In this document: positions 1-64,000 of the stretch, piece after piece
How the letters are laid out: each line of letters opens with the position of its first letter
Numbering within the stretch: position 1 is the stretch's first letter
From: an uncultured Chloroflexia bacterium
GTDB lineage: Bacteria > Chloroflexota > Dehalococcoidia > SZUA-161
DNA length: 64,000 nucleotides
Assembly: GCA_963847595.1 (NCBI GenBank)
Contig: CAWKAJ010000003.1
Coordinates: 36,979-100,978 of the forward strand
Direction: 5' to 3'
Translations under genes and position numbers: made by a program
The notes under the pieces: model-generated
What the model was told of the DNA's origin: nothing
The model's input: only the letters and a program-made list of their open reading frames with translations
Database searches by the model: none

Positions 1-37
1 GTTGAGCTTGACGCTCAGGGTTTACCCATTTGGGCAT
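1..37 (-). CDS. hypothetical protein, 5' end only (runs off window): MPKWVNPERQAQ...
   Basis: ATG at 37-35 on the minus strand, preceded by purine-rich GAGAGAGGGGGGGAT. Open frame to the window edge, same orientation as 112..633. Only 12 codons are visible. Confidence 0.45.
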   Translation of the reverse strand, partial: MPKWVNPERQAQ

Positions 38-51
38 ATCCCCCCCTCTCT

Positions 52-80
52 CTCAAGCCCTAATGGGGGATATACGCTTA
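52..80. repeat. inverted repeat, left copy (CTCAAGCCCTAATGGGGGATATACGCTTA)
   Basis: Reverse complement matches 659-689 except for G/C-run length (5 vs 7). Confidence 0.9.
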
Positions 81-111
81 TGTAGTGTTACTGGTTCGCT
101 ATCGGTTCGGG

Positions 112-633
112 TTATGCTGGTACTGGTTCGGGTTGGGCTTCGGTTTGGGGGGCTTCGCTTTGGGCTTCGGCCTTGTCTTGACGTGCTAACGCTTCGGCCA
201 TAGCTTCGGCCATAGCGTTATTGATGGCTACTCTATCGGCCTCTCTGATGGGCTTGCCAGCCTCTATACTAGCACTCACTTCGGCCTTGTATGCTTCGGG
301 TTCGGACTTGCGGACTGTTGCGCTGAAGTGCTGAAGGTTCGCTATAAAGTTCTCCCGAACCATCTTGACACCTTCGCCCAGTTCCTTCGCCACCCTAATA
401 ACGGGCTTGCCCGTATTGGGGTTAAACTTCGCAACTCCATCCTTGCCATACGCTAACCGAAGCGGTGCGCCTAAAGCTTCGGGGGGTATCACGGTTTTAC
501 CCATCACGTTAGAGGCGGTGAAAAATGGTAGCCAAACAGTCTCAAGGTCAACACTCCAAACCTTGCGCCCTTGCGGTTTGCTCGGTGCAGGATTGAGCAA
601 CATCGCAATATATTCGGGGGTTGTTATCTCCAT
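112..633 (-). CDS. hypothetical protein (173 aa), probably accessory-element encoded
   Basis: Long ORF with SD-like AGAGAGG upstream, globular-looking N-terminus and Ala/Glu/Pro-rich tail. No recognised motif. Confidence 0.8.
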   Translation of the reverse strand: MEITTPEYIAMLLNPAPSKPQGRKVWSVDLETVWLPFFTASNVMGKTVIPPEALGAPLRLAYGKDGVAKFNPNTGKPVIRVAKELGEGVKMVRENFIANLQHFSATVRKSEPEAYKAEVSASIEAGKPIREADRVAINNAMAEAMAEALARQDKAEAQSEAPQTEAQPEPVPA

Positions 634-658
634 ACGCTTTACCTCTCTCTTTTAGATT

Positions 659-689
659 TAAGCGTATATCCCCCCCATTAGGGCTTGAG
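659..689. repeat. inverted repeat, right copy (TAAGCGTATATCCCCCCCATTAGGGCTTGAG)
   Basis: Complementary to 52-80. Lies in the 5' leader of the 173-aa gene. Confidence 0.9.
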
Positions 690-719
690 TATGAATGACT
701 CACTAACTCACTTTCAGCC

Positions 720-806
720 TATCCCTTGCCAGTTCTAGGGGCTTGTGCCCTATTCCTTATAAGGGATTGACCTAATCGTTCGGGTTAGCTACCCATCAAG
801 GTCAAG
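720..806 (-). other. structured upstream leader (two adjacent stem-loops)
   Basis: ATCCCTT(721-727)/AAGGGAT(761-767) and TTGACCT(767-773)/AGGTCAA(799-805) pairings. No family recognised. Confidence 0.35.
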
Positions 807-1076
807 TCATTTTTTGTTAAGGTTCTTTGCTATGCGAAGCTATTTAGCTTCTCAATTCATAGCTTTGAGGATAGGATACTTTACAAAAGTACCTTTTGTA
901 TATGAAAAGAAGTAGCTAGTTCTTCAATTGAAGCTAAAAATGCTATTTTTTGTGAAAGTTAGCTTCGGAAGTTGGGAAATTGAGGTAGATTCAGTTAAAA
1001 CCTTGTCAACGGAACTCAGGATGAGCAGCAGCTATCGGCTCTGCCCAGGCCAGCGCCCCCGCTCGCCCCTGAGAGG

Positions 1077-1316
1077 TCAACGAGTGAAACACTCGCTGCT
1101 GGAGAGAACCATACCAAGCGGGTTTGCGCTTCGCTCCGCGCCGCACCAAACCGGGGATGGGGAACCAGTGGCCGGTGATTCAGTCAGCAGGCCCTTCTTC
1201 TCAAGGCTCTGTGCGATTTGGTCGAAGTCTTCAACGGGGTCCCGCTGCAAGAACTTCTCACGGGGCAGCCTGGGAATGATGTTCACGATGCCCATCAAAA
1301 AATCCCATCCATCCAT
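1077..1316 (-). CDS. small hypothetical protein, gene A copy 1 (79 aa; C-terminal half possibly degenerate)
   Basis: SD AGGAG upstream and TTGACA at 1360-1355. The 5' end is homologous to the remnant at 2902-2999. Confidence 0.45.
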   Translation of the reverse strand: MDGWDFLMGIVNIIPRLPREKFLQRDPVEDFDQIAQSLEKKGLLTESPATGSPSPVWCGAERSANPLGMVLSSSECFTR

Positions 1317-1368
1317 GTGGGACTCCTGTTTTAAGCCTACCGCTTTTTAACCGATGTCAAATAGCCTC

Positions 1369-1739
1369 CTGTGGTTCGCCGAAATGCGCCGTCCAGGAGC
1401 GTCCAGATTTCAAAAGAATGGGCAAATGACGACTTCACGACTTGGACACAGAAACTGAAAAGTCCTAGGACTTTCGACTCCCAAAAGTCCAAAGTCGAAA
1501 AAGTCGTCATGAACGTAGGGGGCCGCCGAAATGTCGTTTACCATGCCCGCAAACCCACTCAAATGGCCAACAGAGGTTTGGACTTTTAGCTTCAATTACG
1601 ACGTCGTCAAGACATCTACCACGACGTCGTCAGTAGTAATACCATCCTCCCCATGGCAAGTATAGTTATCCCTTGAAGCTGTGGTTTGCCGAAATGCGCC
1701 GTCCAAATGCGTCCAAATCCGTTCAAATGGCGGACGGAT
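1369..1739. repeat. repeat block R, copy 1 (~370 bp, direct terminal repeats, internal palindromes)
   Basis: 1369-1605 is near-identical to 2493-2729 (offset 1124). Terminal motif CTGTGGTNNGCCGAAAT at 1369 and 1679. Palindrome AAAGTCCTAGGACTTT at 1459-1474. Confidence 0.9.
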
Positions 1740-1885
1740 GAATAGCGTGAAAATTGCTGATATCATAATGATTTTCGCCTAAGATGCCCACCAATATGTG
1801 GAAATCCGCGTAAATATGCTGGAAAATAGCTTCAAATTTTAATAAAAATCCAACAAAAATGTAGAAGAATTTGGGGGAAATATCA

Positions 1886-2036
1886 TGATATCAGATCATG
1901 AGATCAGGGCGGATAGGGTCGTGATATCAAGTATGAAATCAGCGGAGGCAAGGGACTGATATCAAACCATGAAATCAGCACAGGCAAGGGCATGATATCA
2001 AACCATGAGATCAGCATAAAGGAGGTCATGATATCA
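1886..2036. repeat. tandem array, 35-36-bp period, core TGATATCA-N4/5-TGA(A/G)ATCAG
   Basis: TGATATCA at 1886, 1922, 1957, 1993 and 2029. Extra copies at 1758, 2206 and 2897. Confidence 0.9.
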
Positions 2037-2048
2037 AAAATAGGTCGC

Positions 2049-2076
2049 TTGACATCGTCAAAAAGTAGGTTAAGCT
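2049..2076 (+). promoter_or_regulatory. sigma70-like promoter upstream of gene B copy 1
   Basis: TTGACA-N16-TAAGCT. The same layout occurs at 3159-3186. Confidence 0.5.
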
Positions 2077-2226
2077 AAAAGCACCGATCTAAAAATACAA
2101 GTTAAAAAGGGGTGGCACTTCCTCGGACAGGTAGTTAGGCCAGCCCTTTCTTTTTGTCCGGGGGGGCCGCCGGAGGAATAAATCAAAGCTATGTGATATT
2201 CAGTGTGATATCACAAGGAGGCCACC

Positions 2227-2403
2227 ATGGCAACGTGGATGATTCAGGGCACAGACAAGAAAGAGGAGATGACCGAGAACGGCTACAGGCGCCTCAACGC
2301 GGCCAGGAACAAAGAGAAGGCACTCAAGGATAAACCCATTGTCTTTGTTGACGACCAGGGCGACGTCCATGAGGACGTCCATAAGCTCACAGATGCCAGA
2401 TAA
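2227..2403 (+). pseudogene. gene B copy 1, paralog of 3242..3523 truncated by in-frame TAA (not in ORF track)
   Basis: SD AAGGAGG. Translates MATWMIQGTDKKEEMTENGYRRLNAARNKEKALKDKPIVFVDDQGDVHEDVHKLTDAR*AGLLAKEKE. Aligns without gaps to 3242..3523; the stop sits where the paralog has Lys and similarity continues past it. Confidence 0.8.
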
Positions 2404-2492
2404 GCCGGACTGCTGGCGAAGGAAAAGGAAGCCCAGGGGCCGGTCCCCAGCTCGATTTCCCTTCAAGTTTCTGCGGTTTGCCAAACGACCTG

Positions 2493-2868
2493 CTGTGGTG
2501 CGCCGAAATACGCCGTCCAGGAGCGTCCAGATGTTAAAAGAATAGGCAAATGACGACTTCACGACTTGGACATAGAAACTGAAAAGTCCTAGGACTTTCG
2601 ACTCCCAAAAGTCCAAAGTCGAAAAAGTCGTCATGAACGTAGGGGGCCGCCGAAATGTCGTTTACCATGCCCGCAAACCCGCTCAAATGGCCAACAGAGG
2701 TTTCGACTTTTAGCTTCAATTACGACGTCCAAAAGTCGAGTCCATTAGCCCACTATTTCCTCCATGTGGCAGGTATAGTTGTCCCTTGAAGCTGTGGTGC
2801 GCCGAAATGCCTGTTCAAATTCGTCCAAATCCGTTCAAATATCAAATGGACGGACGGACAGACGGACG
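2493..2868. repeat. repeat block R, copy 2
   Basis: Direct repeat of 1369-1739. Terminal motif at 2493 and 2792, with a degenerate extra copy at 2471. Confidence 0.9.
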
Positions 2869-2901
2869 AAATCACGTTCAATTTCTGGATAATTTCTGAT
2901 A

Positions 2902-2999
2902 TCACACCATGACCTCGTCACGATGCCCGGCCACCATGGCAAATGATAGGGGCACCCTAGCAACGATGTTCACGATGCCCATTAAAATATCCCATCCAT
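2902..2999 (-). pseudogene. gene A copy 2, frameshifted and truncated remnant
   Basis: SD AGGAGG + ATG. A 4-bp ATGG indel relative to copy 1 breaks the frame. The shifted frame reads WDILMGIVNIVARVP versus WDFLMGIVNIIPRLP. Confidence 0.6.
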
Positions 3000-3158
3000 G
3001 TGGGCCTCCTAGGCCTAATTTTCCTTCTTTTTCGTCATTGTCAACTCATGATAAATTAGTACCGATAGGTCATGATAAATACGTTCGGTACGACCTTTGC
3101 AGGTCAGTGACTCATAAAAAGTATGCCATACGTTCACGCCGATAAAAGGGTTTCGAAC

Positions 3159-3231
3159 CTGACAAACCGAAAAAGTGCGTTAATCTGAAAACAGAAGGGC
3201 TGATGTCATGGGCTGACTCATGCTGAGTCAG
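3159..3231 (+). promoter_or_regulatory. promoter and palindromic operator-like site of gene B copy 2
   Basis: CTGACA-N16-TAATCT (3159-3186). CTGACTCA-TGC-TGAGTCAG (3213-3231) abuts SD AGGAGG. Confidence 0.55.
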
Positions 3232-3241
3232 AGGAGGTAGC

Positions 3242-3523
3242 ATGTCGAAATGGCTAATTTTTGGCACAGATAAGACAGAGGATGGTACCATGGAAGGATT
3301 TCAGCGACTGAATGCGGTCAGGAATAGAGAGAAGCTATTCAAGGCGAACTCCATAATCTTTGTTGATGACAATGGCCTGACTCATGATGACATCAATACT
3401 TTCAGTGCAGCCAGGAAGGCAGGTCTGATTAGCAAAGAGGAGGAGAAGGAACCCGCAAGGCGAAGCCTGGTCCTTACCTCGCGAAAGAGCAGGTTAAAGA
3501 GCGCGGCAACCCACAACCCATGA
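3242..3523 (+). CDS. small basic hypothetical protein, gene B copy 2 (93 aa)
   Basis: Strong SD and promoter, plus a diverged paralog at 2227 with conservative substitutions. Confidence 0.85.
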   Translation: MSKWLIFGTDKTEDGTMEGFQRLNAVRNREKLFKANSIIFVDDNGLTHDDINTFSAARKAGLISKEEEKEPARRSLVLTSRKSRLKSAATHNP

Positions 3524-3812
3524 AAGTCACAATAGAGCCTATTTCATAAAGCGAGTTCTCTGAGAAAGGTGGCAAAGAAGGCTAGCCTAACGAGGTAGCG
3601 GGCTAACCTTTTCTGTGCCGTGAAATACACTATTCTCTAAGCGACGGCAGCGAGTCGCTTGACCCAAAGTTCGACTCCGAGTACTATGATACCGGATTCT
3701 AGTGTTATTGTCGGTGGCGATTGCTCATCCCAGAATGACACAGAGACGTAGGGATGTGCCCAGACATAGTAGTGCTCCCACGATTGGGGATGCAGGGCGT
3801 TGCAAAGAGATG

Positions 3813-3888
3813 CAGGACACTTCCTGCCGGGGGTTTGGGGGATACCCCCAAACCCCAAGTCCCCCAAGACTGGGGGATACAGGGGGTT
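3813..3888. repeat. REP-like GC-rich palindromic element
   Basis: GGGGTTTGGGGGATACCCCCAAACCCC and TCCCCCAAGACTGGGGGA hairpins. Similar G/C-run hairpins occur near 14850-14910. Confidence 0.6.
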
Positions 3889-4351
3889 GAAATAAGTTGC
3901 TAAACGCTCTCGTGTAGAGTGTATGGTAATTTAGGTGTGGGGGAGGTGTTGAATGGGTAGTATTCAAAAATGCTCTATATTTTCAATCCCCGCTTTCTCC
4001 AGGATATCCTCTATACGGTCAACGTGCTCGAAAAAGATACTGCTCCGCACATAGTCAAAGCGGGGCCGAATCTCTCGATTTCGTTCGCTTCTTCTTAAAC
4101 CGCCTTCGGAGCCTCTTTCGGTACCGACCTCAATTGCTCTTTGGTCAGTGTTTTCGAGAGAAATGGCCAAAACCATTATGTAGTTAGTTGATTGGTAATT
4201 GCGTCACCCGATTGACATCTAGGTTAGGTCAACTCAATGTTAGGAAGCTTCAAGTAAGAGACTGGCCATTGAAAACTTGAACCTGATTTTTGAGCTATTG
4301 ATATTCCCTCGATTGTGATAAAATACAGTGAAACAATCAGGAGAATAAGAA

Positions 4352-5299
4352 ATGGTCCTATCTGATAAAAATTCAGGGGAAAAACAATTGAATATAAAAA
4401 CAGTTACCTGGGGGGACTTAACCTGGGTTGACATTATCCAACCGACAAAAGATGCGACAGCATATCTGGCGGAGCATTATAATTTTCATCCTCTGGACCT
4501 CGAGGATTCCCTCAGCCCGAGACAGCTCGCCAAAATAGAAGAATATCCACAGTATCTGTTCGTAATCTTTCATATCTCAGTATATGACAAAGCGACGCGG
4601 ATAAGTACAAGGAGGCAGTGGTCAGCATTCATTGGCGACAAATTCCTTGTTACGCTCCATCCTTCGGAGCTCAAGGCCCCGGACGAGTTGTTCCGGGAGT
4701 GCAACGTCAGTGAGGAAGCCCGGCAGGAGAATTTAAGCCATGGCTCTGGATACCTGCTGTATCAAATACTTGACCGAACAGTGGACTCTTACTTCCCGGT
4801 CCTGGACAAAATAATGGGCTTGATCGATGATATTGAAGATAATGTCTTCAAAGAGGAAGTCGAAACAGGTGAGGAGCTGAGTATTCTGCGGCGGGACATT
4901 ATTACCCAGAGGGGCGTTATGTTCCCGATGCGCACACTCCTAGTGGAACTGGAAAACAAGCTGAAGCGATTTACCAAAATTGATTTGGCCATCTATTACA
5001 GTGACCTTATGGACCACGTGAACAAGATATGTCAGGCCTTGGACGAATATGAAGATATTATTGAAGTATTTAAAGACGCGGATTTTCTTCAAAGCAGTTA
5101 TCGTGCCAACCGGAGCATACGCACCCTAGCGGTCTTATTTGCCGTTGGTTTGCCCTTTTTGGTTATCACTGGTATTTACATCATGCTACCCGGAAGTGTG
5201 GAGAAAGGCACTCTTTGGATTTTCTTGTTGCTACTGTTGGTTATTTTTATTATTATGGGGGCGACGCTATATTTCTTCCGCCGTAGACGTTTAATATAA
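4352..5299 (+). CDS. corA: CorA/ZntB-family divalent cation transporter (atypical, no GMN motif)
   Basis: WVDI, FHPLDLED, KIEEYPQYLF and DSYFPVL motifs, long helical stalk, two C-terminal TM helices. Confidence 0.85.
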   Translation: MVLSDKNSGEKQLNIKTVTWGDLTWVDIIQPTKDATAYLAEHYNFHPLDLEDSLSPRQLAKIEEYPQYLFVIFHISVYDKATRISTRRQWSAFIGDKFLVTLHPSELKAPDELFRECNVSEEARQENLSHGSGYLLYQILDRTVDSYFPVLDKIMGLIDDIEDNVFKEEVETGEELSILRRDIITQRGVMFPMRTLLVELENKLKRFTKIDLAIYYSDLMDHVNKICQALDEYEDIIEVFKDADFLQSSYRANRSIRTLAVLFAVGLPFLVITGIYIMLPGSVEKGTLWIFLLLLLVIFIIMGATLYFFRRRRLI

Positions 5300-5387
5300 A
5301 CACGCTTGAAAAACTCCACGAACACGACCAACTATCACCTTTTAGAAGCGCCTATGGTAGTATATGGTCGATAAAACAATGCCTTCA

Positions 5388-5630
5388 ATTGAAGTCTGAG
5401 CCATTAAAGATGCGGATTACCAGCTCGGTGGTCATCGCGCCAAAGGAACCGTCCGCACCCTGCTCTTGTTCGCAATAGGCTTGCCCTTTAGGGTTACTAG
5501 CCATATATATTATGCTACCCAGCATCATAGATAAAGGCAGTCTCCATTTTCCCATTCTGCGGCTTACTAATACTCTCATCTACGTTAGGGTGATGCCATT
5601 TGTCTCCCGCCGCCTGCATTTACTTCAGTC
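5388..5630 (+). pseudogene. degenerate second copy of the corA 3' end
   Basis: KDADYQLGGHRAKGTVRTL versus KDADFLQSSYRANRSIRTL, followed by frameshifted matches to LFAVGLPF, IYIMLP and KG. Confidence 0.7.
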
Positions 5631-5773
5631 TGCCAGGATCTAAGATCTAAGCTGACTTGACCTCATTGGCAAATTTGCGGTAGAACCACATTTTCATGAG
5701 TTCCACCATTCCCAAATAGATTACGATAAAGCCTGCCGTTATGAGCAAAAAAGTCACCGGCAGGGGCACTAAT

Positions 5774-8332
5774 TTAAAAATGTGACCCGGGCTGAATAAA
5801 TGGCAGCACTATAGCCACTAACAGAATAATGGCGATGTTGATTACCAGTAATTTATTGGGCTTACTCCGGAAGAAAGGTATGGTTCGGGTTCTGATGACA
5901 AAGATGACCAAGGTTTGAGTGAACAGGGATTCCACGAACCAAGCAGTTTGAAACAAGGAGGCATCAGCCTTAAAGACGTAGAGCAGCACAAAGAAAGTGG
6001 CAAAGTCAAAAATGGAACTAATTGGTCCAAAGGCAAGCATATAATTCCGGATAAAGGAAATCTGCAATCGCTGCGGATGCTGCACATAAGTCCGGTCCAC
6101 ATCATCGGCCGGAAGAGCCAACTGGGCAAAGGAATAAAGAAGATTATTCAGGAGTATCTGGATAGGCAACATGGGGAGGAAAGACAGAAATAACGAGGCC
6201 CCGGCCGCACTAAACATATTGCCAAAATTAGAGCTTATTGCCATCTGAATGTATTTCATGGTGTTGCCGAAGGTTTTGCGGCCTTCAACCACACCCTCAG
6301 CAATTACCTTCAAATCATTACGCAAAAGTATGATATCGGCCGATTCTTTGGCAATGTCTACAGCATTAGTAACTGAGATACTAACATCGGCTACTTTCAT
6401 AGAAGGGGTATCATTTATGCCATCTCCAATGTAGCCCACGACGTGTCCGTTGGCCCTCAAAGCATTCATGATTCGGTTCTTCTGGGCAGGTGTTACCCGG
6501 GTGAAAATGTCTGCCCCTTCCACAATCCGGGCCAGGGCATCATCATGGATATTTTCAATTTCGCTGCTTTGTACCATATTAATAGGTTCCACTTCGATGG
6601 TGCGTGTAAACGAGCCAGTTTCCTGGTCGTATTTCCGGCCGCGGCGATATTGATAGACCTGAAAGCCGAGTTGTTCACAAACCTTACCAGTCACAACTTC
6701 GTTGTCACCGGTTAGAATCTTGAGCTTGACACCAGCATGCCTTAATAATTCCAGGGATTCGCCGGCGGTTTCCTTAATCGGGTCCGTAAAAGCGATAAAT
6801 CCTAGAAAAATCAGGTTGTTTTCGTCAGCTACTACATAAGCTGGTTTGCCCTCTACCTTGCGATAGGCCACGCCCAGGGCCCGGAATCCCTGTGAACCTA
6901 AATCCCGATATTCATGTTCAATTTTCTTTCTGGCATCACTTGTTAATTCATAGATATTTCCATCAACCTCATAATTCGAAATGATTTTAACTACTTCTTC
7001 CGGAGCCCCCTTGGTAATGAGAAGGTTTTCCTGATTCTCTTTAACCACGATAGAAAGCCGCTTGCGAATGAAATCAAAGGGTATTTCATCAATTCTTTGA
7101 TACTGGTCGGTATTAACATCCTCGTGCTTGAGGACAGCCTCATCAAGCGGACTGCGCAACCCGGTCTGATAACGGCTATTTAGAAGGGAGTACAAAAATA
7201 CTTTCCCCGATTCTTTGCCTTCCATGTCCACATGCCGGATCACAGCTACCTTATTTTCCGTTAAGGTTCCAGTCTTGTCGGAGCATAAAACATCCATGCT
7301 GCCAAAGTTTTGGATGGCGGCTAACCGCTTGACGATGACCCCCTTCTTGGACATGTCGGTAGCACCCCGGGAGAGATTGATGGAAAGAATTACTGGTAAC
7401 AGCCCAGGCGTTAGGCCAACAGCCAGAGCCACTGAAAAAAGCAATGAATCAATGATGCTGTGCTTATACAGGGCGTTGATAGCAAAGACCGCAATAACAA
7501 GGATAAAGGTTACCTGCATAATGAGATAACCAAATCTTTTCAGTCCCCCTTCAAACTCAGTCTCCGGCTTTCTCTCTGCGCTCTTCCGGGCGATTTCCCC
7601 GTATTCTGTGGAACTGCCAGTCTTAACAACCACTGCCACAGCCGTACCGGCTGTGACTGAAGTACCCATAAACAGATAGTTATTCCATTTGCTTGAATCT
7701 GTGGCCCCTGTGCTGTAAACTGAGTCAGTAGTCTTTTCTACTGGGAACGATTCTCCGGTTAAAGCGGACTGGTCGACAAAGAAGTCCTTAGCGTTGATAA
7801 TCCTGGCATCCGCCGGGACAATATCTCCGGCTGACAGTTGGATGATATCTCCAGGGACCAGTTCCGAGATTTCGATATCTTGTTTAGTACCATCTCTAAG
7901 AGTGGTGGCGGTAGTGGCTACTCTTTTTCGCAGGGCCTCAGCGGCTCTTCCCGCCCGGTATTCCTGGGTAAAGTCGAGGATGACGCTTACCAGGACGATG
8001 ATAATGATAATACCAGCATCCAGTGGTTCGCCCAGAAAACCGGATACGATAGCCGCTATGATGAGGATGATAGTGACCGGGCTTCGGAAATGAAACAGAA
8101 ATTCGAGGGGGGCGGACCGTTTTCTTGTGCGGGCTATCTCATTGGTTCCATAAATCTCGAGGCGCCTGGCCGCCTCTTCAGAAGTAAGTCCCGTTGACAA
8201 AGTACTCAGTCGGCTCAGAAGTTCATCTGAGGGCAGGGATAAAATCTCTTCGGTGCTCATGAGATTCGTGTCAATAGGTAGCTTTTTGGTATCTTTTTTA
8301 CTTAGCATTAGCGCAAGCTTCTTTGAAGTCAA
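5774..8332 (-). CDS. mgtA: magnesium-translocating P-type ATPase; frameshift near the 3' end (natural end at 5647)
   Basis: TGES, DKTGTLT, GDGIND, SSNFGNMFS and FQTAWFVES motifs. The last TM helix continues in another frame to TAG at 5647-5649. The true start may be 8308 or 8260. Confidence 0.93.
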   Translation of the reverse strand: MTSKKLALMLSKKDTKKLPIDTNLMSTEEILSLPSDELLSRLSTLSTGLTSEEAARRLEIYGTNEIARTRKRSAPLEFLFHFRSPVTIILIIAAIVSGFLGEPLDAGIIIIIVLVSVILDFTQEYRAGRAAEALRKRVATTATTLRDGTKQDIEISELVPGDIIQLSAGDIVPADARIINAKDFFVDQSALTGESFPVEKTTDSVYSTGATDSSKWNNYLFMGTSVTAGTAVAVVVKTGSSTEYGEIARKSAERKPETEFEGGLKRFGYLIMQVTFILVIAVFAINALYKHSIIDSLLFSVALAVGLTPGLLPVILSINLSRGATDMSKKGVIVKRLAAIQNFGSMDVLCSDKTGTLTENKVAVIRHVDMEGKESGKVFLYSLLNSRYQTGLRSPLDEAVLKHEDVNTDQYQRIDEIPFDFIRKRLSIVVKENQENLLITKGAPEEVVKIISNYEVDGNIYELTSDARKKIEHEYRDLGSQGFRALGVAYRKVEGKPAYVVADENNLIFLGFIAFTDPIKETAGESLELLRHAGVKLKILTGDNEVVTGKVCEQLGFQVYQYRRGRKYDQETGSFTRTIEVEPINMVQSSEIENIHDDALARIVEGADIFTRVTPAQKNRIMNALRANGHVVGYIGDGINDTPSMKVADVSISVTNAVDIAKESADIILLRNDLKVIAEGVVEGRKTFGNTMKYIQMAISSNFGNMFSAAGASLFLSFLPMLPIQILLNNLLYSFAQLALPADDVDRTYVQHPQRLQISFIRNYMLAFGPISSIFDFATFFVLLYVFKADASLFQTAWFVESLFTQTLVIFVIRTRTIPFFRSKPNKLLVINIAIILLVAIVLPFIQPGSHF

Positions 8333-8340
8333 AAATCGTC

Positions 8341-8409
8341 TCAGATATTCCTAGCTTTTTCGAGATAACGTGGCTGCATCCCATAGCTTTGAAATTCATT
8401 TTTCGCCAT
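8341..8409 (-). CDS. putative 22-aa leader peptide upstream of mgtA (MAKNEFQSYGMQPRYLEKARNI)
   Basis: SD AGGGAG upstream of ATG. The stop lies 8 nt before the mgtA ORF. Confidence 0.35.
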   Translation of the reverse strand: MAKNEFQSYGMQPRYLEKARNI

Positions 8410-8422
8410 ATCGTACTCCCTG

Positions 8423-8439
8423 ATTGACTGATAGTCAAT
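8423..8439. promoter_or_regulatory. palindromic operator-like site ATTGACT-GAT-AGTCAAT
   Basis: Perfect 7-bp inverted repeat between the divergent mgtA and 8505..9020 genes. Confidence 0.45.
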
Positions 8440-8504
8440 AGTGTCTTGTGATGAAATGGGCGTCAGGGTAGAATTACAGCGGCACTAAGATCAGAGGTAT
8501 TGAG

Positions 8505-9020
8505 ATGAAGAGAGTTGTATTGGAGAAACTTCCCCGGAAGACATTGATCGAGCTGGCAAAGATGTACTCTCGAAACTGGCAATCTCTGGATGGAAACTGG
8601 TTCGGCCTCGTGGAAGCCGAGTTCGGCCTGGAAACTGCCGTCAGATTGGATTTAAAAAGCTGGGAGAAACAGGCTGTCCTGGAAGCGCAGAGGATAGTGA
8701 AAGTGCTCGAGCTCGATAAAGGCGGGCTGCCCTCGGTTCTGACTGTACTGAGCTTCATGACCTGGCAGCTTGCCTCGCCCCTTTTCGAAATCGAGGAGGA
8801 GAGTCCTGAAAAGATCGTTTTCTACTACCCCCGCTGCGCTATCCATGAAAGCAGGAACAGGCAGAATAAACCCGTATTCCCCTGCAAAACTATGAAGTTG
8901 GGGCTGCTCTCCAACATCGCCCGGGTGGTGGAGCCGAGGGCGGCCGTGAGATGCCTTAATTGTCCTCCCGACCCGCATCAACAGGGATTCTGGTGCAAGT
9001 GGGAGCTCAGCCTTAAATAG
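8505..9020 (+). CDS. DUF6125-like protein
   Basis: DGNWF motif and conserved Cys pattern (C...FPC...CLNCPPD...WCKW). Confidence 0.75.
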   Translation: MKRVVLEKLPRKTLIELAKMYSRNWQSLDGNWFGLVEAEFGLETAVRLDLKSWEKQAVLEAQRIVKVLELDKGGLPSVLTVLSFMTWQLASPLFEIEEESPEKIVFYYPRCAIHESRNRQNKPVFPCKTMKLGLLSNIARVVEPRAAVRCLNCPPDPHQQGFWCKWELSLK

Positions 9021-9043
9021 TGCTACCAGGGATGAGAATACGA

Positions 9044-9141
9044 TGTCATTCTGAGGAGTCCGCCTCTGGCGGACGACCGAAGAATCTCTGATAATAGGTT
9101 ATGGGTCAGTACCGAGATTCTTCGCTTCGCTCAGAATGACA
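9044..9141. repeat. REP/MITE-like hairpin element (TGTCATTCTGAG...CTCAGAATGACA)
   Basis: 12-bp terminal inverted repeats. Near-identical copy at 14988-15083. Confidence 0.9.
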
Positions 9142-9203
9142 CGGGCAAAGGCTGTTGTTCTAGGAGAATGCCTCGCAGTCTCACTCTCGGATAATGGTGG
9201 CTT

Positions 9204-9947
9204 TCATTTGTGCTTGAGGTAGTCTGCCAAATCCTTTTCGTCCTTGGGAACAAAGGCCTTGTATTTGAGGGCGAATTTCTGTTTAAGTTCGTCTGTAGCC
9301 AGAAAAGCCACTGCCGGATGCCCCACAATCTCGAAGCAGCCCTCATCGTCCTCGCTGTCCCCGAGGTATGCTACTTTGCCTGCATCCAAATTCTTGTCCT
9401 TGAGCAGCTTCAGCAGAAACTGGGGCTTCTTCTTATAGATATCAAGCCCGAATCCGATGGCTTCTCCGCGGTTCGCCTTGAGTTTATCGGCCTCAATAAA
9501 ATCAAAACACTCGGCATAACCAGCAACTGCCAGGATCCTTTCGATGCCATACCCATATCCGGCGGAGAAGATGCCGGTGGTCTTGCCAGCCTGATGGCAC
9601 TCCCTGATTGGCCTCAGAACTCTGTGTTCGAGCTTGGCCTGGGTTTGCCGCTTGCGGGCATATTTCTCAATGGAACGCAGTATTACCGAGACTGGCACAC
9701 CTTCTATTATGCGCTCGTTGTAGACCCGGAATAGCGCCCTGATGAAGTCAGGTTCAGCATCGCCGCGCCCTCTTTTATATAGCTCCTCTAACTCCCTTCT
9801 CGCTCTGAAGATGCGGGCCATCCTGAAGGGGTGGAAGGGAAAGGAAGCCTTGAACACATCCCTTGCTGTGTTTTCCAGCACAGGCCTTTCATCCGGGTAC
9901 TCGATCAGCGTACCGTTCCAGTCGCATATTATGACATCAAGGGGCAT
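9204..9947 (-). CDS. HAD-superfamily hydrolase (phosphoserine-phosphatase-like)
   Basis: Motif I variant DWNGT, SAG, and motif IV GDSEDD. Start moved to MPLDVII. Confidence 0.8.
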   Translation of the reverse strand: MPLDVIICDWNGTLIEYPDERPVLENTARDVFKASFPFHPFRMARIFRARRELEELYKRGRGDAEPDFIRALFRVYNERIIEGVPVSVILRSIEKYARKRQTQAKLEHRVLRPIRECHQAGKTTGIFSAGYGYGIERILAVAGYAECFDFIEADKLKANRGEAIGFGLDIYKKKPQFLLKLLKDKNLDAGKVAYLGDSEDDEGCFEIVGHPAVAFLATDELKQKFALKYKAFVPKDEKDLADYLKHK

Positions 9948-10176
9948 GGCGAGCGCTCCAATGGCCACGATTGCACTTTGCCATAAACATCGGGATGTTT
10001 GATTTGTTTGTACTATGACCATGCCACCCGCAGAGAGTCATTGGGTATCCTACCAAACGCATTTCTCACCAATTCACGAACATAGGGATGTTTGCCCTTT
10101 CATGCGTATGTTTCAGTCTGATATCTGGATCAATATTCCGTTGTAGATGTAGCTACATTTGCGGCAGCTTGTGGGA

Positions 10177-10917
10177 TCACGTCCATTTCGTGAGAATCTC
10201 TTCCCTTCGGAAAGTCTTCGTGCTGATAAAGAAGAGAATCACATCAACCAAGAGGATAACGGCAGACATGATAAAAAGGTTGTTCGCGTTAAGAGATATT
10301 GAGCGTATTTCGCTCGCAACGTAAATTGCGGCAAACGGAAGTATCATGAGTCCCCCCAAAAGCTGGGCGGAACGCACGTCGCTTGCTCTGGCCGATATGA
10401 TAACACTAGCCTGGACAGAAAGAATGGCCGACAGTGGCGCAACCAGTAGGAGTATTATCCCCATGGTCCAATTCGGGAAATAAGAATAGCCCAACGTCTG
10501 GTGAGTAAACTGATTTATAAGCGCCATAAAAACTCCGGCGCCAATATAGATTGCCACAATGGACGGCAAGAAGGCTGCAATGCTTTTGCCCAAAAGAAGC
10601 TCGCCATCCGTTATGGGCGTTGCCAAAAGCGGCTCAAGGCTCTTCTCGACCTTTTCGCCTACCAAGCTGTAAGAGGCTATGGCCGTGGGCAGGTATGCTG
10701 CCACGATGATAAAGAAGAATGAGAATGCGTTCAATGTTGACGGCAAGACAGAAGGCGAAAGGAGGCCCGCATGTTTGTGCCCGGCAAAATGAACCACCAG
10801 CGGCAGACCAATGGAAACAATAAGTGGGAAGATGATGACTGAACGCAGGACGCTCTTGTTCCTCCAGAATATTCGGAGGTCTTTGACGGCAATGATCCAC
10901 GCTTTTGAAAGCCTCAT
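10177..10917 (-). CDS. ABC-2 type transporter permease
   Basis: Six TM segments. GEKVEKSLEPLLATP and GK motifs. Confidence 0.9.
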   Translation of the reverse strand: MRLSKAWIIAVKDLRIFWRNKSVLRSVIIFPLIVSIGLPLVVHFAGHKHAGLLSPSVLPSTLNAFSFFFIIVAAYLPTAIASYSLVGEKVEKSLEPLLATPITDGELLLGKSIAAFLPSIVAIYIGAGVFMALINQFTHQTLGYSYFPNWTMGIILLLVAPLSAILSVQASVIISARASDVRSAQLLGGLMILPFAAIYVASEIRSISLNANNLFIMSAVILLVDVILFFISTKTFRREEILTKWT

Positions 10918-10922
10918 ATTAT

Positions 10923-11834
10923 CTACTTCACCGTTTTCAGGTAAACATCCTCTAAAGTCGGGTTGAGTTCAGTAACCGACTGTATGCGACCACCGGCAGC
11001 GACGATGGCTTCAATAATAGTAGGAATAGCCGTGTCGATATTCCCCACATCTATGATCAATTTGTTGCCTTTAATCTCGACCTTATGTGTTGTCACCTTC
11101 TTGACTGCGCTGACAATAGCATCGTCAACCTGGGCAAGCTGGATTTCAGTCTTGACTCCCCCGAGAGATTCCTTCAGCTGTTGCGGAGTGCCTATGGTCA
11201 GCAATCTGGTCTTCAATATCCCGATTCGGTCACATATCCTTTGCGCTTCATCAAGGTTGTGGGTATTGAGAAAAATAGTCCTGTCTTCCTTCTTAAGCTC
11301 GAGAATAAAATCTCTGACTGCTTTAGATGCTTCCGGATCCAGGTTGGCCGTAGGTTCGTCCATGAACAAAACTTTGGGCTCGTGAATAAGGGAGCGCGCG
11401 ATCGCCAGTTTTTGTTTCATTCCTTTGGACAGTGTTCCGGCGGCGACATCTTTTTTCTCCCACAGTCCCAGCATCTTCAGGAAATGCTCGATATTTTCCT
11501 TCCTTAACTTTTCAGGGCATTCATACAGCTTGCCATAGAAGTCGAGGTTCTCGTAGGCGCTTAGTCTGTCATAGAGGCCCACATTATCGGGAACCAACCC
11601 GATCATCCTCCTGATCTTCAAGGAATCGGCGGCGTTACCAACATCATAATCTGCTATCCTGGCTTGTCCACCAGTCTTTGATATGAGGCAGCAAAGGATT
11701 CTAACGGTGGTGGTCTTTCCCGCACCGTTAGGCCCGAGGAAACCGAAAACCTCTCCTTCATCGATATGGAAGGTTAGTCCCTCTACCGCGGTGACCTCAC
11801 CAAACCTCTTAGTAAGATTCTGAGCGTCGATCAA
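10923..11834 (-). CDS. ABC transporter ATP-binding protein
   Basis: Walker A GPNGAGKT, signature LSKGM, Walker B FMDEP, H-loop. Confidence 0.95.
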   Translation of the reverse strand: MIDAQNLTKRFGEVTAVEGLTFHIDEGEVFGFLGPNGAGKTTTVRILCCLISKTGGQARIADYDVGNAADSLKIRRMIGLVPDNVGLYDRLSAYENLDFYGKLYECPEKLRKENIEHFLKMLGLWEKKDVAAGTLSKGMKQKLAIARSLIHEPKVLFMDEPTANLDPEASKAVRDFILELKKEDRTIFLNTHNLDEAQRICDRIGILKTRLLTIGTPQQLKESLGGVKTEIQLAQVDDAIVSAVKKVTTHKVEIKGNKLIIDVGNIDTAIPTIIEAIVAAGGRIQSVTELNPTLEDVYLKTVK

Positions 11835-11976
11835 AGTGCATCAACTCATCCCGTATATTCCGGCGAAAAGAGAAAGGACAAACCCAAATATATTGTAGCA
11901 TAATTTGAAACGCCAGTTATTGTTACCTTATTTGGGATGAATATTATACCATTTCCGCTCGTAGTGCGTGCCATCG

Positions 11977-12009
11977 GTAGGGGCGACCCGCCTTTGGCGG
12001 GTCGCCCCT
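11977..12009. repeat. GTAG-type REP palindrome
   Basis: GTAGGGGCGACCCGCC-TTT-GGCGGGTCGCCCCT. Relatives at 22127, 33822, 58807 and 61585. Confidence 0.8.
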
Positions 12010-12270
12010 TTGTACTTTTTAACCTCTGGCCTAATGCTGGAGGCCGATGGCTGAAGCCTCAACAAGAATTGTGGTAGGAAAAGTGAGGAAAGAGTACTTA
12101 CAGTTAGCTGATTAGACTCAGCACAGCCGTTGTGTGGAGCCTGCTTTCCCGGATTGCCGTACTATTTTCGCATAAGGTTCTGAACGAAATTACTATTTAT
12201 ACCAGTTGGCAGTCATGCTAACGTGGAATTGGGGCAGTGCGCTAACAATTCTCTGCATGAGGTAGACCGA

Positions 12271-13431
12271 ATGGAAGAGCCCAGAGGAACGATACTAATA
12301 GTAGACGACGAAGAGCCCAGCAGGGCTACCCTTTCCCGCAAATTACAGGCGGATGGCTATACTTGTGCCGCAGCTAGCGATGGCGAGGGGGCTCTATGGA
12401 GGACGTCTGTACAGGAATTTGACCTGGTGCTTCTGGATTTGGATATGCCTGGTCTGTCGGGGATGGAGATATTGCCTCGCCTGGTTGATGCACATCCTGA
12501 TACCTGTGTTCTTATGATGACTAACATGGAGAACATGCCGTCTGCTGTGGAAGCAATGAAGGAGGGGGCTTATGATTACGTGTTTAAGCCCCTGAATATG
12601 GATGACCTGGTCATGAGGATAGAGAAGGCACTTGAGAGAAGGAAATTGGCGCTGGAAAACAGAGAGTATCAGCTTCATATGGAGCAGAAGGTTGAGCTTC
12701 AGGTGTCTCAGATACGAAAGTATCTATATGAAGCTGTTGAGGCGCTGGGACTCGAGCAGATGTCGCTGGATACTCCCGACGCTGTGCGTCAGGCGCAGCG
12801 GTATGCCAAAAGGATGTTTCAGATAAGCGGCACCGTGGATGAGGCGGACATGCAGCGGACTTATTTGCAGATGGCACGGACGCTGGCTTCGATAGCTGAG
12901 GCGCGTGAGCCGTATGCCGTGGGACATGCAGATAGAGTGGGTTTGCTGGCCAGCGAGATCGCTATTCAACTGGGCTGCTCCGATGAAATGAAAAGGCAGA
13001 TAAAGTTTGCCGCCATACTCCAGGATATCGGCAAAATCGTGATACCGGACAGTATTCTCTCTAAACAAGGCAATTTGACACCGGCCGAATACAGGGAGAT
13101 AAACAGGCACCCCACAGCGTCAGTGGAGATAATCCAGCACGTTGAGTATTTCAAAGACATACTTCCCCTGGTGGAGAGCCACCACGAATGGTACGACGGA
13201 AGCGGCGGCTATCCCAAGAAGTTGAAGGGGGAGCAGATACCTCTGGGCGCACGCATCCTGGCTGTGGCCGACGCCTACGATGCCTTGACCTGTCAGCGTC
13301 CTCACCGCCCCTCCCTCACCACTGACCAGGCAGCCCAGGTTCTCAAAAGGGGAGCAGGGAAGCAGTGGGACCCTATGATTGTAGATGCTTTCCTGAAGAA
13401 ACTCGGCGTGGCAGCCAAAAACGCTGCATAG
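12271..13431 (+). CDS. response regulator with HD-GYP domain (HD replaced by QD)
   Basis: REC domain (VDD, D-x-x-MP, KP), then ILQDIGK, HHEW, GGYP, RILAVAD. Start placed after GAGG. Confidence 0.9.
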   Translation: MEEPRGTILIVDDEEPSRATLSRKLQADGYTCAAASDGEGALWRTSVQEFDLVLLDLDMPGLSGMEILPRLVDAHPDTCVLMMTNMENMPSAVEAMKEGAYDYVFKPLNMDDLVMRIEKALERRKLALENREYQLHMEQKVELQVSQIRKYLYEAVEALGLEQMSLDTPDAVRQAQRYAKRMFQISGTVDEADMQRTYLQMARTLASIAEAREPYAVGHADRVGLLASEIAIQLGCSDEMKRQIKFAAILQDIGKIVIPDSILSKQGNLTPAEYREINRHPTASVEIIQHVEYFKDILPLVESHHEWYDGSGGYPKKLKGEQIPLGARILAVADAYDALTCQRPHRPSLTTDQAAQVLKRGAGKQWDPMIVDAFLKKLGVAAKNAA

Positions 13432-13605
13432 TCTACTGCCAGAGCTCCAGCGAAGTCCCACTTCTGTCTAATCTAACTTGCTGAACGACTCCGTACTAAC
13501 CTCATTTCGAAGTCCCTCGCTGCATAAGTGGCAAACTATTATCACTCGTAACCAGTGTGCTATACTTATATTCACAACGTAGAACGTAGGGCAATCGGCG
13601 CTGGA

Positions 13606-13657
13606 TAGGGGCAATTCATGAATTGCCCCTACGAGGTGCAGTCCGCCATAGGCGGAT
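13606..13657. repeat. GTAG-type REP (TAGGGGCAATTCATGAATTGCCCCTAC) plus CCGCC-GGCGG hairpin
   Basis: The same composite recurs at 25606-25659. Confidence 0.85.
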
Positions 13658-13688
13658 GGTGATTTAGAAGGTTGAAGACAGTTCTCCA

Positions 13689-14819
13689 ATGAATTTTAAG
13701 TCTGATATTACCATCATCGGGGCCGGTGTGATCGGTCTTGCCATTGCTGCGCAGGTGGCTGGCCACAACAAGGCAGTCTATGTCCTGGAGAAGAACGAAA
13801 GGTTCGGCCAGGAGATAAGCAGCAGGCAAAGTGGCGTCATCCACTCCGGCATTTATTACCCTTATGGTTCTCTGAAGGCGAAGCTGTGCGTCGAGGGCAA
13901 CCGCCTGCTTTATGAGCTTTGCCGGAAACACGGTATAGGCCACAGAAGGCTGGGTAAGCTCATAGTAGCAGCCAGCGATGAAGAAACCGCGCAGTTGCAG
14001 GAGCTGAAGGAAAGGGGGCAAAGAAACGGCGCAGAGGGCCTGCAGATACTATCAAGGCGTGAGTTGAAGAAGCTGGAGCCTAATGTGGAAGGCGTGGCCG
14101 CGCTCCTCTCGCCATCGACCGGTATTATTGATGCGCACGCCTTAATGGAATACTTCGCTGCCAGGGCGAAGGAAGGCAGGGCTGGGATAACCTATCGCAA
14201 AAATGTGGTGGGCATAGAGAAGCTATCCGACGGCTATAAAGTAACGGTGGCAGAAAGCGACAAGGACAAATTCTCCTTCGCCACGCGCATCCTGATAAAC
14301 TGCGCTGGACTTCAGTGCGATAGGATTGCTGAGCTTGCCGGAATAGATATAAATAAAGCCAACTACAGATTACATTACTGCAAAGGCGAGTACTTCAGCG
14401 TAGGCGGCGGCAAGAACAAGCTGGTGAATCGGTTGATATATCCTGTGCCGGAGATCAAATTCACCGGCCTTGGTGTCCATGTTACCCTGGACCTGGAAGG
14501 AAGGATGCGGCTGGGCCCCAAAGCAGAGTATGTCTCCGGCATAGATTACACCGTGGATACTGGACATAAAGATTCCTTTTATAATTCGGCGAAGAGGATG
14601 ATGCCCTTTATTGAGTACGAAGACCTGGAGCCTGAAATGGCCGGTATCAGGCCTAAGCTGCAAGGGCCGGGAGAGGACTTCAAAGATTTCGTCATCAGGG
14701 ATGAAACCGACAAAGCCCTGCCCGGATTCATCGATCTCATCGGTATCGAGTCCCCCGGTTTGACTTCATCACCTGCGATAGGCCTTTATGTTGCGGGCAT
14801 AGTTAAGTCTCTTTTGTGA
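13689..14819 (+). CDS. FAD-dependent oxidoreductase, L-2-hydroxyglutarate oxidase (LhgO)-like
   Basis: GAGVIG, SGVIHSGIYY, LGVH, GIRPK and GIESPGLT motifs. Confidence 0.88.
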   Translation: MNFKSDITIIGAGVIGLAIAAQVAGHNKAVYVLEKNERFGQEISSRQSGVIHSGIYYPYGSLKAKLCVEGNRLLYELCRKHGIGHRRLGKLIVAASDEETAQLQELKERGQRNGAEGLQILSRRELKKLEPNVEGVAALLSPSTGIIDAHALMEYFAARAKEGRAGITYRKNVVGIEKLSDGYKVTVAESDKDKFSFATRILINCAGLQCDRIAELAGIDINKANYRLHYCKGEYFSVGGGKNKLVNRLIYPVPEIKFTGLGVHVTLDLEGRMRLGPKAEYVSGIDYTVDTGHKDSFYNSAKRMMPFIEYEDLEPEMAGIRPKLQGPGEDFKDFVIRDETDKALPGFIDLIGIESPGLTSSPAIGLYVAGIVKSLL

Positions 14820-14917
14820 AATACTGTATATAGATTTCAACTGGAGAGTGCAGAGGGGCAAAGCCCCTCGAGTATTAAATCCCCCCTTTCTAAAGGGGGT
14901 TAGGGGGATTACACAGC

Positions 14918-14976
14918 TCGTTCGCCCTGAGCTTGTCGAAGGGCCGTTCATGGTTCGACAGGCTCACCACGAACGG
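14918..14976. repeat. REP-like element (CGTTCGCCCTGAGC...CACCACGAACG)
   Basis: Second copy at 19809-19867 and a fragment at ~37473-37495. Confidence 0.85.
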
Positions 14977-14987
14977 CGAAAATAGAG

Positions 14988-15083
14988 TGTCATTCTGAGG
15001 AGTCCGCCTCGGCGGACGACCGAAGAATCTCAGATAATAGCTTATAGTGAGTACTGAGATTCTTCGCTTCGCTCAGAATGACA
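14988..15083. repeat. REP/MITE-like hairpin element, copy 2
   Basis: Matches 9044-9141. Confidence 0.9.
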
Positions 15084-15113
15084 TAACATCCTAAGCATTC
15101 TATTTTCGGAGGA

Positions 15114-16523
15114 ATGATGTCACAGGGAGATAGAAGCGACCTGAAATACTTCTTTGAGCCTGCTTCCGTAGCTGTATTCGGCTCGTTGAGAGAGGTGTTT
15201 GGACTGGGCTACGGGATGGTGCGCAACTTGCTCCAATTCGGTTATTCCGGCAAGATTTACCCGGTCAGCCCCTATCACAGCGAGGTTATGGGCAGGAAGG
15301 CTTACTCTTCAGTCGAGCAAATAGCCGAGCCTATAGATGCCGCCATTGTGATAACGCCTCCGCCCACGGTGCCGCCCATTGTGGAGCAGTGCGCACGCAA
15401 GGGCGTGAAGGTGGTCACTATAATCTCCGAAAATTTCGCCGAAGCTGGTGGTAAGGGGGTGGAATACCAGCGGCAACTGGTAGAGATAGTGCGCCGCACC
15501 GGCATCCGCATCATAGGCCCCAATACGGTGGGACTCTTCAATGCTGCCAACGGCTTCCTGACCAACCCCTATATCATCGTTCACAAAAAGATAAGGAAGG
15601 GCGGCATAGCCTACTGCAGCCAGACCGGCTACGTGGGCATGGCGGCGCAAACCTGGGGAGACCGCATCATTCCCGTGAACAAGGTGTGCGACCTGGGCAA
15701 CAAGTGCGACGTCGATGAAGCCGACCTTTTGAACTATCTGGCAGACGACCCGGAGACTAAAGTTGTCTCCATGCATATCGAGGACGTGAGGGATGGCCGC
15801 AGATTCATGGAGGCGGCCCGTAAGGTGGCGGCGCACAAGCCGCTGCTGCTCTTCAAGCCGGGCGGGAGTCAGGAAGGGGCCAGGGCCGCAGCCTCTCATG
15901 CAGGCTCTCTGGCAGGAGACGAAGAGGTCTATGATACAGCTATCAGGCAGGTTGGGGCTATCAGGCTCCACAGTTGGCCGGAGTACTGGGATATGCCCCG
16001 GATTTTCGCCTACCAGCCGCTGCCTCAAGGCAACCGTATCGCCATCCTCACCCTCGCTGGCGGTGTGGGTGTAGCTGCCGTGGATACAGCGATAGCATCC
16101 GGTCTGTCTATCGCTCGCTTCTCACCCGCTACAGCCGATAAGCTGAGGAAAATATACCCCAGGCTCTCCAACAATCCGGTAGACCTGGGCCCCATACTAT
16201 CCGTGTCTGACAACCCCTTCGCCGTTCAGGAAGATGTGATAGCTGCGGTGCTGGACGATGCCAACGTGGATTGTGCTGCCATCTCTGTCTATGTAGGCTT
16301 CGAGGACCTGATCGCTATCATTGTAGAGATGTTCGAACATTTGAAACCGCGCATCGCCAAGCCTCTGGCGCTCTGGATTTACGGGATGCAGTTGCCCGTG
16401 CTCGACGAGATGTACCGTCAGTTAGAGGAGCGGGGCTTGCCCACGTATCTAGACCTCGAGAGCGCTGTCAAAGCGCTGGGCATCGCCGCCAGATATTCTA
16501 ATATTAAAGCGGGTCATGGATAA
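15114..16523 (+). CDS. acyl-CoA ligase (ADP-forming) alpha-subunit family / CoA-binding protein
   Basis: GPNTVG, SQTG, LGNKCD, phospho-His motif SHAGSL, NPVD. No ATP-grasp domain. Confidence 0.88.
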   Translation: MMSQGDRSDLKYFFEPASVAVFGSLREVFGLGYGMVRNLLQFGYSGKIYPVSPYHSEVMGRKAYSSVEQIAEPIDAAIVITPPPTVPPIVEQCARKGVKVVTIISENFAEAGGKGVEYQRQLVEIVRRTGIRIIGPNTVGLFNAANGFLTNPYIIVHKKIRKGGIAYCSQTGYVGMAAQTWGDRIIPVNKVCDLGNKCDVDEADLLNYLADDPETKVVSMHIEDVRDGRRFMEAARKVAAHKPLLLFKPGGSQEGARAAASHAGSLAGDEEVYDTAIRQVGAIRLHSWPEYWDMPRIFAYQPLPQGNRIAILTLAGGVGVAAVDTAIASGLSIARFSPATADKLRKIYPRLSNNPVDLGPILSVSDNPFAVQEDVIAAVLDDANVDCAAISVYVGFEDLIAIIVEMFEHLKPRIAKPLALWIYGMQLPVLDEMYRQLEERGLPTYLDLESAVKALGIAARYSNIKAGHG

Positions 16524-16537
16524 ACGGAGGAAACGGG

Positions 16538-18748
16538 ATGAGCAAAAAGCATACGGATGAACAGGTGATAATGACCACCTGCGCCAGCCACTGCGGCGGG
16601 TTTTGTGGTCTCAAAGTGTATGTGAAGGATGGCGTCATCACCAGAATCGAGACTGACGATGGCGAGGAGCCCCAGGCCAGGGCCTGCCTCAAGGGACGGT
16701 CATACCGGCAGAGGGTCTACCATCCCGACCGCCTGCTCTACCCTATGAAGAGGGTGGGCGAGCGAGGGGAGGGCAAGTTCCAGCGAATCTCATGGGATGA
16801 GGCGCTGGATACCGTAGCCGGTGAGATAAAACGGGTGCGTGATACCTACGGGCCGCAGGCCATACTGCTTAAGACCTCTGTGGGCGACATGAACTTCGTT
16901 CATACCGGCGCTATGGTGGTGGAAAAGCTTTTAGCCATGGCCGGCGGCTATTCCTCGCCCTGGGCGTACTTCTCGTATGAAGGGGGGACTTTCGCCGAGC
17001 TGACCACTTACGGAACCATGTCGTCTCAGAGTTCCCGCGAGGATTTTCTGAATTCCCGCCTGATAATTATGTGGGGCTGGGACCCCGCGACTACGATACA
17101 GGACACCAACACTATCTTGTATCTGGCTCAGGCCAGGGAGGCCGGCTGCAAAATCGTCTCCATCGACCCCAGGTTCACCGATACCACCGCAACCGTGGCG
17201 CACCAGTGGGTACCCATCAAGCCGGGCACCGACCCAGCCATGATGATTGCTATGGCCTATGTCATGTTGCGGGACGGCCTGCAGAACCAGGCATTCCTCG
17301 ATAAATATACCTACGGCTTCGATAAATTCAGAGATTACGTCATGGGCGTGGAGGACGGTGTGCCCAAGACCCCGGCCTGGGCCGAGGCTATCACCGGAGT
17401 ACCGGCAGAAGTGATTGAGACCCTGGCCAGGGAGTACGCCACGACCAAGCCTGCGGCGTTGATTGCTGGAATAGGGCCCGGGCGCTCCGCCAGAGGCGAG
17501 CAGTACCATCGAGCAGCCATAACCCTGTCCGCCATGACGGGCAACATCGGCATCCACGGCGGTAGCGCTGCCCAGAGGTCCTGGCCCGCAGGTCTGGTGC
17601 CCTTCCCCTTCATGATGATGGGCATCCCCGATATCATCGTCAACCCTGTGGAGGCCAATGCAACTCCTCCGCAAGACATGCTGCCTCTGCGTCGCATCTG
17701 GCCCTGGGGCGCGGGCAGTATACACGTCGCTCAAATGGCGGATGCCATACTCAAGGGCAAGGCCGGGGGCTACCCTGCCGACTACAAGCTGCTTTACATA
17801 GCCAGCACCGGCTATCCCAATCAATATCTCAACGTCAATAAACATGTGCAGGCCATGAAATCGAAGTCCCTGGAATTCATCGTGGTTCACGAGCAGTTCA
17901 TGACGCCCGGCGCCAAGTTCGCCGACATCCTGCTGCCGTGCAGCACCTTCCTGGAACGTAATGACATCGCTCAGTGGAGCGCCACCTGGTTCTATGGATA
18001 CCAGAACAAGGTAATCGAGCCGCTAGGCGAGTCGAAATCGTCATGGGATATATGCAAAGAGCTGGCGAAGAGGCTGGACATACCCCACTTTTTCGACAAA
18101 ACAGAGGACGAGACGCTGAGGGATATGGTGAAAGGTTGTGCCGATATTAAAGACTACGACACTTTCAAGAAGCAGGGCCTTCATAAAATGCACCCTGCGG
18201 AACCGCATGTGGCTTTTCGTGACGAGATCGAGAACCCGGAGAATAACCCCTTCGGTACGCCGTCGGGTAAGATTGAGATATACTCCCAGTTGATTGCGGA
18301 GATGAACAATCCCGAGATACCTCCCATCCCCAAGTATCTCGAGTCCTGGGAAGGCCCGACCGACCCCCTGCATAAGAAATACCCTCTGCAGCTCCTGACC
18401 ACGCATTTCAAAGGGCGCGCGCACTCGCAGTTCCACAATGTCGCCTGGATTCGGGAGGTGCTGCCTCAGACGGTATTGATAAATTCATCCGATGCAAAAG
18501 CCAGAGGTATAAAGGATGGCGATTTGGTCAGGGTGTTCAACGACCGGGGCCAGATGATAATTCCGGCCAGGGTCAGCCAGCGTATGATGCCCGGAGTAGT
18601 AGATGTCCCTCAAGGTGCCTGGTACGAGCCCGACGAGAAAGGCGTAGACCGTGGGGGGTGCGCCAATATCCTGACCAAAGATGCCTATTCTCCCGGCGGC
18701 GCGTGCTGCACCAACACTGCGCTGGTGCAGGTGGAGAAAGCTCGCTGA
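16538..18748 (+). CDS. DMSO-reductase-family molybdopterin oxidoreductase (DmsA-like, no Tat leader)
   Basis: N-terminal CxxHCxxxC...C Fe-S motif, PDRLLYPMKR, ADILLP, TPSGKIEIYS, C-terminal MGD-binding domain. Confidence 0.92.
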   Translation: MSKKHTDEQVIMTTCASHCGGFCGLKVYVKDGVITRIETDDGEEPQARACLKGRSYRQRVYHPDRLLYPMKRVGERGEGKFQRISWDEALDTVAGEIKRVRDTYGPQAILLKTSVGDMNFVHTGAMVVEKLLAMAGGYSSPWAYFSYEGGTFAELTTYGTMSSQSSREDFLNSRLIIMWGWDPATTIQDTNTILYLAQAREAGCKIVSIDPRFTDTTATVAHQWVPIKPGTDPAMMIAMAYVMLRDGLQNQAFLDKYTYGFDKFRDYVMGVEDGVPKTPAWAEAITGVPAEVIETLAREYATTKPAALIAGIGPGRSARGEQYHRAAITLSAMTGNIGIHGGSAAQRSWPAGLVPFPFMMMGIPDIIVNPVEANATPPQDMLPLRRIWPWGAGSIHVAQMADAILKGKAGGYPADYKLLYIASTGYPNQYLNVNKHVQAMKSKSLEFIVVHEQFMTPGAKFADILLPCSTFLERNDIAQWSATWFYGYQNKVIEPLGESKSSWDICKELAKRLDIPHFFDKTEDETLRDMVKGCADIKDYDTFKKQGLHKMHPAEPHVAFRDEIENPENNPFGTPSGKIEIYSQLIAEMNNPEIPPIPKYLESWEGPTDPLHKKYPLQLLTTHFKGRAHSQFHNVAWIREVLPQTVLINSSDAKARGIKDGDLVRVFNDRGQMIIPARVSQRMMPGVVDVPQGAWYEPDEKGVDRGGCANILTKDAYSPGGACCTNTALVQVEKAR

Positions 18749-18764
18749 ATAAACGGAGAAAGCT

Positions 18765-19661
18765 ATGCTGGATGTGAAGGAAGTAGCTGATAAGATTTAC
18801 CGGTTTGAGGCTGGTCTATCGGTGATGACCAGCCTGTTCACGGTATACCTCATCAAGGAGTCACAGGGTGTGGTAATAGACCCCGGCCCCGGAGCCCTGG
18901 TTCCCGGGATTCAAGAAGCTATGAAAAAGTTGGGTCTGAAGGATTTGGCTTACATCATTCCCACCCACATCCATGTTGACCATGCAGGCGGTGCCGGGAA
19001 GCTGGCCCAGCTTTACCCCGGAGCGAAAGTGCTGGGCCATCCCGCCGGAGTGAAACACGCCGTAGACCCTTCCCGTCTCATCGAGAGCACCAGGAAGGTT
19101 TTCGGAGAAGACTTCGAAGCCGGGTTCGGGCCGATTCTGCCTGTGCCGGAGTCTCAAATAAAGTCTGTAGAGGATGGCGAGATAATTAAAGTCGATGGCA
19201 GGGAGTTGCAGATTGTCTATGCGCCGGGGCACGCACCACATCATATAGCCATCTTCGACCGCAGCGTGAAGGGTCTCTTCTGCGGCGAGGCGCTGGGCCT
19301 GCCCGGGGGCGAGGACAACCGGACTTTGCTGCCTGCCGTGGCCCCGCCCAGCTTCGACCAGGAGATATATATTGAGACTATGGAGAAGCTGAGGAAGCTG
19401 AATGCCCGCATCCTATTCTATGCCCATGGTGGAGTGGTGGGCCACGATGCGGACAGGCTGATTACGCAGGCCGAGGAGAACACCCGTATCATTGGCGACA
19501 TAATTCTCCAGGCTTTGAAGCAGGGCGGAACAACCGAGGATATCAACCGCCGAGTGAAGGAATCGGCTTCCAGCCGTTTTGCCATGACCTTAACCGAGAT
19601 GGACCTGGCCTTGACCGTAAGCGGCTACGAAGTCTACTACAAAAAGAAAGGGCTGTTGTGA
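18765..19661 (+). CDS. MBL-fold metallo-hydrolase
   Basis: THIHVDHAGG and PGHAPHH motifs. Confidence 0.9.
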   Translation: MLDVKEVADKIYRFEAGLSVMTSLFTVYLIKESQGVVIDPGPGALVPGIQEAMKKLGLKDLAYIIPTHIHVDHAGGAGKLAQLYPGAKVLGHPAGVKHAVDPSRLIESTRKVFGEDFEAGFGPILPVPESQIKSVEDGEIIKVDGRELQIVYAPGHAPHHIAIFDRSVKGLFCGEALGLPGGEDNRTLLPAVAPPSFDQEIYIETMEKLRKLNARILFYAHGGVVGHDADRLITQAEENTRIIGDIILQALKQGGTTEDINRRVKESASSRFAMTLTEMDLALTVSGYEVYYKKKGLL

Positions 19662-19685
19662 AAGGGCGTCTACTTATTAACTTGC

Positions 19686-19867
19686 GTAGGGGCACGGTGC
19701 ACCGTGCCCCTACATTGCTCATCTGGCGGGAAACGTAAGGTCTATCCTAAGCCTAGCGAAAGACGAGAGGAGTAGGGGCGTTCAATTGAACGCCCCTACT
19801 CTTTGAATCCGTTCGCCCTGAGCCTGTCGAAGGGCGGTTCGTGGTTCGACAAGCTCACCACGAACGG
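19686..19867. repeat. REP cluster: perfect 28-bp palindromes at 19686-19713 and 19772-19799, plus a CGTTCG-type element at 19809-19867
   Basis: GTAGGGGCACGGTGCACCGTGCCCCTAC and GTAGGGGCGTTCAATTGAACGCCCCTAC. Confidence 0.9.
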
Positions 19868-19926
19868 AAATTGACAAACCACCGCAGCTACCGCTAAAAT
19901 TCGGCTTGAGGAAAAGAGGTGCAAAC

Positions 19927-20085
19927 ATGAAATCACGTTGCGAGACTTGCGGCATGCGCAAGCGTGCCGAGAAAACCCCCAAGTCCATAATCGCCAAAAT
20001 CTGGCGCTGGCACACAGGCTGGTGCCCTGGCTGGAAGGCATATCAACGGGAACTGGCCGAACAGAAGGTAGATTCCAAATCCTGA
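19927..20085 (+). CDS. 52-aa Cys/Trp-rich small protein (not in ORF track)
   Basis: SD AAGAGG. MKSRCETCGMRKRAEKTPKSIIAKIWRWHTGWCPGWKAYQRELAEQKVDSKS. Confidence 0.75.
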   Translation: MKSRCETCGMRKRAEKTPKSIIAKIWRWHTGWCPGWKAYQRELAEQKVDSKS

Positions 20086-20119
20086 GCACTAAACCCTGGA
20101 CAAATACGAATTTTCAATG

Positions 20120-20147
20120 GTAGGGGCACGGTGCACCGTGCCCCTAC
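20120..20147. repeat. GTAG-type REP, identical to 19686-19713
   Basis: Exact 28-bp match. Confidence 0.92.
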
Positions 20148-20351
20148 GTTGTTACGGCCAAGGGCGTCAGCTCACAGGCCTATTCCTATTACAATCCGGA
20201 CATTAAAGCAGAAACGCTGAGCCAGGGCATCACAGTCACTCAGTAGGGAGCAAGTTGACACCAATCTATGGTAGATTTTAGAATATTGCATAGGTGCATA
20301 ACCAAAAGAAAGGCTGTTTAGACAATATTCACGTCTAGTCGGGGGTATAGT

Positions 20352-21014
20352 ATGTCAGATGACAATGCACAGGCAGTTCAACGGGTAGCTGAGTTGGAAA
20401 AAGAACTGGCGCATTTGAATGCATATTTGACTGTGAGCTCTGTGCTGACGCAATCGCTGGGCCTTCATGATCTGCTGGAGGCTATTTTATATTGCTCGAT
20501 GGATACAGTTTCGGCGGAGGCGGCGTCGGTTTTGCTCTTGGACGATACGAAAGAGAACTTTCAGTTTTACCAGGTTGAGGGAGCGGCGAAGCCACTACTG
20601 ATGAAAAGCAGCTTTCCCGTGGATAAGGGTGTGGCTGGTTGGGTATTGCAACACCAGCAATCACAGGTAGTGAATGATGTTGGTGGCGACCCCCGCTTTT
20701 ACCGGGAGATTGACTCCAAATCCGGATTTCAGACAAGGAATATGATAGCCGTTCCTCTCACCGCTGGCGAAGAAAAAATAGGGGTGTTGGAAATTATTAA
20801 TAAGGCTGATGCGCCGAGCTTCACTGAGGAAGAGCACCGCTTGCTGCGTTCGATTGCTGATGAAGTTGCCTTTGCTATTCGGAATGCCAAACTATTCGAG
20901 TATCTGGCTGATACCTACTGCCAGCAGCGTCAGGGGAAAGGCTCGTGTAGGGGGTGCAAGAGACCTCTTGGGTCATGGACGCCGTGCGTCAAATACCGGG
21001 AAGTTGAAATATAG
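20352..21014 (+). CDS. stand-alone GAF domain protein with C-terminal four-Cys tail
   Basis: GVAGWV, DPRF, VPL, GVLEIINK and FTEEE GAF features. Tail YCQQRQGKGSCRGCKRPLGSWTPC. Confidence 0.85.
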   Translation: MSDDNAQAVQRVAELEKELAHLNAYLTVSSVLTQSLGLHDLLEAILYCSMDTVSAEAASVLLLDDTKENFQFYQVEGAAKPLLMKSSFPVDKGVAGWVLQHQQSQVVNDVGGDPRFYREIDSKSGFQTRNMIAVPLTAGEEKIGVLEIINKADAPSFTEEEHRLLRSIADEVAFAIRNAKLFEYLADTYCQQRQGKGSCRGCKRPLGSWTPCVKYREVEI

Positions 21015-21179
21015 TAAGTAGTGCCACACAGTAGATGTTAGGCCAAGAGAGCTCCTAATCCTCTTTGTTCTATATGACCCCGCATACTGTATCGCTCCTT
21101 AAGTTGGTGTAGTTGACATTGCTGGTAACTCTAACCCTGTAAGTGGTACTAGGTCCGGGGGCATGTCATCCGGAACCTG

Positions 21180-21713
21180 CTATGACGATTTTCCTCGCCG
21201 TAGTATTCTACGTGTAACTGCGCTGGGTTTCCATGTCTTGTCAACCCAAGCTTTCTTAGTAGCATTACTTATGATACCAGCAGACAGATTGAGTATTTTC
21301 TGAGGGCCAAACCATGAGGCAATATTGGTGGAAGCCAGGGGTGATATGCCTACTTTGCTAGTCAAGGCCCACCCGGATAGGGCAGAAGGGACTAGGGTAA
21401 TGAGATTGGGTGCCTGCTCAATAAGCTGCAGACGCAACATATCAGGCCATATTGGTCTTTTCAGCTTGTGGTAGTCCTTGCGGAAGGCTATGAAATACCC
21501 AATAAACCATGTCGCTATGTAGCCGAAGTTACTTGCTATCGTATAAAACAGAGCGGTATCCCACGTGGAAAGATGGAACTTGTAGGTGGTAAAGTAAGCT
21601 ACTGTAGTCCTGAAAGCGAAAGCACTGCAACCCCCAAGGAATTGCACTACAACCAGCTTGGCGCTTAAGTATCTTTTTGCTATTTCGACTGTTTTTGATT
21701 GTAGCTTCTTCAC
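21180..21713 (-). CDS. hypothetical membrane protein
   Basis: 177-aa ORF with several hydrophobic segments in lower-GC DNA. Start uncertain. Confidence 0.6.
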   Translation of the reverse strand: MKKLQSKTVEIAKRYLSAKLVVVQFLGGCSAFAFRTTVAYFTTYKFHLSTWDTALFYTIASNFGYIATWFIGYFIAFRKDYHKLKRPIWPDMLRLQLIEQAPNLITLVPSALSGWALTSKVGISPLASTNIASWFGPQKILNLSAGIISNATKKAWVDKTWKPSAVTRRILRRGKSS

Positions 21714-22166
21714 GTTTTTTGAACCAATTCACAATAGCTCAAGCGGGGATGAATTCTCAGAATTTCTAGAATCCCTGAAAGAACTAGCCAGTCCGTCGCA
21801 TCTCGAGTTTCGATCAAGCCATACGTCAGCCTAATCGCTATTGAAAGCAATTACACCTACTGTGCCATGTCTGGCAAGAGTCATTGATAAGCCTAAAACC
21901 AATCAACTCCATTTCGTGGATGTTCACAATATACCACAAATCTTCCCATCCAGACTAACCGACGTAAAGTTCAGGTCAGCATGAAGCACAACAGGGTTGT
22001 GGTGGGGTAGTAAGTAGAGACTACTCTGTCAGTGCAGGTTTCTTAGCTAAACAATCTACGACTTGCGCCAGCCAGCGTTCCACATTTGCTCCACTCATTG
22101 GGCAGGTCGGGGATGGGTGAGAGGGGTGCAGGGGCGCCCGCCTCAGGCGGGCGCCCTCTGCCTGTC

Positions 22167-23384
22167 TCATAGATAGATGACCTCTTCCGAATGGCCCAGC
22201 GTCAAGAACAGGGCCATGTAGTCCCTCATGTGTCGGGTAATGAGGAAATTGTGCTTCACATGCTCTCTGCCGTTTTCTCCCAGCCACCTGGCATATTCCG
22301 GATTGCCCAGAAGCTGCTTGATGGCATAGGCCGTGCCCTCGATTCCGTGTGACAGGAGGCCGGTGAACTTGTTCTTCACCTGTAACGGGATACCCCCTAC
22401 AGCAGAAGCCACTACCGGTTTGGCTTTCCACAGAGCCTCGCTCACCGTCAGTCCGAATCCTTCCTTCAGCGATTTCTGCACCACAACAGCAGCCGCTCTT
22501 TGCAGGGCGTTGATCTCTATATCGCTTCCGGGCGGGATAAGAAGAACGTGGATATCGCGGTCGCCCTCCGCTTCATTCATCACCTCCGCGTATACTTTGC
22601 CTGACTCCGGGTCGTCAGTGGCAGTGCCGCCGGCCAGAACCAGCCTGCAGTCCATGCTCTTTCTCACCTGCTTGAAGGCCTGGATCACCCCTACCGGGTC
22701 CTTGAGGTAGTCAAAGCGCGATACCTGGACTATCAAAGGTTTATCGTCCGGTATACCGTACTTCGTCAGGACTGAATCAATAATGTCCTGGCTCAGCTCT
22801 ATGTTCTTGTCGCTCAGGGGGTCGATTGAGGGAGGGATAAGGAACTGGCGCATTGGCAGCGGTTTAGAGAAAGCCGGGGAGGAGAATACAGCCGCATCAT
22901 ACTGCATTACCCAGGGCTTGATGAAATTCCATGCTGCTTCGTTAGGCCTGGAAACATCTATGTGGCACCGCCATATCCAGTTCTTGCCGAGTTCTTTCTT
23001 CCTTTCGATCAGGGCTATCGGCTGGGGGTCGTGGATAAACATGATATCCCCGTAGAGCTCCAGAGCTTTGATATTCTTCCGGCTTGTTTCTTGAAACGCT
23101 GAGATGTCTTGCGCAGAGATTTTTTCATCCCTGCCATGGAGTGCGTTGTGCAGCTTCTTGGTTACCTGGAAGAAAGTGGCATCGCCCTTGATAACGCTCC
23201 AGCGGGCATCCACGCCAAGCTCGGACAGCAGAGGAATCATGCGGCTTAGCAGCTCAGCCACCCCTCCGCCCGTGGATGTGGAGTTTACGTTCTGGATCAC
23301 CTTGCCCGAGAGCTTGCTTGCCAGCAGCCGCAGTTCTTCGATGCCGCTCTTACCGATCAGGGGCTCGTAGTCATCCAGCTTCAC
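22167..23384 (-). CDS. treT: trehalose glycosyltransferring synthase (GT4)
   Basis: NSTSTGGGVAE, HDPQP, WRCHID, VSRFD and EGFGLTVSEA motifs. GTG start overlaps the upstream TGA. Confidence 0.85.
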   Translation of the reverse strand: MKLDDYEPLIGKSGIEELRLLASKLSGKVIQNVNSTSTGGGVAELLSRMIPLLSELGVDARWSVIKGDATFFQVTKKLHNALHGRDEKISAQDISAFQETSRKNIKALELYGDIMFIHDPQPIALIERKKELGKNWIWRCHIDVSRPNEAAWNFIKPWVMQYDAAVFSSPAFSKPLPMRQFLIPPSIDPLSDKNIELSQDIIDSVLTKYGIPDDKPLIVQVSRFDYLKDPVGVIQAFKQVRKSMDCRLVLAGGTATDDPESGKVYAEVMNEAEGDRDIHVLLIPPGSDIEINALQRAAAVVVQKSLKEGFGLTVSEALWKAKPVVASAVGGIPLQVKNKFTGLLSHGIEGTAYAIKQLLGNPEYARWLGENGREHVKHNFLITRHMRDYMALFLTLGHSEEVIYL

Positions 23385-24043
23385 TCGATGCGTTTTGCCA
23401 TGAGTTTTATGAGCTGTGATCTTACCCCCTCCAGGGTATAGGTATATGGGTCGAGCTTGGCTACAGCTTCTGCCAGTTCCTGCTCTCCCAGAGTGTCTGC
23501 CAGCCAGACTGAGAAGTCGTTTGACATCTTGCCCAGTCGCAGCCTTGACTCGATGATATGGAAGTACAATGAACCCGGGCTCAGCGTGCCCAGTGCTTCC
23601 CCGAATTCCTTGAGGTCTCGGGCCATATGCGGTGTGGGCAGGATTATGCTCACCCACTTTATAAAGTAGAATTCTTTCCCTTCAGGCGCTTTCCGCAGTT
23701 CCTGTCCTGACGATATGTGTTGCCCTATGACATTGACTATCCTGTCGCGCAGCGCACTCATCGCGGGGAACTCTAAGATGTCGATGCTGGCCAGCTTTTC
23801 CCCCAATATCTCTTCCACCAGTACATCGTTTGCCCACACTGCGAAGTCATTGGCCGGCTCGGGCGTGAGGTAGTGGTGTTCTTCCAGGAAATGGTGCGCG
23901 TGGTAGTGCACGATGGAATCCGGGGCATTTTTCAGGATATCGACCAGCTCCTTGAGGTTCTTCGCCTTAATGCCGGTCAATTCCTTGAGATGCACCTGAT
24001 CGACAAAACGAAAGGGTTCTCGGGCCTTCTTCACAGTCTTCAC
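23381..24043 (-). CDS. DUF5752-family protein
   Basis: Two internal repeats (PFRF...YH...NDFAVW / FYF...FH...NDFSVW). Typical treT neighbour. Confidence 0.8.
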   Translation of the reverse strand: MKTVKKAREPFRFVDQVHLKELTGIKAKNLKELVDILKNAPDSIVHYHAHHFLEEHHYLTPEPANDFAVWANDVLVEEILGEKLASIDILEFPAMSALRDRIVNVIGQHISSGQELRKAPEGKEFYFIKWVSIILPTPHMARDLKEFGEALGTLSPGSLYFHIIESRLRLGKMSNDFSVWLADTLGEQELAEAVAKLDPYTYTLEGVRSQLIKLMAKRIE

Positions 24044-24229
24044 AGTATCCTGCCTTCCCGCTGATAGTCTACAGCATTTCCGTGCATCAAGACAGCCCCT
24101 TCCTGCTGTGGACATAGACCGCAGCGGCATGGTGCACTGTGCCCAGCTTTCAAGGAAGTCAATGTTTGTCTCTAGGACAAACCGCCTTTACCTTGACAAA
24201 CGTCCTGCTATCGCATATAAAAGCCTCAA

Positions 24230-25459
24230 ATGAAGATTTGTCTCCTGACCTACAGGGGAAATATGTACTGCGGCGGGCAGGGGGTCTATATATGCTACCT
24301 GGCCGGAGCGCTCCAGGAGCTGGGGCACGAAGTCCACATAGTATCAGGCCCGCCTTATCCCACGCCTCCTGCAGGCGTCAAGCTGCACAAGGTTCTAGGG
24401 CTCAACCTGTACGAGACCAGCAACCTCTCTTCATTGTCGAGCCCTGTTCAGGCCTTGACCCCGCTCAATCTCTATGAGATTGCGGCGGTGCATATCGGCT
24501 TCTTCCCCGACATATTTACCTTCAGCATGAGGGCATACTTCAAACTGCGCGAGCTCATGTCCCGCGAGAAGTTCGACGTTATTCACGATAACCAGACCCT
24601 GGGCTACGGATTGCTTCTGATGAAAAGCCTCGGCGTGCCCATCGTCGCTACCATACATCACCCCATCACCGTCGACCTCGCAGCCTCTCTGGCCCAGTCC
24701 GATACATTCCGGCGCGGCATCAGATGGACCATGTTCTATTCCTTCCTCACTATGCAGGGCATTGTGAGCAGGCGCATGGAGAGGGTGGTCACGGTTTCCC
24801 AGTCCTCGGCAGAGGATACCGCCCGCGCCTTCAAACTGCGCAAAGACAGGGTCAGGGTGGTCTACAACGGCATAGATACCGATATCTTTAGAAGGCTCGA
24901 CGGCGTCGAGAGAGAGCCCAACAGCCTGGTCGTAGTGGGCAAAGTCGAGGACAAGACCAAGGGCATTCCCTATCTGCTGGAGGCGGTGAAACTGCTCAAG
25001 GGTGACCTCGATGTCAAGGTGTATGTGGTGGGCAAGCAGGAAGCCAGCGAGGGCTATGGCACGAATCTGGCGCAGCAGTTGGGCATCTCCGACAGGGTTA
25101 TTTTCACCGGTTACATCGGCACGGACGAGCTGGTCAGGCGCTATTCTTCGGCGGAGATAGGGGTCACTGCCTCCATATATGAGGGCTTCGGATTGCCTGC
25201 TGCGGAGGCGATGTCCTGCGGCACCCCTGTTATCGCCACCAGGGCCGGGGCATTACCCGAGATAGTGGACGACGGCGCAGCCGGGATTCTGGTGCCGCCC
25301 GCAGACCCACCAGCGCTGGCAGCAGCGATAAAGCGCCTTCTCGCCGACAAGCCCCTGAGGCAAAAGATGGGGCAGGCAGCCCGCAAGAGGATCGAGGACT
25401 CCTTTAGCTGGCAGGCCGCAGCCAGGAAAACCGTCGAAGTCTACCGCGAGCTCTTATAG
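24230..25459 (+). CDS. glycosyltransferase family 4
   Basis: GGQG, YNGID and EGFGLPAAEAM motifs. Confidence 0.92.
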   Translation: MKICLLTYRGNMYCGGQGVYICYLAGALQELGHEVHIVSGPPYPTPPAGVKLHKVLGLNLYETSNLSSLSSPVQALTPLNLYEIAAVHIGFFPDIFTFSMRAYFKLRELMSREKFDVIHDNQTLGYGLLLMKSLGVPIVATIHHPITVDLAASLAQSDTFRRGIRWTMFYSFLTMQGIVSRRMERVVTVSQSSAEDTARAFKLRKDRVRVVYNGIDTDIFRRLDGVEREPNSLVVVGKVEDKTKGIPYLLEAVKLLKGDLDVKVYVVGKQEASEGYGTNLAQQLGISDRVIFTGYIGTDELVRRYSSAEIGVTASIYEGFGLPAAEAMSCGTPVIATRAGALPEIVDDGAAGILVPPADPPALAAAIKRLLADKPLRQKMGQAARKRIEDSFSWQAAARKTVEVYRELL

Positions 25460-25605
25460 GCCGAGCCTGCCGAAAAGCTAGTCTCAATGTCATTACCTTG
25501 AAAATAGCCTCTTCAAGCAGCCATAGGGTAGGTGCTCTGTCACCTACCCTGGAATGCGGGTAACGGAGCACCCGCGCTATTTTAATCCTTGGTGGTGGCG
25601 ATTAT

Positions 25606-25659
25606 GTAGGGGGCAATTCATGAATTGCCCCTACGGCGTGCAGTCCGCCAGAGGCGGTC
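25606..25659. repeat. GTAG-type REP composite, copy of 13606-13657
   Basis: Sequence match. Confidence 0.85.
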
Positions 25660-25817
25660 TCCTCGCAATGACATTGAATTCCTCATTGAGCCAATTCAAC
25701 CATTGGCGAAAATGTGATAACTTTTTAACCTTTCCTTCCATCATTTTATGACTTCGTTATCCCGTATGTTTATCATGGTATCTGATACCATAAAATTGGG
25801 CCAAAGGAGGTTGAATC

Positions 25818-26366
25818 ATGCACGACATGACAGCGGCCAATCTTCGCAACGCTTATGGCGGTGAGTCTATGGCGCACATGCGCTACAGGACCTGGGGCGA
25901 CAAGGCAGAGCAGGATGGCTACCCCAACACCGCTCGCATGTTCAGAGCGATCCACTTTGCCGAACAGATTCACGCCAACAATCACTTCAGGGAGTTGAAG
26001 GATATGGTAGGCGGCTTTGGTTGCAACTCCGGGGCCATCTTTGGCCTGGGTAGCACATCGCAAAATCTCCAGGGGGGCATCGACGGCGAGACTTTTGAAA
26101 TCAATGAGATGTATCCCACCTATCTGGAGACGGCAAAGTTCCAGGGCGAGAAGGACGCCCAGCAAAGCTTTTTCTATGCCCTCTCCGCTGAGAAGACCCA
26201 CGCCGCCTTCTTCCAGAAAGCGAAGGCGTCCGTTGATTCGGGCAAGGATGTGAAGCTGGGGCCCATGCAGATATGCACCGTCTGCGGCTACACTTTAGAG
26301 GGCGATGCCCCTGACAAGTGCCCTATCTGCGGATCTAAGAAGGAAAAATTCCGGACGTTTGCTTAA
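25818..26366 (+). CDS. rbr: rubrerythrin
   Basis: GES, ExxH twice, C-terminal CxxC...CxxC. Confidence 0.93.
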   Translation: MHDMTAANLRNAYGGESMAHMRYRTWGDKAEQDGYPNTARMFRAIHFAEQIHANNHFRELKDMVGGFGCNSGAIFGLGSTSQNLQGGIDGETFEINEMYPTYLETAKFQGEKDAQQSFFYALSAEKTHAAFFQKAKASVDSGKDVKLGPMQICTVCGYTLEGDAPDKCPICGSKKEKFRTFA

Positions 26367-26404
26367 TCCTGAGCGCCGGGTACATTCAAGAGGAAAGAGG
26401 ACAA

Positions 26405-26707
26405 ATGAAACTTGAGAAGTATGCCAAGAAGGTGCCGGGCAAGAGGAAGGGAGATATACTATTGTTCGCGCTGAGCACCTGCGGATGGTGCCGGAAGACG
26501 AAGAATCTGCTTGATAGCCTGGGCGTGGGCTATAGATACATAGATGTCGACTTGTTGGATGGCGAGGCCAAGAAGGAAGTGGTAGCAGAGCTTGACCGCT
26601 GGGACCCGGGCCATTCCTTCCCGTGTGTGGTGATAGACGACGACAAGTGCATAGTGGGCTTCCAGGAGGACAAAATCAGGCAGGCGGTAAGCGGTGGAAA
26701 AAACTGA
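26405..26707 (+). CDS. glutaredoxin (NrdH-like)
   Basis: LSTCGWC, SFP and VGF motifs. Confidence 0.9.
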
Positions 26708-27350
26708 GGTCAGCGATAAGGCAGTAGATGCCCTGTACCAGAGGCTGAATAGGGAGGCGGAGGAAGGCGGTTATCACCTGAATCCCGAGGTGAGCTTCAC
26801 CAAGGACCTGGTCAGAAGCCTGCTGATTAACGAGAAGCGGTACGGCTACTGGGCGTGTCCCTGTCGGCTTGCTTCAAGTGTAAAGGAAGACGATCTTGAC
26901 ATAATATGCCCCTGCGACTACAGGGACGCCGATGTTGTAGAGTACGGGTCATGCTACTGCGCGCTGTATGTGTCCACAGAGATACTAGAGGGCAAAAAGG
27001 TGGCTGGCTCGATACCCGAGCGCAGGCCCCCTGAGCAGGAGAGGAAAAGGCTGAAAGAGGAAGCCGCGAAGCCAAAAGCCCGGGGAGCTGCACAGCCTGC
27101 CTCGTTGCCGGTATGGCGCTGCAAGGTATGCGGTTACCTGTGCGCCAGGGACGGGCCGCCTGAGATTTGCCCTGTTTGTAAGGCGAAAAAGGACAGGTTC
27201 GAGAAATTCATCGACACGGGAGCCGCATTTTCTGTTCCGCTGCCCGTGTGGCGCTGCAAGGTGTGCGGTTACCTGTGCGCCCGAAACGAGCCGCCTGAGC
27301 TCTGTCCTGTGTGCAAGGCCAAGAAGGACAGGTTCGAAAAATTCATGTAG
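26694..27350 (+). CDS. ferredoxin:thioredoxin reductase catalytic domain fused to two rubredoxin-like domains
   Basis: CPC...CPC...CYC, then two copies of WRCKVCGY...CPVC. Confidence 0.9.
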
Positions 27351-27534
27351 AGAGCTTCTCCCCACCAAAGTGCCTGCTTTGAATATCCGCTGAACGGAAG
27401 AACGCTCGCTTCGGATTTCTGTTTTTTGTCTAAAAGTCCTATTGTCTTGAGTACGAAATTACCATTGTCGCTCAACGCTATTTACATTAAGCTCATATAC
27501 GAAAAGGAGTAGAGTCTGCGGGGATAATGTAGTT

Positions 27535-28566
27535 ATGTCTACGACAAATGATCGAGTTAAGAAGAGCAAGGCACTGGAATTAGTTCCGGCCAGGGATGGC
27601 CAGGATGGCGAGTTGATGGCTTTCATCGACAGCCTCATAGAGCAGAATGCCGAGCTTGCCGGAAAACTCGAGAGTATAGATTCCCTGATGGAACTTGCAG
27701 AGAAGACTGTAATCGAAGCTGGCAAGGAAGCCGAGGGAATCAGGGCAGAGGCTGAAAGGGAAGCAAGCGCCAGGTCTGCCGCTATCGTGGCCAGGGCCGT
27801 AGAGAAGGCTAAGGCTGCGGCGCAAAAAGTTGTTGCCAGGGCTAAAGAGAAGGCGGAGGCAGAAGGCCAGAAAATCATCGCTGAAGCCCATCAAAAAGCC
27901 GAACAGCAGGCTCAAGAGATAACGAAGGCGGCGGAGGAGGAAGGCTCCCAAATTATAGCTGAAGCGCGGGAGAAAGCTGAGGAAGAGGCGCTGCTGATTA
28001 AAAAAGAGGCCGAGCAACTCCTGGCATCAAGCAAAAAAGTGGAGGAGTGCCCGGCGGTAAAGAATCCCTGGGATGTTCCTGACGAAATATTCTGGCAATA
28101 TCAGGTCGTCCAGAAAACAAAGGCCATATCGATGAAAAAGGAGGAGGTACCTCCTGAGCCACCGGTGCCCAATGCTGCTGTATCCGTAGCACCGGCCGAA
28201 AAACCTGTAGAGCAGCCCTCACTCAGTAAGGAGGAAGGGGACAAGAAGGAGAGCCCCGCCTCATACGATGATACTGTAGAATTGGCGCTTCCGCCTCCCG
28301 TGGCGCTGGATCGAATACTCCAACTGCATAAGCACTTAAAGAAGGATTCCCGGGTCAAAGTTGTTGCCCTGAGCGGTTCCCTGGATAAAGGCGTGAGGAT
28401 TAAACTGCTGGTGCAGTCTCATACCCCGCTTCTAAGTATGCTCGCAGCTCTGCCCGAAGTGGAGAAAGTGACCGACGAACTCATTGAGGCCGGGAAGACA
28501 TCCTCTGCTCATCGCAAGGGAAACGGAGCGCGTCCCAGGACCATAGCCGTAACCATGAAAAAGTAG
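27535..28566 (+). CDS. DivIVA-like Ala/Glu/Lys coiled-coil protein with an unnamed C-terminal domain
   Basis: Repeated II-x-EA-xx-KAE heptads and a Pro-rich linker. The C-terminal ~100 aa are homologous to the C-terminus of 44052..45125. Confidence 0.75.
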   Translation: MSTTNDRVKKSKALELVPARDGQDGELMAFIDSLIEQNAELAGKLESIDSLMELAEKTVIEAGKEAEGIRAEAEREASARSAAIVARAVEKAKAAAQKVVARAKEKAEAEGQKIIAEAHQKAEQQAQEITKAAEEEGSQIIAEAREKAEEEALLIKKEAEQLLASSKKVEECPAVKNPWDVPDEIFWQYQVVQKTKAISMKKEEVPPEPPVPNAAVSVAPAEKPVEQPSLSKEEGDKKESPASYDDTVELALPPPVALDRILQLHKHLKKDSRVKVVALSGSLDKGVRIKLLVQSHTPLLSMLAALPEVEKVTDELIEAGKTSSAHRKGNGARPRTIAVTMKK

Positions 28567-28617
28567 ACTGCTGACTCCCCTTTCTACTCAAACGTCCCCG
28601 CAGCTTCTCAAATTGTC

Positions 28618-29661
28618 TCAGTGCAAGGTAGCCTTCATCCAGTCTACAATCTGCTTGACCACATCTGCGGAGATAGGCCCTCGGTCCTGATAGTAAAGGT
28701 CTAGGCTCGGCTGGCCTGGGGTTGGCCTGAACATATGGTCGAGATTGGGGAAGTTTACCAGCTTCACCCTTTTATCCCCGCCTTCCTGAAAGGCTTGCTT
28801 CAGCATTTGCGATTCCTGCGGTATTACTGTGAACAGGTCTTTGTCTCCTTGTAGAATAAGGGCAGGACATTTGACTTCTTTGGCGTAATCGGCGCCGGAT
28901 ACATCCATAATCGCTTTCAAGAACTCAAGCTGGGAACGCACGGGCTCGGGGTACGACTCGGGGTCCAGCCCGCCTGAACGAAGCTGCCCATAAACTGCAT
29001 TCTGCCGTTGAACCGTGTCAGCAATCTCAGTATCGTTTGCTCCCTGGAGCTTCAGCAGCCCTTCGATCTGCTCAATTAGCACTTCGCTCATGGGCTTGGC
29101 TGGCGTGGCCATAAGGCATATGGTGGCGATATCATCATTTCCGGCTGCTTCCATGAGAGCCCACAGGCCGCCGAGGCTGTGGCCGATAAGCGCGATGCGT
29201 TTTGGGTCAACCAAGGGATTGGCCTGGAGAAAAGCGACCGCCGCCTTCAGGTCTCGCAGCGATGGTTCAGGGAAATCGCCACCGTCTCCGGTGCTGTTCC
29301 CGATGCCTCGTTTATCGTAGCGCAGAGTGACAAAGCCCTCTCGGGAAAGAGCCTGCGCTATGTCCTTGTAGGTGGAGCTCAGCGCTATGACAGGTTGCCC
29401 CGTCTCGTTAGCCGCTGCTACCACCCTGGCATCTTCATCTCCATTGCGGTCAAACGGGCCGCTGCCGGCGAGTATTATTACAGCAGGGAAGGGCCCCTTC
29501 CCGTCGGGGATGGCAATGGTGCCCGCAAGCTGGGAGTCCGCGGTCTGGAAAGTCACCTCGGTTTCAGTGAATGTGCCGGGGACTTTAGGCCCGCACCCGC
29601 CCAGCAAGACCAGTGCCAGCAGCACACAAAGTAGAGGAGAGGCTATCCTGATGAATTTCAT
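28618..29661 (-). CDS. alpha/beta hydrolase lipoprotein
   Basis: Lipobox LLGGC, GSGP-DR, YDKRG, nucleophile GHSLG, GDKD, DH. Confidence 0.88.
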   Translation of the reverse strand: MKFIRIASPLLCVLLALVLLGGCGPKVPGTFTETEVTFQTADSQLAGTIAIPDGKGPFPAVIILAGSGPFDRNGDEDARVVAAANETGQPVIALSSTYKDIAQALSREGFVTLRYDKRGIGNSTGDGGDFPEPSLRDLKAAVAFLQANPLVDPKRIALIGHSLGGLWALMEAAGNDDIATICLMATPAKPMSEVLIEQIEGLLKLQGANDTEIADTVQRQNAVYGQLRSGGLDPESYPEPVRSQLEFLKAIMDVSGADYAKEVKCPALILQGDKDLFTVIPQESQMLKQAFQEGGDKRVKLVNFPNLDHMFRPTPGQPSLDLYYQDRGPISADVVKQIVDWMKATLH

Positions 29662-29713
29662 GTAAGTGTCCTTTCCTCCTCTATTCCTTTCCCATAGTTG
29701 GTGAAGAGGATTA

Positions 29714-31123
29714 TCACCGGGTTCTTTTCCTGAACTCGGAGTAATCGGCAAGCCTGGATAGAGCCCTCACGGCATCATCGGGAATGGAGAAGACCGCAGC
29801 TCTGCCCGCATCCTCCAATACGTCCTGCAGGTCTCGGGAATGGATATCGAACAGCCAGCCATCGTAGGGGCACCAGGCGATGGGTTTATCCGGGAAGGCA
29901 TCCGCCGTCTCTTTCATAACATCGGTGATGAGCGGCTTGAAGCCTTGAAACCAGGCGCCGGCAAATACGACGATGGCATCTATGCGCGGATCTCTGAGCA
30001 CCTCGGTCATCGCTGCTCTTAAGGTCTCTCCGAAGGGGCGGGTCGAGTTAATGACGAGCGGCCATATATCCAAGGGGTTGCCTGCCCTGTACCAGGTCGG
30101 CGACATGGCATTCAGCCTCCGTTTGGTCTCCGGCGTGAGCTCCGCTACCTCGAGCTTGTGCTTGGCGCAGGCGTCCAGAGTCATAATCCCGATGCCCCCG
30201 CTTGCGGTGACCGCGCCGATCCTTCTGCCTTTCATCGGAGGCAGATAGCTGAAGGCACGCACCAGGTCCGCCAGGTCATCGATATCGTCAGCCCGGATTA
30301 TGCCGCTCTGCTTGAACACGGCATCCCAGACCTCGTCCTTGCCCACCAGGGAGCCGGTATGTGATTGTGCTGCTTTAGCCGACCTCTCGCTCCTCCCCGT
30401 CTTCAAAGCCAGAACGGGCTTTTTCTTAACTACACGCCGCGCTGCCTCCCGAAACCTCTGGCCGTCTCCCCTTATGCCTTCTATGTGCAGCACGATGACC
30501 TTCACCTGAGGGTCATCGGCGAAGTATTCCATAGCTTCGGCAACGTCTATGTCGCAGGAGTTGCCCAGGTCCAGCCCTTTGCCCAGCAGCCTCAACCTGC
30601 CCACGGTGCCGAAGAATAAGCCGGATTGGCAGACCACACCCACGGGCAGCTTCCGTATGTCGGTCTGCTTCAGAAAAGAGGTGGTGAAGTCGATGAAAGC
30701 GTTCGCCGAACCTACGGTATTAGGCCCCAAAATCCGCACCCCGCTCTTGCGAGCAGTTTCAATTAACTCCTGCTGCAGCCTCTTGCCTTCATCGTCGGCA
30801 GCGTCAGCGAAACCCTGCCCTACCACTATCGCTGCTTTGATGCCTTTCTCTCCGCACTGTCTTACAATCTGGGGGACCACCTTGCGCGGGGTCACTACTA
30901 TGGCGAGGTCGACATCTCCCGGGATTTCTTTCACCGAAGAATAACATTTCTGGCCCAGGATTTCGGTATAGTTCGGGTTGACGGGATAGACCTTGCCCCG
31001 GTAACCGCAGTTGGCGAGGTTTTCCACTACGTTGAAGGCTTTCTCGCCTGAGTTCGGGTTAGCTCCCACAACAGCTATAGACCCGGGTTCGAGGAAGGGC
31101 TTAAGTTGAGAGACAGAACTCAT
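29714..31123 (-). CDS. acyl-CoA ligase (ADP-forming) alpha-subunit family, second paralog
   Basis: GPNTVG, QSG, LGN, SHTGSL and NPLD motifs. Confidence 0.88.
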   Translation of the reverse strand: MSSVSQLKPFLEPGSIAVVGANPNSGEKAFNVVENLANCGYRGKVYPVNPNYTEILGQKCYSSVKEIPGDVDLAIVVTPRKVVPQIVRQCGEKGIKAAIVVGQGFADAADDEGKRLQQELIETARKSGVRILGPNTVGSANAFIDFTTSFLKQTDIRKLPVGVVCQSGLFFGTVGRLRLLGKGLDLGNSCDIDVAEAMEYFADDPQVKVIVLHIEGIRGDGQRFREAARRVVKKKPVLALKTGRSERSAKAAQSHTGSLVGKDEVWDAVFKQSGIIRADDIDDLADLVRAFSYLPPMKGRRIGAVTASGGIGIMTLDACAKHKLEVAELTPETKRRLNAMSPTWYRAGNPLDIWPLVINSTRPFGETLRAAMTEVLRDPRIDAIVVFAGAWFQGFKPLITDVMKETADAFPDKPIAWCPYDGWLFDIHSRDLQDVLEDAGRAAVFSIPDDAVRALSRLADYSEFRKRTR

Positions 31124-31358
31124 CAGATTTTGTCTATACGATTCAACGGATTGGCTTTGCTCAGCAATTCGTTTTCTATTTTAGGCTTATCAGTGCTCAA
31201 AGTCCAGACACATGCGGATTACAAAACTTAGTACTCCCACTCGGGGATTTAGGTGGTTGAAAAGATGTTTGTAAACATCCTCTAATAATATGCTATACTA
31301 CTAGGCAAGCTGGGTACATCCTTGGTCTCCACGGCTATCTATCGATACGGAGGTAATA

Positions 31359-33791
31359 ATGGCCAGGAAGCTGACTGCCAGAGAGGTGAGAAGAGTCTGT
31401 AACCCGAATACCCTGGGCTTTGAGAGCACGGAGGGCTTAAAGCCTGTGCAGACTATCATCGGGCAAAGCCGCGCCCTTCAGGCCCTTCAGTTTGGCCTCG
31501 GTATACAGAATTCGGGTTTCAATATCTACGCTGCAGGTTTGCCGGGCACAGGGAAAAGCACGGCCATCGTCGCCTTCCTCGAAGCTGTGGCTCGTGAGAA
31601 GGATGTCCCCCCGGACTGGTGCTATGTCCACAACTTCAAGGACTCCTATACGCCGAAGGCCCTCAGGCTAAAGGCTGGCATGGGGAGCCAGTTCCAGAAA
31701 GATATGAAGAAGTTCATCGAGACTGCTCAGACTGAGATACGGAAGGCATTTGAAAGCGAGGACTATATTAAGCGGCGGGATGCCATCGCTCACACTTTCA
31801 ATGAAAAAAGAGAGGCAATCTTCAACCAGCTCAACCAGATGGCCCATGACAAGGGTTTTGCCATTCAGACATCAGCTATGGGCGTGATACTTATACCTAT
31901 CATCGAGGGCAAGCCTCTCTCCGAGCAGGATATGTTGGCCCTCAATCCCAAAGAGAAGGAGAGGTTAGGCAAGCTGCGCGAGGAAGTCCAGGAGCAGATC
32001 AAGGATGCCATGTCCCAGATGAGAAATTGGGACCGGGAGGGTAGTGAGCAGGTCGAGAAAATGGACGAGGATGTGGTGAAGTTTGTCGTGGGAGCGCCCA
32101 TAGAGGACTTGACTAAGAAATATGGTCAGGACAACACCGATGTAGCCGAATACCTGAAGGCGGTGCAGCAAGATATCGTCGAGAACAAGGCCGTCTTCCG
32201 CGCACCGCCCGAGGCAGACGCAGTCAATCCTTTCGCCAGGCTGGCAGCAGCGCAGTCCTTCAGGAAATACGAGGTGAATGTGCTGGTTGACAACTCGGGC
32301 CTGAAAGGAGCACCGGTCGTCATAGAGACCAACCCTACCTTCAATAATTTGATGGGGCGTCTTGAGAAAGAGGCATACTTCGGCGCTATCTCAGGCGATT
32401 TCACTATGATCCGCCCCGGCTCCCTGCACAAGGCTAACGGCGGCTATCTGGTGGTCAGGATAGATGATATACTGCGTAACCTCATGTCGTGGGACAGCCT
32501 AAAGCGTTCCCTCAGAGAGAAAAAGATCATCATAGAGGACCTGGCCGAGCGCTTCGGATTCATCAGCATGAAAAGCATATTGCCCGAGCCCATACCCCTG
32601 AGTATTAAGGTGGTGGTCATCGGCGAAAATCTGTATTACCAATTGCTCTACAGCCTCGACCGCGAGTTCCCCGAGCTTTTCAAAGTCAAGGCCGATTTCG
32701 ATAGCCGGATGGACCTGAATGCCGAGAACCTGAAACAGTACAATAGCACGCTCTGTGCCGTCTGCGGCAAGGAGAGCCTCCGCCACATGGATAATAAGGC
32801 TGTAGCCAAAATCATCGAGCACAGCTCCCGTCTCGCCGAGGACCAGAAGAAGCTATCCACAAGGTTCGCGGAGATAGCCGATATCATCAGAGAGGCCAGC
32901 TACTGGGCAGGTGCGGAAGGCGAGAGGCTGATTGGCGGCGCTCATATCTCCAAGGCGATTGAGCAGAATGAATATCGCTCGAATCTTATCCATGAACGTA
33001 TCAAGGAGATGATAGAGCGCGGCATTCTGAGGATAGATACGGATGGCAAAGCAGTGGGGCAGGTGAACGGCCTCTCCATAATTGCCCTGGGCGATATCAA
33101 CTTCGGCAGGCCCTGCCGTATCACCGCCAGCATAGCTGCCGGCCGCGAGGGGCTCATGGACATCGAGCGGGAGGCTAAGCTGGGCGGGCCAATTCATACC
33201 AAAGGCGTGCTCATCCTCAGCGGCCTTATGGCGGAACGCTATGCCATCAGTATACCGCTTTCCCTCAATGCCCGCCTCGTTTTCGAGCAGAGCTACGAGG
33301 AAGTGGAGGGAGATAGCGCATCCAGCGCCGAGTTCTATGTGCTTCTGTCCGCCCTGGCGGATGCCCCTATCAAGCAGGGCATTGCTGTTACCGGCTCCAT
33401 CGACCAGAAGGGCGATGTACAGGCCATCGGCGGAGTGAACCAGAAAATCGAGGGCTTCTACGAAGTGTGCAAGGCCAAAGGCCTGACCGGCAAGCAGGGT
33501 GTCATTATCCCTGAGAGCAATGTGGAGAACCTGATGCTCAAGGAAGAGGTGGTGGAGGCCATAAAGAAGGGCAAATTCACAGTGTACAGCGTGAAAAATG
33601 TAGACGAGGGCATAGAGATACTCACCGGCATCAAAGCGGGCAAGCGACTCAAGAGCGGCAAGTTCCAGAAGGACTCAATCAACGGTCGTGTTCAAGAGCG
33701 TCTGGAGCAGCTTGCCAAGGGTATGAAAGAGTTCGAGAAAAAGGAAGAGCCGAAAAAGAAAGACGCAGCAAACAATAACAAGTCATCCTGA
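31359..33791 (+). CDS. Lon-like (LonB/LonC-type) protease, peptidase S16
   Basis: GLPGTGKS, coiled-coil insert, PGSLHKANGG, catalytic GDSAS Ser and GGVNQK Lys. Confidence 0.92.
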   Translation: MARKLTAREVRRVCNPNTLGFESTEGLKPVQTIIGQSRALQALQFGLGIQNSGFNIYAAGLPGTGKSTAIVAFLEAVAREKDVPPDWCYVHNFKDSYTPKALRLKAGMGSQFQKDMKKFIETAQTEIRKAFESEDYIKRRDAIAHTFNEKREAIFNQLNQMAHDKGFAIQTSAMGVILIPIIEGKPLSEQDMLALNPKEKERLGKLREEVQEQIKDAMSQMRNWDREGSEQVEKMDEDVVKFVVGAPIEDLTKKYGQDNTDVAEYLKAVQQDIVENKAVFRAPPEADAVNPFARLAAAQSFRKYEVNVLVDNSGLKGAPVVIETNPTFNNLMGRLEKEAYFGAISGDFTMIRPGSLHKANGGYLVVRIDDILRNLMSWDSLKRSLREKKIIIEDLAERFGFISMKSILPEPIPLSIKVVVIGENLYYQLLYSLDREFPELFKVKADFDSRMDLNAENLKQYNSTLCAVCGKESLRHMDNKAVAKIIEHSSRLAEDQKKLSTRFAEIADIIREASYWAGAEGERLIGGAHISKAIEQNEYRSNLIHERIKEMIERGILRIDTDGKAVGQVNGLSIIALGDINFGRPCRITASIAAGREGLMDIEREAKLGGPIHTKGVLILSGLMAERYAISIPLSLNARLVFEQSYEEVEGDSASSAEFYVLLSALADAPIKQGIAVTGSIDQKGDVQAIGGVNQKIEGFYEVCKAKGLTGKQGVIIPESNVENLMLKEEVVEAIKKGKFTVYSVKNVDEGIEILTGIKAGKRLKSGKFQKDSINGRVQERLEQLAKGMKEFEKKEEPKKKDAANNNKSS

Positions 33792-33917
33792 CAAAGGCGT
33801 TTCCCATTGATTGGGGGATTTGTGGGCGACCCGCTGAGGCGGGTCGCCCACCTTCGTTTTGAGGGGCTCTCTAGGGAACGACCGAAAGCATAACCGCAAG
33901 TCCTCGGACTAAGGGTG

Positions 33918-33968
33918 TTGACAACTGAGCCTCAATGACTTAAAATTATTATGAATAAGGATTCATAA
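33918..33968 (+). promoter_or_regulatory. sigma70 promoter with downstream operator palindrome
   Basis: TTGACA-N17-TAAAAT (33918-33946). TTATGAAT-AAGG-ATTCATAA (33949-33968). Confidence 0.8.
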
Positions 33969-33970
33969 CG

Positions 33971-34465
33971 ATGGCCAGACCAAGAGCATGCAGATGCGTG
34001 GGCTTCCTTCCTGATATAGTTTATTTCAAGCCCAGGGGAATACCTCTCGTTGACTTGGAAGAGGTCTGCCTTCTGGTAGAGGAGTTGGAAGCTCTCCGCT
34101 TGAAGGACGCTGAACGTTTAGGGCAGGAAGAATGCGGCCGCTTGATGAATATTTCTCAGCCAACGTTCCATCGTGTTCTTGAATCTGCGCGGAGGAAGGT
34201 AGCCGAAGCTTTAATCCAGGGCAAGGCTATTCGAATAGAAGGGGGTGATTTTGAAATGGCAGAGCGAAAGTTTTCCTGCCGAAGCTGTGGGCACTCTTGG
34301 GAAGTTCCCTTCTGCACGGGGCAAAGGGGTATAGATATGACCTGCCCTAAGTGTGAGAGCCGCGATATCCACCGCACCGGCCAGGGTGGGTCCGGTCTTG
34401 GGAATAGACAGTGTAGACGACAACGTGGGAAAGCCCAATCGGAACCAGGAGTCGCAGGTAAATAA
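33971..34465 (+). CDS. DUF134 HTH protein with C-terminal zinc ribbon
   Basis: MARP, FKPRG, EELEALRL and SQPTF...ARRKVA motifs, then CxxC...CPxC. Confidence 0.9.
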   Translation: MARPRACRCVGFLPDIVYFKPRGIPLVDLEEVCLLVEELEALRLKDAERLGQEECGRLMNISQPTFHRVLESARRKVAEALIQGKAIRIEGGDFEMAERKFSCRSCGHSWEVPFCTGQRGIDMTCPKCESRDIHRTGQGGSGLGNRQCRRQRGKAQSEPGVAGK

Positions 34466-34476
34466 CAAATAATCTC

Positions 34477-35823
34477 GTGGAGGTGATGATGATGGAGAAG
34501 AAACATGTCGTAATAATAGGCGGTAGCGCCGCTGGAGCTGTGGCGTCCAGGGTTGCCCGCCGGCATCCCATGGTGGGGAAGGTGACTGTAATTCGCAAGG
34601 AGGCCCGGGCGCTCGTCCCCTGCGGCATACCATACATATTCGGCACTCTGGGCAGCGTGGACAAGGATCTTATGCCTGATGCTACGCTGGGTGGCTCGGA
34701 AATTATCGTGGATGAGGTCACTTCGATTGATCGCAAAAACAAAACAGTCAGCACCGCAGGAGCAAAGACTATAGGCTACGATAAACTCTTGTTGTGCACT
34801 GGCTCAAGGCCTGTGATACCGCCTATACCGGGCCTTGAAAAAGCAAACGTCTTTACAGTCTGGAAAGACGCTGATTACCTTCAAAAGCTTATGGAAGCTT
34901 TGAAAGGCGCCAAAAGCGTGGTGGTCATCGGCGGCGGATTCATCGGTGTAGAGTTCGCCGATGAGTGCCGCAAGCGGGGCCTGGAGGTCACCCTGGTAGA
35001 GCTGTTGCCACACTGTCTTCAGTTGGTTTGCGATGACCCGCTATGTATAGACGCTGAAAGTGCTCTTAAGAAGCAGGGAGTGCGGGTAATCACTGGCGAT
35101 GCAGTGCAGTCTATAGCTGGCAACGGCAAGGTGGAGTATGTACACCTTAAGAGTGGAGAACGGGTGAAGGCGGATACCGTGGTGGTGGGCATAGGCGCAG
35201 CACCCAACACAGAACTGGCTCAGAAGGCTGGATTGCAGATGGGGGAAAAGGGCGGCATAAAGGTGGATGAGTATATGAGGACATCCGACCCTGATATATT
35301 CGCTGCCGGCGATTGTGCGGAGAAGTACTCCTTCTTCAATGGCAAACCAGTAGCATTACGTCTTGCTTCCATAGCTACCAGGGAGGCCAAGCTTGCGGTC
35401 ATGAACCTGTTTGAGCCAAAGATAAAGAACACAGGGACTATGGGGGCTTTCTCCACCACAATCGGGGATACAGCCATAGCGGTTGCCGGGCTTACAGAAA
35501 GGGCCGCTCATGAAGAAGGCTTTGACTTCGTAGTTGGAGAGGCTAGCGCAGTGGACAAGCATCCCGGCTCGATGCCCAATGCTAGGGAGGTGAAGGTCAA
35601 ACTCCTCTTTGATAGGAGTTCCAGGAAGATACTGGGCGGGCAAGCGTGCGGAGGACCGACCACTGGTGAAATAGCAAATGTCATAGCAACTCTAATAGCC
35701 GGCGGTATGACTGCTGAACAGGTGGCCACCTTCCAGATTGGCACGCACCCTATTCTCACCGCCTCGCCTATAGTGTATCAGATAACAAACGCTGCTGACC
35801 AGGCTCTGGCTAAGATGTCGTGA
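34477..35823 (+). CDS. FAD-dependent pyridine nucleotide-disulfide oxidoreductase (NADH oxidase / CoA-disulfide reductase-like)
   Basis: GGSAAG, single redox Cys PCGIPY, GGGFIG, AAGD. Confidence 0.9.
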   Translation: MEVMMMEKKHVVIIGGSAAGAVASRVARRHPMVGKVTVIRKEARALVPCGIPYIFGTLGSVDKDLMPDATLGGSEIIVDEVTSIDRKNKTVSTAGAKTIGYDKLLLCTGSRPVIPPIPGLEKANVFTVWKDADYLQKLMEALKGAKSVVVIGGGFIGVEFADECRKRGLEVTLVELLPHCLQLVCDDPLCIDAESALKKQGVRVITGDAVQSIAGNGKVEYVHLKSGERVKADTVVVGIGAAPNTELAQKAGLQMGEKGGIKVDEYMRTSDPDIFAAGDCAEKYSFFNGKPVALRLASIATREAKLAVMNLFEPKIKNTGTMGAFSTTIGDTAIAVAGLTERAAHEEGFDFVVGEASAVDKHPGSMPNAREVKVKLLFDRSSRKILGGQACGGPTTGEIANVIATLIAGGMTAEQVATFQIGTHPILTASPIVYQITNAADQALAKMS

Positions 35824-35921
35824 GGACGATTTTAATTGCTGTTTGCTTGGTCAGATCTTTTGTAAAGGCGGGACGGGCATATGGCATGGAGTTTAACTAA
35901 ACAATTCGAGAGGAGAATAAA

Positions 35922-36320
35922 ATGAAGATAGCTGCTGTATCAGACGATGGCTTGAACATCAGCCAACACTTTGGGAGAGCGCCTTACTACGTGGTGCTTA
36001 CTGTGGAGGAAGGAAAGATTCTGGATAGAGAGAAGAGGCCTAAAACCGGGCATCATGACTTCGCTGCCAGTGAGCATGCTCATATCGCCGTTGGAGGGCG
36101 ACATGGTTGTGATGCCGGCTCCGAGCCTCGGCATGCCAGCATGGCTGAAACCATAGCAGATTGCCAGGTGCTGCTGGCAGGAGGCATGGGCTGGGGCGCC
36201 TATGAGAGCATGAAGAGCCGTAATATCGAGACTATCGTTACAGATGTGGAAAATATAGATAAGGCGGTAGAGCTCTATATAAAGGGTGAATTGCCTAACT
36301 TGGTGGACCGATTGCATTAA
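35922..36320 (+). CDS. NifB/NifX-family (FeMo-cofactor-binding-like) protein
   Basis: SQHFGRA and GGMG motifs, His-rich loop. Confidence 0.88.
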   Translation: MKIAAVSDDGLNISQHFGRAPYYVVLTVEEGKILDREKRPKTGHHDFAASEHAHIAVGGRHGCDAGSEPRHASMAETIADCQVLLAGGMGWGAYESMKSRNIETIVTDVENIDKAVELYIKGELPNLVDRLH

Positions 36321-36402
36321 TGCAGGCGGCGATTCCATTCGCTATAATGATTCGGTGCCGGGCAGACAGAGTTACCGGCATAATTATGCTGGAGGAAAGC
36401 CT

Positions 36403-37410
36403 TTGACAATCGAAGAACAGATAAAAGAAAACCTTGAAGATGTACTTGTGCCCGGGGCGATGCGCAGCCTGACTAAACTCAACCTGGTCCGCAATATCTC
36501 AGTCTCCGACGGCAAGGCAGGCATCAGTCTCGCCTCCACGGCGCTCAGCCCGGAGTCTCAAGACTGGCTCAAAGCCAAGGTGGGTGATACCGCCAAAGGG
36601 ATACCGGGAATAAAGAAGGCCACCATAGATTTCGTCGAGGCTACGCCCAAAGAGCTCAACGAAGTCAAACATCTGGTCGCCATTATGAGCGGCAAAGGCG
36701 GTGTGGGCAAGTCCCTGGTGACCAGCCTTATCGGGGTTTCCCTGGCCCGTCGTGGCTACGAGGTAGGCATTCTCGACGCCGACATCACCGGTCCCAGCAT
36801 ACCCCGGATGTTCGGCATAGACAGCCGCCCTGCCGGCAGCGATAGTGGAATCATACCTGTGCTGTCACATCTGGGTATCGGCATAATGTCCATCAACCTT
36901 CTTCTGCCCAATGAGGATGACGCAGTCATCTGGCGAGGCCCTCTTATCGCCAAGACCATCACCCAGTTCTGGGAGGACGTGCTCTGGGGCAAGCTCGACT
37001 ACCTCTTGGTTGACCTGCCGCCGGGGACCGCCGATGCCCCGCTGACCGTAATGCAGATGCTGCCTCTCTCGGGCGTGGTCGTAGTCTTCAGTCCCCAGGA
37101 GCTGGCAGCCATGGTAGTGAGGAAAGCGGTGCAGATGGCTCAAAAAATGAACATCCCCATAATAGGTGTTGTGGAGAATATGAGCTACTTCCTGCTGCCC
37201 GATAGCGGGAAGCGGATAGAGCTTTTCGGCAAGAGCAAAGGTGATGAGATGGCGAAGGCAGCGGGCGCTCCGCTTTTGGGGCAGATTCCCATAGACCCCG
37301 ACCTGGCGCGGCTCTGTGACGAGGGCAGTATTGAGCGCTACGACTCCGCAGTGCTTAACACCCTGGCCGATGCCTTCCTGAAGGCGATGTCGGCTAAAGG
37401 TGAGAAATAG
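36403..37410 (+). CDS. mrp: Mrp/NBP35 (ApbC) ATP-binding protein lacking the C-terminal CxxC
   Basis: SGKGGVGKS, WRGP, DLPPGT, ENMS. TTG start after GGAGG. Confidence 0.9.
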   Translation: MTIEEQIKENLEDVLVPGAMRSLTKLNLVRNISVSDGKAGISLASTALSPESQDWLKAKVGDTAKGIPGIKKATIDFVEATPKELNEVKHLVAIMSGKGGVGKSLVTSLIGVSLARRGYEVGILDADITGPSIPRMFGIDSRPAGSDSGIIPVLSHLGIGIMSINLLLPNEDDAVIWRGPLIAKTITQFWEDVLWGKLDYLLVDLPPGTADAPLTVMQMLPLSGVVVVFSPQELAAMVVRKAVQMAQKMNIPIIGVVENMSYFLLPDSGKRIELFGKSKGDEMAKAAGAPLLGQIPIDPDLARLCDEGSIERYDSAVLNTLADAFLKAMSAKGEK

Positions 37411-37535
37411 GAAGGAAGCCGTAGGGGCGAGATTTCCTCGTCCTCCCTCTCCCTTGACGGGAGAGGCAAGAGCCTGTCCTGAGCCTGTCGAAGGATGAGG
37501 GTGAAAGACTTGTCCTTCTTAATTAAGAGATTAAC

Positions 37536-37967
37536 ATGGTAGACGAGCCGCAAAAGCAAGACTTCACAGGTTTCAGTCAAACAGTTATAGACCACGCTCG
37601 GAACCCCAGGAACGTGGGCACCATCCCCAATCCCGATGGCTATGCCAGCGCCGTCGGCTCCTGCGGGGACATCATGGAGATATGGCTCAGGATAAAGGGA
37701 GACAGAATCCAGAGTATTGCCTTCTCCACCACTGGCTGCGGCCCTACAGTCGCTGCCCTGAGCCTGGTCACCGAGCTTGCCAAGGGTAAGACCATAGCCG
37801 AGGCCAGGAAAATCACGCCGGAGTATGTACTGGATGTCCTGGGGGGACTGCCCGAGGAAAACATTGAATGTGCTGTTCTCTCCGTAACAATACTGAGGGA
37901 AGCTATCAGGGACTATCTCGCCTTCAAGAACGAACCCTGGAAAAGAATGTATCGGCAGCAATACTGA
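37536..37967 (+). CDS. IscU/NifU-like Fe-S scaffold protein
   Basis: NPRNVG, SCGD, GC, and a third Cys (ECA). Confidence 0.88.
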   Translation: MVDEPQKQDFTGFSQTVIDHARNPRNVGTIPNPDGYASAVGSCGDIMEIWLRIKGDRIQSIAFSTTGCGPTVAALSLVTELAKGKTIAEARKITPEYVLDVLGGLPEENIECAVLSVTILREAIRDYLAFKNEPWKRMYRQQY

Positions 37968-37979
37968 AAAGAGGCCAAA

Positions 37980-38270
37980 TTGGCAACCCGAATCGAGCTT
38001 ACCCCCACCCTGGACCTCTGCATCGAGGGCACCGCCAGACAGGAATACAAGAAGAGTGCCGATGAGTACATGCAGAAGGGTCAGAAAGACAGGAAGCTCG
38101 AAGCGAGGATAGAGCTGCTCAGGATGTTTCTCGAGACTATGGATTTTCGAAAACTGCGAGCCGAAAGCGAGAAGCACCTGATAGAAGGCAAAAAGGTCGA
38201 GTTTATTTTGACCTCGGAAAAAGGAAAGCCCAAGTACGAAATGAAAATCGAGGTGGTGAGACCTACTTGA
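37980..38270 (+). CDS. hypothetical protein (96 aa)
   Basis: SD AGAGG + TTG. Co-oriented at the end of the operon, protein-like composition. Confidence 0.7.
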   Translation: MATRIELTPTLDLCIEGTARQEYKKSADEYMQKGQKDRKLEARIELLRMFLETMDFRKLRAESEKHLIEGKKVEFILTSEKGKPKYEMKIEVVRPT

Positions 38271-39522
38271 TTACGTCTACTCCCACAAAGGGTCGCAACA
38301 CCTCAGGCACTACGACACTGCCATCGGGCTGCTGATAATTCTCCAGCACGGAGATAAGGATGCGGGGCAAAGCCAGCCCCGAGCCATTGAGAGTATGCAC
38401 GAACTCGGGCTTGGCATTGGGCTGGGGGCGGTAGCGTATATTTGCCCTGCGGCCCTGGAAATCGCCGCAATTGCTGCATGAGCTTACCTCGAGCCACTCT
38501 GCGCAGCCGGGCGCCCACGTCTCGATGTCGTAGGACTTGGTAGCTGCGAACCCCAGGTCGCCGCTGCAAAGCTGGATTACCCGATAAGTGAGTCCCAGCT
38601 TTTCGCATACTTCCGAGGCATCCCTGACCATTTTCTCAAGCTCTTCATCCGACTTCTCAGCTTCGACGAACTTGTATAGCTCTACCTTGTCGAATTGATG
38701 CCCTCTCTTGATTCCGCGCGTATCCTTGCCCGCAGACATCTTCTCGCGGCGGAAGCAGGCGGTATAGGCAACGTAGTAGAAAGGCAAGACGCCTGGTTCC
38801 AGTATTTCGTCTCGATGCAGATTGGTCAGCGGTACCTCGGCGGTGGGCACGAACCACAAATCGTCCTCCTCATCGTGGTAGAGGTTGTCGGCGAACTTGG
38901 GCAAATTCCCCGACCCCACCATGCACTCGCGCTTGACCATGTACGGCGGATAAATCTCCTTGTAACCATGCTCTCGCGTGTGGAGGTCGAGGAAAAAGGC
39001 GATAAGCGACCTCTGCAGCCGTGCTCCCAGCTCTTTGAGCACATAGAAGCGAGTGCCTGATATCTTGACCCCCCGCTCGAAATCTATTATGCCCAGCTTC
39101 GATCCGATATCCCAATGGGGGAGAGGGGTGAAATTGAATTCTCTAGGCTTGCCCCACTCCCTCACCACCACGTTGTCGTTTGAGTCCTTGCCTACGGGGA
39201 CACTGGGGTGAACTAAGTTAGGGATGCGAAGCAATAGCTCGTTCAACTCCGCCTCTGCGTGCTCGACCTCAGCCTCGAGGGACTTGATGGAATCGCCTAC
39301 CTCTCTCATCTCGGCGAGGAGCTCTGGCGGCTTCTCCTTCATCTTTGCGATATCCTTGCTGACCTGTTTCCTCCTTGCCCTGAGGCTCTCCGCCTCTTGA
39401 ATCAGGCGGCGGCGTTCCTCATCGATACGCAGGACTTCATCGAGACCCGAGGTCTCGCCGCGTTTGGTGAGGGACTCCCGCACAAGCTCCTGGTTTTGAC
39501 GGATGAACTGAATACTAAGCAT
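38263..39522 (-). CDS. serS: serine--tRNA ligase
   Basis: PTAEVP, CFRRE, HQFDKVE, EVSSCS and HTLNGSGLA motifs. Confidence 0.98.
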   Translation of the reverse strand: MLSIQFIRQNQELVRESLTKRGETSGLDEVLRIDEERRRLIQEAESLRARRKQVSKDIAKMKEKPPELLAEMREVGDSIKSLEAEVEHAEAELNELLLRIPNLVHPSVPVGKDSNDNVVVREWGKPREFNFTPLPHWDIGSKLGIIDFERGVKISGTRFYVLKELGARLQRSLIAFFLDLHTREHGYKEIYPPYMVKRECMVGSGNLPKFADNLYHDEEDDLWFVPTAEVPLTNLHRDEILEPGVLPFYYVAYTACFRREKMSAGKDTRGIKRGHQFDKVELYKFVEAEKSDEELEKMVRDASEVCEKLGLTYRVIQLCSGDLGFAATKSYDIETWAPGCAEWLEVSSCSNCGDFQGRRANIRYRPQPNAKPEFVHTLNGSGLALPRILISVLENYQQPDGSVVVPEVLRPFVGVDVIK

Positions 39523-41035
39523 CGTCCTTACCCTGTTTAGTCTTCAACTGCGGGAACAGGATAACCTCCCTAATCGACTGCTGGTTTGTTAATATCATAA
39601 CAAGGCGGTCAATCCCCATGCCAAGCCCACCCGTGGGCGGCATGCCGTACTCCATGGCTGTGAGGAAGTCCTCATCGAGACGCTCTACCTCCTCATCACC
39701 CATCGTGGCGCGCATACGCTCCTGCTCCTCGAAGCGCTTCCTCTGCTCTACAGGGTCGTTTAGCTCAGTGAAAGCATTGGCGATCTCTATGCCGCCGATA
39801 AAGCACTCAAACCTCTCCACCAGCCGCGGGTCGCCGGGCTTGGCCTTGGCTAGAGGCGAAATCTCAACGGGATAATCGAGGACAAAGGTAGGTTGGATCA
39901 ACGTGGGCTCGACGAATGTGGAGAAGAGATTATCAAGTATCCGTCCCCAGGTCATTTCGCCATCCGCCGGCACGCCCAATGTTTTAGCTTTCTCCCGTAA
40001 GGTATTCAAATCCCGATATTGCTCGTCGAGGAAATCAACACCGCACTTGCTGTGAAGCTCATCCCGCAGGTTAACCCTCCTCCAGGGAGAAGAGAGGTTA
40101 ATCACAGGGGAAGAGGGGTCAAACACATTTTTACTAGGCAGCTCCAGTGTACCAGTGACTTCTTGCGCGACGCTACGCACCATTTGTTCCACCATAGCCA
40201 TGACATCGTTGTAGTCAGCGTATGCTTCGTAACTCTCAAGCATGGTGAATTCAGGGTTATGTTTGACGGAAAGTCCCTCGTTGCGGAAGATACGCCCGAT
40301 CTCGTAAACCTTATCCAATCCGCCGATGATGAGGCGCTTGAGATAGAGCTCTAGGGCAATCCTCAGATAAAGGGTCTGCTCCAGTTCATTATGATAGGTG
40401 GAGAAGGGGCGGGCCATTGCCCCCGCAGCCACGGGCAACAACACCGGCGTTTCTACTTCTATGAATCCGCGCCCATCGAGGAAGCGGCGTATGGCGGTGA
40501 TGATGCGGCCGCGCGTAACAAAGACATCTCTTGCTTCCTCATTAGAGATGAGGTCGAGATACCTCTGGCGATAGCGTTTCTCCACATCCGTGAGGCCGTG
40601 CCATTTCTCAGGCAAAGGTAGAAGAGACTTGGAGAGCATAGTGAAGTCGGAGACCTCCAGAGTGATTTCACCGCTCTTTGTCCTGAAGAATTTGCCGCGA
40701 ACACCTATAAAGTCGCCGATGTCGAAATCGCGCAGATATTGGTATTTCTCATCGCCCAGCACATCACGGCGAAAATAGGCCTGTATCTTACCCGTGCCCT
40801 CCCTGAGGTCCAGAAAGGTTGCTTTACCCATAGAGCGTTGGGCCGTGATGCGGCCAGCGACGCTTACGTGAGGGGCCTCGGCATTACTTCCTTCTTGTTG
40901 CTGAAAAAGAGCTATCGCTGCTTGTATGGTGTGGGTGCGTGGGTATCGGTGGGGGTAGGGGTCAATGTTGCGGCTACGAATCTTGTTGAGTTTTTCCAGT
41001 CGTTGTCCGGTTATCGCTTCTTTTCTATCCGCCAT
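39515..41035 (-). CDS. lysS: lysine--tRNA ligase (class II)
   Basis: YRQRYLDL, FRNEG, HNPEF and GMPPTGGLGMGIDRL motifs. Confidence 0.98.
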   Translation of the reverse strand: MADRKEAITGQRLEKLNKIRSRNIDPYPHRYPRTHTIQAAIALFQQQEGSNAEAPHVSVAGRITAQRSMGKATFLDLREGTGKIQAYFRRDVLGDEKYQYLRDFDIGDFIGVRGKFFRTKSGEITLEVSDFTMLSKSLLPLPEKWHGLTDVEKRYRQRYLDLISNEEARDVFVTRGRIITAIRRFLDGRGFIEVETPVLLPVAAGAMARPFSTYHNELEQTLYLRIALELYLKRLIIGGLDKVYEIGRIFRNEGLSVKHNPEFTMLESYEAYADYNDVMAMVEQMVRSVAQEVTGTLELPSKNVFDPSSPVINLSSPWRRVNLRDELHSKCGVDFLDEQYRDLNTLREKAKTLGVPADGEMTWGRILDNLFSTFVEPTLIQPTFVLDYPVEISPLAKAKPGDPRLVERFECFIGGIEIANAFTELNDPVEQRKRFEEQERMRATMGDEEVERLDEDFLTAMEYGMPPTGGLGMGIDRLVMILTNQQSIREVILFPQLKTKQGKDDA

Positions 41036-41082
41036 CTCATGAGCCTGAGCGAAATTATCAAGGTGCCCCTTTTATAATTAAC

Positions 41083-41553
41083 TTATTCTATGGCGATTAT
41101 CTTCATTTTGCGCGCGCCTGCAGGAGCACGCACTTCAACCTCATCACCCACCCGCTTGCCCATCAACGCCTTACCGACGGGCGACTCATTGGAGATCTTC
41201 CCTTCATTGGGATTGGCCTCAGCGCTGCCCACGATACTATAATATTCCTTTTCGCCACCCTTGCTGCGAACCGTGACCTTGGAACCAAGTCTCACCGATG
41301 AAGAGGGTGACTTCTCTTCATGAATTATGCTGGCATTCTTAAGCATCTTCTCCAGGGTAAGAATCCGCCCCTCAACAAAGGCCTGCTCGTTTTTGGCGTC
41401 ATCATACTCGGCGTTGTCGACAGTGCCACCTAATTCCTTAGCTCGGTGAATCTGGTCGGCAACCTCCTGGCGGCGGACAGAATGCAGGTGCTCGAGTTCT
41501 GCTTTGAGTTTTTCCAGCCCTTCGGGCGTGAGAAAGACCTCTTTCTGCGCCAT
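41083..41553 (-). CDS. greA: transcription elongation factor GreA
   Basis: LTPEG, NAEY and ISNESPVGKAL motifs. Confidence 0.96.
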   Translation of the reverse strand: MAQKEVFLTPEGLEKLKAELEHLHSVRRQEVADQIHRAKELGGTVDNAEYDDAKNEQAFVEGRILTLEKMLKNASIIHEEKSPSSSVRLGSKVTVRSKGGEKEYYSIVGSAEANPNEGKISNESPVGKALMGKRVGDEVEVRAPAGARKMKIIAIE

Positions 41554-41637
41554 CTTCCTCCCTCTCCATCCAGCAAGCCTATTAAAAAAGACTGAGAGCC
41601 AGGTAACCTGTAGTCATCTGCCTCTCGAGTATCGGAT

Positions 41638-41666
41638 ATTATAGCGGAAGTTTGCCTAATTGTAAA
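41638..41666 (-). promoter_or_regulatory. sigma70 promoter of greA-lysS-serS
   Basis: TTTACA-N17-TATAAT on the minus strand. Confidence 0.75.
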
Positions 41667-41671
41667 GCCTG

Positions 41672-42607
41672 CGCTTAATTCTACTTTAATATCCGACAGT
41701 CTCCCTCCCTGTTAGATAATGGAGGTGTCATTCCTCGTCCCATATGTGGCCTGTGGTAATGATACCGCCTCAGAAAAATTTCTGCCATATCCCGGCATTC
41801 TGATAATTGCGATACTCTGTACTTAACCCATCCCAAGCATTCTTTTCTTACGGTTCGGTTAAAACTCTCGATGTAGGATTGCTCATTCTTCCGGTAAGGT
41901 CGAGCGACACGGTGTCTATCACAGAACAATGGCGCATTACTTTCAAATGCCGCTTTAAACTCAGGCCCGCCGTCTGTTTGAAGCAGCTTAACGTGACCGT
42001 CAAACCGGCGTCTCATACTCTGATGCAAGAACTGACATCCCAGATCAGCAGTCAATTCAGTTGCGATGAGTATATCTGCTTCTCTAGTAAAAATGTCGAT
42101 CGCGGTAAAGGCATAAAGCTCACCAAAGTCGATAGTATCCATCTGAACTACTTCTCTCGGCATTGATGCTTGGGGTACTTCTCCTCTTACTTTGTTTTTC
42201 TTCCACCTGGGACGGATAATGTACTTCTCTGATAGTATTTCATAGATTTTAGGGACAGACAGGTGAATGCCATGCTCAAGGTTGAGGAAATACTGAATCT
42301 TTTGCCCGCAACAATCGTATTCCCTTTCACGTATCTCCCAAATCCATCTTTTGACTATGGGGTCAGCCTTCCTTTTCGCTCTTTCTCCTTTCTTAGCCTG
42401 GCGGTATCTGTCGAGAAATTCAATGAGACCATACTGTTCTATCCCCTTAATCCAGATATGAATCGTTTCTCGATTCTTTCCCAACCTCTGGGCAATGTGT
42501 GATTTGGGCAATCCCTGTTGGTGGAGTTCCTCGCATAAAGCTATCAGTGTCTCATTAAGCATGTCCATATTTTATATGGACTGTCGGATTTTTAACTGAA
42601 CAATGCG
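41672..42607 (-). mobile_element. insertion sequence 1 (936 bp, DDE, IS481/IS3-like), flanked by GCCTG
   Basis: Imperfect ~30-bp TIRs sharing ATCCGACAGTC. Ends CGC.../...GCG. GCCTG at 41667-41671 and 42608-42612. Confidence 0.85.
41681..42568 (-). CDS. DDE transposase (HTH + integrase core)
   Basis: QMDT, QTDGGPEF and IESFNRT triad. The stop codon lies inside the TIR. Confidence 0.92.
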   Translation of the reverse strand: MDMLNETLIALCEELHQQGLPKSHIAQRLGKNRETIHIWIKGIEQYGLIEFLDRYRQAKKGERAKRKADPIVKRWIWEIREREYDCCGQKIQYFLNLEHGIHLSVPKIYEILSEKYIIRPRWKKNKVRGEVPQASMPREVVQMDTIDFGELYAFTAIDIFTREADILIATELTADLGCQFLHQSMRRRFDGHVKLLQTDGGPEFKAAFESNAPLFCDRHRVARPYRKNEQSYIESFNRTVRKECLGWVKYRVSQLSECRDMAEIFLRRYHYHRPHMGRGMTPPLSNREGDCRILK

Positions 42608-42612
42608 GCCTG

Positions 42613-43898
42613 CGCATTGACTCATAATTATTGTTACCGAAAGTGGTATCGTTGCGTCAAAATTAGTGTTACCGAAGGAGGTAAGGGTGACACGACGCAG
42701 CATTATAGAATATACACAGGCACTCCAAAGCAGATATTTTCGGTCATCAAGAGAAGATAAGGGCAGAATGTTGGATGAATTTACACAGGTTACGGGCTTG
42801 CACCGCAAGGCGGCTATCAGGTTATTGAATCGGCTAAGCCAGCCCAGGGCAAGCAAGCGACGTGGTCGGCCATGTAAATATGGTACAGAAGTTACCGGAG
42901 CGCTGAAAGCGATCTGGGAGGCTAGTGACCGTTTGTGCTCCAAGCGATTGCAACCCTTCATACCAGACATGGTAAAGGTGCTTAGGCAGCATAATGAGCA
43001 GCACATAGATGCTTCTACGGAAGCACAACTCTGCCAGATGAGCCCGTCCACCATTGACAGGCTGCTGCGACCCTGGCGCCAAGCGGGAGGTCGAAGTTCA
43101 CTGAGTACTACCAGACCAGGGTGCTTGCTCAAGAGCGCCATACCCATCAGGACCTTTGCCGATTGGCAGGAGAACAAGCCTGGTTTCATGGAAACAGACC
43201 TGGTAGCTCATTGTGGTGAGAGTACCGAGGGCTTTTACCTGAACACCCTCTGTGCTGTGGACGTAGCCAGCGGCTGGACGGAATGCCTGCCGGTGTGGGG
43301 TAAAGGTCAGTTTCGGGTGCGTCAGGCGGTACACCGGATGCGGCAGCGTCTTCCTTTCCCACTCCTGGGTGTGGACTCGGACAATGGCAGTGAATTCATC
43401 AACCAGTACTTTTATACCTATTGTCTCCAGGAGAAGATCACCTTTACCCGCTCTCGCTCTTACAAAAAGAACGACAGTTGCCACGTAGAGCAGAAAAACG
43501 GGAATGTGGTGCGCCGCCTGGTGGGATACGACCGCTACGCCTCGAAATCTGCCTTCGAATGTCTGGAAAGGACTTATAGCCTGGTTCGGTTGTACCAGAA
43601 CTTCTTTCAGCCCACGATGAAGCTAATAAGTAAGGCCAGGCATGGGGCCAAAGTATACAAGCTCTATGAGACTGCGCGGACACCGCACCAGCGTTTACTG
43701 CAATCGGGTGTACTAACTGAGGCTAATCGGGCTGAACTGGCAGCCATTTATCACGGATTGAACCCCGTACTGCTTTTGAAACAGATAAACTCAACTCTGG
43801 AGCAGCTGTGGCGGCTGTCTGAGCGCACGCCAGTTCGGTAACCGCAATTATGAAGCAATATGGAGGTCTTCGGTAACAGTTTAATTTGACGCAATACG
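42613..43898 (+). mobile_element. insertion sequence 2 (1286 bp, ISNCY-like DDE), flanked by GCCTG
   Basis: Each end has two GTTACCGAA/TTCGGTAAC boxes. Ends CGCATTG.../...CAATACG. GCCTG at 42608-42612 and 43899-43903. Confidence 0.88.
42687..43841 (+). CDS. ISNCY-like DDE transposase
   Basis: HRKAAIRLL, ETDLVAHCG, DSDNGSEF and HVEQKN motifs. GTG after AAGGAGG. Confidence 0.92.
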   Translation: MTRRSIIEYTQALQSRYFRSSREDKGRMLDEFTQVTGLHRKAAIRLLNRLSQPRASKRRGRPCKYGTEVTGALKAIWEASDRLCSKRLQPFIPDMVKVLRQHNEQHIDASTEAQLCQMSPSTIDRLLRPWRQAGGRSSLSTTRPGCLLKSAIPIRTFADWQENKPGFMETDLVAHCGESTEGFYLNTLCAVDVASGWTECLPVWGKGQFRVRQAVHRMRQRLPFPLLGVDSDNGSEFINQYFYTYCLQEKITFTRSRSYKKNDSCHVEQKNGNVVRRLVGYDRYASKSAFECLERTYSLVRLYQNFFQPTMKLISKARHGAKVYKLYETARTPHQRLLQSGVLTEANRAELAAIYHGLNPVLLLKQINSTLEQLWRLSERTPVR

Positions 43899-44051
43899 GC
43901 CTGAAGCTGGGGCAAGTATTTGACCCCCTTTTGCACTCCGGGCCCTCAGCCTCTGGAGACCTGAAGCAGGGGTTTGAATTACCTGATGGCAAATAGAGTT
44001 GTGTCCCCACTATCTGACTTGGGCGAGTTGGACTCTTCCGGGGTCTTGGAT

Positions 44052-45125
44052 TCAAAGGTTGGAATTTGATGCAACCCGGTTCTTTGCGGTAAACCCGATT
44101 ACGATCCTTTTAACCGGTGAAACTTCTTCCGGGCTGCCGGAGGTTACATTAACAGCATCTTGGGAGCCATCTGATATTTCTTCTACCTCAGGCAATACTT
44201 TAAGTATCTTGATCAGCGGTGTGGGAGTTCCCAGGAGCAGTTTGATTGTGACGTCTTTGTCCACTAAGCCTGACACATCCACAATATCAACTTGACGCAC
44301 ATATTTCAGAGTATTGTAGAATTGTACAATCTGCTGTAAACTCGCAGGACGAGAGAACGACAATTCCACTGACCCGTTGTAAAGGACGGGGTTCTCCTCT
44401 TTCTCATGGGTAATATCGACTTGGGGTACTCTGTCTGCTGTCCGTGTCTGTGCAGATGAAGCATCAACGTTTACATCCGACAAATCAGGTGTCCCTCTGC
44501 TGAACAACTGAGACAACTTCTTGGCGAAGTCCCTGACTGAGCCTGATGACTCGGGATGCTTAACGGCAACTTCTGCCCCAGGCGTACCTTCTCCCTGTTT
44601 TGCCATGCTTCCGTTCTGCGAACTTTCAAGAGCCATCTGTTCATGTGACAGTGCTTCAACTGCTTTACGGTAGTACTCCTGTATTTGCCAGGCCTGCTGA
44701 TGTACCTTTTGCTCCAGTTGAAGCTGATGGTCTCTGTTTTCTAATACCAGCTTCTTTCTTTCCAGAGCCTTACGCACCCTCATGCCGAGGTCATCCAGGT
44801 CAAAGGGTTTAGTCACATAGTCGTATGCTCCAAGTTTCATGGCTTCTACAGCTGTCTCCGTATCCACCACTGCAGTCATCATGATCACACAGGTATCAGG
44901 ATGATTAGTTACTATTTGGGGCAGTGCCTCCATACCCGACAGCCCCGGCATCTTTATATCCATAAGCACAAGGTCGAAGTCCTTCATGAATGCTTTCCAC
45001 AAAGCTTCTTTGCCATCGGCAGCCACTTCACAATTGTAGCCATCCGACTCCAGCTTACGGGAGAGAATCCCCCGGATTGCCTCTTCATCATCAACTATTA
45101 GTATTATCCCTTTGGCTTCTTCCAT
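44052..45125 (-). CDS. response regulator: REC + coiled coil + unnamed C-terminal domain
   Basis: REC closely paralogous to 12271..13431. C-terminus homologous to that of 27535..28566. Confidence 0.88.
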   Translation of the reverse strand: MEEAKGIILIVDDEEAIRGILSRKLESDGYNCEVAADGKEALWKAFMKDFDLVLMDIKMPGLSGMEALPQIVTNHPDTCVIMMTAVVDTETAVEAMKLGAYDYVTKPFDLDDLGMRVRKALERKKLVLENRDHQLQLEQKVHQQAWQIQEYYRKAVEALSHEQMALESSQNGSMAKQGEGTPGAEVAVKHPESSGSVRDFAKKLSQLFSRGTPDLSDVNVDASSAQTRTADRVPQVDITHEKEENPVLYNGSVELSFSRPASLQQIVQFYNTLKYVRQVDIVDVSGLVDKDVTIKLLLGTPTPLIKILKVLPEVEEISDGSQDAVNVTSGSPEEVSPVKRIVIGFTAKNRVASNSNL

Positions 45126-48100
45126 TTTACACCCCTTGACCCCGGATTTATTAAAGCTGCTTCGGCAACAAGCTGGTCTTCGAATACTATCGGTATCTCT
45201 ACCACAAAAGTGGCACCTTGTCCGAGTTTGCTCCTGGCATATATACGTCCGCCATGAGCTTCCACAAGCCCATAGCAGATGCTCAGACCCAGCCCTGTCC
45301 CCTTGCCTACCTCTTTGGTGGTAAAGAACGGGTCAAATATCCTCTTGATGTTCTCCTCTGAGATACCCGGGCCATCGTCAACAAAGCTAATCTGGATCAT
45401 ATCTCTGACCTTTTGTGTTTTTACCACAAGCCTCCCCTTCCCATGCGCCTCTACCATCGCCTGCTCAGCGTTATTGATAATGTTTACGAATACCTGCTGC
45501 ATCTGGTGGAAGTCAGCCAGGGTTTTGGGAAGATCAGGGGCGAGTTCCACCACTAGCTCTATATTGTTGACCTTCATCGGATGAGCTTGCAGTTCCAGAG
45601 TCTTTTCGACAGCTTCGTTAAGCGAGATAAGGTGCTTCTCAGGCTCGTGTCTGCGAGCAAAGGAAAGCAGGTTCTGGGTTATTTTGGCGGCACGCTGCGA
45701 CTCTCGGTAGATGGTATCGAGGTCTTTCCTGGTGGTCTCATCCAAGTCTTTCCTTGCTGCCAGGAATTGGGCAAAACCCTGGATGGCTGCGATGGGATTG
45801 TTCAGCTCGTGGCCAACACCCGCTGCCAACTCGCCAACCGCAGCCAGACGGCTGGCAAGGCGAAGCTGTTCCTCCATTTTCTGCTTCTCGTCTTCCATCC
45901 GCTTGCGCTCGGTGATGTCAGTTAAGAAGTTCAGTGTAGCCGGCTTGCCCTCCCAGGTGAACGCGACCGCGCTGATGTCCACCCACCTGAGATTCCCTGT
46001 TTTGTCTACAACCCTGAAAGAGTAAACGGGCGGCACTTCCTTCCCCTCCAGCCTCGCCATATGGCGTCCTACTACCATGGCCCGGTCTTCAGAGTGTATA
46101 AACTCAATGAAAGGTTTGGAAGCTAACTCTTCGCGAGAGTAACCAAGAATCTCTATTACTCTGGTGTTGAAAAACCTGAGCATGCCGTCCTGAGCCACCA
46201 AAATGGCTTCACTGGCGTTCTCTACAAGCAAACGATACCTTTCCTCTGATATTCTGAGCACCTCCTCAGCCTTTTTACGCTCGGTAATATCTCTGATTGA
46301 AGACAAAACAGCTGGTTTGCCTCCGTATTCAATTCTGGTGCCTATGCCGCTTACCCATATCTCCCTGCCATCTTTCGTGATCACCCGAAATTCGTGGACC
46401 TCTTGTTCACTTTCCCCCAACGCGTCTTCCATAAGAAATCCGAGGACTTGTTCTCTATCGTCGGGATGAACCAAATCTAATGGATTTATTCCGATGGCAT
46501 TTTCTGCAGAAGCAAACCCACACATCTTTGCGGCATTTTGATTGGCTAGCACTATCTTCACCGTTTCTATATCGGTAACAAACATACCGTCAATGGTGCC
46601 CTCAAACAAGACTCTATAGTTGTGCTCGCTCTGTCTCAGGGCATTCTCCATCCGCTTGCGCTCAGTTATGTCACGGACAACCGCCATATACCCTATCGGT
46701 TCTCCGCTTCTATCCTTCATCACTGAGACGTTGGCCTCAACAAGAATCTTTCTACCATCCTTTGTAACGCAATGATACTCTACATATATTGAACCGCCTT
46801 CTGCCATTCCTTTTGCTATCTTCTCAGTCAGCATCTCATGGTCTTCAGGGGCGATTAATTCCAGGGCTAGTCTTCCAATTAAATCTTCTCTGTTATCCAT
46901 CCCATGCATTTTCAGGGTTGCCTCGTTTGCTTCTATAATTCTTCCTTCCAGGTCGCTGATAACAATGCTGTCCTTAGACATTTTCACTGCGTCCGAAAGG
47001 AGGCGCAATTCCTGCTCCATCTTCTTGCGCTCGGTAATGTCGCGAGTGACTCCCAGAATACCCACAGGTTTCCCCTCTGCATCGCGCAGCAGATTCACCA
47101 TCATCTCGACAGGAACTAAGTGGCCATCCTTATGCTTTGTCTCAACTTCCAACACAAGAGACGTGGGCAAGCTTCTGTCTCCCTCTTTCTCCGCAGCCAT
47201 CCCCTCTGCAAAAGCCCTCATAAGTTTCTCGTAGGAAGCGGGCGTCAAGCCCTCCTCCAGCGTTATGGCCATTGCCTCCTCAACGCTGTAGCCCAGCAAA
47301 TGAGTGACAGATGGACTGACATAGGTTAAACGCAGATTCATATCAATGACTGAGATAACATCCTTCACATTCTCAGCCAGTAAACGGTATTGCGCCTCAC
47401 TCGCTTGCAGGGCCTCCAGTGCCAGTTTACGCCCACTGATGTCTCTCAGGCTGCCAACTATCGCCACTGGCATGTTTGCGTCATCGTATACCGCCGAACG
47501 GTTATCGTTTACCCAGCGATAGCCTAGCTCTTTGTGTTTAACCCGATACTCAACAGATAGAACTTGGGTCTTTCCTTGCGTGATCAAATCGATGATATTC
47601 TGTTGCAGCTTTTCTGCATCGTCGGGATGCACCAAAGAGATTAGTTCATCTGAATCAAGTGCTTGGAACTCCTCTGGACCATATCCGAGCACTTGCTTCG
47701 ATGCTGGACTTACATACTCATATCTACCGGTCTGGAGATTCATGCTGTATATCATGTCGAGAGAATTATCGAGAACGTTGCGGAATTTCTCCTCGCTTTC
47801 CCTTAGTGACTCCTCCATCCGCTTGCGCTCGGTTATATCTCTCATGACAGCAACAAGGCCAAAGAGTTGTCCTTTCAAAAGGAAAGGCCCAACATTGATT
47901 TCAAGGCTCATTTTCGTGCCTGATTTAGTACACACTTCGCATTCAAAGGCAGTGACCTCTTTGCCTGACAATATCATGTCCCTGGCAGAGGCCATTCGTT
48001 CAATGCTCTCTGGGGTAAACATCTGGAGAAGGTCAAAGGGTTTGCCAGAGAGCTCCTCTGTGTCATAACCGCCTACTACCAACACTCTCTTATTAACCCT

Positions 48101-49390
48101 GACAAGTCTACCCTCAAGATCCAACAAAGCTATACCATTCATCGAAGAATCGAAAATCGCTTGAAGCTCTTCCTGTGATTCGCGCAATGCCTCCTCGGCC
48201 TTCTTGCGCTCGGTGATGTCACGGGTGACGCCTAGAAACCCGGTAGGGTGACCGTCCGGGTCGCGCAAAAAATTAACTTTCATCTCGACTGGCACTATAG
48301 AGCCGTCCTTGTGTATTAACTCAACCTCCAGCACGGTCGCCGCAGACAGATCCCTTTGCCCCTCCTCTGCAGCTATTACCTTTGAAAAAGCGTTCTTAAC
48401 AACCTCTAAAGAGGCAGGAGTCATGGATTCCTCCAGACTCGAGGACATCACTTCCTCAACACTGTAGCCTGACATTTGTGTCACAGAGGGGCTGACATAC
48501 GTCGTACGCAGATTCATATCACGAATCCAGATGATATCCTTAACATTCTCAGCAAGCATACGATAGCGCTGTTCACTCTGGCGTAGCGCCTCCTCTGCCT
48601 TCTTACGCTCGGTGATTTCGCGTGTCACTCCTAACACTTCACTGAGCTTTCCGTCTTTATCCCACAAGAACGACAACATGACCTCAGCCCAGAGGGTGGA
48701 GCCGTCTTTACGCACGTGCTCCAGGGTCAGAGAAAGCGATGGATGTTGTGACCCAGGAGTCATGATATCCATTTGATTCCGGATGAACTTGCTGGCCTGC
48801 TTAAGTGAATCCGGGGTTAAAATATCCGTTATCGCCAGCCTCTTCATCTCTTCAACCGTATAGCCCAGCATGCGCTTGACAGACGGGCTGACATAGGTTA
48901 TTTTCCATTTCATATTAGCAGTCCAGATTAGGTCTGCAGCGTTGTCGGCAAGTAGCCGGTAACGGGATTCACTCTCACGCAATGCTACTCGTAGGTGTTG
49001 CCGTTCGATGGCGTAGTGCAGGGAACGCACCAATAAGGCGCTATCAACACTGCCTTTGACCAGATAATCTTGCGCACCCTCCTGCACTGCATTGATCGCA
49101 ACCGCCTCGTCGCTTAGGCCGCTCAACACCACGACCGGCACTTTGGGCACTTGCGTACATATCTTGTTGAGGCCCTCAAGACCATGGCTGTCCGGCAGCG
49201 AGAGATCCAATAGAATCACATCTACGCCCCCTTGGGCAAGTCGAGCCAGCCCCGTCGAGAGATGGTCAGCGTGTTCTAATAAGAATGAAGCGCCCTCTTC
49301 TGTGCCAAGCAACTCCCCTATAAGACGGGCGTCCCCGGGATTATCCTCTATCAGCAATATTCTGATTTTTTCATCTTCCACTTCCATCAC
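45104..49390 (-). CDS. hybrid sensor histidine kinase: REC + 8 PAS/PAC + HisKA + HATPase
   Basis: Eight repeats ending in a DITERK-like motif. HELNNP, N box, DDGPG, FFTTK, GTGLGL. Confidence 0.95.
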
Positions 49391-49835
49391 CCCCTGTTGG
49401 CAGCTTCACAATGGTGAGCCAGAAGTCGCCGATCGACTTGACCACTTCAAGAAACTGGTCCAAATCAACCGGCTTCGTAACAAAGCAGTTCGCGTGCAAT
49501 TCATAGCTCTTCACGATATCCTCTTCAGATTTTGAGGTGGTCAGTATCACGACCGGTATATGCCTGATTTTTTCGTTAGCCTTAATCGACGCCAGAACCT
49601 CACGTCCATCCTTTTTAGGTAGATTCAGGTCAAGCAGAATCAGGTCGGGCGAAGGAACGTTGGCGTACTTACCATCCCGATTCAGGAAAGCCAGAGCCTG
49701 TATTCCATCGAACACTGTATGTATCTGATTACAAACCTTAGCCTCACGAAAGGCTTCCACGGTCAGACGTACATCGCCGGGATTGTCCTCAACCAATAAA
49801 ATCTCGATAGGTCTGCCCAGTTCTAAGATGTTCAT
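49371..49835 (-). CDS. single-domain response regulator (Rcp1-like)
   Basis: [21 protein letters not shown] and FW motifs. Confidence 0.93.
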
Positions 49836-52800
49836 GTCTTCTCCTCACTTCCGATAGGTAGTGTGAAATAGAATGTGGCGCCCTTTCCAGGTTGTGATTC
49901 AACCCAGATACGCCCATTGTGGCGCTCTATGATTTTCTTGCATATTGCTAGCCCTATCCCTGTGCCAGGGTATTCCCCTCTGCCATGCAGGCGGTGGAAG
50001 ATAACAAAGATGCGATCAAAATACTGGGGGTCTATGCCAATGCCATTGTCGCGTACCGAGAAAATCCACTCGGTACCATTACGCTCTGCTTTTACGTGCA
50101 CTGTAGGTTTTTCATCGCTATGGAACTTGATGGCGTTGCCCACCAGGTTCTGGAACAACCTAACCATCTGGCTGTCATCAGCCATAACAGTCGGCAAGTT
50201 ATCATGGGTTACCGTTGCATCATTTTCTTTGATAGAAGCCTGTAAATTAGCGATTGCTTGATTAAGGCTTTCCTCACAACTGGTCGGGCCGAAGGGTTTG
50301 CCGCGTGTGCCCACCCTCGAGTAGTCCAGCAACGCATTGATGAGCTGCTGCATTCTGGTAGCGCCGTCCACGGCATAGCCGATAAACTCATCGGCATCGG
50401 CATCGAGTTTGCCTTTGTAGCGACGCGCCAGGAGCTGAGTATAGCCAGCTACCATGCGCAACGGCTCTTGTAAGTCGTGAGACGCCACGTAGGCAAACCT
50501 CTCCAGTTCGGCATTGGAGCGCACCAGTTCCGCCATTGTCTGCTTCAACAGCTTCTCCACCTGCCTGGACTCGGTGACATCTCTCAATGAAAGCAAGACC
50601 GCGACTCTTCCCTGAAATTCAATCCTTGTGGCAAGGGAGCTTATCAATATTTCTCTGCCGTCCCTCGTCTTCGCTCTAACATCGTATGTCTGACGCCGGT
50701 CGTGCTGATATAGGTCTTCTAAAAATCCCTTTATAACTATCTCTCTGTCCTCAGGGTGGATATAATCAAGTAGGTTTACCCCGACTCCGTCGTGTAGTAC
50801 GGGATCGAAGCCAAACATCAGCGAAGAACGCCGGTTACCAAAGACGACCTTCAGCGTCTCGGCATCGACAACGATGATGCTGTCATGCGTGCTTTCCAAC
50901 AAGATTAGATAGTCTTGCTCTCTTTGGCGCAACTCTTCCTGCACCAGTCTGCTTTCATTGATGTCTCTCAAAATGCCGACGAGTAACACCGGACTATTTG
51001 TTTCATCGTATATCACTGAACGGCTGTCACTAACCCAGCGATACCCTAGCTCCTTGTGCTTCATCCGATACTGGATACTGGAGCCCGTAGCTCCTTTGGA
51101 AGCGAGCAATTCGATGACATTTTCGTCCATCTTTTGCAGATCATCAGGATGCATAGCAGCCCTGGTCTCTTCGAGGCTCCGTTGCATCACCTCTTCTGGA
51201 GTGTAGCCGAGTATTTTTTCCGATGACGGACTCACGTACTCATATCTGCCAGTTTGAAGGTTCAAGCTATATATCAAGTCGACAGAATTGTCGAGCACGC
51301 TGCGGAATCTTCCCTCGCTTTGCCGGAGTGCCTTTTCCATCTGAACTCTCTCGGTGATGTCATGCATGATGGCACTGAATCCAAGGGTCTCATTTTCCTG
51401 CACCAGCGCAGTAGGGCTTGAATATAGCCACAGAATGCGCCCATCCCTGTGAGTTGTCCTAAACTCCAGGGTAGGATGTTTATCTTGACCTGTGAGTCCC
51501 TCCACGAATAGCTCGAGTAATCGCGGTCCGTCATCGGGATGCACGAAGTCGGCGAAGTTCCTGCCTATTAATTCTTTTTGAGAATACCCGACCATATTAC
51601 AGAGCGCTTCATTGACAAGGACAAAGTCTCCTTTCAAGTCTATGATGGCCACTGCACTGCTTGCCGTCTCAAATAGGCTTCGATATCTGGCTTCGCTCTC
51701 AGCGACTTCTTCCTCGATACGCTGGCGCTCTGTGATGTCTCGGGCGACCGCTATCAACTCAATCGGCTCAGTGCCCTCTATCTGCGAGATGGTATATTCG
51801 ACGTCTACAAGGCTTCCGTTCTTTCTCTTTACTCGGTGTGCACCACGGAAGTATGCTTGTTCCTTTATTGCCCCGGCGACTTCTTCAATGAATTTCGAGT
51901 GGCTCACACCCTCGGGGAAAAGGAAAGTTACTTCCTTGCCAATAAGTTCATCTCTCTTGTAGCCGTATATCTCTTCTACCCTGTCGTTGCACCAGGTAAT
52001 TACTTTACCTTTTAACTTAAAAACCGCGTCAGTGAGGCTTTTAACCAGCGTGGAGTAATGCTCCTCGGATTGTCGTAGGGCCTCTTGGGCCTTTATGCGC
52101 TCGGTAATGTTACGTACTATAATAAGGTCAGCAGGCCTTCCCCCGTATGTAATCACGCCTGCGTTTAGTTCAACGTCTACTCTGCTGCCGTCACTGTGCA
52201 GAAGCGCTGTCTCATATATCGATTCGACAGGCTCACCTGCCATCCGTCGCTCGTAGCGATAGATATCTCTCTGAAGCTCGTCGGGGTGAACATACTCTGT
52301 GATTGGAGTGCCAATCATCCGATTAGGCGGATACCCGAGCATTTCTGACGAACGAGTGTTGATATATTTGATAATCGTGTCCTGGACTATGGCAATCATG
52401 TCGTTAGCTCGCTCGACTACATCGCGATATTTTGCCTCACTCTCGCGCAGTGCTTCCTCCATCTGCCTGCGCTTAGTGATGTCCCTCATAACCACAGAAA
52501 CCGCAGGCCTACCTGCATAATAGATGCGCCGGGATCCAAACTCGACTGTAACTGTTGTTCCGTCGTTCCTGGTCAATGTTGTCTCATATTGTTGAGGCAC
52601 AGCTTCTCCGCGGAGTCTCCTTGTATACCACTCTGATAGCACTTTTACGTCTTTAGGTGGCAGGAGTTCCTCGACAGTTCTGCCCGTTGCCTCTTCGACA
52701 GAATACCCGAACATCTCGGCGCTACGGGCATTGGCAAAGACTACTCTGAAGTTCTGAACCACGAAATACGCATCGTTCATGTCTTCTACCAAACGCTTGA

Positions 52801-53182
52801 ACTTCTCCTCAGATTCCTGCAGCTCATCATGGGAACGCTCTAACGATTCCAGCATACTGTTGATCTCGTCTGCTAAACTAGACAATTCGCCCTTGCCTGC
52901 CGCCGACACTCGCACTGACAGGGCTTTGCTTTTGCCTATACTGCTGACACTTGAGCCGAGGCGAGATAGCGGAGACAGTACCAATTTGTCTAATAGGACA
53001 TTGACTACCCCGATAAATACCAGACCGGCTCCCAGGAGGAAACAGAAAAAATAAAGCAGGGTGGCTTGTCCTTGGTGAGAGGCGTTTCTTAGAAAGATGC
53101 TTTCCGAGACTGCAAACATAATCAAGAGCAGTCCAACCAGGGTTGCCCCGATGATGACTAGAGTCTTCCTACGCAGGGTCAT
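49832..53182 (-). CDS. membrane-anchored histidine kinase: 2 TM + HAMP + 6 PAS + HisKA + HATPase
   Basis: SHDLQEPLR (Cph1-type H box), DNGIG, GTGIGL. Six PAS/PAC repeats. Confidence 0.95.
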
Positions 53183-53440
53183 AGTTTGCCCTCTTAGTCT
53201 TTGTTTTACCAGTCATTCGTTCTCTAACCACTTAAAATCTATGGTTCACGAGCTTCTATTTCGGCACGTTAGAATCCGATACTTGAATACGCGACTGTCT
53301 CGTTCAAACATTAGCTCACTCGCTATCGTATGTATATGGTTATTTAGTGGCGTTAGTGATGGGAAAATAGTACCTGAATCGAGCGTTTGGGATTTAGGGC
53401 TTTGAGATTAGGACTTATTGCAGGGGATGCAGGCAATGGA

Positions 53441-54316
53441 CTAGAGGCACGTGGCGTATCCGATTAGCTTGTAGGCTAGTTTGGCAGCGAGAAAAGCGCA
53501 TGAGGTTGGCCCCTCTTGAGGGCAGAGCTCCATCAGGTCGAAGCCGATGATTTTTTTGCTGGTAGCTACCGCTCGCAACAGGTCCAGCACCTGCTGCCAG
53601 CTCAAGCCCCCGGGTTCGGGGGTGCCCACCGCTGACATGATCGAGGGGTCGAAGACATCGAGGTCGACAGATACATATACTTTAGATGATAGTGCAGAGA
53701 TCACCTTAGGTATAAAATCAGGGCTGTTCGAAGCTTCAGCATAGAACGGCTCCTTTTTCTGCTGTTGCAGAAACTTATGCTCCTCCAAACTAAAGCTGCG
53801 GATGCCTGCCTGCACGACAGGGCAAATCTCCCATACCCGGCGCATCACGGAAGCGTTGCCGTACCTCGTCCCTTGGTACTGGTCGCGGAGGTCAGCGTGT
53901 GCATCCAATTGCAGCACTGAGAGCTCGGGGTACTTTTCGTGAAAAGCCTTGACCGCACCCAGGGTCAGCGAATGCTCACCACCCAACATAGCCCACAGCT
54001 TGTCTTTTTCAATCAGATACTTCGCTATTCCGTAAACCCGCTCCACCATAAACTCTGGGCCGCTCACCAAAGGTTGTAGTTCAGGCAGGGTGTGGATACC
54101 TACCTCACTGATCTCTCGATCCAACTCAGCGTCGTATAGCTCCAGGTATTGTGAGGTATCGATGATAGCCTGTGGCCCCTCTCGAGCTCCGCTCTTATAC
54201 TCGGCGGTGCCGTCGTAGGGCACCGGGACAATTACGACCTTCGCTGTATCGAAGGGCGCAACTTGGAGAGGTATGCCAGCAAAGCTGCGTGGGGGTAAGA
54301 ACAGCTCATCAGTCAA
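53441..54316 (-). CDS. speB: agmatinase
   Basis: GGEH, DAHAD, DLDVFDP and GTPEPGG motifs. Confidence 0.93.
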   Translation of the reverse strand: MTDELFLPPRSFAGIPLQVAPFDTAKVVIVPVPYDGTAEYKSGAREGPQAIIDTSQYLELYDAELDREISEVGIHTLPELQPLVSGPEFMVERVYGIAKYLIEKDKLWAMLGGEHSLTLGAVKAFHEKYPELSVLQLDAHADLRDQYQGTRYGNASVMRRVWEICPVVQAGIRSFSLEEHKFLQQQKKEPFYAEASNSPDFIPKVISALSSKVYVSVDLDVFDPSIMSAVGTPEPGGLSWQQVLDLLRAVATSKKIIGFDLMELCPQEGPTSCAFLAAKLAYKLIGYATCL

Positions 54317-54344
54317 TTTGTATACCTAATACAAGCGGAGTATC

Positions 54345-54743
54345 TCACCTGCTGCTTGCCGAGTCCAAGACCAGAGAAGGCTGCTGATTATTGGAAAATT
54401 CGAGGCCTCGGTTGAGGATATAGCTCCTTACCTCGGTCAGACCGAAATTCTGTTTGAATCCCTTGATAGCTCGTTCTGCGTCGAACTCTTTGCAGGAGAA
54501 AACATCGATATTAATGTAGAATTTCTCAGGAAAGGTGTGTATGCTGATATGGCTCTCGGCAATGAGAACAAAGCCGGAAACCCCCCAGTCCTCGGGTTTG
54601 GAGCCAACATATTTGGAGACATGCGGGGTTGAGATTTTCGTCATCCCGATTTCAGAAGGATAGCCGTCGAGTATTTTATAGATAAATTCGACATCCTGCA
54701 TCTTCTGGGGATCGCCTCCGTAACCATCGATAATCAGGTGCAT
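54345..54743 (-). CDS. speD: pyruvoyl-dependent S-adenosylmethionine decarboxylase-family proenzyme (substrate uncertain)
   Basis: AESHISIHTFPE autocleavage motif and DVFSC. Confidence 0.85.
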   Translation of the reverse strand: MHLIIDGYGGDPQKMQDVEFIYKILDGYPSEIGMTKISTPHVSKYVGSKPEDWGVSGFVLIAESHISIHTFPEKFYINIDVFSCKEFDAERAIKGFKQNFGLTEVRSYILNRGLEFSNNQQPSLVLDSASSR

Positions 54744-54846
54744 TGTTCCCACCCCCTTCTAGGTTATCTAGACAAAAAATCACCACCTTCCCCTTGCACG
54801 GTGGTTGAAATCTAGTTTTTTTCCTTCTGTTTGAGATTTAAGAAGC

Positions 54847-55038
54847 CTACCGCTCAGCAGCTACTTTGTCCAGGAGCTTCCCCTCGTACCACTTGTCGAG
54901 GTCCTCTTTTCTGATCCGATATGCTTTCCCAATCTTTGCCGCTGGGAGTCTGCGGTCGCGACACCATCTTTGCGCAGTACCCTTGCTTATCCTCAGTATC
55001 TTCGTTATATCATCTACCGATAATAATTCAGTTTCCAT
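54847..55038 (-). CDS. excisionase/BldC-like helix-turn-helix protein
   Basis: LPAAKIGKAYRI HTH_17 pattern. SD GAGGTG. Confidence 0.85.
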   Translation of the reverse strand: METELLSVDDITKILRISKGTAQRWCRDRRLPAAKIGKAYRIRKEDLDKWYEGKLLDKVAAER

Positions 55039-55170
55039 AATGTGGAAACCACATCACCTCCCTTGCTCACCTCAAAAGATTAGCGGTCGAAGCATATCAT
55101 ATTTTAATTGACAATGCAATACTTTAGCTGTTCTTTATGCTCAAAAGATTGGTATGGGTGCTTATAGAGG

Positions 55171-55977
55171 CTAATTGCTGCTACAAGGCTCGATCTCGGA
55201 AAGCGGCAACTCCAATACTGCTTCGCTCTCGAGCTGTATCGTGACCGTTTCTTTAATGGGATTGCCGCCTATCACTTTGCCTACGCCCAGGCGGGTGGTG
55301 ATGGTGTCACCCACAGTGGGCAGTTTCTGCTTCATGACGCGGTATTGTTCATTCTCGTAAGATAGGCAGCAGAGCAGTCGGCCACACACACCGGAGATAT
55401 TTGCCGGATTAAGAGGCAAGTTTTGTTCCCGTGCCATTCTCATGGAGATAGTTTCGAACTTGCACAAATGGCTGGCGCAACACAAAGGCCGTCCGCATCT
55501 GCCTATGCCGCCCACCAGCTTAGCGGCATCGCGAGTACCTACCTGGCGCAGCTCTACGCGGGTTTTCAAGGTGCTGGATAGCTCCCGCAGCAAAGCCCGA
55601 AAGTCAACCCTCTTCTCAGACTTGAAGTAGATGGTAAGATAGCCGCCATCGAGGTTGTACTCCGCTGAAAGGAGCTTCATGGGAAGACGGAATCTCTCCA
55701 CGAGTTCCGCACACTTGGCTAATGCCTCATCCTCTTTTCCCTTCATTCTCTTCATCTGCTCAAGGTCATCCGGCTGGGCTTTGCGCAGGACTGGCTTCAA
55801 AGGCTCGCTGAGCTCTATAGAAGTGACCTCCTTCGGAGCGATGACGATTTTCCCAATTGACGGGCCACGAGCGGTATCGACCACCACGTCATCGCCTATG
55901 GCAAGGTCTATATCTGAGGGGTCGAAATAGTATATCAATCCTGCTCGCTTGAACCTGACACCTACTACCTTACTCAA
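55171..55977 (-). CDS. ricT: PSP1/RicT (YaaT) family protein
   Basis: RVDFR, CGRPLCC and CGRLLCCL motifs. Follows holB. Confidence 0.9.
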   Translation of the reverse strand: MSKVVGVRFKRAGLIYYFDPSDIDLAIGDDVVVDTARGPSIGKIVIAPKEVTSIELSEPLKPVLRKAQPDDLEQMKRMKGKEDEALAKCAELVERFRLPMKLLSAEYNLDGGYLTIYFKSEKRVDFRALLRELSSTLKTRVELRQVGTRDAAKLVGGIGRCGRPLCCASHLCKFETISMRMAREQNLPLNPANISGVCGRLLCCLSYENEQYRVMKQKLPTVGDTITTRLGVGKVIGGNPIKETVTIQLESEAVLELPLSEIEPCSSN

Positions 55978-57029
55978 TCTGCAGACTCCAGGAGCTGTGG
56001 CACCTTATCCTTTTTCTCGCCCCTATTCGGGATGCTCAGCATCAGGACTTCCAGTACCAGTCGCGGATTTGCGTTTTGCTCCAGTTGCCCCAGGGCCTCT
56101 CGAATAGCTTCGATAAAACCCCTGATGCTGGTCACATCGTAACACTCTGCGTGATTACGCAGCACTGCTTCTTTATCAATGTTGATAATGAACTGGATGC
56201 ATCCCTCCTTAGCTAAAATGACGTCTCGCCACCACCCCAGCCATAGCTCAAGCATCTCCTCGACCGAATCCCGGTTCTTGTTAAATTGAGCCGCTAATCT
56301 GGCGGCGAAAGCGAACTGCTGTTCAAGGCTGGTGTCATTTAGACTCACAAGCTCATCCAACTTCTGGGAGCGTTCCTGAACAAGACTCTCATTATTTGAG
56401 GCGGAAACCGCCCATCCGATAGCGCCGCGGCAGAGTCTGCTTAACTTCAAGGCTTTCTCAGGCGCTGTCTGCCAGTGTTCAATCAGCGACTTTTCTATAG
56501 CCAAAGCGGGGAGCGGGAAAAGTTCAACCCTCTGGCATCGAGAGACAATTGTGGGTAGCAATCTCCCATCGTTAACCGTCAGCAGTATAAAGAGCACCTT
56601 GGGCGGCGGTTCCTCCAGCGTCTTGAGCAAGCAATTGGCTGACTCCTCGTTTAGATACTCGGCGCCATCTATAATAAACACCCTGTGCTTGCCTTCATAG
56701 GGTTGCAGCCCGGCAGACCGTTGTATCTCCTTTATCTGTGCTATGCTTATCTCCTTCTTGGTTCCGGCATCGCCGGAGTCAGCATTTGCCATGCGGCTGA
56801 TAAACTGAACGTCCGGGTGGTTTCCAGCCGCTATATGTAGACAGGAGCGGCATTGCCCACAAGGTCGTACCTCTTGTTCGCAGTTGAGTGCCTGGGCGAG
56901 ATTGATGGCCAAAGTCATTTTGCCCACATGAGGCTGGCCCACAAAAAGGTAGGCATGAGAGAGGCGCTCGCTATTCAAGCTGCGCCTCAGCAACTCTACC
57001 GCCCTGGATTGACCAATCACCTGCCACAT
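55974..57029 (-). CDS. holB: DNA polymerase III delta' subunit
   Basis: HAYLF, zinc motif, HPD, ANCLLKTLEEPP, TIVSRC. Confidence 0.95.
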   Translation of the reverse strand: MWQVIGQSRAVELLRRSLNSERLSHAYLFVGQPHVGKMTLAINLAQALNCEQEVRPCGQCRSCLHIAAGNHPDVQFISRMANADSGDAGTKKEISIAQIKEIQRSAGLQPYEGKHRVFIIDGAEYLNEESANCLLKTLEEPPPKVLFILLTVNDGRLLPTIVSRCQRVELFPLPALAIEKSLIEHWQTAPEKALKLSRLCRGAIGWAVSASNNESLVQERSQKLDELVSLNDTSLEQQFAFAARLAAQFNKNRDSVEEMLELWLGWWRDVILAKEGCIQFIINIDKEAVLRNHAECYDVTSIRGFIEAIREALGQLEQNANPRLVLEVLMLSIPNRGEKKDKVPQLLESAD

Positions 57030-57064
57030 CGCCTTGTTAACCGGGTACCCGGCAGCCCTCTATT

Positions 57065-57160
57065 TTATCCGTGCCGTCTCTGCCACCTGGTCTTCTTCAA
57101 CATCTTGCGATGTTTGTGCTTGGCCATCTTCTTGCGTCGTTTCTTGACGACCGAACTCAT
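57065..57160 (-). CDS. 31-aa basic protein, ribosomal bS22 / AURKAIP1-COX24-like (not in ORF track)
   Basis: SD GAGG. MSSVVKKRRKKMAKHKHRKMLKKTRWQRRHG matches the family pattern SVxKKRRKxMxKxKHRKxL. Confidence 0.88.
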   Translation of the reverse strand: MSSVVKKRRKKMAKHKHRKMLKKTRWQRRHG

Positions 57161-57179
57161 AAGCTTACCTCAGTCTCTA

Positions 57180-57761
57180 CTAATATGTAGGGGGAGCCCC
57201 TATCTGGCTCTTATCGAACTTGTCTTTGGATACGATCTCCGAAAGCTCCTTCCTTCTCGGGGCTATCGGCTGTGTATCGGGATAACCTAGCGGAGTCATC
57301 TCCACCACCACGGCTCCATCGGGCACGTCGAGTATTCTCGCCACTTCTTTGGCATCGAACAGGCCGAGGTGCACAGTGCCCAGGCCGAGGGCATGAGCCG
57401 CCAGTGTCAGATTCTGCATTGCCAACGCCGTATCGAACATAAACCAGTCGCCCTTGTCTGTCTCCAGCTTGCCCCTGCGGTATCCCGACTTCCCCAGTTC
57501 GGCACAGGCAACGATTACAATCGGAGCATCCCTGACAGCCATAGCCCCCCGGTTCTCCTTGAGCTTCAGGGTATCCGACAGCTTTGCTTTCAACTCGGGG
57601 TCTCGCACCACAATGAACCTCCAGCACTGGGTATTCGCCCAGGATGGAGCCCATCTGGCAGCCTCGAGGACTGTCTCCAAATCCTGGTCGCTCACCGGGT
57701 CAGTCTTGTACTTGCGAACAGCCCTTCTTCCCTTTATAGCCTGCATTAAATCCATAGCCAT
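57180..57761 (-). CDS. nitroreductase family protein
   Basis: RRAVRKY, APSWANTQCW, GLGT and GYP motifs. Confidence 0.93.
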   Translation of the reverse strand: MAMDLMQAIKGRRAVRKYKTDPVSDQDLETVLEAARWAPSWANTQCWRFIVVRDPELKAKLSDTLKLKENRGAMAVRDAPIVIVACAELGKSGYRRGKLETDKGDWFMFDTALAMQNLTLAAHALGLGTVHLGLFDAKEVARILDVPDGAVVVEMTPLGYPDTQPIAPRRKELSEIVSKDKFDKSQIGAPPTY

Positions 57762-57947
57762 CCCCCGCTTAACACCACCTTGTCAAGACCCGACAAAGCT
57801 ATATTGTGCCTCACTTTGCGGAATGTGTCAAGGTGAACAGAAAGTTGGTAGTGTATCATTTTGAAAATAGCGATGCGCAAATGGCAGTTAGAAAGGGGGA
57901 TGCAGTAAGAAAGTCAGACATGATGACCAATTGGGCTAGCTATATGC

Positions 57948-58608
57948 CTATTTATAAACTCTGAAGCTCTGAAGTATATTGTAGAATGTCTCCTTATAAT
58001 AGCTATAATTTTCGGGCACCGTTGCGCAGCTAATCGTCCAGTGATTATTAGCCTTCAGCAAATTCATCGAGATGCAGTGAAGCTTACTAATACTAGTATT
58101 ATTGGTTACGTTTCCGATTTTATTGGGCACCGCTATCTCACATTCGTCAATTATTGCTTCTTCTCCTCCCACAGTTATTCTTAGACTGGGATAGTTCATG
58201 AAAATTTGGATACAAAGACTTCTCTGTGCGAATTGCAGCATCTACTATGCTGTCAAGTGTCTGCAGATTCGCAGGTATTGGTTCCACACTGATGTCCATG
58301 CTGGGGAATCCTCCATAGTTCGTTGGGTCATGTGCCCAAAATACTACTTGGAGACTGTCTACAGGTGCGTGCGAACTGAGGCTAGTGAGATAGTCCTTTG
58401 CCTTCTGCTCCAACTCCGGCAGCATCGAGAGGGGAGTCTCCCAATCTGCGGGGTAAGATATAGAGAAGGTTCCTGTATCGTCAGTGTAAGTGGTGAAATT
58501 GGGGGGGATTGTCGGCTCAGGTATAGAACTTTTCCCCGAACAGCCTATGCCACCTACAGCAACAGCTATGGTTAGCCAGATAACCAGAAGAGTAGTTAGC
58601 TTGCGCAT
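57948..58608 (-). pseudogene. frameshifted lipoprotein with PsbP/DcrB-like domain
   Basis: Lipobox GIGC and FSISYPADW. The frame changes near 58180 and continues ITVGGEEA...FYNILQSFRV. Confidence 0.7.
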
Positions 58609-58806
58609 GTCCGCTTTTCCTTATGTATCCAAGGTTACGACATTCTACCACGAAATATGTTGCTAGCGCAAGAACTGATTACTTGGCTTCAGAGGCTTGG
58701 TCGGTCAATCTCACGATTTCTTCTATACTCCAAACGTGGTCTGTCAATCCTGTTGCCATAGCTGGTGTTCTCGGATAGGGATTAGCCAATTTCAAAATAC
58801 TACAAA

Positions 58807-58840
58807 AGCGGGCGATTCGCCACTGGCGAATCGCCCGCTA
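58807..58840. repeat. REP-like palindrome, probably also terminating the thiolase operon
   Basis: AGCGGGCGATTCGCCA-C-TGGCGAATCGCCCGCT hairpin next to an AAAA tract. Confidence 0.7.
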
Positions 58841-58864
58841 TATGCCTCGATGTTTATTTACGCT

Positions 58865-60043
58865 CTATAGTCCGATGATGAGCACGCTAACCGTGTTGCT
58901 GACCGGGATGCCGCCGAGATTATGAGTTAGGCCGAGCTTCGGGTTCTTTATCTGGCGCTTGTCGGCCTTGCCCTGTAGCTGGAGATACATCTCAAACAGC
59001 ATCCTTACGCCGCTGGCTCCGATAGGATGCCCGAAAGACTTCAAGCCTCCGTCGGGCTGCACTGGCAGACCTCCGGTCAGGTCGAAGAACCCGGACTCGA
59101 TATCCTGCTTGACCTTACCCTTGGGGCTGAACTTGAGGTCTTCGCAGGTAACAGCCTCGGTTATGCTGAAGCAGTCGTGAAGCTCAGCCATGCTTATCTC
59201 TTCGCGCGGGTTCTTTATCCCGGCCTCGGCATAAGCAGCTTCACCGGCCCTTACGGTTGCCTTCACGGTGGTGAAGTCGTAGTCGGCCCTGAGCTCGCCC
59301 TCGCTGGGGCACACGGAAATCTGTAATGCCTTGACATAAACAGGGTCGGGCCTGTATTTTTTCGCCATGTCAGCTCTACATACGATAGCGGCTGCTGCTC
59401 CGTCGCTGACGCCGCAGCAGTCGAAAAGTCCCAGCGGCCAGGCAACTATGGGCGCGTTCATTACCTGCTCAATAGTCACCTCTCTGCGCAGGTGCGCTCT
59501 CGGGTTCAGGGTGCCGTTGTGATGGCTTTTCACCGAGACCAGACCTATCATCCTCTTGCCCTCTTCGGGGCTCAGCTTGTACTTGGAGAAATATGTTGTA
59601 GCCATCAAGGCAAACATGCCCGGGGCGGTACGGTCGGGATACCTGTTGCTGGGCAGACTCTGCTGGTCGGGGAGTCCGCTCCAGCCGGAGTCCTTCAACT
59701 TCTCGAAGCCGACGGCGAGGCAGATGTCATAGGCGCCGGCTGCTACTGCGTAGCAGGCGTTTCTGAAAGCATCCGACCCCGAGGCGCAGGCGTTCTCCAC
59801 CCTGGTGACGGGTATGTACTGCAGCTTCAAGGGGTCAGCCAGACAGCGCCCATCGAAGCCGGATACCCAAGTGCCTCCCCAGGCGGCCTCTAAATCCTTA
59901 GTCTCCAGCTTAGCATCTATCAGCGCATCCCTGACCGCCTCATAAATTAAGTCATTTTTGCTTTTATCCCAATGCTCACCGAACTTGGTGCAGCCCATGC
60001 CAATGATTGCAACTTTGTCTCTAATACCTTTGATGCTCCCCAT
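58865..60043 (-). CDS. thiolase-family protein (archaeal/SCP2/PhlC-type)
   Basis: VENACASG, DGAAA, ELHDCF and GHPIGASG motifs. Confidence 0.92.
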   Translation of the reverse strand: MGSIKGIRDKVAIIGMGCTKFGEHWDKSKNDLIYEAVRDALIDAKLETKDLEAAWGGTWVSGFDGRCLADPLKLQYIPVTRVENACASGSDAFRNACYAVAAGAYDICLAVGFEKLKDSGWSGLPDQQSLPSNRYPDRTAPGMFALMATTYFSKYKLSPEEGKRMIGLVSVKSHHNGTLNPRAHLRREVTIEQVMNAPIVAWPLGLFDCCGVSDGAAAAIVCRADMAKKYRPDPVYVKALQISVCPSEGELRADYDFTTVKATVRAGEAAYAEAGIKNPREEISMAELHDCFSITEAVTCEDLKFSPKGKVKQDIESGFFDLTGGLPVQPDGGLKSFGHPIGASGVRMLFEMYLQLQGKADKRQIKNPKLGLTHNLGGIPVSNTVSVLIIGL

Positions 60044-60088
60044 TTACCCTCCTTAGTAGTCTATAGCAATTCTGGTTGCATCTCTGTT

Positions 60089-61513
60089 TTAGCACCTGAT
60101 GGGTGCGCACTTCCACCAGTAGTTGTGAATCCCCTCCCAGTAGTGGACCTGTCTGAATACCATCTCTAACGGCATGCCTGTCTTCACCTCTTCGGGGTCG
60201 CGGTCGGTCATATTGAATATGATTCTGCCGCCCTCCACGAAGTCAACCGCTGCAATGGTCGTCGGCGGGTCTATGCTGGCTGCCAGGTTGTCATGGGAGA
60301 AGGAAGTGAGCGTGGCCTTCACATCGGTGAAGTGGTAGGGCTCAAAATTGTCCTGCGCCTGGCAGATAACGCATACGCGCTGAGGTGGATACTGGGGAGT
60401 CTTGCAGTTCTTGCATCGCTGGCCGGTGAGTGAAAGTCCCCACTCGCGGTCTCTCCACAGCGCCGGCACAGATATGTGGTTTATGGGAGGGCGTGAGGGC
60501 GGGTCTGTTTCCATCAGCCCGCGCCAGAGCACGTATTTCAGGTAGTTGGGTATCATCTTCTTGGCTTCGAGGTGACGCTTTATGCCTCTTCTGTCCTTGA
60601 TCTTCTCGATGCCCTCGGTTGTTTTCATGATTAAAACATCGCAGCCATCGCCGTATCCCACGCACATCAGCCTGTCGCCGGCCTTGGCGTCTTCCATAGC
60701 TGCCACCAGCATCATCAGAGGAAGCGCTGCGCCAGTATTGCCCACCGTCATGAACATGGGGTCTTGAAGCTGTGCCATGGGGTCAAACCCTATTTTCCCT
60801 GCCACGTTTCCCAGCAGCCTGGGGTCGGCGGCGAAGATAGCGGCCTTGGTAATATCTGCTGCGGCCACTTTGCACTGCTTCATGGCTACGCCAATAGCTT
60901 CGGGAACGAGCTTGGTGTACCCGGCCTCGCGAATGAATCGCTCTTCCCAGGAGCGAACGAAGGTGTCTTTGTCAGAACGCCAATTCTCGTGAAATTCCTG
61001 GAAGATGGCATAGCTGCCTTCGATATTGGCCGCTACTCCGGTGCTCGTTACCAGGAAAGCGGCGGCACCATCACCGAAGGTTATCTCTTTATCGCCCTTA
61101 GGAGCCCCCAGTCGGGTCTCACCGCAGGTGACCAGAACGCATTTAGCTGCCTTAGCATCCACAGCATCTATAGCTGCTCTCAGGGCATTTGTCCCTGCCC
61201 TCAGAGAGCCGGCGAAGTCCATGGCGTATAAATCCCTGCGCAGTCCCAGCGCACCGGCCACGATAGATGCCGCCATCTTCTCCTTGTAAGGAGAGGTTGT
61301 AGAAGCAAAATACAAACGGTCAACCTTGCTGCGGTCGACACCTTTAAGGCAGTCCCTGGCGGCTGCGACGGCCATCGTTATGCTGTCTTCGTCATAATAG
61401 GCAACCGCTTTTTCGCCCGGGACTGGAAACATACCACCCCACGCGGTGTTAATTTCGGCTCGATTTAATCGGTATAGTGGTATGTATGCACCATATGATG
61501 CAATCCCTGCCAT
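60089..61513 (-). CDS. HMG-CoA-synthase-like domain fused to DUF35 (Zn ribbon + OB fold)
   Basis: DEDSITMA, GDGAAA, GNTGAA, YGDG, then CxxC...CxxC and OB fold. The catalytic Cys position reads SLRAG. Confidence 0.88.
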   Translation of the reverse strand: MAGIASYGAYIPLYRLNRAEINTAWGGMFPVPGEKAVAYYDEDSITMAVAAARDCLKGVDRSKVDRLYFASTTSPYKEKMAASIVAGALGLRRDLYAMDFAGSLRAGTNALRAAIDAVDAKAAKCVLVTCGETRLGAPKGDKEITFGDGAAAFLVTSTGVAANIEGSYAIFQEFHENWRSDKDTFVRSWEERFIREAGYTKLVPEAIGVAMKQCKVAAADITKAAIFAADPRLLGNVAGKIGFDPMAQLQDPMFMTVGNTGAALPLMMLVAAMEDAKAGDRLMCVGYGDGCDVLIMKTTEGIEKIKDRRGIKRHLEAKKMIPNYLKYVLWRGLMETDPPSRPPINHISVPALWRDREWGLSLTGQRCKNCKTPQYPPQRVCVICQAQDNFEPYHFTDVKATLTSFSHDNLAASIDPPTTIAAVDFVEGGRIIFNMTDRDPEEVKTGMPLEMVFRQVHYWEGIHNYWWKCAPIRC

Positions 61514-61584
61514 TTGCCCTCCTTTTAGCAACTTTCGCCGTTCATTATAGCATTTTGTGCTTTCGTTCACAATGCCTTGTATGT

Positions 61585-61667
61585 GTAGCGTCGCCCGCCT
61601 CAGGCGGGCGACGCTACATTTTGGCACGTTTAGGGGCGTCCTTCCCATTTGGGAAGGACGCCCCTGC
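61585..61667. repeat. pair of GTAG-type REP palindromes
   Basis: GTAGCGTCGCCCGCC-TCA-GGCGGGCGACGCTAC and AGGGGCGTCCTTCCCA-TT-TGGGAAGGACGCCCCT. Confidence 0.85.
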
Positions 61668-61688
61668 AATATTCCTGGCTGTTTTCGG

Positions 61689-62894
61689 CTAGTGCCCTAC
61701 GATGATTATGCTGACTACGCTTCTGTAGGGGATGCCGCCCAGATTATGGGTGAGGCCATACTTGGGATTTTTCAATTGTCTCTTGTCAGCCTTGCCCTGA
61801 AGCTGTTTGTACATTTCATAGATCATGCGAATCCCGGAAGCGCCGATAGGATGGCCGAAACACTTCAGACCCCCGTCGGGTTGACAGGGCTGCGCCCCGT
61901 CCAGATTGAAACGGCCCCCCATTATATCGTCCATCACCTTACCCCGGGGGCTGAACTGCAAGTCCTCCATGGTCACTGCCTCCGTGATTGAGAAGCAATC
62001 GTGGACCTCGGACATGCTGATCTCTTCGCGAGGGTTCTTTATCCCTGCCTCGGCGTACGCTCTTGCTGCGGCGCGTGTAGTAGTTTCCACGTGGGTATAG
62101 TCGTAATCCGTGAACATCTGCTCCTCACCGGAAGTTGCAGCGATCTGGAGGGATTTAACGTAGACAGGATCGCTCCGGAACTGCTTTGCCATATCCGCGC
62201 GGCAGACAATAGCTGCTGCCGACCCGTCGCTCACGCCGCAGCAGTCAAACAATCCCAGGGGCCATGCCACAATGGGGGCATTCATTATTTGTTCGACAGT
62301 GACTTCTCTACGCAGGTGAGCCTTCGGGTTCAAAGCACCGTTATGATGGCTCTTGGCTGATACTGCAGCCAGCATTTTCTTGCCATCCTGTGCGCTGATG
62401 CCATACCTCATGAAGTATCTGGTAGCCAGCATGGCGAACATCCCCGGCGCGGTCTGGTTGGCTCCAATAATCCTGTTTTTGGTGCCTATGGTGGAGTAGT
62501 GCGAGAATTCTGGAAGTCCCCCATAGCCCGAATCCTTGAGCTTCTCCACGCCCAGCGCCATGGCAATGTCGCAAGCACCTGCAGCCACGGCATAGCAGGC
62601 AGCTCTGAAGGCTTCCGAGCCGCTGGCACACATGTTTTCGACCCTGGTCACGGGAATGTAGGGCAGCTTTAAAGTCTCAGCCAGAGGGCAAGCGCTATCT
62701 CCTACGCTAACTGCAACGAATTCGGGGCCGCCCTGCCAGGCAGCTTGAATGTCCTTTTTCTCTATCTTGGCATCATCAAGAGCTTCTTTAAAAGAATCGA
62801 CCATCAGGTCTTCCGGGCCCTTGTCCCAGAGTTCCCCAAATCGAGTGCATCCCATTCCGATAATGGCGACTTTATCTTTTATTCCAGGAGCCAC
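61689..62894 (-). CDS. thiolase-family protein, second paralog
   Basis: VENMCASG, EVHDCF, GHPIGASG. Highly similar to 58865..60043. Confidence 0.92.
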   Translation of the reverse strand: MAPGIKDKVAIIGMGCTRFGELWDKGPEDLMVDSFKEALDDAKIEKKDIQAAWQGGPEFVAVSVGDSACPLAETLKLPYIPVTRVENMCASGSEAFRAACYAVAAGACDIAMALGVEKLKDSGYGGLPEFSHYSTIGTKNRIIGANQTAPGMFAMLATRYFMRYGISAQDGKKMLAAVSAKSHHNGALNPKAHLRREVTVEQIMNAPIVAWPLGLFDCCGVSDGSAAAIVCRADMAKQFRSDPVYVKSLQIAATSGEEQMFTDYDYTHVETTTRAAARAYAEAGIKNPREEISMSEVHDCFSITEAVTMEDLQFSPRGKVMDDIMGGRFNLDGAQPCQPDGGLKCFGHPIGASGIRMIYEMYKQLQGKADKRQLKNPKYGLTHNLGGIPYRSVVSIIIVGH

Positions 62895-62931
62895 CTTTAC
62901 CTCCTTCTTATCGTTCTAATTCCCACCGTCA

Positions 62932-63999
62932 CTATGCTCTCGGTGGCACTGCTTTCCAGAAATAGCCGTGAATGCCTCGTACCGCATCAACGTATTTCCT
63001 GCGAAAGGACATTTCCATCAGCATATCCACGGCCAGCGAATTCATTTCGCAATCCGTGATATTGAAGGCGTACCTTCCTCCTCCCTCGAAGTCCAGGACG
63101 CCGTACATTTCAGGAGGGCTGACGCTGTAGGCCAGACTGTCGGCGGTGTAGCTGAACAGTTTAGCCTTCTTGTCGGAGAAGCGGTAATACTCCATTTCGT
63201 CAATTTTCCCGCACTTCGGATTTACGCACACCCTTTGATAAGGATACTGGGGAGTGCCGCAGTGCTTGCACTTGCATCCATTGAGGGCTAATATGACCCT
63301 TCGTTCCCGCCACGCCAGCGTCAACCTGGTGGGGCCGACCTCGCCGCGGAACCCGGCCTCCATGGGGATAACATCGCGGAAGGATAAATATCTCTCGTAG
63401 TTGGCCAGGTCTTTCCGGGAAGCAAGGTGCTTCTTAATTCCTCTCCGGTTCCTCGCCTTCTCTATGTGGTCGGTCACCTGGAAGAACATAGTGTCGCTGC
63501 CGTTGCCATAGCTCGTCACAAGGATTTTGTCGCCCGGCTTGGCGTCTTCGAGCGCGGCGACCAGCATCATCAGTGAGTTGGCGGTGCCGGTATCGCCTAC
63601 GGTGGTCAGTATCTCTTTCTGGACCTGCTTCTCGTCGAGTTGCAGTGCCTTCGCTATCCCCTGGTGCTCCCTGAGATAGACGCAGGGAATAACGACCTTG
63701 GCGAAATCCTTGATGTTCAGCTTGTATTTCTTCAATAAGCCGTTGATAGCTTCAGGGATGAACTTGGTGTAGCCTTCGTCTCGAACCCACCTATCTTCCC
63801 ACATGCGGTTGAACTTTTCGCCGTCCGCTCGCCACTGGTCCCCGAAGTCATATGTAAGGGAATAAGAACCCTCCAGGGTGGCGATGACGTCGCTATCGCC
63901 TACCATCAAGGCTGCACCGCCTTCCCCGAAAATGACCTCCTGGGCACTGCCCGGCCTGCCCAGACGGCAATCGGAGGCACAGACTACAATATTTTTCTC
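62932..63999 (-). CDS. HMG-CoA-synthase-like/DUF35 fusion, second paralog (5' end outside window)
   Basis: Frame stays open to the window edge (EKNIVVCASDCRLG...GEGGAAL). YGNG and CxxC...CxxxxC. Confidence 0.88.
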   Translation of the reverse strand, partial: EKNIVVCASDCRLGRPGSAQEVIFGEGGAALMVGDSDVIATLEGSYSLTYDFGDQWRADGEKFNRMWEDRWVRDEGYTKFIPEAINGLLKKYKLNIKDFAKVVIPCVYLREHQGIAKALQLDEKQVQKEILTTVGDTGTANSLMMLVAALEDAKPGDKILVTSYGNGSDTMFFQVTDHIEKARNRRGIKKHLASRKDLANYERYLSFRDVIPMEAGFRGEVGPTRLTLAWRERRVILALNGCKCKHCGTPQYPYQRVCVNPKCGKIDEMEYYRFSDKKAKLFSYTADSLAYSVSPPEMYGVLDFEGGGRYAFNITDCEMNSLAVDMLMEMSFRRKYVDAVRGIHGYFWKAVPPRA

Positions 64000-64000
64000 C

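Follow-up and report, generated by a model that had tools for sequence, protein, structure and literature searches.

A conserved long-range mRNA helix around the first cistron of a Chloroflexota gene pair and its possible role as a translational switch

Long-range pairing in bacterial mRNAs is, to our knowledge, represented by a handful of cases, which have been studied singly and nearly all of which are repressive. The processing stems of rRNA are likewise long-range duplexes and are targets of RNase III, and in the RNA phages MS2 and Qbeta the coat and replicase cistrons are coupled by ribosomes that, on the upstream cistron, melt an inhibitory pairing. In hok/Sok-type mRNAs, with their tac/fbi fold-back, and similarly in the aapA mRNAs of Helicobacter pylori, one 5′ element can pair locally as a metastable hairpin while the RNA is nascent, or with a distant 3′ segment once it is full-length, and the choice between them sets the access to the start site (PMC9841398; PMC6733600). 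In the icaR mRNA of Staphylococcus aureus, an anti-Shine–Dalgarno motif in the 3′-UTR pairs with the Shine–Dalgarno (SD) sequence in the 5′-UTR, affecting initiation and making a substrate for RNase III (PMC3868564). Bacillus subtilis RNase III cuts mRNAs within long-range duplexes that span hundreds of nucleotides (PMC11780869), and in RNA phages distant pairing controls the ribosome binding site of the downstream cistron in a polycistronic RNA (PMC2978339).

The locus considered here comes from an uncultured Chloroflexota bacterium with a genome of 2.98 Mb in three contigs; the whole stretch that was analysed, 64,000 nt long (G000:C3:36979-100978), is called the window. Two genes lie in tandem at its start (Table 1), and the arms of an inverted repeat that flank gene 1, upstream (U) and downstream (D), would pair on the minus-strand mRNA as a helix of about 30 bp that has the first cistron of the bicistronic mRNA wholly inside it. 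This resembles hok and aapA in that one 5′ element would form a transient local hairpin and would have a distant 3′ partner in the full-length RNA; in hok, however, the 5′-3′ pairing locks the message and 3′ trimming opens it, whereas the folds predict that in this locus the starts are opened by the long pairing. Unlike hok, moreover, the enclosed ORF does not code for a small membrane peptide—its product of 173 aa has a conserved, soluble-looking sequence, without the features of a small hydrophobic toxin ORF—and the 3′ partner lies in the intercistronic spacer, where it also touches the second cistron. With icaR the locus shares an intramolecular pairing that spans the whole ORF, but in icaR the SD of the same gene is the target of the 3′ motif, to repressive effect, whereas here the partner of the D arm is a leader segment upstream of the gene 1 SD (SD1), ending at about −26, and the pairing would relieve sequestration. 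The RNase III target stems have in common with this helix that two segments separated by hundreds of nucleotides form a long duplex around a functional unit; the passages cited on the B. subtilis stems (PMC11780869) report no competition with start-site hairpins of the kind described here. As in MS2 and Qbeta, distant pairing is linked to the start of a downstream cistron in a polycistronic RNA; unlike in these phages, neither arm is translated here and the paired state is predicted to be the permissive one.

Table 1. Coordinates of the paired arms, start sites and genes in the window
Feature	Position	Strand	Description
Gene 2 start	1..37	minus	AUG 37-35; 226 aa, 'MPKW..PERQ' family
Gene 2 translation initiation region (TIR2)	35..46	minus	G run/SD 46-40, AUG 37-35
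Downstream arm (D)	52..80	minus	in the gene 1-gene 2 spacer; first base 31 nt past the gene 1 stop, last base 14 nt short of AUG2
Gene 1	112..633	minus	173-aa ORF, start 633, end 112; wholly inside the helix
Gene 1 translation initiation region (TIR1)	632..649	minus	purine tract/SD 649-642, AUG 633-631
A/U-rich 'AAUCUAAA'-type motif	650..658	minus	adjoins the U arm on its 3′ side; leader hairpin loop
Upstream arm (U)	659..689	minus	in the 5′ leader; ends 25 nt before AUG1

A long-range helix conserved on the mRNA strand

The initial annotation had described the two arms as reverse complements, and this holds, the sole difference being a G/C run of 5 versus 7; a repeat finder returned the matching arms as 52-74/667-689 and 65-80/659-674. 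When the outer 18 nt of the repeat are sought in the window with up to 3 mismatches, there are 2 matches, both of them arms, against 0.05 expected (0/100 shuffles with at least 2 matches); the inner 16 nt also match only at the two arms, in what is a weak test (0.41 expected; 5/100 shuffles with at least 2). The local complementarities that had been claimed, of 667-660 with 639-632 and of 73-65 with 44-36, can equally be read from the sequence. There is also a real gene starting at position 37, the ORF of which extends past the window start to about 36336 of the contig (G000:C3) and the family of which follows gene 1 on the same strand in 92/93 loci. Across the host genome, with 4730 ORFs of at least 100 aa, a flank complementarity score of at least 44 is reached by just 8 ORFs: six are gene 1 paralogs, all of which keep the inverted repeat with compensatory changes, and the remaining two are flanked by a palindromic hairpin or REP-like repeats.

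This pairing was followed through the relatives of gene 1 by scoring how far the 100 nt that precede the start codon are complementary to the 100 nt that follow the stop. A first set of 65 collected loci contained 43 unique ones, of which 35 were testable, i.e., had an intact gene of at least 150 aa and at least 100 nt on each flank; loci at contig ends without a flank (L019, L023, L040, L046, L068) and those with a broken gene (L053, L067) were left out. All 35 have cognate arm complementarity (score 27-60, median 51; 35/36 if one includes L063, an excluded 208-aa ORF with homology only over the N-terminal 113 residues, no repeat and a score of 12), as compared with a mean of 14.5 and a maximum of 25 for non-cognate pairs among 16 arm classes (n=1068) and a mean of 14.1 and a maximum of 28 for shuffled flanks. 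An independent set built from metagenomes, from the best 80 of at least 321 relatives, scored at least 39 in 58/61 testable loci. The exceptions are L141, which is 5′-truncated, and L101 and L130, in which the D arm is kept next to an unrelated 5′ region. The latter two, which also keep gene 2, would serve as natural 'U-arm deletion' cases but might be rearrangements or chimeric assemblies. With the sets pooled, an inverted repeat of 23-44 nt is found at the same relative places in 93/97 testable loci; these 93 fall into 20 arm classes with unrelated sequences, and their cognate scores (27-63) stand against a non-cognate maximum of 25 (n=6846).

In an alignment of 18 close relatives, both sides have changed in 8/29 helix pairs versus 2.5 ± 1.1 after shuffling (0/500 as high), and 90.4% of the cells are paired, a figure that falls to 13.8-63.1% when the partner is slid. 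For the long-range duplex, the compensatory changes expected of homologs under the initial annotation are present, as covariation on the mRNA strand, and are far stronger than that annotation could know. RNAalifold returned 0 pairs on a MAFFT alignment of 31 whole messages because the unrelated arms are misaligned in it. A search of the 19 kb around the locus against Rfam at the gathering threshold gave 0 matches, and no description of the element was found in open-access papers and bioRxiv. The long-range mRNA helix is real and is strongly conserved by covariation.

The imperfections of the repeat also tell on which nucleic acid it acts, in that a transition mismatch between the arms can be a G.U pair on one strand only. 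The unique transition mismatches of the first set are G.U on the mRNA strand in 29 cases versus 9 on the other (p=0.0008), the events new to the metagenome set in 34 versus 12 (p=0.0008), and all of them together in 63 versus 21 on the antisense strand (p=2.5e-6), although these events need not all be independent by descent. Colinearity holds for all 93 loci; among short contigs of relatives at 80% likeness there was no strand-changing joint and some crossed the arm boundaries colinearly, a test too weak to weigh on either side. The repeat therefore acts in RNA, on the mRNA strand, and not in DNA.

An element working at the DNA level—an invertible segment, as the initial annotation had offered as its alternative, terminal repeats like those of transposons, or a pair of protein-bound operator sites—would account for a gene flanked by inverted repeats at a locus that is multi-copy in the host genome. 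It is, however, very improbable: gene 2 stays downstream on the same strand in 92 of the colinear loci, the arms differ wholly between lineages and yet remain complementary, and the bias of 63:21 toward one strand is unexpected from DNA recognition. In addition, the homology among the paralogs, from about −819 to about 1114, reaches well past both arms, with a constant neighbour gene; since sequence conservation in the six paralogs continues on the far side of each arm, the arms are not the ends of a mobile unit. Given colinear loci and the strand-specific G.U bias, the main explanation is thus neither an inversion of DNA nor a transposon end nor a paired operator.

Local partners of the arms at the two start sites

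Each arm of the helix has a possible local partner, and the better conserved of these is in the leader. When the leader of the window is folded alone, 639-632 pairs with positions 667-660 of the U arm (MFE −16.0), and 3/3 bases of the AUG are paired to the arm. Across 16 lineages the duplex energy of the U arm with TIR1 is −14.2 for cognate versus −10.2 for non-cognate combinations (p=0.0002; p=1.5e-5 against shuffled arms), and in the larger set, of 20 lineages, it is −14.7 versus −10.2 for shuffled arms (p=1.9e-6), 29/93 loci being individually at or below 5%. The leader MFE is −19.1 versus −15.3 (p=7.6e-5), and by a loose criterion the 3′ part of the U arm pairs with AUG1 and/or SD1 in the leader alone in 34/35 loci, where 26.0 are expected with shuffled arms. 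The motifs through which this occurs vary by lineage, e.g., CAUACGC/GCGUAUG, CCAUGCG/CGCAUGG and an SD-covering CUUCACC/GGUGAA type. Cross controls of the U arm against TIR2 and the D arm against TIR1 were null, the latter with p=0.49 against non-cognate pairs and p=0.14 against shuffles. Compensatory changes had been anticipated for the local hairpins too: the pairing of the U arm with AUG1 does recur across lineages in different sequences, but among the window's close relatives both hairpins are nearly invariant and give no covariation signal (121/500 shuffles as high). These comparisons show the leader hairpin, i.e., the 3′ part of the U arm on SD1/AUG1, to be a conserved competitor of the long helix.

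The A/U-rich 'AAUCUAAA'-type motif in the loop of this hairpin is kept in most lineages despite their unrelated arms, and may be a standby or S1-binding site. A promoter scan of window positions 1-1200 found none, and a −10-like 'yATAr' stands just 5′ of the U arm in only about 10/16 lineages, as judged by eye. Upstream of the arm, at 690-770 on the minus strand of the window and in other loci, a GGCC-GAAA-GGC-type tetraloop hairpin, 'TATAAGG', 'GAATAGG' and, adjoining the arm, the 'yATAr' box recur; these motifs might reflect a promoter or further structure of the leader.

The second hairpin, at the start of gene 2, has a narrower distribution. In the spacer of the window folded alone, 44-36 pairs with 73-65 of the D arm (MFE −19.1), and the D arm is far better matched to TIR2 than expected (L010, the window's locus: cognate −24.8 versus a shuffled mean of −12.1; 0/200 shuffles as good). 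The hairpin is strong in the window, and likewise in lineages 0 and 1 and in L016. Across lineages it gives p=0.25 against non-cognate pairs and p=0.064 against shuffles, in the larger set p=0.055, with 14/45 loci individually significant, mostly from lineages 0 and 1, and in a test of the spacer MFE p=0.11; in folds of the spacer the start site is paired to the arm in 28/31 loci versus 20.6 expected with shuffled arms. The proposed pairing of the D arm with SD2/AUG2 is therefore significant in the window's lineage and a few others only; the second hairpin is not general. An in-frame AUG within the D arm was considered as an alternative start of gene 2 and rejected, being open in a few lineages and out of frame or closed elsewhere, by inspection only.

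The gene pair, its products and its genomic setting

Neither the gene 1 nor the gene 2 protein has a match in Pfam, PHROGs, NCBIfam or PADLOC. Their AlphaFold models have pLDDT values of 70.5 and 83.0, and with them Foldseek found no match in the PDB at E ≤0.001; a wide VIA fold search with the gene 2 protein reached a best Z of 5.0 without a convincing match, and an ESM Atlas search gave no usable match. A predicted complex of the two proteins scored 0.56 versus 0.00 for the best control, with at least 91% of contacts agreeing between runs and a partner pLDDT of at least 69. The mark used for this score is reached by 58/80 solved complexes and 2/110 mismatched pairs; among those passing, values up to 0.60 include only 7/80 solved complexes and both of the mismatches. 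On this modelling the two proteins may, tentatively, bind each other.

Relatives of gene 1 carry the labels Chloroflexota, Dehalococcoidia or Chloroflexia (24 loci), and occur in 8/25 genomes of the family, the host genome included, and in 11/401 sampled genomes of the class. Of the 587 pattern matches listed from metagenomes, no fewer than 321 code for a relative, and sediment metagenomes are among the sources of relatives. Viral contigs yielded no relative, and a search of sequencing runs for the locus returned no RNA runs, its matches being sediment and peat metagenome contigs, a small share. In the host genome itself the region from about −819 to about 1114 exists in six copies with 80-85% identity.

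Just outside the window start (G000:C3:24000-36978), on the same strand and downstream of the gene pair, lies a cluster coding for Prok_Ub/PRTRC_C, Prok-E2_D/PRTRC_B, Prok-JAB and ThiF proteins, together with a beta-clamp-like protein of 513 aa and an HTH_17/AbiEi_4 protein. These neighbours, i.e., the PRTRC-like ubiquitin/E2/JAB/E1 cluster and the beta-clamp-like and HTH proteins, suggest that the gene pair resides on mobile DNA. Of the five further paralogous copies, just one has the long region with the Prok_Ub/E2/JAB/ThiF cluster.

Several repeats are seen in the vicinity of the pair. A direct repeat of 251 nt with 95% identity (window 1355-1605 and 2479-2729) contains no convincing ORF, and partial copies of it adjoin other gene 1 paralogs on contig C1. 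Upstream of the gene pair, window positions 1898-2040 hold four head-to-tail units of 36 nt of the ATGArATCAG...GATATCAA type, which are iteron-like, while positions 3777-3912 hold a REP/MITE-like element of about 90-130 nt that is rich in G and C runs; the latter has more than 40 matches over all three contigs, and inverted copies of it flank C1:285706-286122. In L016, L021 and L043 a homologous ORF ('..RGG..P...G.FI..YL..NG..') lies on the same strand about 480-1000 nt upstream of gene 1; such an ORF is found in several lineages and leaves 360-650 nt as the non-coding leader region.

Energetics, the proposed switch and its significance

In the window, the U:D duplex is predicted at −49.8 kcal/mol, whereas the leader folded by itself reaches −16.0 and the spacer −19.1. 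When the 673-nt message is folded, its MFE structure contains the helix and so does its centroid (−237 kcal/mol, z = −5.7). Partition functions give 24.8-36.9 expected U:D pairs in 34/35 loci, the exception being L041 with 13.7 of 23. By these calculations the long helix would be dominant in the full transcript, being thermodynamically preferred over the local folds. The predicted effect on the start sites is unequal: TIR2 is unpaired with a probability of 0.34 when the leader is missing and of 0.62 in the complete RNA (13 lineages, p=0.0002), and for TIR1 the probability goes from 0.34 in the nascent RNA to 0.45 in the complete one (16 lineages, p=0.002). The earlier proposal that the long helix frees both starts accordingly fares well in prediction for TIR2 but finds only a modest gain for TIR1. 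At these values of 0.45 and 0.62 the pairing is not predicted to sequester the SD as a hok-like pairing would, the 5′-3′ pairing itself being a feature in common.

The geometry of the helix is constrained as well. The U arm ends a median of 26 nt before AUG1 (−21 to −29 in 66/93 loci), the D arm starts a median of 9 nt after the stop (+5 to +12 in 59/93 loci) and ends a median of 15 nt before AUG2 (12-17 in 28/45 loci). These spacings bear on the notion that the helix is a passive stabiliser, which hides the 5′ end or insulates the cistron and so slows decay, with the local hairpins as by-products and no switch at all. Were transcription to begin at the arm, the duplex would indeed conceal the 5′ end; a −10-like element adjoins the arm in several lineages, and ORF-centred structural units have been described in operon mRNAs (PMC5318159). 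A stabiliser would need neither fixed distances to AUG1, the stop codon and AUG2 nor a conserved complementarity between arm and start site, and we regard this explanation as unlikely.

The reading that is preferred here is a conformational switch in cis that makes translation of the two cistrons depend on an intact bicistronic RNA, and its chances may be put as roughly even. The elements of such a switch would be the long helix and its alternative partners, namely SD1/AUG1 for the 3′ part of the U arm and, in the window's lineage, SD2/AUG2 for the C-rich centre of the D arm. During transcription the leader hairpin would form early and shut the first start site. Once the spacer has been transcribed, the free 5′ half of the U arm might nucleate on the D arm—in the window, judging by the folds, on the loop of the second hairpin—whereupon the far more stable long helix would zip and leave both start sites single-stranded. 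From this order of zipping it would follow that both proteins are made only from RNAs that contain the leader as well as the intercistronic spacer, i.e., a gate for completeness or stoichiometry. We infer the order of these steps in time, their consequence for translation and what the switch is for in the cell from the pairing patterns and predicted folds described above.

A duplex of 23-44 bp is long enough for RNase III, and the main rival of the switch is that the helix serves mainly to be cut, as a processing stem that excises the gene 1 message from the bicistronic RNA. Cutting would give the two cistrons different stability or translation, and the released halves of the arms could refold and close the starts, so that the element would be a timer or a shut-off rather than an activator. 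The dimensions of the duplex are in keeping with this, as it is formed by distant segments and measures 23-44 bp across loci (median 31, mean −56.2 kcal/mol), at least about two helical turns; the host genome also encodes an RNase III (TIGR02191, 238.9 bits, above the cut-off). Precedents are seen in the passages cited on the B. subtilis enzyme, which cuts mRNAs in long-range intramolecular duplexes (PMC11780869), and on icaR, where the 5′-3′ pairing is likewise an RNase III substrate (PMC3868564). On the other hand, a processing stem by itself provides no reason for the 3′ part of the U arm to stay complementary to SD1/AUG1 across lineages, and central bulges are inconsistent, with perfect helices in some lineages. 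It is a possibility we consider rather less than probable as the main function; it partly overlaps the switch, and the two readings are not exclusive.

A bolder version of the cis switch would see one helix as a shared anti-sequestor of two starts, a cis 'AND gate' with the first cistron as a closed loop, and this we put forward as a speculative extension that is doubtful as it stands. If it were true, a single helix end would have the stop of the looped first cistron about 9 nt away and the AUG of that cistron about 26 nt away, and the SD of the second cistron would be placed beside the 5′ leader. It would then be the first activating pairing between the 5′ region and an intergenic region of an mRNA that covariation preserves throughout a bacterial class, and would give bacteria an analogue of the closed-loop mRNA.

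The comparative proof available for this helix is unusually clean, since arm sequences of about 20 unrelated kinds are on hand and the G.U bias is strand-specific. The helix encloses a whole cistron in a phylum rich in uncultured members and is connected with one start site at the least, in some cases with two. Its natural sequence variants offer a test bed for how an mRNA might verify that it is complete before being translated, and a design lead for synthetic two-gene gates. For the Chloroflexota themselves, the RNA element may provide a handle on a widespread gene pair without family match that is probably carried on their mobile DNA.
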